DNA from: Eledone cirrhosa
Lineage: Eukaryota
NCBI GenBank assembly: GCA_964016885.1
Contig: OZ024745.1
Span: 69,130,001-69,194,000 of the forward strand
Reading direction: 5' to 3'
DNA: 64,000 nucleotides
The notes beneath the pieces are model-generated. The model made no database searches. It saw only the letters and a program-made list of their open reading frames with translations, and had not been told where the DNA came from. The position numbers were made by a program, and so were the translations under genes. Of the stretch, positions 1-64,000 are shown one piece after another (the stretch's first letter is position 1; each line of letters opens with the position of its first letter).

Positions 1-312
1 ATTTTATAGCAATGCTTAACGATTAATCTAACATGCTGTATGAGTGGTTTGGTTATTGATAAAACCATTCCCATTCTAGACGTTGTTTATCGAATTTAAT
101 AACAACTCAGAAAGCATGGTGCCTTTACTCTGACCCCAGACTTTTCTAATGTAATCCTTTCTATTTGATCAAGGGAACACAGTCAATGAATAATGGTTTC
201 TCAATGATGCCCCCCCTTCTTCTTTTCAACAACCCCTTCCTCATCTATCCCTTCGCCTCTTCTACATTTCTACATCTCCTGGTCACATGTTCCCTTTATT
301 TCATTTCTTCCA

Positions 313-2428
<2,116 letters not shown>

Positions 2429-2599
2429 GCACCAGGGAACTTAGCCAATATATTACATTGTTTATGTATCAACATTTGTTTGTTTATAATCAATTCTGTA
2501 GGTTATGGGGCCATATTTGATCCCAAAAGAGATGTGTGGAACCCCGAATAGGAAAAAGTAGGATATATATCATTCTTCTCCCTTCCCCTCTGTATACTA

Positions 2600-3035
2600 G
2601 CTCCACCACCATCAGCTTCAGCATACATTAACAACAAGCCACCACAATCAGCATCAGCATACATTAATAACAACGCCACCACCACCAATAGCAAGAACAC
2701 CAGAGTCACAAGCACTATCAGCACCATCACTACTGCGACCACTACCTCTATAACCAACATCGAAACCTATACATCAATATTGCCGCTACCACCACCACCA
2801 CCACCACCACCACCACCACCATGGACACTAGGTCATAGCTGGTAGGGTTTTAACCAATGTTCTGCTCATTCAAGGTTGAGCTAAGCAAAAACACCAATAA
2901 CTAGAACTACAACAGAACCCCTATTACCACTACCACCTCCACCACCACCAGCACCTCTACCACCACCACCACCACCACCACCAACAACAACAACTCCATT
3001 ACTACAACTATTATCTTCACCAATACCATCACCAC
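2600..3035. repeat. Degenerate (CCA/CAA)n low-complexity tract
   Basis: Runs of accaccacc/acaacaac at ~2787-2820 and ~2925-2995. Confidence 0.85.
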
Positions 3036-4110
3036 TGTCGAATTATATTGAAGATGATAGATTAACTCTTTTGTCAATATATATTGAAAAAGAGTTGATC
3101 AACTTCTTTCTCAAGATTTATTGAAGGACAGATGTTTCATTAACTACACTGTTAAATTATATCTGCTAAATGACAACATTGTCAATTTATATGAAATATT
3201 GCTCCCTAACTAAAATATTAATTTATGTTAAAAAATGTCAATTCATATAGAAGGATAGGCTGTTGACTAACTTCATTGCCAATATATATTGACGGATTGA
3301 CATTTGACTGACTAAACTGTCAATATATATTGAACTACAGACTGTTGACTATCTACACTGTCAATTTGTATCAAACTATAGACTCTCGACTACATATACT
3401 GTCAACATATATTGGAGGATAAACTGTTTACGAAATGAACTGTCAATATATATTGATGCCTATATTATTGATTAACTATGCTCTCAATTTATATGGACGG
3501 ATAAACTGTTGAGCAAATACTCTGCCAATTTATGTTGAAGGATAGTCCACTGACTAAATACTTGTACTGTGTCAATTTCATTAGAAGGATATACCATTGA
3601 ATAACTACACGATCAATATATATTCAAGGATATATGCAGCCCAAACACCCCAATCCCTAGGCCCAGAGCCTATCACCCTCTACTCTTCCCCATCCCTTTC
3701 TTCTGTGGCCTAGTAGTCCTTCTTTTTCACTCCTTTTCCTCACATATATAGCATTTATAGTCCTTTCCTCTACTTTCCCATCCAGCCAGATCTGCCCTTC
3801 TTTACCCCTTCCCCTTTTTGTTTTCATATTGGTTTGTAAATCAACTTTGTGAATAAACATTTATTTTATTTTTAAAAATGTTGATTAACTACACGGTCAA
3901 TGTATATTGAACACTGTTAACTAACTACACAGTCAATGTATATTGAACACTGTTGACTAATTACACGGTCAACTTATTCTTAAGGATAAACTGTTCAGTA
4001 ACTACGCCGTCATATTGGATGATATGCTGTTGAATAACTTTACCGTCAATTTATTTTGTTGAAGGATGGACCATTGACTAACAACAGTGTAAATTTATAT
4101 TGAGAGATAT
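3035..4110. repeat. Degenerate minisatellite, ~36-42-bp unit (approx. ctgtcaatatatattgaaggatagactgttgactaactaca), interrupted at ~3636-3877
   Basis: Recurrent gtcaat-atattgaagga-ctgttgactaactacac motifs, about 20 copies. Confidence 0.85.
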
Positions 4111-4390
4111 ACATTTTAAATTCACTTAGGATATATACGGAAGTGTTCCAGACCACAGGTCATGATTGACGGGTGGGAGGAAGCGATTAATTTATCACCT
4201 GACTGGATACTTTGCCTGAACGCTAGACACATCCAATGTCCACATGGTAATGTTAACTAGACCGTAAATTAAGTCTGCCAGTCAAGCTGTTAAGCTGTCC
4301 AGAGAGCGTATTACTGGTATATTATAACTGGAAACAGAATCTAACGCTACAATTCCTATAGCCCAATTGTTACTGTGTTTAGATCTGTAA

Positions 4391-4430
<40 letters not shown>

Positions 4431-4431
4431 G

Positions 4432-4497
<66 letters not shown>
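4391..4497. repeat. (TAC)n microsatellite
   Basis: Direct observation. Confidence 0.97.
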
Positions 4498-5280
4498 ATG
4501 TTGGAGAAAGGCATAGTCGTTTAATATATCGACCACAGTATTTGACTGGTACTTATTTTATAGTTCCCGGGGCTTTAAAAGATAAACTCGATCTTATGGA
4601 GGTTGTCTTCCCTCCTTCCGGCAAAGAGAACATAATTACCAGTGAATTATTAAGATCGATATAATCGATAATACCCTTCCTCGAAATTTCTGGTTTGTGC
4701 CTATGTTATAAATCAATATTACTATTCGATTTGTAAAGCGGCAGCCAGCGAAAACTGCCAAACAAAAGTCCTACTGATTTCTATCATTGGAAAATTAAAA
4801 CAAAGCCATACATTTGTGAGGGTGAGGTCATAGACCTAAATTGATTCCTACTATACAACTTGAATTAGCAGAGTCGTTAAAGCGTCGGAATAAATGTCTC
4901 AGCAGTTGCTCCGCGTTCTGCACTCGAAGTTCAAATCCGCCCGAGATCAACTTTACCTTGCAATATGATTAGATTAGCTGCATTGTTTACAAAAAGTGTC
5001 GGATGGGATGTTTTGCTGTATTAATTCCGGGTCTATACATTCTTAGTTAAAAAATTATGTTTATCCCCAGCCGAGAGATAATAAAGGGAGGTTTTCGTTT
5101 GTCAGTTTTCTGATCTTTTCATGTGTGCTTATATATATATATATATATATATGCAAAAGTTCTATTTAAATTGTTGGAATACAACAAGCAAATATTTTTA
5201 TAACTGATATAAAGCACTCGACAAGTATTTGGAGTAAATATACGATATTAACAAATGGAAACTATATTTATAAAACCATA

Positions 5281-5350
5281 TCTATTGTATTATACATATT
5301 TCAAGGATACCATGTTAAATTATGGTATGCTTTCATCAGACAAAATACAA
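5281..5350 (-). ncRNA. Type I hammerhead ribozyme (family A, minus arm)
   Basis: Minus strand reads TATTTTGT-CTGATGA-aagcataccat/aatttaac/atggtatcctt-GAA-ATATGTAT-A-ATACAATA. Core intact; stems I and II pair. Confidence 0.8.
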
Positions 5351-5360
5351 TATATACCAG

Positions 5361-5430
5361 TTTTATTTTGTCTGATGAAAGCATACCATAATTTAACATG
5401 GTATCCTTGAAATATGTATAATGAAATAGA
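5361..5430 (+). ncRNA. Type I hammerhead ribozyme (family A, plus arm)
   Basis: CTGATGA at 5372-5378; stem II aagcataccat/atggtatcctt; GAAA at 5409-5412; stem III ATATGTAT; predicted cleavage after A5420; stem I ttttattttgt/atgaaataga. Confidence 0.85.
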
Positions 5431-5456
5431 TATGGTTTTATAAATATAGTTTCCAT

Positions 5457-5520
<64 letters not shown>

Positions 5521-5571
5521 ATATATATGTGTCTGCTTATATATATATATATATATATATATATGTCTCTG

Positions 5572-5624
<53 letters not shown>

Positions 5625-6032
5625 GTGTGTGTTTGTGTGTGTATGTGTGTGTGTGTGTCTGTGTGTAGGATATCGGTAGTTAACAATGTTCAATATATTG
5701 AAAGAGAGCTTATTTAGTACATTTAATGTCTCATATAATTAACATATATTTGCGACCTTAGGTTTCGGGTTCTCTCAACGGGCACTAAGACAAAATTACA
5801 AAAACAATCCCGTTAAACCAAATATTGTCGGCTAAGGGTTATTTTTTCATAAATTTGTCCCTTTTGTTCTGATTTTCTAGTGCTAATTCTCATCTTGTGC
5901 GGTCAGATTTTCAGACGCATACACACATGCATAAACATTTACGTAGATAGAAATACACCCAAATAAGCACGTATACGTATATGTGTTTATGCACTTCCAC
6001 ACACATATATACATCTAGGTATACACACAAAT

Positions 6033-6068
<36 letters not shown>

Positions 6069-7189
6069 CTATATATATATACAGGAGTGGTATTACATAC
6101 ATTTGTATGTGGATCATGGTTTAGTTGTAAAATTCCTGGTGGTATATAAGTTAATACTACTGTGGCCATATATTCTAACCGATCTAATATATCGTTCACG
6201 TTTATTCCAATGTTTCTATATATTTTCTATTACTCCTATAATATTTCCTATTATATATTATGGGTTTACCTTTGCATTTATATTCATCTAACAATTTTGT
6301 TCAGAACTATAAAGTAAAACTGTGAGAGAAGTTAAAAATCAATGAATTACCTCCCTCTACTATTATATAATATTATATAATGAGAATACTTAAGTCAAAC
6401 ATGGCAATGCTTATTAAGAGTTTCTTCTTCGCGTGTTTCAGATATATAAAACCTACAGATAATAAATAATATATAGTAGTATGAATTAAATATTTCCCTT
6501 TAAGCTAAGCTATTAAATATATACATAGGATAAATCTAAATGTCCAGTACTGGCCTTACATACGAAAACTACAATTAAGAATCATTATGTATATTCGTGT
6601 AATAATACTGCAGTAACACGTTTCAACCACATTTGATTCTACTTAAATGTACCTTGAGGCGAATTGCCAGAGTTGTTGGGGTATCAGATTAAATGATAAG
6701 GTATCTGTTTTGGTAATGTGCGTTCTCAGTTCAAATGCCACCTCCTGTCATCTTAACAGCTATGACGTTTCTGTCAGAAGTTGCAACTAACAGATAATAC
6801 TAGCAATGGGAAACGCCATGGAAACGTAGTCTTTGTTTCGATCGGACGATTGGTTCCTTTCTCCTTTCTGGTTGTACTTTAATGAATCATTAAAGATATG
6901 AATTAATAATAGATTTCAGAACAACTAAAACCATAGATTTTTTAGCACTAACATGTTTAGAGTGGTGGTGGATTAATTAAATTGTGTGGAGTGGTGGAGT
7001 AATTAAATTGCAATATTTCTACCCGCTCTTTATTATTTGAATTCAAATCTTACCCGGTTCAACTTAGCTTCTTTTTCATTCCGAGATTCATAAAGCTGCT
7101 GCATATCGAGGTTTCGTTTGCGTTAAACGTTTGTGAGCTCATCGCAGAGTTAAAGCCTAGCTGATTCTGGTTCTTCCAACTGATTAAAC

Positions 7190-7308
7190 TGGATGAAACG
7201 TGAAAATGAGAAACTTGCTCAAAGACACAATACACTACCCGGCACGGGTATCAAACCCAAAATTGTTATATTGTGGGCCCTACACCCTAACCAATATGCG
7301 ATACGCCT
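7190..7308 (-). mobile_element. Degenerate tRNA-derived CORE-type SINE fragment
   Basis: cttgctcaaagacacaa...gggtatcaaaccc matches the reverse complement of a B-box head plus CORE-like 'gtgtccttgagcaag'. Similar copies at ~10345-10460, 51845-51930, 59810-59920, 61110-61228 and 61412-61528. Confidence 0.55.
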
Positions 7309-7741
7309 CTACAACGATAAAATAAAGTACATGTTAATATCTGGAGTCGATTTAACTGACGGTCAATCTGTGGCAAAATGAAATTACTTAGGATGATACA
7401 GAAGAGCGCAAAATTCCCTGCGAACTAGGTGGTATCGATGATGGGTTAAGTGATATACCGATTGAAATGCACTGGTATGCTTATTTCTATGTGCATATAT
7501 GTGTATAAGTTTGTGCATATGTATGAGTAGTATGCACGTGCGCAGTTGTAAGACAAACAGTTATATTTGCTTGAGCTTTTCCTCTTTCCCTTCGTGTTCT
7601 TCGCTACTTACCCCACTTAAGACCATCTTATAAAGTCATCACATGTGGCTCTATATACCTGTCAGCAAAGATCCTTCCATATCATCCATCTCTTCTGTTT
7701 GAGGAGCAAATCAAACAAATTGGAGCCTTTGTATACACACA

Positions 7742-7780
<39 letters not shown>

Positions 7781-7786
7781 CTTTAT

Positions 7787-7851
<65 letters not shown>

Positions 7852-8878
7852 TGAGGGAGGAAGATAGAGAGGGAGAGATGAGAGAGAGAGAGAGAGAGAG
7901 AGATAGATGGGGAGGGAGATAGAGAGGGAGAGACGGAGAGAGTGCGGTCCTGAGACCGGCGAGTCCCTTAATCATGTGAGCACTCAATGCATGGGGAGAC
8001 GCAGAGTGGTTATAGAGATATGTAAAATCCCGACCGCCTGTGTATACATCCATATATGTATCTACATCTATCTATCTATATATATCTATATATATATGCA
8101 TATATATATATGTATGCGTGTATGTGTTTATGGACATGTGTATTTATGTGTATTTATGTATTCTTTGAATATAGGTGAGGCTTACATCCTGCCCCCAAAG
8201 AAGACAGTAGCATAACACGACCATATTTAAATTTCCCTGTAAATCTCTTATCTTATGCTTGCGATGTTACTAGGATATTTTTGAAATAAAATGGAAGAAA
8301 CAGCTTGAATCCTTTTTATCATAATGACGGCTACACACACACAAACGTACACTCAGTCACACACAGATACATACATACACACATACATATATACACATTT
8401 ACAAACATACACGCCCATCCATCCATACATACATATAAGAACACATACACACAAAAACATACAAACACAGACACAAAACATATATTCACTCATACTCACG
8501 CATACTCCCACATAAAAATAGATACATACATACACACATACAAACACAATCACACATGTACCCACATGCACACACACACACACATTCACATACACACATA
8601 AACACGCAGTTTAATTTCCCCTATGTCTTATAATTGGCAACATTGAGACATATTATCTCCACTTATTTATTTCTGTTGAAAGTTAAAAATAATGGCGGAT
8701 AAGAACAAGGTGAGTTTTGGGAGAACTCAACAGCATCATCAACATCGTCAAAAACAATAATAATTTTTTCCCCTTTTTTAAGTACGTCTAGGTGAAGCGT
8801 ATTAATTGGCTTCAGATCAGTCCCTGATCTGAGGCTCCATAAATCGCGTTGGATTCTGGCATTGTTAGTGATGGTAGA

Positions 8879-10320
8879 AATTTAATAATTGTTTCTACTT
8901 TTGGCACAACCAAAGTACATTACTGGTACTTTATTTTATCGACCCCGTGAGGATGAAAGGCAAAGTTAACCTCAGACCGTAAAGGGACGTAACTATGCTG
9001 GAAAGCATGGTATCCGACCTTCTACCGATACTGCCACTTCAAATTTAATAATAATGGTTTCCTATATAGGCACAAGGTCAGGAATTTTGGGGGAGGGGAA
9101 AGTCGATTAAATCGACCCTAGTGTATTACTGATGCTTTATTTATCGGCCCCGTAAGGATGAAAGGCAAAGTTAACGTCGGCGGAATTTTGAATTCAGACC
9201 GTAAAGGGACGTAACTATGCTGGAAAGCATGGCGTCCGACCCTCTGCCAATACTGCCAATTCAAATTTAATAATAATTGTTTCTACATTTGGCACAAGGC
9301 CAGCAAATACCCAGTACATTACTGGTACTTTATTTTATCGACCCCGTAAGGATGAAAGGCAAAGTCAACCTCGACGGGATTTGAATTCAGACCGTAAAGG
9401 GACATAACTAATTTAATAATTGTTTCTACTTTAGGCACAAGGCCAGCAATTACCCAGTGCATTACTGGTACTTTATTTTATCGACCCCGTAAGGATGAAA
9501 GGCAAAGTCAACCTCGGCGGGATTTGAACTCAGATCGTAAAGGGACTTAACTATGCTGGAAAGCATGGCGTCCGACCCTCTACCGATACTGCCAATCCAC
9601 AGGCACAAGGCCAGTAATTTTGGGGAGGGGAAAGTCGATTAAATCGACCCAGTGCATTACTGATGCTTTATTTATCGACCCCGTAAGGATGAAAGGCCAA
9701 GCTAACCTCAGCGGAATTTGAAATCAGAATGTACAGAGCCGTAACTCTATACCGCGAAGCATGGCGTCCGGCGCTCTACAAATACTGCGGATCCATATAA
9801 TAATAAAAAAAAAATGGTTTCTTTATAAGCCTAACGGTTTACATTAAGAAGACAATAACGACGGTACAGGACAGTACTGTGTGTGCGGGGAAGATTTATA
9901 AAGAAGAGCATACAAAATCGTAACTAAGTACTGCAAAGCATTTGGTCCGACGCTCTACAGATTCTGCTTATCTACCATCCTTTTACTCTTTTCTTAGACA
10001 CAAGGCCAGCAAATTATAAGGGCACATTATTTTATCAACCACAGAAGGAGGAAATGCAAAAGTGACTGTGGGAAGATTGGAACTCAGAACGTAAGGGCAT
10101 TAAGAAAAGGTCGTAAAACGTATCCCCCACACCTAACGATTTTGCCAAATCACCGCCAATAAATTAAATGATTTCTCCTTTAGGTACAAGGCCAAGAATT
10201 TCTGTGTTAAGGCTGAGGGTGGGGAAGTCGATTAAATCGGCTCCAGTAACTTGGCTGGTAATTTATATTATCAGCCTCGAAATACTGAAAGGCAAAGTTG
10301 ACCTCGGCTATTTTGAATTA
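8879..10320 (-). mobile_element. Head-to-tail array of about 8 tRNA-derived SINEs with a Meta-like central domain
   Basis: Repeated reverse complement of ggcagtatcggtagag...gagttcaaatcccgccgaggttgactttgcctttcatccttacggggtcgataaaataaagtaccag...ttgtgcctaaagtagaaacaattatt. Confidence 0.9.
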
Positions 10321-11099
10321 CATGTACAACACATTTTTGCCAGGTGTGGAGAAGCATGAAATACACTGTCTTGTTGAAGAGTGCTACGAGCCAACAGGAA
10401 TCGAACTCAACATATTATGACCATGAGGAAAACAACCCAAACACTAAAACACGCTCCGCTACAATTATAAATAAAGAAGAGAATAGATCTTCAAAAAATA
10501 CGATAGATCATATAGATAAAAAAAGATTTTAGGAAATTGTTTTAAAAACATTCTTTGTGAAAAACAAAAAATAAAAACGTTTATTTTGGAAAGAACAAGT
10601 GGAAACTAATTTAAGTTAATGAGAAACAAATAAATTCTAGAAATTCTGTAAGTAGTGGCACAAGAATGCCACAAAAATAAATAGACAAGTATAAACATTG
10701 AGAAATGAAAATGTAAACAATTATATGGTAAACATTAAATAGATGAACAACATCCCTTAGCTACTTCTTTGCTTTTTGGTAGTAGCTCGGTGTTCTGTAT
10801 TGTCAGGTTAATAGGTCTCTGATTAAATATACTAATATACCCAGAAAAAGGTGACAGCACTGATGTTAAATGTAGAATGTGTCGTCTCTGAAGTAGTATC
10901 AAGAGGCAACTAATTGGATACAATAATCCTAATTTAATGCGAAGATCAACAGATGTATTGATTAGTAACAGAATAAGGATAGATATTTAGTTTGTTTATA
11001 AAATGAATTTCTTCAGGATAGAAGGATAAAAGGTGTCAAGTTATGAAATCAATAAAGCTCTCTCTCTCTCCCCCCCCCTCTCTCTCTCCCTCTCTCTCT

Positions 11100-11134
<35 letters not shown>

Positions 11135-11204
11135 TTATATATATATACATATATATGAATATATCTGAACATATCAAAGTTATGCACACAACCCCCTCAC
11201 ACAC

Positions 11205-11249
<45 letters not shown>

Positions 11250-11409
11250 CATACATATATAGTGTTACATATGTGTATCTTTATATATAAAAACATAAAT
11301 ATTTTCTCTCTTTCTTTCTTTCATACCACTTTACACTAACGGGCGGCTGAAGAAGGTGTATTTGTGTCTGTGTTACAATTTCTTATATGTATTCCTTGTT
11401 TTGAGGACT

Positions 11410-11449
<40 letters not shown>

Positions 11450-13261
11450 AAACATTTATATGTAAACTGTTTCTGCATAAGTTTCTACTAGGTATAGCTC
11501 GTTCTCAATTTTCACGCTGTGGCGTGAACCACCAATTGCAAGGAAGGGATTCAGTTTAAGTGGACAATAAACTCTACGATATAGAATGATTACTCTCTTC
11601 ATTCGTCACAAGACAATAAATTTTGATCACACACACATATATATATAATATATATACCCCACCCCGCCACACATATATGTACGTAATTTGAGCCTACGAA
11701 ATTCCACTCACAACTACAGCATTAAGTGATATCTCATCCCCTTTAACTACATGGTAGCGTTTCGGACACACTTATAAAAGTGAGGGTCAGACTTAATACA
11801 CCAACACGTTGTCGCTGTGTATCTTTGGAGAAGTTCACTCTGTTCGAATCATTGAAGCATTGAGAACAGATCTCAGGTTTGAGGATAACTTGATTCCTCC
11901 CTTCCAGCAATTTTAGAAGCTGCGGAAAGAGTCACGAGCACTGTCCTTCCTTCACTGCATAACAAGATGATAAAATATGCAAATTTGACCGAAATACGCC
12001 AATGATCGAACATGAAGCGTTTTTTGTTATGAATTGGTAACTATCTGTTTGTTTGTGACATTATTTGGGTTATGAAGCTATGTGGTTTTCATAATCTTGT
12101 GCTACTTCGCTCTGATGAGTCAAATAGTAAAACGGCGGTAGACTACATGTGTGTATGAGAGAGAGTGGTGTGGGAGAAATTGGTGATGTCATCTCATGGT
12201 TTCAGGCACACTACAAACACTCCTCTGGGATGGTATATATTGCGACATGTTCTCTGGTGCCAACCTCATCGCTTCAGTCACCAACACTGGCATCGTCGTC
12301 CATAATGCAGAGGAAAGGAAGATAACTGTCAGAGGAAAGGAAGATAGCTGTCATTTTTCTCCGCAAGATTGGAAGCAAGGTAACTTGCCCCTAGAAGTGG
12401 AATGGCTGATGTAGCGTGTATCGTTAGCTATGCTCTCGTAACATGGATATATCACATGGCCAAGGGTGTAAAGAACTTACCCTTCACCATTTCTTTCCCT
12501 TCCTTTTACATATTTATCTTCCTCGCCACCTCCATTTTCTCTCATCCTGTTTGCAATGATATACGACTGAATATGACATTTTGAATCAATAAAACTATTT
12601 CTAACGACACTCTATCTAATTGCTAAATATTTTAAATTCATAATGACAAAACAACAAAATTAAATGATAGAGAGAAAACAGGTGGAAAGAATAAAAAGGA
12701 AAACACAAATAGAAATGAAAAACAAAAAAAAGGTGGGAGAACTATGATGGGTGGGTGGGAGTAAACTTCGCACTCCTGACTGCTAAATATATCTCAGCAA
12801 TGCCCCGCTGAAAACAAAACAAAACAAAAAACAGGTGAATACTAACGGCCTTCGAGTCCATAAGGAGGTATCTACCTGGTTACTACATATGTTAAGAATA
12901 TTTACCAAATCTCTTTAAATCTAAATCTATCGGCTTTAAATAAAATAAATGAACATAGTGCAGATAAGCAAAAATAAAGCTAATGCTACTCACGTACAGC
13001 AACATTTCGATGTCATACACAAATGGGCCGAGAACAATTATATGCGGTTTAATGACGGAAGATTTCAATCACATCGCTCCCAACGCTCTTAAGAAAACAT
13101 AGTAGCAAGGTGGTTTGAAACAGATAAACTGTCTGAAAAGACTGGATACTCACGGCTAGAATGTTTCTGATCATAGATCTGCTCGACTATTGGTGAAATT
13201 GTGCATAACGGAAGCAACAACAACTCTATACTTATTAACAAAGAAAAGTATGATGAAGTTC

Positions 13262-13540
13262 ATAGACGTGAAAACGCATCGCTAAGTTGTTCCGCTCACG
13301 ATCCTAGTCAGGAATTTGATTCCTGGCTGCGAATTGTATCAGGGAACAAGACACATTTATCCTGTCCACTCAATAGGCGAAAATGAGTTATACCTGTAAT
13401 TCTAAGGGCCAGAGAATTTTGTAAAGGGCGCATGTGTTTGTGAAATGCTCGGGAACTTGCACATTAATTTCACGAGCAAGCTTTTCCGTCTTTCGAGCAA
13501 CTAGTATACACGGTATCAGAACTGACGGCAGTTCAGCACA
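13262..13540 (+). mobile_element. Degenerate SINE (tRNA head, CORE-like middle, LINE-like tail)
   Basis: B-box-like ggaatttgattcctggc, then aacaagacacattt, then a tail aacttgcacattaatttcacgagcaag ending in (CA)n. Confidence 0.45.
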
Positions 13541-13910
13541 CACACACACACATACGTTGAGAAATGATATTGAACCCTAAAAGTTGAGATGTCATTGAAA
13601 GTCATTGAATAGATTGAATGGTGTAAGAGGCATTAAGATCTGTGAATTTGATAAAATTCAAAGGAAAATTTAAATAAAACGAAAAAAAAAAAAAAAGCGG
13701 AATTATATTCAGTTTTTCAGCACGACACGCTTGAAGGATATGTCGCTACACACACACACACACGCACGCACACACGCACACACACACGCGCACACACACA
13801 CACACACACACGCGCGCATACATACAAACATAGATATATATAAATGGTGAATTTACACCAGCGATCTTCGTTAATTTTTATTATATATATCTATCTAGGT
13901 AACTATCTAT

Positions 13911-16900
13911 CTGAAAAGGAACTGGTAGCTAAAGTAGAAGAGGCACTTAGGAATGGCAGTACAGCTGATGTGTTAGCGGCGAGAACGGCACTAGACCAGT
14001 TCTTCAACGTGAAACACGAAGGTTGTAATATCAGAAGTAGAACACGTGCTCTAAGAAACGAGGGAGCCAAAGCTGTTAGCTGGGCCCGATTGGCAGAGGC
14101 GAAAAGTGGCAACAAATCCACAATTCGGTCTTTGCAAGACAAAGAGAGACGCATTCTAGTTGAATCCAAGCAGATGTGCACGGCCTTCCAGCAGCATTTT
14201 GCACAACTGTTCGGGTAAAGCGGTACGTCGAGCAAGGTGATGGACTTCAGTTCCTACCTCGACGGCCTACCACGACTCTCGAGTTCGGATGCAGAGAGCT
14301 GCGAAAGGCCGATCACAGCGGGCGAAATAGAAGATGCCCTAGGCAAACGCAAATCACCCGGTTTAGATGGTCTACCCTATGAGTTTTACATAGGCATGCC
14401 AGACTCGTTCTCTGGCGTCCTCGAAGCGGTCCACTGCAACTGGCAGCAGAACGGGAGGATTCCCAGTTCTGAAGGCAGATGCGTAGTAACGCTGATCAGG
14501 AAAGATGAGAACAAGGGGGATGAGATAAGCAATTTCAGGCCCATAACTCTGCTCAACACAGAGTTAAAGATTTTGGCCAAGGTGTTAGCAACGGGGCTGG
14601 CGCTTGTCGTCGAAAACCTAGTAGGGGAAGCGCAAACGTGTGCAATCCCGACCAGGTCCATACACGACAAACTCCACCTCATGCGACACATCATAGAGAG
14701 GGTGTAAACTAGGCTTCGGTGGGGCTCTGATCAGTCGAAGTCATTTGATAGGGTCAACCATCAATACTTGGAAGCGGTTCTCAAGGTTGCAAGCTTCGGT
14801 CCCGTCTACAGAGGCTGGATCGCTGTCATGCACACCAGCATCTACTCGACCGTCAAGGTGAATGGCTACCTATCGGAGCCATTCCAACTCATGCGTTCCA
14901 TCCTGTATGTACTGTCTCGTGAGCCATTACTGCGGAAGTTGGAGCTGTTGCAGGGCATCCCGATCGAACCAGAACTGCGGAAAGCAGCGTCGGCCTATGC
15001 CGACGACATCACCGTAATGGTGTCGAAAACCTCGGAAATCGTGGTAATCGGCACCTATTACAGGAATACGAAACGTTGACAAGAGCAATACTAAACCGGA
15101 ACAAGTCTATCGGTTTGCAACTCGGCACATGGAAAGGCTAACCCATGCCTTCCGACAGTGTCGTTGGACGCTGAACGGAAGGACCGGTGAAATTGCTCGG
15201 GGGCCTGGTTTGGTCCATACATCCAGGTGGACAATAACTGGAATGAGGTCACTGCGAAGGTGTTTGCACTCACCCAGAGTGCAAACCCTCCTTGAAAGGT
15301 CGAGCGGAGGTGGCGAACACTTTCATAGCGTCTGTCATCTACTACCGCTTGACAGTCGTGACTTGTCCCCGCGAATACCTCACCAAAATGGAACGCCTAC
15401 TCTTCAAGTTCCTCTGGAAGCAACAGGCTCCATTGGTGAGGAGATCCATCTGTTGTCAACACCCTTCTAACGGAGGGCTGGACATGCCGTGGCTGATGAT
15501 GCGCAAACACGCGCTGAGGTTTACGCCATCTTCAGGTATTCCTGACCGGTGAACCGGTGTGGCTGTCATTTGTGAGACGAGCCCTTCCACAACTCATCAC
15601 ACTAACAGAACTGCAGTCCTGGGTCAAGCGAAGACAGAAAATGGGCGCCTGGCACCTCGAGTGCCTTTAGGCGCTCACAGTCCTCTACCAAGCGGAAACG
15701 GCAATCAGCAGAGACTCCACTTCGACAATTTATAGAGGATTAGTGGAGGATAAGTGCGACGATGTTGTTGTGGAAACTCTAGGCATCGAGGAGGACGAAC
15801 TGACCAGTCTGTTCGGGAGGACTTTCCGCCCAGGGCCTATGGATAACTTCCAGAGGTCTCTAGCCTGGCAGTGCTACCGAGGAACTCTACCAGTTCAAGA
15901 CAAAATCTACAGGCACGGACGCTCTGGCAGAGCTACCGATGAGCTCTACCAGTTCAAGACAAAATCTACAGGCACGGGCGCTCTGGCAGAGTTACCGAGG
16001 AGCTCTACCACTTCAAGACAAAATCTACAGGCACGGACGCTCTGGCAGAGTTACCGAGGAGCTCTACCACTTCAAGACAAAATCTACAGGCACGGACGCT
16101 CTGGCAGAGCTACCGAGGAGCTCTACCAGTCCAAGACAAAATCTACAGGCACGGACGCTTTGGCAGAATTACCGAGGAGCTCTACCAGTTCAAGACAAAA
16201 TCTACAGGCACGGACGCTCTGGCAGAGTTACCGAGGAGCTCTACCAGTTCAAGACAAAATCTATATGCACGGACGCTCTGGCAGTGCTCCTGCCTAAAGG
16301 ACCTGTCCAAGATCTGACAAAGACATCGAAACCGTTCTGCACGCAATTGTTCAGTGCCCAGGGGTGATCGACCTGTGGAATTATGTCGAATAGCTATGTC
16401 ACGTGTGGGACGCATCCAGTTGTCAGCTGAGTCCATCGTGAGGATCACCCCGCCTCCTTCATTTAAGAATGAAGGAGAGGCGGTTTTCCTCTGTCTAATG
16501 GCTATGGCGAAAGAGGTAATATGGTGGGCGAGGTTAAAGGACTGAGGGCAAACACCTTTCTCTCCGGACAACAACTCATCCCTTCTTTAAGTACCACTTT
16601 AGACGGAAGGGGAGAGTGGAGAGAGAGGTGCTACACTCCAGTAAATTCGCTGTAAGGTGGGTGAATGTGGCGAAAATGGCCCGTGTGAATGAGCCTTATC
16701 TGTATATAAACCTGTAGGTTGAGGAAGCTAAACAGAGGGAAGGCGGAAACACCTACAAAACGTGTTCCTGGTGTTGAGGGTTGTTCTATCCACGGGGTGT
16801 AAAACAACCCTGCAGTAACGTTCCCCGCTATTGGGGATTTCATTTGTTATTTTATTATATATAGTTTATTGTTATTTATTAATGTTAAAGTTATATGATT

Positions 16901-16972
16901 TTTATGTAAAAACCCCCGCCGTCACGTCTTGTAATGTCCCATTTTTGTACACCCTTGTGGCAAATAAAGAAA
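13911..16972 (+). mobile_element. 5'-truncated, frameshifted L1-clade (Tx1-like) LINE ORF2: reverse transcriptase plus C-terminal Zn knuckle, with 3'UTR
   Basis: KSPGLDGLPYEFY, NFRPITLLNTELKILAKVLA, KSFDRVNH, SAYADDITV (~14996), GGLDMP, WQCYRGTLP and CPRS..ETVLHAIVQC; AATAAAGAAAG at the 3' end; many stops and frameshifts; flanked by (TATC)n. Confidence 0.93.
15866..16289 (+). repeat. Seven 59-bp tandem repeats inside the LINE ORF2
   Basis: caagacaaaatcta recurs at 59-bp spacing from ~15896 to ~16250; the array is bounded by ctggcagtgct microhomology. Confidence 0.95.
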
Positions 16973-18894
16973 GATATCTATCTATCCACATATCTCTCTA
17001 TCTACATATCTATCTATCCAGATATCTATCTATCTACATATCTCTCTCTCTTCTCTCTCTCTCTCGCTGTACATATATATGGAACTCTGAATTACACTCC
17101 CTGGACCCCCCCTCCCACACACACACCCACATATCCTCAGCTCTGTTTCTGCTACTTTGCATAGCACGTTTTTCTTCCCTGTATCGTTATCCCGCTTCCT
17201 TTTAAACTAATATTGCTTTTATCACTTATAATACTTCATCCTTTTCTCCTTTACCTTATATTTTCTCGTATCCCCTTCCTTCTATTTCTAACCTAACTTC
17301 CTCGCACCATTCTCTATCTCATCACTTCCTTTTTCATTTCATTTCCCATATCTTTTCTTTCTTTTTGCTTGTTTTGCGTTTATTCTCTTTTACTCCAACG
17401 CACTGTTTCTGCTTTTCAAAGTTTTACGTACACACGCACACCTTACCCCCCCTTAATATCACCAAGAAATTAGCCAGTTCATTAGAATTCATGGGTAGCT
17501 TCAACAATCAATGCTGCAAAGATTTTTCTTTTCACAGAAATATTTGCTGTTTTTTTTGTTTTGTCTTTCTATTTCTTCTCCTCCTCATGCATCTTTTAAT
17601 TGTGATTCAGTTCTTTGTTAGAATCGTCTTTGAACAATCTCAGCTTCGGATAAAAAAAGAGAAGGATTAAAACTACGTTTTCTTGAACATCTTTGAAAAT
17701 AGAAATTCGAAAGCCGTCTCTTTATTGTCCTTATACTGGTAATGTTAGCCTTGATGTTCGAATTCTAATGCTAAATGAAGATTGATTATGGTAAGCGATC
17801 AAACAGCTCATTAGTGCTTGTACTACTGCTAGAATTTATTGAACCTTGCTTTCATTATCATTGATGTAAGCGACGCCACTGGCAAAAGCAATATTAACGG
17901 CTGGGCCACGGTCAACTACTCATAACACACTCCTCCAAATTTTACTCGTTCGTCTTTCATTCATTAAGCAATAGAGAATTCGGATTGCTTCTCTTTGAGT
18001 TATCCCCAAGAGTATTATTCCTCTAATCCATTTCGCTTTCTTGTTGGCAAAAATCTAGTTCTTTCTCGGCGTAATAATTTCTTTTCGTAGGAGAAAAAGT
18101 GTTATGAAATCACCGATAAATTTTCGATTGACCAAGCGTTTCAGATGGAGTTTATATCATACCCTTCATCTCATACTACTCTAAAGTTGGATTTATATAC
18201 ACCCACTCGTTTTATTGATTACGACTGTAGAATTATATTATATTAATACTTGGAAGCTGTATTAGATTTCTGGGAAACCTAATGGGATATAATAGGTACA
18301 TAGGAAGATAAAAAAAAATTGTCGAAAAAAAAAAATCATAAAAACTTGATACGACTTGTTGATATCAAATAAATTATGTGAGCAAGATATTAGAGATATG
18401 ATAAATCTTAAGGGATACTAATTAATTGATGGGTGTGAGGAAGCAGGGTGAACGGGTTATTTCATTTGATATATAATCAATAGAATCAATGAAATTAGAT
18501 GAGGGTAGCATGAAAACATACTAATCAGAGGCAAGACAATCGACTACATGCGAGGAATCAGTTGAAATACATTCTCCCCACCCACACATAAGGACGAATA
18601 AAGGCGTCCGACAACTTCCAACTAAATTTAGTTTACCATTTTAAACATAAGTCAAGCAAAATATATTACACTTCAGAATATATTAAGTAATTGTGATATA
18701 ATACATATTTACTGCTTATATACAGTTCGGCTCTGATAGGGCAACCTATGTTTAAATCTTAATTTATGAATGACAGAAAAAACAAAACACTAACAAAACA
18801 AAAACTAAAACAAAATAAACGAAAAATTCCAAAGAGGAAAAAATGGTGGGGAAGAATGAGGAGGAGGCAATTTCCAAACTCAAAATAATTCGTA

Positions 18895-19075
18895 GATACA
18901 GCTAGTTGACAAGATGAAGAAACTGTTACAGAGGAGAACAGCCAGCGATATCCTCTGCATCAGCCATTCCGCCTCGCGAACCTCCTTTCTCAGCTATGAA
19001 ACCCTCCAACCAATTTGATAGAAAATAAAACTTCCCTAAAGACATCAATAGCTTTGTGTAAGCGCTTGAGGACCA
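18895..19075 (-). pseudogene. CRE-clade non-LTR retrotransposon 3' fragment (restriction-like endonuclease C-terminus)
   Basis: Minus strand EVREAEWLMQRISLAVLLCNSFFILST resembles the RE..L.QR.S.A..RGNA..IL motif. Confidence 0.55.
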
Positions 19076-19272
19076 ATCGAAAAAAATCTTTTAATCTGAT
19101 TCTTGACTTTAAGCATGCACATATAATTTGATATAGGATTAATTCTACAAAAAGAAAAAATTATCCCCCAAAACTCATTCCTTGACATTATGAGTTGAAC
19201 GAAAAAGTTTCTTTGATGCGGCTAAGGAATACCTCGATCACGGTTGAATTACCGCTCTCATTTAATTTTGAA

Positions 19273-19303
<31 letters not shown>

Positions 19304-19349
19304 CATACATACATACATGCATATATATATATATATATACATACATACA

Positions 19350-19387
<38 letters not shown>

Positions 19388-20429
19388 CATACATACATGC
19401 ATATATATATAGAGAGAGAAAGAGAAAGAGAGGACATTGTCTGTCTTTGTGTCTTTCCATTGTTGATGATGATTTGTTAGCCACAAGAAACCAAATTGAA
19501 TCGGTACAAGTTCAAATTATAGTCCTCACGAGAATGTGATATTCACGTTTTTAAGCAATTCCTTACCCAGTCACCGATTACATACACACACATACGCGGG
19601 CACACACACACATACACTCACTCCCTATCCCCATATATATATATATATACACATGCAGAAAAAGGCGGAGTGCGGTACTTTAGTTTGATTAATATAAGTT
19701 GCTTTAAGCACCATAACACATCTACACTTTCTGGCAATCGTTAGACTTGTCTTATGAGAGTTATAAACCATAATAAAACTGAATTGATGAGATAAGAGCA
19801 ACACATGTATGACTGCTAATACGACTTCTGCATTTTATTCCCATTTAATAAACCTCTTGATTGTTGGTAATTATTCTGTATTAAATAATTGAGTATTTGG
19901 AAGTATAGCTTACTCACTGTGGGTAAAAGTAGGTAAATATATAAATATGTATATAGATAAAATACATTCACTATACCAGTATTTTGTTAAAACAATTCAT
20001 CACATTGTTTACAATCAAACGCTATCAATATAGTACTATTACACCTATCTCGCTTTGAATGTCAAGTTCTGTACGGATCCGATTATTACTTAATCTCGAG
20101 TATTACTTAATCAAGAATGTTAACTGAGTTTTGTGAAGTGCATAAAAGTAGCCCCTTGTGCAATGGCTAGTACTGATAACACAAAATGAGTTGCTAGTAA
20201 ATTTTGTTGTACTATGGGGAATAGCCAGATATTTCTTCTTTCTCTGTGTGTCATAACATTCATGAACTTGGTTGGCCTCGTTTGGGGATTCAGCCGTATC
20301 ACAATTGGAGACAGTTGTTTCTGACAGGCCCTGTTGGAAGGTGTACTCGAGGAGGAAACTGCCCCCCCCCCCCCGACCCTCCAAGCAATATGTGAAAAAA
20401 GAAGAAGAAGAAGTTGTAAGTAATAAAAG

Positions 20430-21940
20430 TAAGATATAGGTAAATCTATGAGTAAAATCTATGTGTCATATTTGGAGAGATTCGTTTGTACTTTATATAT
20501 AAACAAAAACACAATGTAGAATGCCAGGCTTTGACAAAGACTAAGAAATACAACAAACTGAAAACGATTCAACATTTAGACAAGCTAGCATCCTTATACG
20601 AACAGCAACATATTTTAATATATTATGAAGTATGTTATCTAATTGCAGAAGATGTTAAACTCACATGAAAAGCGAAATCGTTAAAGAGTGTATAGTCAAG
20701 GGTATTAATATATTAATTTATCATGGGGGCAGTTTCTGACATAATAAAATACATGCCTATCAATATTAATGCTTAATAATTTGCATTTTGTTTGATAGCT
20801 CCAGATGAGTCATAATATATAATGTATATGACATGGTTGGCTATATTTGCCTGTGTAATAAAGGAAACCTAACGATTGGAGATTTACATACATTAAAATT
20901 GATACTCTGAGTACCAGCGGTGAAGAATAAGTTGTTGTTGATTTCGATTTACTATATGCAAACCTCAGCAGAGGTTACCTATCAAGTCTATGATTTCAGA
21001 AAGGACTTGTTGTCTTAGACACGAAACAACTGGACAATCCCCAACTGGATTTCAATACCTAATAAAAACCTGTGATAAGTTGATGTGATAATATATTAAC
21101 TTTCTATAAAAAGAGACAACAGTGGATCTAAAGATATTTTGCAGGATCTCGAAGCAGAATATAATAATTTATTGTACCTGTATGAGGTTTACTGGTTAAG
21201 TAATCGGCACACGCTCCAGGGATTCTGAAAGATGAAATTAAATTGTTTATGGATTGTCAAGGCTTAGTCATTCTGGAAACAGCAGTTCAAAAATGACTGT
21301 GATGTGGCATTTTCGATCGATATCATTAAACATGAATGATATAAATTTACAAATGCTGGATCAGAATCAGTTAGTTATCTCTCGACCTGCCTATATCAAA
21401 AGCTTTGATTCAATTTAAAAACTTTTCGTAATTTAACTGAAAAGAAACAATAAAAAATATTAAGCATAGTATATTCTCCCGCACTGGTAGTACAGAATAT
21501 AGAATCGATAGGCGAATATTATACCGAATGTCCCAATATTTTGGATCAGTTTCAAAAAAGTTTTTGAGATTTACAAAATCATGAGATCGAACAATGAATT
21601 TGAAAACTTCCTTTGATGTGGCACCAGATAATGTTCCCGATCTCGTGGTACTTGAGTTGATTCATTTATAATCGGATGATAATTTGAGATCTAAATTCAT
21701 TTACAATCCGATGCTACTTTGATATCGAAATTGTATAGTTTATCTATTTTATAATTCTATAAATCCTATCCAGATATTGAAAACTGTCCTCGTTTGATGA
21801 ATCATATGCCGGAAATCGTATGAATATTTACTATGACTTTTTTCTGAACATTAACTGTACCCAGGAAACATCTTCGCGCTGAACTTACTAATAATAATTC
21901 GCCAAACCAGTTTAAAAACTACTGTATCACTAACCCGAAA
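20430..21940 (+). pseudogene. Highly decayed hAT (Charlie/GTF2IRD2-like) transposase
   Basis: Fragmented motifs in the expected order: EVCYLIAE, EIVKECI, LIAPDES (~FSLALDES), LEAEYNNLLYLYEVYWLS (~LLYHTEVRWLS), VAFSIDI..MNDINLQM (~LAFLxD..LNxLNLxLQ). Confidence 0.75.
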
Positions 21941-22442
21941 AAAAAACAACAACTCCTCATTACGATGTAAGGTAAGACATTAAATTAAAAATATTATACA
22001 TGGATTCACATCTTACACGGTGAGTTAATTCCCCAAATAAAACATGACGTATGCTTAAGACCATTGTATAAAAGTTCCTATGTACGTCGATGTTTTGAAG
22101 GAGGTTTAGTATCAGGTTCTCTGAAGTGTGATCGAACTTTGTGGAGAAAAATATCTCATGTTGATGCGCAGTCTGCAACTGTCGGAATTTAGCGTCAAAG
22201 TATAAGTCTCTGAAAGCGGCACATGGACGGTGACAGTGGTATGTTATGTCTCCGCGAAGAAAACTTAAATCTACAGGATTTGATTTCAAAATAATCGTAC
22301 ATATACTTTTACACATTTACTGCTATCAGTCATTAGACTGCAGGCATAATGGGGAACCAACCTAAAAGGGTTTTAGTTGATTTAATAGCCTGGTACTTAT
22401 TTACCGATATCTCTTTCTCATAACATACATACAGTATATATA

Positions 22443-22479
<37 letters not shown>

Positions 22480-22483
<4 letters not shown>

Positions 22484-23095
22484 CGGTCAAATTTTCCTAC
22501 TCGACTACCAAAAATATACAAAATATAAGTGCCTACAATGCATATAAATGTAAGCAAACCATGAATATACCACCAACACATCAAACTAACCATAATACTA
22601 AAATAAACCGCAACAAACTACCGTCTCCTTCACATATAACATGTCGAGTAAATTCCACACCAAATTTGACTAACTCCCCTGATATAATATTCACGAATGG
22701 TTGTAACTGTAGAATCAAAGGTAATTGCCCATTAAAAGGAAATTGTCTTATTAATAACATAGTATATAAATGTAAAATTAGCACTAAGGACTCAATTTAA
22801 AGTAAGATTTAATACCCACAAACATATTTTTTTTTAAATGCCGCATTAGCTAATACAACATCCTTGGCTGAAATAATTAATAATTATAGAAAAAAGAATA
22901 TCGATTATAACCTGACCTGGAGTGTGCTTAAAAGGGCCACCCCTTATCAAAATAACAGATATGAGTGTAGATTATGTTCCCAGGAACTTTTGAAATAATG
23001 AAATCTAAGGATATCCGATTAAATAAGCGACAAGAATTAATTATATCGTGCAATCATAGAATTAGGAGAACTTTCAAATATTATAAACCTAATTA
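22480..23095 (+). pseudogene. Penelope-like element 3' ORF fragment: Cys-rich linker plus GIY-YIG endonuclease (Naiad/Neptune type), decayed
   Basis: GCNCRIKGNCPLKGNCLINNIVYKCKI..RFNTHK..TSLAE..YNLTWSVLKRATPY..CRLCSQE..RLNKRQELIISCNH. The YIG segment appears deleted. Begins immediately after (TA)n. Confidence 0.8.
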
Positions 23096-23220
23096 ATATA
23101 CACCTTACACTTATATTTTACAAATTATTATAATTAGTTTTTTTAATTTAGTTAACCTATAATTATTATTTTACTACTGAGAACTTCATAATTTTATTTC
23201 CCTTTTACAGCTCTCTTTTC

Positions 23221-23575
23221 CTAAAATTAATACCTATAAGTACACATATAAACTATTTTAATTTCCTGTTATGAATCCAAATTCCTTGTAGTCTATATAA
23301 GTTTGTTATTTCTCACTAATACATTTATCCCAAAACCTTTTTCCTTCGTTTTTAACAACATTCTTTAATAACATCTAACCTTTATTTATCACATCTATAT
23401 GAATTAATATAAATTTATACCTATAAGTATACCTAACAATTAAATTAATTTAATTTCTTGTTATAGATCTAAATTCATTGTGTTTTAAATAAGATTGGTA
23501 TTTCTCACTAATACATTTACCCTAAAATGTTATTCTCCTTCGATTTTAACATTAGCATTATTCTTTAATAACATC
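23221..23575 (+). repeat. Diverged direct duplication (~155-165-bp units, ~190-bp spacing) in the AT-rich region downstream of the PLE ORF
   Basis: tacctataagta...ttttaatttc...tatttctcactaatacattta...ttctttaataacatc occurs twice (23221-23374, 23410-23575). Confidence 0.8.
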
Positions 23576-23827
23576 AAATTTTCATGTACCTTTCACCGGC
23601 TTGACCTCTTTTCATCGCAAAGTAATGTTTTCATTCAAAGTATTCTTTCTATTCAAAACTTAAGTCTGCATTCCTCTACCCCTAAATTAAATTTCTACTA
23701 CTACTATTCTATCAACTTGACCACTTACTACTTTTCTATTGGTCAATTCAAAACCTGTTCCCAAACAGATCTATTATATTAAATCTTTGTTGATTTTTTT
23801 CAATAAACAAATATCATTAGTTCTGAA

Positions 23828-24142
23828 CCGAGGTTGACTTTGCCTTTCATCCTTACGGGGTCGATAAAATAAAAGTACCAGTAATGCACTGGGTATTTGC
23901 TGGCCTTGTGCCTAAAGTAGAAACAATTATTTCTGAAGACAGCGGTGAATTGGCAGTATCGGTAGAGAGTCGGACGCCATGCTTTGCAGCATAGTTACGT
24001 CCCTTTACGATCTGAGTTCAAATCCCGCCGAGGTTAACTTTGCCTTTCATCCTTACGGGGTCGATAAAATAAAGTACCAGTAATGTGCCGGGTAATTACT
24101 GGCCTTGTGCCAAAAGTAGAAACAATTATTTCTGAAGACAGC
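23828..24142 (+). mobile_element. Tandem Meta-like SINE copies (5'-truncated plus full-length)
   Basis: Same family as 8879-10320; both units end in aacaattatttctgaagacagc. Confidence 0.9.
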
Positions 24143-24446
24143 ATATATATGTGTAGGTATGTATATTTCCTCTGATAGTTTGTACATTTTTTACATAGGT
24201 CTATATGATATACATACCAACACACACATATATATCCTAGAAACGATCGTAAAATGATGAATTTTTTAATATAAGGAACTGTTTCTTTGTTTTTATTCAT
24301 TGTTTTTATTAATTTATCTTGACTCTGTTTTCCTGTGACTTTCATCGAAAAAATCTTTGTATATATCTTCTCTTTTCATGATATTTGGTTTACATTGAGT
24401 TCTTCATACGGATTGGACACTACCGTATATTTTGGTAGATTTATCT

Positions 24447-24775
<329 letters not shown>

Positions 24776-24795
24776 ACATACACACATACACACAC

Positions 24796-24928
<133 letters not shown>

Positions 24929-25721
24929 TGTTCTCAGTATTTGACTGGTACTCTGTTTTATCAATCTGGAAGAATGAAATACAAAGTTGACCTCGGTGAG
25001 ATTAGAAATCAGATTGTATATCACCTCCGGAACAAATACCGCGAAGTACTTTGTCCACCATTTGTGCCAGTCCACCACCTACACCTAAACATATAATACG
25101 AGTGACCTCTCGATTCTCCTGCAATTCAGATATTTTTCTGCATTTTCTTTTATTCATTTTCATGCAACATTCAAAGAACAAATACATTTTGTAATTATTA
25201 CTAAATTATAATTTTAATTTTGCACAGATTCATTGAAATTTTGCTCAGAACGATTGCATTTTTCATGTAAAATTAATTTGCGCGTCACATTTCCATATAA
25301 AGGTTGCAAAATCTAATCTCCTTTACCGCAACCATTGGCTAATTACTAATATTTAACCCCTGAAATGACTCTCGCTCGTGCCTTGTATAAACCTTAGAAT
25401 GAACTCATTCTACCAAATGAAATAATACCCCATTCTGTTTTATGTAGTTTCAAATAAATTCAGTAAAATTCTTGCAGAATTCAATTACAGAATTATTCAC
25501 AGTAGTCAACTAAAAAAAAAACTTTGAGAATGGCGGAGGGTGTTGATTTAAACAAAATTAAAAATAAACACTACTACGTGTGTAAAGAATGGAGTGTTTT
25601 CAACATGAAAAAAGAATCTAATGCCATCACACTATTGAAATAGTCAGAAATATTTTATAAATAATATAGGACAGGAGAGTATGTGTATGTTGGTTATAAT
25701 ATATATGTGGCATATGTGTGT

Positions 25722-25792
<71 letters not shown>

Positions 25793-25913
25793 GGAGGTGA
25801 GTTTTATTGTAGCACAATAAAGCAATGCAAATATCGGATAAGTAGCACTCAACAGGTTCTAGGACTGGAGTATATATAATATAAAATCAAAAGGTGGTTA
25901 AAAGAGTTCCATG

Positions 25914-25984
25914 TATTTTATTATGCGCATTTCAAAAACAAATATCATCTTGGGATGATATTTGCGTTCTCATCACATAAAATA
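25914..25984 (-). ncRNA. Hammerhead ribozyme copy with a C3G core mutation (GTGATGA); probably impaired
   Basis: Mirror of 26099-26169. The plus strand has tcatcac at 25970-25976 instead of tcatcag. Confidence 0.65.
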
Positions 25985-26098
25985 GGGGGACATGATATGA
26001 AGCTTAAAAACACTTGCGAGCAGTGAAGTGTTAAATCAACATATGTTGATTTAACACTTCACTGCTCGCAAGTGTTTTAAGTTTCATATCATGTCTCC

Positions 26099-26169
26099 TA
26101 TTTTATCTGATGAGAACGCAAATATCATCACATGATGACATTTGTTTTTGAAATGCGCATAATAAAATA
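26099..26169 (+). ncRNA. Type I hammerhead ribozyme (family B)
   Basis: TATTTTAT-CTGATGA (26107-26113)-gaacgcaaatatcatc/acat/gatgacatttgttttt-GAA-ATGCGCAT-A-ATAAAATA. Perfect 8-bp stem I, palindromic stem III, predicted cleavage after A26161. Confidence 0.88.
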
Positions 26170-26203
26170 CATGGAACTCTTTTAACCACATTTTGATTTT
26201 ATA

Positions 26204-26242
<39 letters not shown>

Positions 26243-26526
26243 AAAGATTTCCACATCTTAAGATGACTATATTCTATCAATGTATTGAGTACCTATTTTA
26301 ACATGTGGTTACTCCACGACACAACTAGGCCCCTACATATTCTATCACACACATACACGTATATATATATACGAGAAAGAGAGAGAGAAAGGGAGTAATA
26401 GATAGAAAAAGAAAGAGAAAGAGAGATATTTACAAACGTATGCATTTATAAGCTCGTGTGCATTGAAAGGGAAATGCACACACGCTCACAATTATACACG
26501 TACTCATACATAAATACATACATACA

Positions 26527-26845
26527 GCTGAACTAATGAGGAATCTGCAAATACTCCACCTTGACTATAACTTTAGATTGGTTTCTGTGATCATTGGGGC
26601 GCTGCGATATATTACTAACTACTCCAGTACATATCATGAGAAGCAGGGCTTCACAGAAGAAGAAAGGACGCGGTTACTTAGAAATTTGCAAGTTCAGTCC
26701 ATTAATGAGACTGTAAAAATATATAAAACATTACAGAAATTCATCATCTAATAACAGCATATACGTATATATAGATACAAAAATGTACGTGTACACATTA
26801 TCTCAAAACATACAGTCCCACACATGCAATAACGGCCATAGGTAC
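26527..26845 (+). pseudogene. R4/Dong-like (RLE) non-LTR element 3' fragment
   Basis: ELMRNLQILH..FRLVSVIIGALRY...LQVQSINETVKIYKT resembles the RLE C-terminus (P.VIGALG ... LQ....GT.KI); similar to ~55980-56050. Confidence 0.65.
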
Positions 26846-26860
26846 AGAGAGAGAGAGAGA

Positions 26861-26933
<73 letters not shown>

Positions 26934-27140
26934 GCATACAGATGCATCCATGCATACTTAGTTCATATCTAAATGAAAGGCACTTGCCACTTTATTGGTG
27001 AAAATTTATAAAATAATAAAACCAGAACATAAATACATATCTACGTACGTACATATATGCATATATATGTATATATATATATATATAAAATGAAATTTCA
27101 TTTCTCACTCTTAGTACGGCTGATGATACATACTTATATT

Positions 27141-27234
<94 letters not shown>

Positions 27235-27280
27235 TGTATGTATGTATGTATGTATGTATGTATGTATGTATGTATGTATG

Positions 27281-28420
27281 TCAGGTCACCAGTTGGTGCT
27301 ACTGGTAACATGTATCCCAGTACAACCTGTCTCATGGTCGTTGGCGACTAAACTGGCAACCCCACCAAGGTTTCTTGGTGAGGAGGGTGACTTTGGACAT
27401 CCTGCAGGACTAAAAACAAAACCTGTCAAAGGGAAAGGAGCTCGTAAGAGTCAATGACCATCCAAAATCACCGGGAGAGATGACCTCTTAGCCTTTGTCA
27501 AGGCAGAATTCTAGGAGAAGGAAAACTCTGATATAACACCTGCAATCCTGATGGTATCCAATGATGTTGACTTGTTCTGCTTTTTGGTAAATATCATCTT
27601 GGTTAAGAGAGTAGGACTGGCTTTGTGCAGTGCCTTTGCTCACTATAAAAGCTTCACGGCACAGGCATTGCTTTATATCTGGATATCTCTCTGCACTTGT
27701 CGTCATATGGTACCATGGCCCAGCAGTGTGTGTCAATAATTATCACAAATGTAGTGTTTGTACCAGAGTTTTCAAGTCGCTGGCTGGACTAAAAAGCCAC
27801 ACTCGTTCAGCGCATCTGTAGGGGTTCTCCTACATGGATATAAAGTAGTGGCCGTACTCGAAAACGAGTTGGCAGCCACTATGTATGTATGTATGTATGT
27901 ATCCCAGTACAATCTGTCTCATGGTGAGGAGGGTGACTTTGGACATCCTGTAGGACTAAAAACAAAACCTGTCAAAGGGGAAAGGAGCTCTTAAGAGTCA
28001 ATGGCCATCCAAAATCACCGGAAGAGATGACCCCTTAGCTTTTGTCAAGGCAGAATTCTAGGAGAAGGAAAACTCTGATATAACACCTGCAACTCTGATG
28101 GTATCCAATGATGTTGACTTGTTCTGCTTTTTGGTAAATATCATCTTGGTTAAGAGAGTGGGACTGGCTTTGTGCAGTGTTTTTGCTCACTATAAAACCT
28201 TCACGGCACAGGCATTGCTTTATATCTGGAGATATGTCATCAAAAGGTACCATGGGCCCAGCACTATGTGTCAGTAATTGTCACAAGTGTAGTGTTTGTA
28301 CCAGAGTTTTAAAGTCGCTGGCTGGACTAAAAAGTCACACTCGTTCAGCTTATCGGTAGGGGTCCTCCTACATGGATATAAAGTAGTGGCCGTACTCGAA
28401 AACAAGTTGGCAGCCACCAT
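27281..28420 (+). mobile_element. Two tandem copies of a short RTE-derived non-autonomous element with (TATG)n tails
   Basis: Units 27281-27880 and ~27900-28420 are highly similar. Each ends in a C2H2-like HKCSVCTRV.KSLAGLKSHTRS followed by tggccgtactcgaaaac.agttggcagcca, then (TATG)n. Confidence 0.8.
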
Positions 28421-28716
28421 GTATGTATGTGTGTGACTGTGTCTGCTTGTATCTATCTATCTGTTTGTCAATCACTCTTTGTATCTCTTTCCCTATTACA
28501 TATATGTAAGTGTGTAGGTAGTTCGTTATATATAAAATTAAATCTATATGCATACACTCTATAGAAACACACGTTTAAATTTACACATACGAACATACAG
28601 ACATGCGCACACCCACGAGCACACATAAACACACACACGTATATAATTAATAAAATCATATATATATATGGATGCCTGTATGCTTATGTGTATGCACAAG
28701 CATACATTTATATGTT

Positions 28717-28783
<67 letters not shown>

Positions 28784-28857
28784 GTGTATGTGTGTGTATG
28801 TGTGTGTACGCACATGCATATTTAAATATATACACATGCTTTTTATATATATGTATG

Positions 28858-28935
<78 letters not shown>

Positions 28936-30397
28936 CACAATGCGATAGAGACGGAAAGTGGTAAAGGAAGGAAGATACGAAACATGAGATAGTTTTAAGC
29001 ATATTAAGGAATATGGAACAAGATCGCTTTGAATTAAGCGAGTGATCAACTAACTCTTTAAAGGGAGCTAAATGCAGTGAAGCAGGGTAGGTTTTGATGT
29101 AAATATTTGAATAATTGCGTTCATCTTCATGCATAGAAAATAACAAAGTGTAACGATGCGAAAAGATACAGAGACCTCCGACCCTTTGTAAACGAAGTTT
29201 GATTTTCTGTAAAGCCAATAGACGATTCATAATAACCTCTTGAGTAAACACATTTCTGAAGGAGCCTGCACTTATGCTTCGTTATTAAATTACGGGGGTA
29301 GATAACAGTAATATATTATGGTTAGTTCAATAATCTTCTTATATTAATTATCCTTGTTCATATCATTGCAAATATTTCTTAATTTACATCAGGATTTTGG
29401 GTTTTTAAGTCTGTCACTGCGAGAATAATATCCAAGTTATAGTAACAAAAAAACCTCTGTGGGCAGAAGTTTGAAATTAGTTTTTATTTTGTTAACTAAA
29501 TAAATACTTCTGCATATCATTGCTTTTTTAAAAATCTGAGATAAATATAATCGAGATATACCTTGAGTTCAAATTATAAGCTTCACCGTAGAAATGCAAA
29601 CACATGCAAATACATTGTTATTCTCGTCATATACAGAAGGTTAACTAATAAGATTTGTGTAAGGAGAGAATAACGTATTTACATTTATTTACGTTTTCGA
29701 AACGAGGCTTGGAATACAAACTATACATATATTTATATAAATATGAAAAAGTTTGACCTTTGAATTACAAGTAAAATCTGTTCAATGGATCTCCATACAG
29801 TTTTGCTAAGCCCTATTTCACTTATAATTCTTGGGTCGTCCTAAGCTAAAGTCTCTTTCCCAAGATATTTTTGCAGTGGGATCGAAACCGATTAAAGACA
29901 TTAAAATCTATTGTTCAGGAGGAATCTATAACACTACCTATGCATTTCCATATTCAGAACTATTTTCGGTGTAAGGATTTGAACTCAGTGCACAAAGAAC
30001 TGTACAATGTTCTAACAACTCTGGAAATTTGTCACCTTATTCGATGATGACCTATGGATAAATAGCGAAGAAACTAAGGAATTATTTGTGAAGTCCTTTA
30101 CATTATTATCCCTGGTTCGATACTACTGCGTGATATCCTGGACATATGTTTTTTTCTATAGCCTCTGGTTGACCCAAACCTTGTAAGTAAAATAGGGCAG
30201 ACGGAAACTGTGTGGAAGATCGTCGGATATAGTATATCTGCAATTCTAATTATTTCAGGTTGTGTTTAGATTCGGCTTGGGACATATATCGAGGGCACAC
30301 TTGTTTGTGGAGTACTTAAACACGTACACATTATTTCGTGAGCTTAAAGTTCAGTTGATCAAAGAACATGATGTTTATCGTCAAAACCTATGGAGTA

Positions 30398-30399
<2 letters not shown>

Positions 30400-30445
<46 letters not shown>

Positions 30446-30502
30446 TTCATCATCATCATCACCAACATCATCATCATAATCATCTCCACCAACATCATCA
30501 TC
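30400..30502. repeat. (CAT)n microsatellite
   Basis: Direct observation; source of the poly-H/poly-D/poly-I ORFs. Confidence 0.95.
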
Positions 30503-30699
30503 ACCGTCGTGAGACAGGTTCAGTACACCAACACGTGTAAAAAAACTGGTCCTTTTTGTTTTCAAGAATAGTCCAGACAGTGGGTTTCTATACAGTTTCT
30601 TTCTTTCCAATTTTAGTAACAAAGTTTATATTGAGTAGAAACTATAGAAGTTAATTAATTTTAAAGAATAATTGATTGTAAGAAAACAATAGTTCATCA

Positions 30700-31150
30700 T
30701 AAGTGTTGCTGTCTTCGTCCGTCTGTAATCAATGTTTAATATGACTCTGGATACTTCATTAGTTGGGCTTTCTGAGCTATAGGTGGCTACTGAGTTGATT
30801 CTGTCACGGGAGTAGTGGTCACACACAAAATGAGTTTCTTTGAAGGGCCAGCTGAGCGACTTATGTGGATCTCGCGTTTGTATTACGCTGTCTCGATACT
30901 TGTCTCCAGAGGCTTCTTCTTGGCAAGTTCTACCCAGTATTTCATGTCAATGTTCATAACTTTCGTGTTGGCCTCAGGTTATCCTTGTAATATTTCCTAT
31001 TTGACCACCAGCTGTTGTTTTTGCATCGGAGAATCGTTATACGTCGTTCCGGTTTCACTATTTTATATGTCATTCTCCATCTTTATAATCACATTTCCTG
31101 GCGAGTGGGGCAGTATTCAGTCCAGAATAGCAACCTTTAGATATTGGTAG
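30700..31150 (-). pseudogene. RTE-clade LINE 3' fragment
   Basis: Minus strand GGQ..KYYKDNL..NIDMKYWVELAKKK resembles the RTE C-terminus GGQKKRYKD.LK....I....WE.LA.DR..WR. Confidence 0.6.
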
Positions 31151-31412
31151 GTTTTCAATAAAAACTATTTTGCTTATATATATTGCAAAGATAGTTTGTT
31201 CTTTAATGTTTATATTCCTTAGATTATCATGTTAAATCCACTTAATGATCTCATCTATTTGTCCAACCAAGAGAGAATGAAAAATTATCACTATGTTCTA
31301 TTTCTCTATCTTTGTAAAAAGTACATTCATTAATATCAAAAATATGAGTATTACTTGATTGAAGGAAGCAAAATCACCTGTTGGTGTTTAGGCACACCTT
31401 ATTTTCTATTAT

Positions 31413-32380
31413 CCCGCCGAGGTTAACTTTGTCTTTCATCCTTACGGGGTCGATAAAATAAAGTACCAGTAATGCACTGGGTTATTGCTGGCCTTGTGCC
31501 TAAAGTAGAAACAATTAAAATTAGGCACCGCATTGCATCGGCAGAATCGGTAGAGTGTCGGACAACATGCTTTGTGGTATATAGTTATGTGTCTTTACAT
31601 TCTGAGTCCAAATCCTGCAGTGGTTAGCTTTGCTTTTCAAGCTGACATGGGTGATAAAATAAAAGTACTAGTAATGCACTGGATTCGATTTAATTAACTT
31701 TCCCCTCCCACCAAAATTGTTGGCCTTACGCCTAAAACAGAAGCAATTATTAAATGCAGGCACGGCGGAGGCTTGCACGGAGGTTTGCACGGCGGAGGAT
31801 TGCACGAACATGCTTTGCGGCATATAGTTACGGCCCTTTACGTTTTGTGTTCAAATCCCGCCGAGTTTAGTTTTGCATTTCATCCCTACGGGGTCAATGA
31901 CATAAAGTAACAGTAAAGCGTTGGGGTCGATTTAATCGACTTTCCTCTTCCCTTCAAATTCCTGGTCTTGTTGCAAAAGTGGAAACAATTATTAAATTTA
32001 AGCAGATCTTTTGTATTGTCAGAATCGTTAGAACCATTAATGAATTCAGATGAAGGCGATATATTCAAGAATCGTTAGAGCATCGGACAAAATGCTTTGC
32101 AGCATTTATTGCAACCCTCTTCCTTATTATCACAAAAAGCGGTGGCGCTTCTGACAGGATTTGTGAACGGCAGAGACTATTAGCAACGGTAAAATCAATG
32201 GAAACATACTTTCCTTGGTTCGATTTTTTTCAACATTCTTTGTTCAAATCCCGCTAATATCAATTTGCTTTTTATTCTTTTAGCTTCGATAGAACAAAGT
32301 ACTAGTCAAGTACTGAAATCAATATAATCGAATCTACACGATTGCTGGAATTGTGCCTAAATTAGAAATAATTACTAATT
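31413..32380 (+). mobile_element. Cluster/tandem array of progressively diverged Meta-like SINE copies
   Basis: Repeated ...tttcatccttacggggtcgataaaataaagtacc... and gttcaaatcccgcc B-box segments. Confidence 0.8.
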
Positions 32381-32401
32381 CCAGGCAGTATGATATGGTA
32401 T

Positions 32402-32637
32402 CCCTTTCGTTACCAAATTACTAATGAAAGTCACCGTCTATAATTGTCGAAGCATTTTGAAGGTAATCAAGAATTTTGGTGATATTTTGTAACATAACTA
32501 ACTTTCTGTTTACTTAGCTGGTGTCTGGAATATAACCTAACGAATGTTTTTGCATAATATTATGACGAAAGGTTTTTAAACAAATATAAACACTTAAAAA
32601 ACAATAGATTCAGGCGGTTTGATATGAAAAGGGTTAA
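32402..32637. mobile_element. Possible piggyBac-type MITE
   Basis: Begins ccctttcgttacc and ends gatatgaaaaggg-TTAA (imperfect TIR). A similar end gggttaa occurs at ~46571-46577. Confidence 0.4.
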
Positions 32638-32982
32638 TCAATTCACTGTTAAGTTTATAAAAATCACTTTCACTGTAGAAAGCAATTGTATCGTCAACTA
32701 GATCGAGTGTATTTACATATGGAGTGGCCTTATGGCCTGAAAGATTATGGACACTTAATTATTCTATGCGATGGTTTTGACGCAACAATAACCCCAGCAA
32801 CTGACTAATAATTAATACAGTCGATTATAGATTAATTGAGATACATTGTTGAACAAACAGTTGATTAAAACAATCTGAAAATAAACTAGAATTTGTACAA
32901 TAGACATAAACACACAACATGCATACACACGGAGAACATACGTGCATAAAACCCCACCACCACCCTGCCACCCATGCCCCCA

Positions 32983-33033
<51 letters not shown>

Positions 33034-33102
33034 AATATGAATATATATATGTGCGCGTATATTTGTGTTTGTGTGTGTATATATATATATAAATAAAAAA
33101 AT

Positions 33103-33160
<58 letters not shown>

Positions 33161-33163
<3 letters not shown>

Positions 33164-33351
33164 CGGTGGATTGGCAGTATCGGTAGAGGGTCGGACGCCA
33201 TGCTTTCCAGCATAGTTACGTCCCTTTACGATCTGAGTTCAAATCCCGCCGAGGTTGACTTTGCCTTTCATCCTTACGGGGGCGATAAAATAAAGTACCA
33301 GTAATGCACTGGTTAATTTCTGGCTTTGTGCCTAAAGTAGAAACAATTATA
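33161..33351 (+). mobile_element. Full-length tRNA-derived Meta-like SINE
   Basis: A-box-like tggcagtatcggtag, B-box gagttcaaatccc, central domain and tail aaagtagaaacaattat. Confidence 0.92.
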
Positions 33352-36300
33352 TTTAAAATGTAGACTTTGCAACATAGATTACAATGATAATTGTCGGTCT
33401 CTGTCCGTTTCGATTATTAGTGTTTTACTTGCTCAAATCAACTGAATGTCTAATTCGTCAAAACAACATGAAGTAGTTCAATATTCCACACAGTCAAGTA
33501 TATATTTAAAGTAACTCTCTGGCAGTATCACTGTGACAGAATAAAGGATATGGATGGAGTATGGAATAACAAATACAATGCATATGATGTTTTTCCACAC
33601 GTGGTCACACTACCTGCTAGAAATAGCAACTAGTTTACTATTAAACCAGATCCTACTGACTTATAAAAGGAAATGTACTCCTTCATTCTCTAATACATAG
33701 CCTATGATCTTGGCTGGAGCGTCTTTGATCATTGGTTTGCTTTTTCAGCGTTGATGACAGCAGAAAGAAAAATGTGCAATCAATGAATGTACTATAATTA
33801 GTCATAATATCAAATGCGATATTATCTTAAATGTTTTCTATATATTTTTATATGAATTAAAAAAAAAATATATATATATAAACTGTACCAAAGGATGTAC
33901 AAAATAGTATGAATATACTATCAGATTCTGAAAAATAGAAAATGAGATTATGTTTTATAGTGTAGTATAATAAATAACGTCAATATCCTTTGAGAAACTC
34001 AGTGAAATTTTAAATAAATTACTGAAAGTAAAAGTACACTGTTGACTTACAAAATGGCCATTACGTTCACACTAAGTCTTTGCGTGTTTGATATGAGATA
34101 GGTACTGATTAACTGGAACTCTTTAATCTATGATTCATCAGATCAGTTGTGATATGTATTCAGCTAATCACTAGCTATACAGAAGACCACATGATATTAC
34201 TTCTTAAATCAAAAGAATATTTTTCTTTTATACACTCGATATTAAAGAAATATATATTAAATAAACATATATATTTCTTTGAACGTTTGTTAAAAGAGGA
34301 AGATATTAGGTTTGGTGTATATAATTCATAAACGCGGAAAGCTGTTTTATAGACTTAAAACGATGTGATTGATAAATGGGGGCACTTTGAAGCTATCAAA
34401 TTCTTCAATAAATTTGTTTACACATTTTCATAGAAAAGTGAAACACTAGATATACTACTTTTTAGGTTTGTTTGCGTGAGAAGTATGCGTTAAAAACATT
34501 TGCTAGTTTAATCGATAATGGAAAACCTTGTTTCATTTATCTAAGAATCTCTAGAAAAACTTCAATTTTGAATTATGCTGAAGTATACATATAATTATAT
34601 ACCAACTGTAACAGTATTAGTCCATTCAATTCTATTTTTGAATAATGCCGTTTCAAAGATACTAACATGAGATTAAGTACTTTAATATATAATATGTTAA
34701 CTTGTAATATATTCGAATTATATTCAAAATATTCGTAGTAGAAAAAATATAGGCGCGGAAAGGTTGAGTGGCATGCTACTTCTTCACAGCCATGAGTTCT
34801 CTAGATAAGATTCCATTACGTGCTACTTTGGGCAAACGAATTTTACTACAACCACAGTTGAACACAAGCTATGTAAGTGAAATTAGGTATACGGAAAATG
34901 TCTTCAATCTCTTCGGATGGAAATTAACTATAGGATTCAAGGGACTAAATTTGTCAAACTCTCCGTCATGGTATATTTCCCCCGAGAGCAACTTTAAGTG
35001 TTGTCTATATATAGAACAGCATGGATGAATTACATTCAAATGTTTTCATCTCACTGCGTGGCAATTTAAGCATATATCATTTATAATAGTTACGGTTTGA
35101 CCCACGTTTTGTGAGTAAAACTGAGTACTTATTGTGCTGTGTGAGCTATGAGTGAGTTGGGTAGGGATTAACATGTTATGTCACCGTCTGACGTAATATC
35201 CCGGGAGTATGTAACTGCGATCTTAGCCTTATATAAATATATTATTAAAAATTATGAACCATAAGTCATCAAGTGAGTATTTACCTAATCGCTAGAATCA
35301 TCAAAAATAGCATTGCAATTCCCCATCAAATCACACGGAACTCTGTAAAAAAAGTTACGCACATTGAAAAATTGGGAGCCTAGGCACACCCAAACTAAAA
35401 CTAATGGAATTGTCACGGCCTGAACAAATAACACTGCCATTACATGATCATAGTAGTACATTTGGAACTATAGTAAAGTATCAATTATCTGATAATTTTA
35501 TTGAAGTAAATTATTCACTTAAATTGTCTTGGGTAATTTCATTTCTGTAAAATTTGAATTAAAATTAGATGGAATTATACATATAGTTTTCTGTATTTTT
35601 CGAACAGAATATTTTGGTCGATTATTATATTGATATTCAGGATATGTGAAGAGCTCTCTTGTGGTATATATTAAGACGAACATGAGAGATGTCATCGGCG
35701 GGGCTTGGGCAACACTGTGATAAATGGACACATCATTCTAGAAAGATGAATTTCCAAAATATATATGGAGAAAGTTCAGGCAGTAGAAGAAAGCATAATT
35801 CTCTCCGGAACGCAATGTTGGGTTCTCACTAAGATACTTACTAAGACGGCTAAAGGTTGTATACTCTCGGTTGCCAAGAATAGAAATAAACACACTGCTG
35901 TAAACAATTAACAAAAAATAAAACACTTGGTAACATAGACACAATGGAAACAGGCATGCCTCAGAAATTTTGAAGATAGATTTGCAATCATGAAATTTCA
36001 AATATATTCATACATTACAGTGCTGGAATACAACATTCTCATTAACTGTAATGGAAAACAGGGATCAGTGCAAATTCATTGTCAACATGGCCCAATAAAA
36101 ATCAATCTTATGATGCAATTGTTGATCATAATGAGTTCAGGGTTTGAGTCCATGTAAAATATATGATGACCTTATCAATCGTATCAATACTGCTGTTGTT
36201 TAGTCTCAGGTCAACACTAATCCAAATACATTTGACCAGTGTTATTTCAGCTGGGACTACACATCTTTGCTTTCAGTCACAATGTATTTTGAACTTCATT

Positions 36301-36456
36301 ATCTAATATGTACTTCTTTTGCCTAAGTTATGTTGAGATTGGAAGGAGATCACGCTAATATTAGAAGTTTGACGATCGTCTATGAAGTGCCCCACATTTG
36401 CACGTACTGTCGTTGAAGTCGTCGTTGATGTTTTTGCTATGGCATGTCAGAGATTA

Positions 36457-39400
36457 CTGATACAGTCACTCAAACAACACTGATATAGTCACAAATGTCT
36501 GATATAATCAAAGATGTCTGATACAGTCACTCAAACATCACTGATACAGTCACTCAAACAACACTGATATAGTCAGAAATGTCTGATATAATCAAAGATG
36601 TCTGATACAGTCACTCAAACATCATTGATACAGTCACTCAAACATCACTGATATAGTCACAAATGTCTGATATAATCAAAGATGTCTGATACAGTCACTC
36701 AAACATCACTGATACAGTCACTCAAACAACACTGATATAGTCACAAATGTCTGATATAATCAAAGATGTCTGATACAGTCACTCAAACATCATTGATACA
36801 GTCACTCAAACATCACTGATATAGTCACACATGTCTGATATAATCAAAGATGTCTGATACAGTCACTCAAACATCAGTGATATAGTCACACATGTCTGAT
36901 ATAATCAAATATGTCTGATACAGTCACTTAAAGATCATTGATACAGTCACTCAAACAACACTGATATAGTCACAACTGTCTGATATAATCAAAGATGTCT
37001 GATACAGTCACTCAAACATCACTGATACAGTCACTCAAACACCACTGATATAGTCACTAATATCTGATATAATCAAATATGTCTGATACAGTCTCTCAAA
37101 CATCACTGATACAGTCACTCAAACATCACTGATATAGTCACACATGTCTGATATAATCAGAGATGTCTGATACAGACACTCAAACATAATTGATACAGTC
37201 ACTCAAACAACACTGATGGAGTCACAAATGTCTGATATAATGAAAGATGTCTGATACAGTCACTCAAACATCACTGATACAGTCACTGAAACAACACTGA
37301 TATAGTCACAAATGTCTGATATAATTAAAGATGTCTGATACAGTCACTCAAACATCACTGATACAGTCACTCAAACAACACTGATATAGTCACAAATGTC
37401 TGATATAATCAAAGATGTCTGATACAGTCACTCAAACATCACTGATACAGTCACTCAAACATCACTGATACAGTCACTCAAACATCACTGATATAGTCAC
37501 ACATGTCTGATATAATCAAATATGTCTGATACAGTCACTCAAACATCACTGATATAGTCACACATGTCTGATATAATCAAATATGTCTGATACAGTCACT
37601 CAAACATCACTGATACAGTTTCAAACATCACTGATATAGTCACACATGTCTGATATAATCAAAGATGTCTGATACAGTCATTCAAACATCATTGATACAG
37701 TCACTCAAACAACACCGATATAGTCACAAATGTCTGATATAATCAAAGATGTCTGATACAGTCACTCAAACATCATTGATACAGTCACTCAAACATCACC
37801 GATATAGTCACACATGTCTGATATAATCAAAGATGTCTGATACAGTCATTCAAACATCATTGATACAGTCACTCAAACAACACCGATATAGTCACAAATG
37901 TCTGATATAATCAAAGATGTCTGATACAGTCACTCAAACATCACTGATATAGTCACACATGTCTGATATAATCAAAGCTGTCTGATACAGTCACTCAAAC
38001 ATCATTGATACAGTCACTCAAACATCACTGATATAGTCACACATGTCTGATATAATCAAAGATGTCTGGTACAGTCATTCAAACATCACTGATATAGTCA
38101 TACATATCTGATATAATCAAAGATATCTGATACAGTCACTCAAACAACACCGATATAGTCACAAATGTCTGATATAATCAAAGATGTCTGGTACAGTCAC
38201 TCAAACATCATTGATACAGTCACTCAAACATCACCGATATAGTCACACATGTCTGATATAATCAAAGATGTCTGATAGAGTCATTCAAACATCATTGATA
38301 CAGTCACTCAAACAACACCGATATAGTCACAAATGTCTGATATAATCAAAGATGTCTGATACTGTCACTCAAACTTCATTGATACAGTCACTCAAACATC
38401 ACCGATATAGTCACACATGTCTGATATAATCAAAGATGTCTGATACAGTCACTCAAACATCATTGATACAGTCACTCAAACATCACTGATATAGTGACAC
38501 ATGTCTGATATAATCAAAGATATCTGATACAGTAACTCAAACATCACTGATATAGTCACACATGTCTGATATATTCAAAGATGTCTGATACAGTCACTCA
38601 AACATCATTGATACAGTCACTCAAAGATCACCGATATAGTCACACATGTCTGATATAATCAAAGATGTCTGATACAGTCACTCAAACATCAATGATATAG
38701 TCACTCAAACATCACCGATATAGTCACAAATGTCTGATATAATCAAAGATGTCTGATACTGTCACTCAAACATCATTGATATAGTCACTCAAACATCACC
38801 GATATAGTCACAAATGTCTGATATATTCAAAGATGTCTGCTACTGTCACTCAAACATCATTGATGCAGTCACTCAAACATCATTGATCTAGTCACACATG
38901 TCTGATATAATCAAAGATGTCTGATACAGTCATTCAAACAACACCGATATAGTCACAAATGTCTGATATAATCAAAGATGTCTGATACAGTCACTCAAAC
39001 ATCATTAATACAGTCACTCAAACATCACTGATCTAGTCACACATGTTTGATATAATCAAAGATGTTTGATACAGTCACTCAAACATCACTGATATAGTCA
39101 CACATGTCTGATATAATCAAAGATGTCTGATACAGTCACTCAAACATCATTGATACAGTCACTCAAACATCACTGATATAGTCACAAATGTCTGATATAA
39201 TCAAAGATGTCTGATACAGTCACTCAAATATCACTGATACAGTCACTCAAACATCGCTGATATAGTCACACATGTCTGATATAATCAAAGATGTCTGATA
39301 CAGTCACTGAAACATCACTGATATAGTCACACATGTCTGATATAATCAAAGATGTCTGATACAGTCACTCAAACATCCCTGATATAGTTACACATGTCTG

Positions 39401-40060
39401 ATAAATCAAAGATGATTGATACAGTCCCTCACACACCACTGATACAATCACTCAAACAACACTGATATAGTCACAAATGTCTGATATAATCAAAGATGTC
39501 TGATACAGTCACTCAAACATCACTGATACAGTCACTAAAAAAACACTGATATAGTCACAAAGGTCTGATATAATCAAAGATGTCTGATACAGTCACTCAA
39601 ACATCACTGATACAGTCACTCAAACATCACTGATATAGTCACAAATGTCTGATATAATCAAAGATGTCTGATACAGTCACTCAAACAACACCGATATAGT
39701 CACAAATGTCTGATATAATCAAAGATGTCTGATACTGTCACTCAAACATCATTGATACAGTCACTCAAACAACACTGATATAATCACACATGTCTGATAT
39801 AATTAAAGATGTCTGATACAGTCACTCAAACATCACTGATACAGTCACTCAAACAACACTGATATAGTGACAAATGTCTGATATAATCAAATATGTCTGA
39901 TACTGTCACTCAAACATCATTGATACAGTCACTCAAACAACACTCATATAGTCACACATGTCTGATATAATCACAGATGTCTGATACAGTCACTCAAATA
40001 TCATTGATACAGTCACTCAAACATCACTGATATAGTCACAATCCTCTGATACAGTAACTC
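36457..40060. repeat. Satellite with higher-order structure: A (23 bp, tgatacagtcactcaaacatcac), B (19 bp, tgatatagtcacaaatgtc) and C (19 bp, tgatataatcaaagatgtc) in ABC/AABC blocks
   Basis: Direct reading; higher-order periods of 61 and 84 bp. Confidence 0.95.
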
Positions 40061-40084
40061 AAACATCACAGAGACACTCAAAGA

Positions 40085-40890
40085 ATTCTGATATAGACAC
40101 ATACATCACTGATGTAGTCACTCATACATCACTGATGTAGTCATTCATACATCACTGATGTAGTCACTCATACATCACTGATATTGTCACACATACATCA
40201 CTGACGTAGTCACACATACATCACTGATGTAGTCACTCATACATCACTGATGTAGTCACTCATACATCACTGATGTAGTCACTCATACATCACTGATGTA
40301 GTCACACATACATCACTGATGTAGTCACTCATACATCACTGATGTAGTCACTCATACATCACTGATGTAGTCACTCATACATCACTGATGTAGTCACACA
40401 TACATCACTGATGTAGTCACTCATACATCACTGATGTAGTCACTCATACATCACTGATATAGTCACACATACATCACTGATGTAGTCACACATACATCAC
40501 TGATGTAGTCACTCATACATCACTGATGTAGTCACTGATACATCACTGATGTAGTCACTCATACATCACTGATGTAGTCACTCACATCACTGATGTAGTC
40601 ACTCACATTACTGATGTAGTCACACATACATCACTGATGTAGTCACAAATACATCACTGATGTAGTGACTCACATCACTGATGTAGTCACACATACATCA
40701 CTGATGTAGTCACACATACATCACTGATGTAGTCACACATACATCACTGATGTAGTCACTCATACATCACTGATGTAGTCACTCATACATCACTGATGTA
40801 GTCACTCATACATCCCTGATGTAGTCACTCATACATCACGGATGTAGTCACTCATACATCACTGATGTAGTCATTCATACATCACTGATA
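40085..40890. repeat. 23-bp tandem array (catcactgatgtagtcactcata)n, related to satellite subunit A
   Basis: About 35 copies, direct observation. Confidence 0.95.
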
Positions 40891-42779
40891 AAGTTCCATT
40901 TCGCTGATTGAATCACTGAAACATTAGTGATAATGTCACACATCTCTGATACAGTTATTCATAAATCGTATATATTAACATTTCCCTGTTACACTACATG
41001 TCGTTGGTACAGTCTATGATAGATCATTCATACAGTCCCTCACACTCGCTATTTCAGTTTATCACACATCAAAAATTCATTTATAGAAAACAAATGCTAT
41101 TTTACACAACCGTTGATACAGTTGATAAAATCTTTAATTCACTCCCTCATATGCCTCTGACCCATTCCATGAGAGATCAATAATACAATCACTCGCATAT
41201 CGTTGACAATCTATCATTTCCGCTGATAAAACATTTTACTGATTGCCGGGTTAATCACTCACAGGTCAATGATACCGTCTTTCATAGTCAACGGTACAAT
41301 TGGCTACAGATTACTGATACAGAGATTATCGATTACCGATATATATATATATATATATTCACAGCATGTAACAAATTATATACAATCCGAGAGATCTCTG
41401 ATGCAACTATGTATATCACGGAATTTTATTGATATCTAGGATCGCGCAATCTAATACGTGCCTTTCATTTTAAAAGTCAGTTGGTTGTTATTCGATGGTG
41501 ATCTCGCTGTTATTTCTACCAAGTGTAACTAGATAGAAACGTCCTCATTGTATCGAGAGTGCCCAGTAACAGACATGGATACATGTATACGGATATTAAT
41601 GATTTTAATTATACACGCGATGAATAAAAATTGAGAAAAGCATATGAAATAATTTTTTTGGTGTAATGCATTGAATATGCTTGACATTTAAAAAAAAAGT
41701 TACAATGATATGTGAAACAAATTATTGAATGCGACTTACGAAATATGGAGTATTCATTTCAAAGTCGAATATAAAGGATAATAATCTCTATATGGAACGT
41801 ATTCAATGGGAGTGAAAAAGTAAATTATAATGATGTAGTTTATGAATGTCGATACCCCTTTTAACAAAAAATCAAGTATATTTCATTCAACATGCACAGA
41901 ACATGACTGTAAATATAGATACGACTGATTAATTTAGATAAAAACATAGATAGTTGAAACATGAAACAGGAACATGTATTGTCTCTTTTCACAATAATTT
42001 TATATCATGCTACATTCTCATTTATTTAGATAAATGATAATATATAATGTAATAACTAGAGTTCTATTCACTACTATGTAAAAATCAATGCTTCTCTTAC
42101 AACCACTCATATTTATTTAGCTAGGTTGGCTGGTGAAATGTGTACGAATTTATTAAGCATTCAGATAGAACTTTTTTTTATCAAAATAACATGGACACTA
42201 ATATTGTATTCGTTTGATTTCATTCTGATTTGCAAATAAGCATCAGTTGAAAATTGCCAATAGAATGAATACTGTAGAACTCAGTGACTATAATGTTCCT
42301 GTAAAAACCACTCGCAGACAAAAGTACAAAAATGCATTTTAAAAGAAGATATTTGAACAGAGATAGCATAGGCAAAAAATATAAATAAACAGATAAATTC
42401 TTTAGATTAAGGTGGTGGTGCTGGAATGCAATATATCGGCAGTAGGTCGGCAAAACATTGATCCCTGATAGGCTAACCTCTTTGAAACATTTGATTTTTA
42501 TCATCAATTTTCTGGCAGGGAAAATCAATACGGAATGTCTTATAACAGTCTAATATAACGACAGGAAAAAACAAAAACCCAAGCAGTAAAGAAAACCATA
42601 CTTTTATCTCTTTTATTTGCCCAAGTAAAAGAAAGCAATAGCTCGGTGGTGTTTCATTATATTTGTAACCCAGCAACAAGCTGCGTTGAAATAAAGATTC
42701 TTGAAATCGTAGCCAATTATAGAAAGTAATACGTTGAAGTTGATGATGGTGATGATGATGAGAAGGGAGAGAAGGAAGC

Positions 42780-42840
<61 letters not shown>

Positions 42841-42850
42841 CATAATAATA
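42780..42850. repeat. (AAT)n microsatellite
   Basis: Direct observation. Confidence 0.95.
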
Positions 42851-43169
42851 AAGAAGATGATGATGATTATAAATCAAACGATGGCAAAAAATAAGCCAAA
42901 TAAATCTTTGACGTTTGGTAGTTTTCGGATTAATGAGGTTAATTGTGTCTATAAAAATTGCTAACTACTTATTAGCATGTAATGAATTGGTTCAGCAGTG
43001 TTGTTAGCAATGTCATGGTCGTTCTACTAGTAGACTTATTCCTTTCATCTCAAATTGTATGAGAACTACACGAAGAAAAATTTAATTACTTTGAGAAATA
43101 GAGAAATTGTTTGTTTCTTAGAGGGTGATTTAAAATGATCATAAATGTTGTTGGGTCGAATTCTGAAGG

Positions 43170-43965
43170 TGAACGGATGTGTGGCTGGCTAGTCGTGGAG
43201 GTGGAGAGAGGAAGGCATGGTCGAATGATTATAGAGGTAGGCATGTATGAGTGGCAGTGAAGATTGACGTGTCTGACTGTTGTGGTGGTTGATATTGCTG
43301 AGGTGTTGCGGAGGTTGGTATGGCTGAGTGGCTGAAATTGTCGACTGTTTGACATGATTGACTGGTTGTTGAGGTTGACGTGGCTGAATGGTTGTGAAGG
43401 TTGTTATGACTGGCTGGTTGTGCAGCTTGACGTGGCTGTGGGGGTTGGCATGGCTGACTGGATGTGGTGGTAGATATGGCTGACTAATTGTGGAGGTAGA
43501 TATGACTGAGTCGTTGAAGAGGTTTATATGGTTGACGTGGCTGTGGGGCTTGATATGACTGACTGGTTGTAAGGGTAGATGTGGGTGAGTTAGTGTGGAG
43601 GTTGACATGGCTGACTGGTTGTGGAGCTTGACATGACTGACTGGTTGTAAGGGTAGATGTGGGTGAGTTAGTGTGGAGGTTGACATGGTTGACTGGTTGT
43701 GGAGATAGATACGACTGAGTGGTTGTGAAGGTTTGACGTGATGGAGTAGCTTTGAAGGTTAACGTGGCTCAGTGGCGGTGGGAGTCGACATGGTTGAGTG
43801 GTTGATATGAATGACTGGTTATGGGGGTAGATATGACTGACTAGTTGTGAAGTTTGATATGGTTGGCTGGTTGTGAAGGTTGTCATGACTGAGTGGTTGA
43901 AGAAGGTGATATGGATGGCTTGTTGTTGAGTCTGACATATCTGAGTGGTTGGGACCGTTAACATG
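43170..43965. repeat. Degenerate G/T-rich ~26-bp minisatellite (gttgacatggctgactggttgtggag)
   Basis: Recurrent motif with a near-exact 78-bp-period duplication at ~43555/43633. It explains the H/P/S-rich minus-strand ORFs. Confidence 0.85.
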
Positions 43966-45094
43966 GATGGTGCCTCCATTATAATTTTGTTAACTTGACA
44001 AATACAGTGGCTACGCCAGTAGAACTAAATTCAGTAGGTCGTTTCATCATTCTCGACATTTACATTATACTAACATATAACTGTATGTTATTACTATTGT
44101 GAACGTTTTGCATTAGAAAAAAATTTAGTAGAATTTTAAATTTTTGTTATTCTTAGAGAAATAACCTGGAACACTTAAGTCAATAAAAGGATTACCAAAT
44201 ACCAAAACGGTGTGAAATAATATACATTAGCATATGGCTATTGATTTGTAGCCAAAGAAACCCACTTTACAGCTTCATTGATATTCCCTCTATCATACAA
44301 GACAACCAACAGAAGTCAAGATTATGTGAATGTATTACGCTAATTATTGCTTATTCAGCTTTTACTTGAAAGCAAAAAAGACTTGATGACTATGCAGTTC
44401 CATTTTGTATCGTTGTTTCTATAAATGTAGACCATATGCCACCTCTTACTATAGTTTATGGATTTCGCTTTATATATGCTGTGAGATTTCTCTGTTCCTT
44501 ATAATGAAATTTACGACTCAACTTTCTTTCATTCTTCCTCCACTATTTGCAATGCACCTTGTTAATGTTTCTTTGTGTTTTCACTTTTATGTTACTACAG
44601 AAAGTACCACAAAACATTATAAATAATAAATAATGCCAAAACTACAAAGAATTCCTTCTTCAAACAAAAATAATTCACTGAATTTTCCAATTGTAGGCGT
44701 GCTCTGATTGTTTAATTTTATTGTACCACCTGGTGAACATAGAAAGCCTGCAAGGAAGGCAATGTGAATAAATAGTCACAGAAGTGCCAAATACAGGTAA
44801 ACACGTTAATTGTGGCAAAGACAACATCAAAATGTATGCCATTCACTCTCTTACAACATTTAATTAATGTTTCCCTTTATTCTATTTAGTTTTAATTTAC
44901 TTTTAGTTTTAGTTATATTTTAAACTTTAAAAAAAGTATTGTAATTTAGAAATAATTATTTCTTTTAAAAACACATGTTCTCTGCGTGTACCTAATGACA
45001 GAGGATATAAAATGAACCTCCGTATGTTTAATTCACAGCTTACGCTTTGTCATTTATTGATTCGGGGATTAGGCTTTTACGTTAAGTAAACACA

Positions 45095-45600
45095 CACCTC
45101 TGGAGTATTCAACCACTTACATGTTGATTCGCAAATCGGACGTACGTTTCAGAAAGCAATTCCATACTCAACGTCGATATCAACAGAGGAGGATACAGTA
45201 TCTTCTAAGTTGAATGCTCGGTTCTTCTGTTACAGAGAGTGTCATTTGAGGAAGTTTTCGCTAGTGTATCTAGCAGGTTGAGTCATCATGTAACAGGTCC
45301 CTCGTTGACTCGCCTGTCAGTACTTTCACGTTAGAAAGGTCTTCCACGAGCGTCGACCATGCCTGTTCCACTTGTTCGATCAATGGAAGAGCATTATCAA
45401 GTGGCTGAGCAATCAGCCACTTGACACGTGTACACTTAACGTAATCCACAGACAAAGAGATTCAGCATGTCACAGTCTGGCTCCTTTGAATTAGGTACAG
45501 CCAAATGGATGGGCTTTCATACAGTATCCATCTACACAATTTCACTCACAAGACTTGGGTCTATCAGTGGTTATGGTAAATGACACTTGCACTGGATAGT
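45095..45600. mobile_element. Degenerate SINE/LINE-tail fragments
   Basis: ggagtattcaaccacttacatgttgattc resembles the tail at 13440-13480; further decayed repeat segments follow. Orientation not resolved. Confidence 0.35.
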
Positions 45601-46990
45601 GCCATGCTATTTCACACACTTGCATATTATAGTTTTAATTAAAATATGAATGGTGGACTTCTTACATTACACAAAACCCTTTTAATCAAGCACTGTATTG
45701 CTACGATTTGACAGTCATTGGAGAGTCGCATTAAATTCCCTAGCATTTGTTCAGGCTCTTTGCTTTCTGAGTTAAATATTATATCGTGGTCAACTTGCCT
45801 TTTATTGATTGGGGTTCGATAAGTAAAATACTAGTTCAGGGGTCAATAGATTGGCGAATGTTTTAAGGAAGTGAATGGTGTGAGTCTCCTGAGTTCATAA
45901 CCCGCCTCCTCCTGATAGTATGAACAAAGAGATGGCAACTGAAATCATCGATTCTCTGGTTAGAATGAGCTACCGCGTTCAATTTCCATTGTTAGTTCAC
46001 TTGTTACCACTTACATCACTTGCATGTTTGAAATATAATTTGCACCTATCATATTTTATACAAAAATCTCTTTTATGCAGACATCATATTATTATGCAGC
46101 TGCTTCCGTTTGTTGGGAGTCATGAGCAAATATACACAGTTTAATTTATGTCTATTGACACCAGCGCACTCGAATCTCGTGCAGGGTTTTATGACCAAAG
46201 TCCATTTAGTTTGCAGTGTTTATATTTGTGTGAAAAGCGTCTATCATAACTTTGAATGGGAGACTTTATTAAGATATTTCCCAAATAACAACGTGAAATT
46301 TATATTACAAACACCTCAACATTTCTGATTCTTTTCAAAATTCTTTCAACATTTAGAAATAAGGCAACGCAAGCGTTAGCTTGTTAAATTTTATTTTAAA
46401 TTCTGCCATCATGTTTTACCTAAAGACATTTATTTGTTCAATTATGTTCCATAAAAGACAGCTTCACAATAAATATATTAGTTACATTACAACATTTTTC
46501 ACAATTTTTGATTATTTTGATTAATTGAAAATCATAGACAGTGTTTCTCATGAGAACTTTGGTAAAGGACGGGTTAAAAATCGTGAATAGTATTCTCATA
46601 AAAAATGGTAAATATCCTTACGGGAAAAGAAAATCTAATTGCTAGAATTTGTGAAAGATTTTCTACTTAATGTAGTTAAAATTCACTTAAACGCAATCAC
46701 TTCCTCTAATAAGTCCAATTCCTAGTGTGTATTCTTATTCAAACAGCACTGACAGATGAAAAACCAGATCAGTTTTGAATATGGCATTCACCCAAGCTAA
46801 ATGTGTTAATGTGTAAAAACGCTAAGTGATTTTCAGTGAAGAGCCGCTCACATTTAACCAGCATTTTGCGTTTCCCTGGTATGAATATGTTTTGTAAATT
46901 TGACCTTATAACATTGAAGAAGCAAAACACATAATTTATGATGAACTTTGTCTCACATCTCAATTTATTAGGCTCTCCCTTCCTCTTCGG

Positions 46991-48642
<1,652 letters not shown>

Positions 48643-49199
48643 CAAATCAATGAATGAGATTTGAATTTTCTTTCAACACTGGCATTAGTAAATGATATTT
48701 TGGGCAATCTGCCCAAAAGCCAATCAGTCAAATATGGTTATAAAATTAATCTTTCCTTCACTTCACAGAGCTAAACCTCCCATTTCCAGATAAATATAGT
48801 CTTGTTTAAATAATTATACGTCCAACCACACATACAGAAGCTCTCTTGGATTGCGTACAGAAGAAATTGAATTGTTAAGCCATGCGATTAAAACTTAAAG
48901 TGAATGAATCACTGCATGCTGATCTCTCCGTCTCTGTTATGCGTGGTTACATGCTGCTTATTTCATGTTAGCTCAGCAACTCTAAATTTTTCTCAGCAGA
49001 AGATAATGTAAAATTTCAACTGACCAGTTGCACATCCATAAAGCGGTTGATGTGAAAAAGTTGTTAGAGCTTTGGATATTTGTTCCAGATCTTGCTGTTC
49101 TGATTCTGAGTTCAAATCTCACAGGGATCCATTTTGCTGTTTAATCTTCGGGATCGATAAAGTAAGCCCCATCAAGCTTTGACACGATCATATCCCCAC

Positions 49200-50250
49200 A
49201 TTGTTTTGCCAGGCAGTTAGCATAGACTTTACCATGGAGATCCCTTTATAAGTGGAGCAATCACTTTGTCTGCGTTTTTGAAAATTGGAATTATCACATC
49301 CGATTTCCATTGCTTTACAGAAATCCAGCCCAGAGAATATCTTCTTTATTTAAGGCTTTTACAATTTCGCGTCGACCTCCATCCTCCCCAACGGCCTTGC
49401 CACTCTAACTGCTCTTTCATTGCTCTTGTGTCTTTATCATCCGAGAGGTTAGTCTGCGCTTCCAGATGTATCTTATGTACACCAGAAGATACTGCTATGA
49501 CTGGGTTTAGGAGATCAGCAAAGTATTTCTCCCCACCTCACGAGGATGCACATCTCTAGCACCAGAAGATCCCCAGACGCGTTACAGATAGCAGGTATGA
49601 AAGAGGACTTCGTATTACTTTATCTGCTGATCTGAAGACGAATTCCAGCTGAAACCGAAAGTCCACCCATGTTTAAAATTTTGACCCCTTTTCAATCGCT
49701 GCTATAATTTCTTACACCTACTTGTACCGCAAGTGCAAGAAGTAGGCCATATTTCCAAGCCAAGCTTTGTAGGCCCCCTTCTTTGCTCGGATGGCAGCTT
49801 TGACTACTTGATTGAACCAAAGGATCCTCCTGCCACCTCCCACGACATCAATATGCTTTTACCCACAGTATTTAACTGCTAAATCAGAAAATGCCGAGCT
49901 GAACAGTTTCCAGTCCATTTTAACGTCTTCAGTTTGCTCAAGGAGTTCTCTGAATTGGAACGCAATAGTATCCGCAAACCTTTTCCTGACGTTCTTATCT
50001 GCCAGCACTTCCCACTTTATCTAGCAGGGTGAGCTGGACCAGCAATTTGTGTGGGCTTTCTTCGCTTTATGTAATCTCAGGCTGCAGATTGCTAGATGGT
50101 GATCAGTTGACACCTTAGCCCATCTCTTAACCCAAATATCCAGTATATAATCGAAGAGCCAATAACACAATCAGGTATTTATTTCTGTCCACGATTCCCT
50201 TTTTGCCATATGTATTTTTGCTGGAAGGATGAATTCACAATAGGGAACCC
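49200..50250 (-). pseudogene. RTE-clade LINE fragment (end of AP endonuclease, linker, start of RT)
   Basis: Minus strand FDYILDIWVKRWAKVSTDHHLAIC (SDH motif), ILWFNQVVKAAIRAKKGAYKAWL, EKYFADLLNP, WKSDVIIPIFKNAD; multiple stops. Confidence 0.8.
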
Positions 50251-52208
50251 TTTACTAAAAAGGTCTTTCCATATAAGTTCAAATCTTTAATTTGAAAAGA
50301 TAAAGTTTACAATTGTAGCGAGAGTAACGTGTGTAGGCTATTATGAATGGGATGAAATTGCAAAGAATGTACCGACTGCAATTTAATAACAACACGCCTC
50401 TCGTTAGAATATATGTGATATTATCACACACATATAATAGATAGGGTTAATCAATATTAAAATTGTAAACAATCAAAAGTTCCATCATGTATAATAGACC
50501 ATATCTATGCATTAGCAATAAAATAATATAATAGAATAAAATAATTGACAACATAAAATTACGCATTGTATAAGTATCTTATTTTCATGTTATATTATCC
50601 ATGAATGCTTACAATAATTTATCAAAGTTAAGGATATTTTTATTGGCATAAATGTTCATAATCAGTGGAGTCATTTTGAAAAGAATCTACTGCGTATTAA
50701 TGACCCAGCCAATCCATGCAAGCATGGAAATCAGACAGAAAATGATTATGTTGTACTTTATATTAATGACTATAAAATAAGTGCGATTTGATACCCACTA
50801 TTGTTGTATCAAAGATATTACATTTCACTCAAGATAACAGTATTCGTCAGATGTCACGTTTATGGACCTCATGCTTCAATAATTTAATATCAGTAATTTT
50901 CATTCCCTTTGTTAGTTTTCGAATTACGACAGAAATTGAATTGAAACGTTGAAATATAACGTTTATCTACAGGAAAATATTAAGATTAATGTATAATATA
51001 TTTATTTGCCAACAGAATCACTGATATATTAAATTTCTTAAAAAATATAATTTTGAAAATTATTCTATGAGTTTTAACCACACACAAGCACACGTGCATT
51101 TAAATCAAACCTTCTCACTAAACATGTATTTGAAACTCTCTCTTTTATCTTTGACCTTATAGTCATACATGCGTTAACTTAGCTATGGATCAGCTTAAAG
51201 TAAAATATATAAGAAAAGAAAGTAGCCAACGGAAAACGATGATGCTATTGTTTTAAAAATGAAATATATTGAAAATATTATTAAAAGATTATAGATGAAA
51301 ATAATTAAATTATATTGATATTTTCTGAATATTATTGTTCGCGGAAAATGATATGTGAAAGAAATACACTGCGTAAATTAAATCTAATTCTGATTAAGTT
51401 TTCTACTTGATATCTCATATATTCCATCCTTAATCCGTTTGCTTTAATTTCTCTTGTTTATCATTGAATAACGAATTAAATCCCCTAATTTTCTTTACTG
51501 ATCGATTTAATCACTTCTGTTGTCTACACAATTCAATATTGCTTAGTCTTTTCCAAATGACCTAATTAATTACAAAATCTGCAATATACAACGCTATCCC
51601 AGATAGTACAGGTGGACAGTGTTTCGTTCCCTTGCTTCATAAAGTACAACGTTCACTGAAATATTATTAGCGATATCGTTTCACGTCCATTTTTCCCTGC
51701 CTGCACGGATTAGCGGAAACCTGGACCTGATCCATGTTTTGAGGACATCAAGCAACAGCGAGTAGAAAACTTCGCTGTGGAATGTATGTCAGTGCGTCGA
51801 ATGGCTAACTTCACAGCGGCCCCAGTATCTCATTTTCAGCTAATTGGACTGGACCAATGTAAAACGAAGTGACTTGCTATAGGACAAAATGCTTCACCTG
51901 TCTGGAACTCGAACAAGCCTCCTAACCATAGGACCATAGGCCGCTAAATACAGAATGCCACAGCCAAATTACAATTTCTAACACTTCGATGTTGCTTTGA
52001 TAGTCAAACCATAGGTTAGAGTCTTCTTGAGAAAAGAGACAGTATCGGTTTCCAATGAGAATATGACATGGCAATTGTCAAGGTCATAGTTGAAGACACT
52101 TGGGCAGCTATGACCTCTAAGTGATCAATGCCTTCTGAGTTAAAGTTGATGAACGGAGACTACATACGTCCGTCGTACACACATGAACAAACATGCATAC
52201 ACACACAC

Positions 52209-52283
<75 letters not shown>

Positions 52284-52889
52284 CGTGCGTGCGTGTGTGT
52301 GTTTTAATGTTTGTGTCAGTGCCTTGTTTATGTTTGTATTCGTATCTGTGTTTACCTTTATTGCATGCTTATGTCCCTTACCATAGTGATGCGATAAGTA
52401 ACAAAGAAGAAAATGAAATCGGTACAGATAAAAAATCTGAAAAGAAATTGCTCGACTTGCATAGGTACGGACTGTAATAAATGAAACAGCAAGCTGGGCG
52501 GTTTCTAATTTAATTAGTTGATGATTTGATCATTTTATATATATTCGTTTTAAGATTTAGAATTTTAAAGCTATAAATAGTCCAAATATACATGAAAAAT
52601 AACAGCATTTATTCCTCTAGGTAATCCGATCTACCATCTCCAACAGGAAATGTTTTTGATTAAAAAGTTTTCATAGCCATACTTATGTTATCAATTCTTC
52701 GTTTATCAAAGCATTTGTTTCTCAACAAGTTTTTATTGATTCAACATTTCGTATTCAAATGTATACATTAAAAAATAAGAAGAGGGTAACGTAGAGGAAA
52801 AGAAGAGCAAGAAAGAAAAATAAAATAAAGTAAGAGATAGAAAAGGCTCAAACTTTACAATGCTGGCTGCCTGGCACATTTCACATATT

Positions 52890-53050
52890 CTCCGTGGACA
52901 GGAGGGCAAACGTAGTGCCACAGAGAAGAAGGCGTTGCATCAGCTATTCCACCTTCTGGGATTCCTTTTGCGAGATGCCGTCAGCTTCCACCTGGTTTCA
53001 TCAGATTTAAGCGGCAGTTCGAGTCGAAAAGACACCAGGTTTGATGACAA
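52890..53050 (-). pseudogene. CRE-clade RLE 3' fragment
   Basis: Minus strand PGVFS...KVE*LMQRLLLCGTTFALLST; similar to 18895-19075. Confidence 0.45.
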
Positions 53051-53963
53051 AGTAAGGGGCTAGTCAAGTTTGCAGTTATTATTCTAACAATTGAGTTCAT
53101 TTACAGAATAAGAAATGTGGCTTTAAAAGTTTATAATAGTTGTTTAGTTTTCAATATCTTTAGCCATAAGTAAGACCAATTCATATATGGTAATGTTTGC
53201 AAGACTTTGGATTTGTTGTAGAATTATAATGTAATGGGCAACTGAACAAAAGTCAAACATATGCCTGCCAATAATTATTATTCTAAAAGAATACTTTTCT
53301 GTTCTTACGAAAACCAAAGCAATGTATGTTATCGAACATTCAGTCCGTAATCCGATACTTTCGACATTCTAAAAATAATAATAATTGATAACTTAATCCG
53401 ATCCGTCTTGGATTTTCTTTGGCGGAAATATCCTATTATTTATACCACTCTATTGTTGACACCAGCTTGCATCATGGTCTAATTTCTAGGAAATAATATT
53501 GAAATAATTCGTAGATGTTACCGCAACTAAAACTATTTCTGTCTTACTCATAACTCGAGTGTTTGTTTCATTTTTTTTCTTTTTCGTTGCTGTGTGTACT
53601 TAGCCAAGTCTGCTAATGTGCGTGTTTATGTTGACGATTGAGAGAGATATATATTCAGCCAGCGCTGTAAATAGCACAAGAGACGCTAATCACGTTAGTT
53701 TATAAAAGAAATGTCACACGGTATTTTTCAGTTGACGAACAAATTGTCCGTTATTGTCAGCAGACGTTTACCATGTAATCGATATCAAGAGAATCTCTGC
53801 TTGTGTTTCTTATGAAACATAGCATGCATGAACATAACACATTTTCTGGCTCACCGAAGTAAATGATCATTGGCTTTCATCAATCAACTACATATGAACC
53901 TATATTACTTATGTCTGCAGCAGACAGTCAGTGGTATCACTCTAAATCGCCATATTATGAAGC

Positions 53964-54032
<69 letters not shown>

Positions 54033-54091
54033 CGTATATATACATATATATATATACATATATACAAATATATATACATATATACATATAT

Positions 54092-54172
<81 letters not shown>

Positions 54173-54219
54173 TATATACATATATATATACATATATATA
54201 TACATATATACATATATGT

Positions 54220-54254
<35 letters not shown>

Positions 54255-54260
54255 CATATA

Positions 54261-54555
54261 TGCAGAGGTTATATTTAATTTGTTGGGATTGAAGATTGAA
54301 CAAGCTTAAACATTTTTATAACTGATATAAAGCACTCAACAAGTTAGTGGAGTAACGGATTAGTGAATTAAGGGATTATTGGAGCTCCAACCGTTAAGGT
54401 TGTCTTTTCTCAGGGTATGTCAATATTTATTTATAAAATAAATCAGTATTGTATTTTATCTGATGAAAGCGCACCATAATTTGCCTTGGTGGCCCTTGAA
54501 ATATGTATAATAAAATTAATATGGTTTTATAAATATAGTTTCCATTTGTTAATAT
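54261..54555 (+). mobile_element. Family A mini-element, copy 2 (leader plus single hammerhead), in a (TA)/(TACA) tract
   Basis: Leader ...atttttataactgatataaagcactc... shared with 5194-5219; 3' end atatggttttataaatatagtttccatttgttaatat identical to 5430-5466. Confidence 0.8.
54452..54517 (+). ncRNA. Type I hammerhead ribozyme (family A)
   Basis: attttat-CTGATGA (54460)-aagcgcacca/taatttgcct/tggtggccctt-GAA-ATATGTAT-A-ATAAAAT. Confidence 0.85.
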
Positions 54556-54606
54556 ATTGTATATATATATATATATATATATACATATACATACATACAT
54601 ACATAC

Positions 54607-54675
<69 letters not shown>

Positions 54676-54757
54676 TATACATATATATATATATACATAT
54701 ATATACATATATACATATATATATACATATACATACACACATATATATATATATAAT

Positions 54758-54863
54758 ATATAAGATCAAAAGATGGTTAAAAGAGTTCCATGTATTTTAT
54801 TATGCGCATTTCATTCCGATATCTGCATTGCTTTATTGTACTACAATAAAACTCACCTCCTAC
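54758..54863. mobile_element. Rearranged family B fragment (half-hammerhead arm joined to inverted leader)
   Basis: 54761-54812 matches 25882-25933; 54813-54863 is the reverse complement of 25790-25840. Confidence 0.8.
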
Positions 54864-55067
54864 ATATATATATATATTATATATATATATACACATATAT
54901 ATATACATATATACATGTATATATACACACATATATATATATATACATATATACATATATTTATACATGTATATATATATGTATATACACATGTATATAT
55001 ATCCAAGGAAAACTCAACTGATAAGGTATGTTCCTTGGTTATGTAAACATTTATAAAACACACTTTG

Positions 55068-55129
55068 TATTTTATCTGATGAAAGCGTAGCAACATTTTT
55101 GGTACCCTTGAAATATATATAATAGAATA
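55068..55129 (+). ncRNA. Type I hammerhead ribozyme (family A, copy 3; element ~55003-55168)
   Basis: tattttat-CTGATGA (55076)-aagcgtagcaa/cattt/ttggtaccctt-GAA-ATATATAT-A-ATAGAATA. Confidence 0.8.
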
Positions 55130-55191
55130 AATATGGTTTTATAAATATAGTTTCCATTTATTTAATATCATTATATATATATATATAGATG

Positions 55192-55240
<49 letters not shown>

Positions 55241-55329
55241 AGAGAGAGAGAGAGAATTTGTATATATACATATATACTTACATACGTACACTCCTACATG
55301 CCTACATACATAAATACATACACATGAGG

Positions 55330-56060
55330 ATGAACATAATAATAATATTGCTAGGATATCTATGATCTAGAATAGACATGAAATTAAAACCTGATACAAA
55401 ACTCTCTCTCCCACGACGAGTCTAATCAATGCTCGAACAAAATAAAAAATGGACCAATTCATTGAAAAGTTTGTACATAGGTACTTGATTAAAAAACCAC
55501 AGACCATATTTGGATTGAACAAGGAATGCTAACCAGGGACCTACTAAATAAAAGAGAGGAAAGTCGTCAGTTGAGAATAAATGTAGGCTTTTTAAAACAA
55601 AGATTGAAGATGTTAGCCTAATTATTGCCGACTGGAAAAGAATGAGTTTTCCTTACTACCTCCCCGCAATGCATGATGTGTTAGCTAGAACAACCTGACA
55701 AGCATTACGGAACCTAAAAATAAAAAAAGTCTGCCACCAAATTAAAGCACAATTGACCTGATATCGTTATGTTTGACCACACATAAAAAGCATTCTCAGT
55801 TGTAAAAGGTAGCTATTCACTTGATGTGAATGCGGTATGAAAATGCAAGAGAAAGGGGATAATTAGGGACCATTAACGAGAAGTTGTAGATCCAGTATCC
55901 AAGATACTGGATCAGCTTTATACCCACCTCGACCAAAGTATAACTGAACTTCGAATTTTGGAGAAAGAACGTAGCTCCTTAATTCATAAACTACAGATGG
56001 CTGCGATATCACAGACCTTCAAAATTTGTGAAACAGTCTTACGATTCAAAGGATGGACAA
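55330..56060 (+). pseudogene. Decayed R4/Dong-like LINE 3' region (CCHC knuckle remnant plus RLE)
   Basis: CRLFKTKIEDVSLII..MS..YYLP.MHDVLA resembles CRLC....E...HII..C..MS..YYLP.RHD.VA; ends LIHKLQMAAISQTFKICETVLRFK. Confidence 0.6.
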
Positions 56061-56769
56061 TTGAACATGGGATGACAAAAATGTTCTTTTCTTTAACTTT
56101 GCCACCGGGAAGGTGGCTGATCAAATATAAACATAACATTAAGAGGAAGAGAGAACATGCATAAACACATAAATATATACATACTACATCTTGCTCTTAC
56201 GTTCCATTTATTTGGCATGGTTTCTACGGCAGGATATCCATCCTAATAATAACCATTTTACAAAACGTCCTGGTGCTTTTATTAAAACACAAGCATTACC
56301 ACCTCTCACATTCTACAGGGTGTATACATTCGTGGCACCAGTATTACGAATTTACAGAGTATATTGATGCATTTTATCATGTCTCTGACAAGAAGATGTT
56401 ATATTTTCGGCTTAATTAAAGCATCTTCTCTACCTTATATTGTCTGCATTCTCAGCTACTCTATATTTACAGAGAAGTTTCTCTTACTAGAGTGTCTTGG
56501 TAATTCAAGGGAGGTTTACATTTACTTTTACCATATTATACTTATTCTGCTGAGCAGGTATTTTACATGTATGGTATATCGCTGGTAATGTCAGTCTTGT
56601 ATCGTCCCTTTCGTGAGGTTTGCTCAGGTCATTTTTAATACGTTTATTCCATGTTTTCTTTTGTCATCTTCTATCTCAGGACCCGTCTACTCTGAGCGCA
56701 CAGCTCTTACTTTTTCTTTTATACAACTCTAGCTCTTTTTATATGCATTGCATGAACATACCAGTGCAA

Positions 56770-57135
56770 ACATTCGTCTTTGTTTAATTGTGGTCTGACT
56801 TGGATGTATACTAACATTAAACTTTCACCGGAGCATGCACGCCTCAGTTAATTTTAGTGGCCTCTCATCTTCTGTTCTTACAGACCACGTTTAACTACCA
56901 TGTAGCTTAACAGTGCCCCGATAGACCCAAGATTCTCTGCCCGCCAAACCGAAGAATAGAAGCCGCCAAGCAATTGGCGGCTCCACAATAAAGTTTGTCT
57001 GTGAACCTGTAGCAGTGGAGACGTACGGTTGTCATGGAACCCGGAACACATTAGTACTCAATACTATCGGAGCGAAATTAGCCATCCGCAAGAGGGAACT
57101 CCACGTGTTGGAATCACACTGACAACGTATCTCTC
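56770..57135 (+). pseudogene. CRE-clade RLE 3' fragment
   Basis: FVCEPVAVETYGCHG....VLNTIGAKLAIRKRE....QRIS matches the F.P.AVET.G..G.....IG..LA.....RE....QR.S motif. Confidence 0.7.
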
Positions 57136-57339
57136 TCTCTCTCTTATATTATACTTCGGGGTTGTTAATACTAGATTAATGACCAATGCGGAGTAGCCGA
57201 CTCCAATATTAAGGGGAGGAGGCTCCTTTGATTTTGTTTAGTCAAACCGTTCTAGATATGGTGTGTCTCAAAAAAAAAAAAACCAACAACAACAACAAAA
57301 ATAAAACACTGCTGGTTGTGGCATCCCATCACCACTCTT

Positions 57340-58830
57340 CTTCTTAATGAGTGTAATGAATCAAAACAATCCTGAAATAAACGCTGTGAATTGGACTGGA
57401 CCTTTATGTGAAGGCAGCCCACCCGTCCGGTGTTTCGCGTGCGAGCTGCGTGGGCATGGTTGCCAACCTATTGCTGCTAGAACTGTATGGACAAAGAGAA
57501 GGAACATAGCTTTTATAGAGTGCTTCCATTTAAGTAGAGTGTTTGATGATCAGGGGAAGAAAATAAGGGGTTTCTGGAGAAGAATGCGTAACATTTGGAA
57601 TGAAAGACAAGCTATGAATTTAAGGGAACAGAGGTTGTGTAACCAAGCAATGATAATTAGGAAGAATGAATGGTTAACAGCACTTAAACTAGAAGATTTT
57701 AAAAGGGGGGTGATGGAAAAAGAGAGAAGGAAACTGAAGAAGGGGATGTGGTAGAAAATGTTGAGGAGGTTAATCTTGTGAATGCTGAAGAAATCTCATT
57801 GTGTGAGTATGAACAGGAATAAAGACGCGACATAATGTCTATTGGAAATAGGACGAAATTAAGTGAAGAGGATAATAGTGTGATTGACAATATTGTGGAA
57901 ATGATGGATAATGAACTGGGAAAGAATAGGAAAGAATATGAAGAGGTATAAGAGAGGTGCCAGAAGTCTACTTAGGGAATGGAGGAACAAAGTGAATGAA
58001 GTGTTATCCGAAATAAAGACACAAAACATAATAGCAACTGACAACCCAAATAAAGCATACACAACTCATACTGGGAGATGTCAAAACAAACCGAAGAAGA
58101 AACTATAAAGAAAAACAGTTATAGCAAGAAAAGGAAAATAGGGCATACCATTTAGCAAATAATATATCAGCATCGTAGACAAAAAATAAACGATGCGAAA
58201 TTAGGTGGAAGGAGAGATATAGGGAAGCTAAACGTAAATACAAGATTAAAAATAAGGCTATAAATGTAGTTATGGAAGAACCTAAGGAGAGACTACAAGC
58301 TAAAGCAACCAAAATTAAGAGTTTTCAACAGAGGATTCATCAATATAAGATCAACAAAATGTTCCGATGGGATGAAAAATGGGTTAACCAATAGCTGAAT
58401 AAACTGAAAGTAAAATCAATGAGAAATCGGACGCTGAAGAGATTAAGATATTCTGGAGTAGCATTTGGGATAGTAATAAATGCCATGATAAAGAAGTTGA
58501 GTGAGTGAAAGAATTAAGATTTGTGAAAGAGGGAATACGTAAATCAAAAAATGTAAGAATAAATACCCGGGTGGTCACAAAAAAAAAAAAAAATGATTAT
58601 TGTGGAACATAAGAAAGGTTGAGGTAATATCAATAGTCATAGTTTCTCTTGCCTAAATAATAATTTATTCATAACGTTATTGGTTGCTACAATGTTCATG
58701 TCTTCCCTTAAGGGGATTATTCAGGTAACTCTAATCAAAGAAGCTTCACTATTTAGAGAGTTCTCGAGCTCTACATCTCTTCTCAGATCAGAGGGGTGTC
58801 GGGAGATATATCCGGGATTCGCATGTTGAA
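57340..58830 (+). pseudogene. Internally deleted R4/Dong-clade non-LTR element (N-terminal ORF joined to the 3' end)
   Basis: WTKRRNIAFIECF..GFWRRMRNIWNER..EQRLCNQAMIIRKNEWLT, RLQAKATKIK..QYKINKMF, IFWSSIWD; after the poly(A) at 58578-58592, KVEVISIVI..RVLE. Confidence 0.75.
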
Positions 58831-60177
58831 GTGAGCTAAACAAAATATTTAAAATATTTGAAAATAATTAATGCATATTTTATAAGTTAAAGAACGAGAC
58901 ACAGACATTTAGTGTAAAAGATGTCATAGATTTCCAAGGAAAATCTGTATTTAGGAATTGTTAATATACTTGACTGAAGTGTAGTTCAATATATAATTAT
59001 GCAGTTATGAATATATTTCAAAATATGTCTCGAACATTATGAAGAAAATGTTTGTCAATATGGTAGATATCTGATTTTGAAGATTGATTTACGTGACTAT
59101 GTAAATAATATATTTGCAGTAGTTACTGTTTGAATTGATGTAACATCATAGAAATCAATGTCAAGCATTCTTAAATATTCATCTTTCTGAATTTAACCAT
59201 TCAATATGTAAGCTGATTGAATGTAGATTCTGCAATGATGACATAAAGAACAGGATTCAGAAGAGAAGAGAAAATAACGTGTGTAAAATATATGAATTAT
59301 TACTAAAGCCCGAAGATAAATACATGCCATTCATAGCACAATAGGTTATGAGAAATACATTTGAAAAGCATATCTATCTTAAGAAAACATTTACTTTGAG
59401 AAGATTTTAGTATTTTCCACATTCCTTTTTAAAAATAAGCAACCGCTGCAATATCAAATAATAAAAAACATTAAAAAATATCTGCCTGTAAAACATTCAC
59501 TAAAAATGTTTCAGTAGTATTTTCCAAAATTTATTTGATTTAGCTACACTAATACGCTTGAGGTGAAATTGTCGAGTGGATAATATATTTTATGATAATC
59601 TACTCAGAGAGTTCAAATATGCTCCAAACGTTTCAACGGGTTCATTATAAATATCTATTTTGAAGGTTTAATTTATCTCAAGTCCAGGCGCACACCAAAC
59701 AGAGGCATATCATGGTTTCATCGGTGATATTTCACTGGGACTATAATAAACCAATCAGCCACATGACTGCTTATCAGCTGTAGCTCATTCTTTCAGCAAA
59801 GTACATAGACAAGAGCAACACGAAATTTAGTGTTTTGATCAAAGACACAATGTACTACCCGTTTCGGAAATCCGATCCAATACCCAACCATCGTGTTCCC
59901 AATACGTACAACAACTAAGTAATCACTTCTCATAATTCGTACCGTTGAAAAAATGATGTTAACAACGTTTGAATGATGTTCTATATGGGAGGAAATATAT
60001 CTCACTTGATTTTCACTATGAACTATGAAACTGGAGACAAGTACCATTTATTAAAGACTCTACTTTATTAGACATTGCAATTATTATATCTTAAGGAACG
60101 CAGGTTTATTTAAGTGGTTACGAAGTTCACTTAACCATTATAAAGTTACTGGTTTGATCGCACTACGTGACATCTTG

Positions 60178-60392
60178 TTTAAGTGTCGTTATAATGATCC
60201 CCAGACCAAGCTAACTCTTAGCTCTAGGTTAAGTGTCGTTATAAAGACCTCAGATCAATCTAAACGTCTTTTGTAAAAGCGTCGTTATAATGACACCCGG
60301 ATCAAGATAAAACTTGTCTCCTGATTACGTGTCAATATAATGACTCCAGAGCAACCTAAATTTGCCGCTTGGTTAAGTGTCGTTATAATGTA
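60178..60392. repeat. Degenerate ~45-55-bp tandem repeat (ttaagtgtcgttataatga...), about 5 copies
   Basis: gtcgttataa recurs at ~60185, 60235, 60281 and 60378, with a variant at ~60331. Confidence 0.7.
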
Positions 60393-60865
60393 ATTCAGAA
60401 TTATCTTAAGAGTACACATGTGTGTACAATGTTCTGCACCTGTATTTAAAAATTCAAGCTTTGCCACATGTCATACTAATTCCGTTGAATACATTGACGA
60501 CTAAATATACTAGTTGGACGTTCATTTGGTTGAGCAACTGATTGGTTGTCGTGGAGATCGAGGGATAATCCACCATTTTTATACTTCGATTGGAAAAGAA
60601 AGTGCAGTTGCTATGATAAATGCCTATGATAGTGCGCATAGAAGATAAACTATAATCACTATCTCCTTTCATCCAACAGTTAGAATGTGTTCCACGCCTA
60701 CGAAAGCATATCTGATGACAGGTCAGTTGAGAAACAAACATTATGATCGAACCCTGAGCAGATCGATATCGTTACAATTGTCATATGCAATACATTTCAT
60801 TTACGGTGCAGGCTTGACTTCGTTCCTTCTTACTTGTATACACACACATACACACACACACACAC

Positions 60866-60929
<64 letters not shown>

Positions 60930-61411
60930 GTATATATATATATGAAAGAAACACCTTGGTCACGAATAACCATGGGTTTGCATCTAGAAATTTCCCCTAT
61001 TCAGCACTATGGAAGACTAGCAGTCACACATGGATACCAGTGCCTTTCTTCATACCATCGATGATCTCGAAAGGAAAGGTAACGGCTGTCAGAGATTAGC
61101 ACGAGGCACATGGTGAATGAACAGGAGAAATATAAAATAGTGTTTTACTAAAGAACACAACGCAGCGCTCGGTCAATGAATCGAAATCACAACCTTAGAA
61201 TTGGGAATCCCACATTCTAACTACTAAGATATATATATATATATATAAACACATAAATACACATCTTTATCTCACCCCACTCTCTCTATGAATCTATCAG
61301 CATATATTAATATAGGAACGATCGACTTTCGTCAAATCGGACCGAGGAAGCAAGGTTTCCATTGGTTTTTCTAATTGCTAATACTATCTATCGGTCCCAA
61401 CTCCAGGTAGA

Positions 61412-61528
61412 TGGAGCAATGTGAAATAAAGTGTCTTGCCTAAGGACATAACGCATCACCCGGTCCGGGAATCGAACTCACAACCTCATGATTACGAATC
61501 AAATTCTCTACCAACTCAGCCACACGCC
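61412..61528 (-). mobile_element. tRNA-derived CORE-type SINE 5' part
   Basis: Reverse complement reads ggcgtgtggctgagttggtagag (A-box), gagttcgattcccgg (B-box), gtccttaggcaagacacttt (CORE-like). Confidence 0.75.
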
Positions 61529-61536
61529 TCCACATA

Positions 61537-61796
61537 TCTCCTTATAATATATAACCAGCAATTTCTCTGTCTGTCTGTCTGTCCGACACTGGAAACACGT
61601 GCGCGCGTGCGAATGATTTTTGCGCACGCGTAGAGAGAGAGTGAGAGAGTGAGAGTGAAAGAAAGAGACATACTACAAGAGGGGGATAGCGGGAGGGAGA
61701 GAGGGGAGAATGGAGGAGTGCTACAAAAACATATATACATTTCTGTGTGTGTGTAATATATATATATATACACACACAGAAATATATATACATTTC

Positions 61797-61854
<58 letters not shown>

Positions 61855-62619
61855 GAAATATATATATATATATTACACACACAGAAATGTATATATATAT
61901 ACACACAGAAATATATATACATCCCTTAGCTACTGTACTGTATCTGTTGCTATCTCTCTCTCTCTCCAGCTATCCCTCTCTTTTAGTCTGTCTGTTTCTC
62001 TCACTCTCACTCTTTCTCTTTGTAACACACTAACATTCCTCCTCTCTATCGCTGTGACGAATGGGAAGATGGAGGAGAAGGAGGAGGAGAGAGTAACTTC
62101 GTCACTTCACCTCTGCCTTTCTTTCTCTCCCCTCTCACTCCCTCATTACGTACAGACATTAGGGCGGTGGATTGGCAGAATCTGTAGAGAGTCGGACACC
62201 ATGCTTCATAGCATGGAGTTACGTCCCTCTACGGTCTGAGTTCAAATACCGCCGAGGTTAACTTTGCCTTTCATCCTCACGGGGTCGATAGAATAAAATA
62301 CCAGTAATGTACTGGGTAATTGCTGGCCTTGTGCCAAAAGTAGAAACAATTATTAGAAACATTGCTTCATTTTTACATATCTAAGCATTAGTAAAATAAC
62401 TAATAATTTCAAAAGTAATTTTTCAATTCCAATTGTTATGAACAGCAAAACATTAATAATAATTTTGTTCTAAGAAATATATATACATTTCTGTGTGTGT
62501 AATATATATATATATATATACACACACAGAAATATATATATATACACACAGAAATATATATACATTTCTGTGTGTGTAATATATATATACACAGAAATAT
62601 ATATACATTTCTGTGTATG

Positions 62620-62690
<71 letters not shown>

Positions 62691-63484
62691 GCAATATATG
62701 GGCATTTCTCTGTTTGGCTGTCTGTCCTCCCCTAAAACTCAAATGTAGGTGCTACAGAAATATTACCTTCCCCTTCCTTTCTCCACTTTGGTACTACCAA
62801 GAGAAACACTGTCGCTATAGAAACATTACCTTCCCCTCTCCACTGACTTTGGTCACTGAGGCCGAGGGAATCGCTGGTTGCTATAGAGACACCATGCACA
62901 AGCCAGAAGTAACCAGTTCGAGGCGGTTCTGACTTGACACCATGCCAAGTCTACTTATAATATATAATGTGCATTTCTCTGTTTGTTTGTCTGTCTGTCC
63001 GTCTGTAAAAAATGCCAAGGAAACAAATAGACGCGGTTTCAAATCTCTATGCTTTTCAAATTCATTACATTAATCTTTATTTATGCGTTTCGCTTTACGA
63101 GTGTTTCGACTTACGAGTTTTTCGGATTACGAGTGTTTCGGATTATCATTATATATAAACGTTTCTATTTCCATCGTTTTATCGTAAACGTTTATATATT
63201 TCCATCGTTATATCATAACGTTTATGTATCATAATGTTTATATTTCCGTCACTAATCTCTTTTTCTCCTTTTTCGTTTTAACATATATTTATTTCAAAGA
63301 TTTCAGCGTATAGATAACATATATATTTATACATGCATAAAAGACACACCGAGAGACGGTGAACATGTGGTGCCGAAAGCATTTCTCATCCAAATATCAA
63401 CAATATCAGTATATACACTAGATTTGCTAGCAGAAAACCGCCCACCGGGTGGTTTTCTGCTAGTCTATATTTATAAAACTGAGG

Positions 63485-63523
<39 letters not shown>

Positions 63524-64000
63524 CTAAAACGGTCGGCACACAACTCCTCCTTAACGGTACGTTCAAATTTCGTTGAAGTTGCTACACTTATAGATGAAGC
63601 TCCGGCGGAGACATCGGTCAAAACAATTTTCAAATCGACCCACGCCAAGTGCAAAAATCGAAATTGTAATGTATTGATTTTTCAGTTCAAATGTATAAAT
63701 AGAGATGAGAGACGAGTTATTTCCCTTTTATGGCGTCATTTGCTTATCTATTTATGTTACGTATATACGACGCGTGCAAAAGTACAAAAATATACCAACA
63801 ACTTTCGGACCAGCCAAAATTTAACCTGCAAAATTCATGAGTTCAAATTTACAACATTAAGCTTCCATTTTGCTTCATTTCCATTTAAAAGTCTTTTAAA
63901 ACAATATTTTTACTTGAAAACAAGCCTATTTGAATACACCGTAAAACAAGCAAATATTTTGTAAAAAAAGCATTCATCTCGATTAAAGCCGGATGAGATT
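61537..64000 (+). mobile_element. Cluster of non-autonomous Helitron-like elements: 5' TC..TATAATATATAA plus (GTCT)n starts at 61537, 62950 and 63464; 3' hairpin-CTAG at 63427-63463
   Basis: Repeated 5' signature followed by (GTCT)n; GC hairpin ending CTAG|T directly before the next 5' end. Confidence 0.6.
62163..62353 (+). mobile_element. Full-length Meta-like tRNA SINE
   Basis: Collinear with 33161-33351. Confidence 0.92.

Follow-up and report, generated by a model that had tools for sequence, protein, structure and literature searches.

How does a palindrome of some 330 bp, with no spacer at its centre and a hammerhead motif in each arm, come to lie in an animal genome? The question is raised by a locus in a stretch of 64,000 nucleotides of Eledone cirrhosa DNA, the whole of which we call the window. 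The palindrome, it turns out, is not a free-standing element. It consists of two head-to-head copies of the pLTR and 5'UTR of a Penelope-like retrotransposon (PLE), inserted in (TA)n; the locus is a genuine, decayed stub left by an abundant PLE that has Hydra-type motifs, and is otherwise an ordinary copy. As for how such stubs are made, we put at about three in four the probability that they are inserted by two-ended priming on the element's sense RNA, with run-off at element position -2 and annealing through ATAT.

The centre falls at 26042/26043, with 36 perfect base pairs on each side, and the arms align over 166 columns at 94.6% identity, with seven substitutions and two one-base gaps. 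A preliminary description of the locus had recognized the spacerless centre and arms of about 165 bp, both of which are borne out. The extent it gave, 25877 to 26206, is too small, and the insert is asymmetric (Table 1). Folded as RNA, the region reaches -238 kcal/mol (z -37.7), a value equalled by none of 100 shuffles.

Table 1. Features of the palindrome and its flanks, in window coordinates
Feature	Position	Strand	Remark
(TA)n target microsatellite, left flank	25725..25789	.	masks any target-site duplication
Tailed arm, PLE pLTR/5'UTR element positions 1-253	25790..26042	-	95.7% identical to the ORF-linked pLTR of locus L225; outer end would be the distal RT start site
Tail (81 nt, roughly element positions 173-253), tailed arm only	25790..25870	-	in full-length copies continues into the ORF
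Type I hammerhead motif, private C3>G (25976), predicted inactive	25914..25984	-	
Junction CATATG; central ATAT (26041-26044) common to both arms	26040..26045	.	element position -2, the putative capped transcription start
Tail-less arm, pLTR positions 1-172	26043..26212	+	outer end would be the proximal RT start site
Type I hammerhead motif, core intact, palindromic helix III, one private stem II mismatch	26099..26169	+	
(TA)n target microsatellite, right flank	26209..26240	.	

Spacerless inverted repeats can arise as chimeric reads, and this is what could be said for a sequencing or assembly artefact. We give that reading virtually no credence; the preliminary description, too, judged an artefact unlikely. 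The arms differ at 9 of the 166 columns, the exact 24-nt junction occurs 842 times in the genome at one and the same base (a control, not once), and the same junction recurs in a contig that a different study obtained from a different organism. The strand switch at -2 is seen in raw reads too, though with one start position only.

The arm has many genomic relatives at 93-96% identity, and upstream of many of them lie a long AT-rich 3'UTR and RT and endonuclease frames. At intact loci the units measure 3,896 bp and stand in tandem, and the 253 nt of the tailed arm are followed there without a break by an 821-aa ORF. The arm is therefore pLTR plus 5'UTR, and what we call the tail belongs to the 5'UTR as well, as its following 81 nt. 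An exact 25-mer that spans the hammerhead has 22,318 occurrences in the genome, a minimum for the number of arms; a 23-mer of the young subfamily occurs 11,889 times and a 20-mer of the window's own subfamily 796 times. Many copies of the 821-aa frame are open, apparently intact and identical in score, and the dozens that score identically suggest very recent activity. Units of about 3.9 kb in tandem, with open 821-aa frames, lie for example at L206 (C2:134.08 Mb), L209 (C3:26.52 Mb) and L210 (C4:169.50 Mb).

Pfam and PDB searches with the 821-aa protein (P0001) returned no significant match, and its placement in a clade rests on motifs. By eye it has FDI..YY, MG..S and YRDD, a C-terminal Y-x10-YFG...R...H region with one Cys only in the EN core, and the Hydra-type motifs SDKT, CNCRIKNKC and CNLC..E...N....CLH. 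The accessible text on the EN+ PLEs of the Hydra clade (Craig 2021, PMC8557442) describes an RT followed by a C-terminal EN, an arrangement that P0001 probably shares; the same DKT, CxCX5C linker and CxxC/CxH round a conserved E and N; the same (partial-)tandem pLTRs with a hammerhead inside; the same (TA)n target; and the same inverted copy, 5'-truncated and tailed at one end. It also gives absence of CCHH as a trait of the clade. There are differences. Our unit is 3.9 kb where these elements are generally below 3 kb (a tendency and not a strict criterion), LRWT stands where the clade has RWK, the tail is 81 nt against the 30-40 described, and in this genome ORF-less pLTR-pLTR stubs with a fixed centre are a major product.

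The window holds further features. A remnant at 22702-22920 matches the endonuclease region of P0001 (37%, E 1e-6). Direct repeats at 27370-28434, 23224-23588 and 23828-24142 have spacings of about 540, 190 and 200 bp, and the last includes a word of about 55 bp that recurs 12 times in the window and is also found in older copies of the PLE's 3'UTR. A second head-to-head hammerhead palindrome, of another family, occupies 5140-5476, with cores at 5372 (+) and 5339 (-) and arms 92% alike; again it has one longer arm and (TA)n flanks, and it has relatives at 54249-54573 and 55065-55185.

The plus-strand ribozyme had been called textbook. Its stem I (26099-26106 with 26162-26169) does have eight base pairs, every one of them A-U, and its core is intact (CTGATGA at 26107-26113, GAAA at 26150-26153), with the self-complementary ATGCGCAT as helix III and a predicted cut after 26161. 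The label goes too far in other respects: the 10.1-11.1 pair is G.U, the monomer folds no better than shuffles (z -0.89), and no Rfam hammerhead model was among the 39 hits of one scan or the best 150 of 167 of another, the Rfam hits at the palindrome being hairpin and microsatellite noise. The minus motif is as first described, with GTGATGA and a better-paired stem II, the mismatch being confined to the plus arm (the stem II consensus pairs 15 of 16 bp). Reading meaning into a canonical motif paired with a mutant one finds no basis in the population. C3>G is private, present in 1 of 90 subfamily arms, and arms of this subfamily carry a mean of 3.5 private changes, a degree of divergence that the window's two arms share; the mutation is thus decay after insertion.

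In 266 of 300 arms the hammerhead core is intact. Of the 29 columns with inherited polymorphism, not one belongs to the core or to helix III; the most variable core position is the free N7. All eight inherited variants of stems I and II retain pairing through G.U, which works on the sense strand only. By hand counts of sites, 6 of 20 stem A's show A>G and none of 20 stem T's opposite an A shows T>C (p 0.01); the A>G variants could be marks of RNA editing instead of selected changes. Type I motifs with a short palindromic helix III are expected to work as dimers (Cervera and de la Pena 2014, PMC4209133, in its accessible text), and the palindromic helix III here suggests cleavage that would depend on a dimer. 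Metazoan PLE hammerheads (PMC4209133) and the non-LTR retrozymes (10.64898/2026.07.22.740005) are, in the accessible portions of these sources, of the same type; ours differ in a 10.1-11.1 pair that is G.U or A-U, not G-C, and in a stem II of 15 bp. At the window locus there is one inverted pair, with no tandem hammerhead monomers of the kind that mark a retrozyme. A compact hammerhead-core-like string from a regex scan, at 49632-49663 (+), may be chance.

Does the ribozyme shape the inserts? Matches for a genomic 5' end at the predicted cut number 139, where two control positions give 56 and 52. Their causes are mixed; this is weak evidence for self-cleavage and in line with uncut RNA as the main template, as in the Anolis element discussed below. 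The data do not support the cut end as a main template: of 20 matches sampled, about 14 proved to be true breaks, the enrichment is small, and the end is tens-fold rarer than that at -2.

If each insertion folded back for itself, as had been supposed, palindrome centres should vary among copies. The comparison gave the opposite, a pile-up at one site. Taking the first 100 hammerhead-anchored arms on C1 as an unbiased set, we found 48 that continue upstream into the 3'UTR, 28 whose end falls in the interval from -6 to +1 (23 of them at -3/-2) and 24 that end inside, 18 of these over positions 5-104. The stop at -2 is independent of the partner joined there, which rules out CATATG as a fold-back hot spot, and the absence of AG rules out a splice acceptor.

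A fixed centre and stereotyped ends are what one would expect of a palindrome mobile as one unit, whether MITE-like or a self-regenerating palindromic SINE, and in the first 50 junction loci both arms are complete in 37, every one tailed plus short by hand count. We consider such mobility very unlikely all the same. The ends are asymmetric, where a MITE would have symmetric terminal repeats and a transposase partner; spacers of 2-10 nt are as frequent as none (9 pairs against 7 in the first 100 young-subfamily arms); partners break anywhere; and the parent encodes RT motifs. A target-site duplication is unreadable in (TA)n. The preliminary view that this is no MITE therefore holds. Stubs and read-through arms also share haplotypes, the three commonest being present in both, and for 121 of 154 stubs a read-through arm exists that is no more than one diagnostic change away. 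That the palindromes form a lineage of their own was rejected as well: one subfamily seemed absent at 30 intact-junction loci, but the search pattern had missed its upstream variant, and the haplotypes are shared.

What marks the inner end as an RNA end? In 5,609 arms the base at -3 is non-template, the base preceding -2 in the intact element being C. Twelve of 17 unbiased arms have G there (p 9e-6 against 20%), and among the first 100 of the 5,609 the base is G in 38 (p 2.5e-5 against 20%), T in 44 and A in 18. Thirteen G's were traced among 28 true breaks: four lie in microhomology with the partner arm, three are ambiguous and six are clearly untemplated. The sequence at the inner end reads TCA(+1)TAT, which we take to be an initiator-like word. 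In L1, run-off at the cap leaves an extra G, a signature of cap copying (PMC11702581, accessible text), and in D. virilis the promoter of Penelope is internal and TATA-less and includes an Inr (Schostak 2008). Read from the DNA, all this suggests a capped transcription start at A(-2), with run-off there.

The outer ends are fixed too. Arms end at element position 172 or 253 and pass into (TA)n, both in the assembly and in raw reads of two runs under the same species label. From 300 aligned arms we obtained 85 head-to-head pairs, not a random sample, and one tailed and one short arm are combined in 50 of the 51 with a spacer of at most 60 nt and in 32 of the 34 with longer ones; one palindrome is short plus short. 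The Anolis element PAc, a Poseidon, has two internal RT starts that bound a tail, and its target undergoes cutting and extension on both strands (Frangieh 2024, PMC11167929); our ends at 172 and 253 match those two starts. PAc also shares an AT-rich target, and uncut RNA is its main template. It belongs to a different clade, and its RT starts lie in the ORF where ours lie in the 5'UTR; in the accessible text of that paper, inverted copies are not tied to two-ended priming or 5' run-off.

Junctions of this kind do have a published reading, the self-priming on an antisense template that Arkhipova (2013, PMC3846280) proposed for head-to-head PLE palindromes. In the text available to us, the Penelope elements of Adineta vaga show the same head-to-head pLTRs, junction palindromes and optional tail, read there as antisense self-priming, whereas the population here indicates a sense, capped template. 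For our element we regard antisense self-priming as very unlikely. The cap-like G and the initiator-like word are on the sense strand, the stem variants keep pairing on that strand only, and the two outer ends agree with the starts on sense RNA that a different PLE uses in vitro.

The preliminary description attributed the palindrome to reverse transcription, in the manner proposed for inverted PLE termini, and named fold-back priming or template switching as the process. The origin by RT, and of the PLE inverted-terminus type, stands. Fold-back would have a single cDNA, primed at 253, reach the 5' end of the RNA, snap back, copy itself and join the second target end at the TA-like 172. It agrees with the geometry of the window locus and the variants shared by its arms; equal-length palindromes such as that at 26042/26043 come out identical under fold-back and twin priming, and for this locus alone fold-back is possible. 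Several loci whose second arm is of 12-65 nt only also speak for it. The family as a whole does not. We resolved 45 pairs by hand in C1:0-25 Mb, leaving out five junction-biased loci and every pair that lacked an element partner or ran beyond the sequence analysed. In 28 of the 45 the short arm reaches further 5' (seven of these have zero overlap, and segmental duplication probably accounts for one of the 28), in 5 the tailed arm does, in 10 both reach the start, and in 2 they are equal elsewhere. Since the short arm then carries sequence absent from the tailed arm, fold-back of a single tailed cDNA fails for most of the family. A copy of the same family within the window, at 54748-54866, has a short arm (110-173) head-to-head with a tail-only piece (206-256), an arrangement unobtainable by fold-back. 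Position 172, moreover, is also where long ORF-bearing copies end. As the general mechanism, we judge fold-back unlikely.

The centres of five loci (L013, L038, L041, L042 and L053) contain short duplications that restart at -2, which suggests that the RT jumps back after reaching the template end. In L038, L042 and L053 the duplication is confined to the tailed arm, against fold-back; in L041 the same 20-nt duplication is in both arms and L013 shows three turns, as fold-back would have it. Some true snap-back, which the one short plus short palindrome would fit as well, likely occurs besides two-primer events.

The two arms of a pair come from one source. The median number of columns at which they differ is 1 when the spacer is at most 60 nt (n=51) and 4 when it is longer (n=34), compared with 16 over all pairs; rare variants are shared by 12 of the 51 and 5 of the 34 (17/85) against 20 of 3,000 random draws. 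The window's two arms share a variant found in 3 of 90 subfamily arms. This fits one RNA copied twice or two sister RNAs alike. Arms from two different source loci were considered and rejected, discordance at diagnostic sites being 6/68 against 30% at random (the background, 83/2,711, is lower still). In L1 twin priming, two primers on one RNA reportedly give rise to an inversion; the second primer there sits at variable sites and the arms barely overlap, where here the starts are fixed and the overlap is full.

The stubs have a counterpart in copies that kept the ORF, and these behave differently. Of 254 pLTRs that continue into the ORF we took the first 30: 19 read through -2 and 11 stop inside, so that not one of those reaching -2 ends at it (Fisher p 6e-4, the terminal arms giving 28:48). 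All 12 of the full-length copies selected continue past the site as well. The model therefore needs a second, longer RNA. RNA starting at -2 appears, from these sequences, to give stubs only, and ORF-bearing copies likely come from the longer read-through RNA.

Two-ended priming would then run as follows. Both ends of the cut target would each prime a cDNA on the sense RNA, one at 172 and one at 253, using either one RNA twice with strand displacement or two sister RNAs. Both cDNAs likely run off the predicted capped 5' end at -2, and both would consequently end in the self-complementary ATAT that is the shared centre at 26041-26044; through this microhomology the two ends likely anneal. The hammerhead would be a passenger of the 5'UTR, copied uncut, its core change in the minus arm arising after insertion. 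The stubs themselves are likely by-products, made anew by each active sublineage.

Head-to-head pLTRs, junction palindromes and one-sided tails were already known (Arkhipova 2013; Craig 2021, as far as their accessible text goes). Start-site-centred, twin-primed pLTR palindromes had no match in the literature searched, most subscription papers lying outside its coverage, nor had sense-template two-primer evidence or two template classes. In its accessible text, Craig 2021 (PMC8557442) names the formation of tandem and inverted PLE ends as open, and Arkhipova 2013 (PMC3846280) left sense against antisense templating undecided. A wider proposal, which we hold tentatively and at a little under even odds, is that inverted PLE termini arise when a dimeric RT uses both cut ends as primers on a single capped sense RNA, starting at two fixed positions and pushing the first cDNA aside; promoter-born capped RNA would yield only ORF-less palindromic stubs, and full-length copies would spread through a separate read-through RNA. 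If that is true, the thousands of stubs amount to a 5'-RACE that the genome has run on the element, and would decide between a sense and an antisense template.

Hundreds of spacerless palindromes of 330 bp persist in this animal genome, most of those sampled still complete. The locus is of moderate interest, because its population makes an open mechanistic question testable. The PLE family yields predictions exact to the base (a start at -2, RT starts at 172 and 253, joining at ATAT), and its young 821-aa ORF, with so many apparently intact copies, offers the means to test them.
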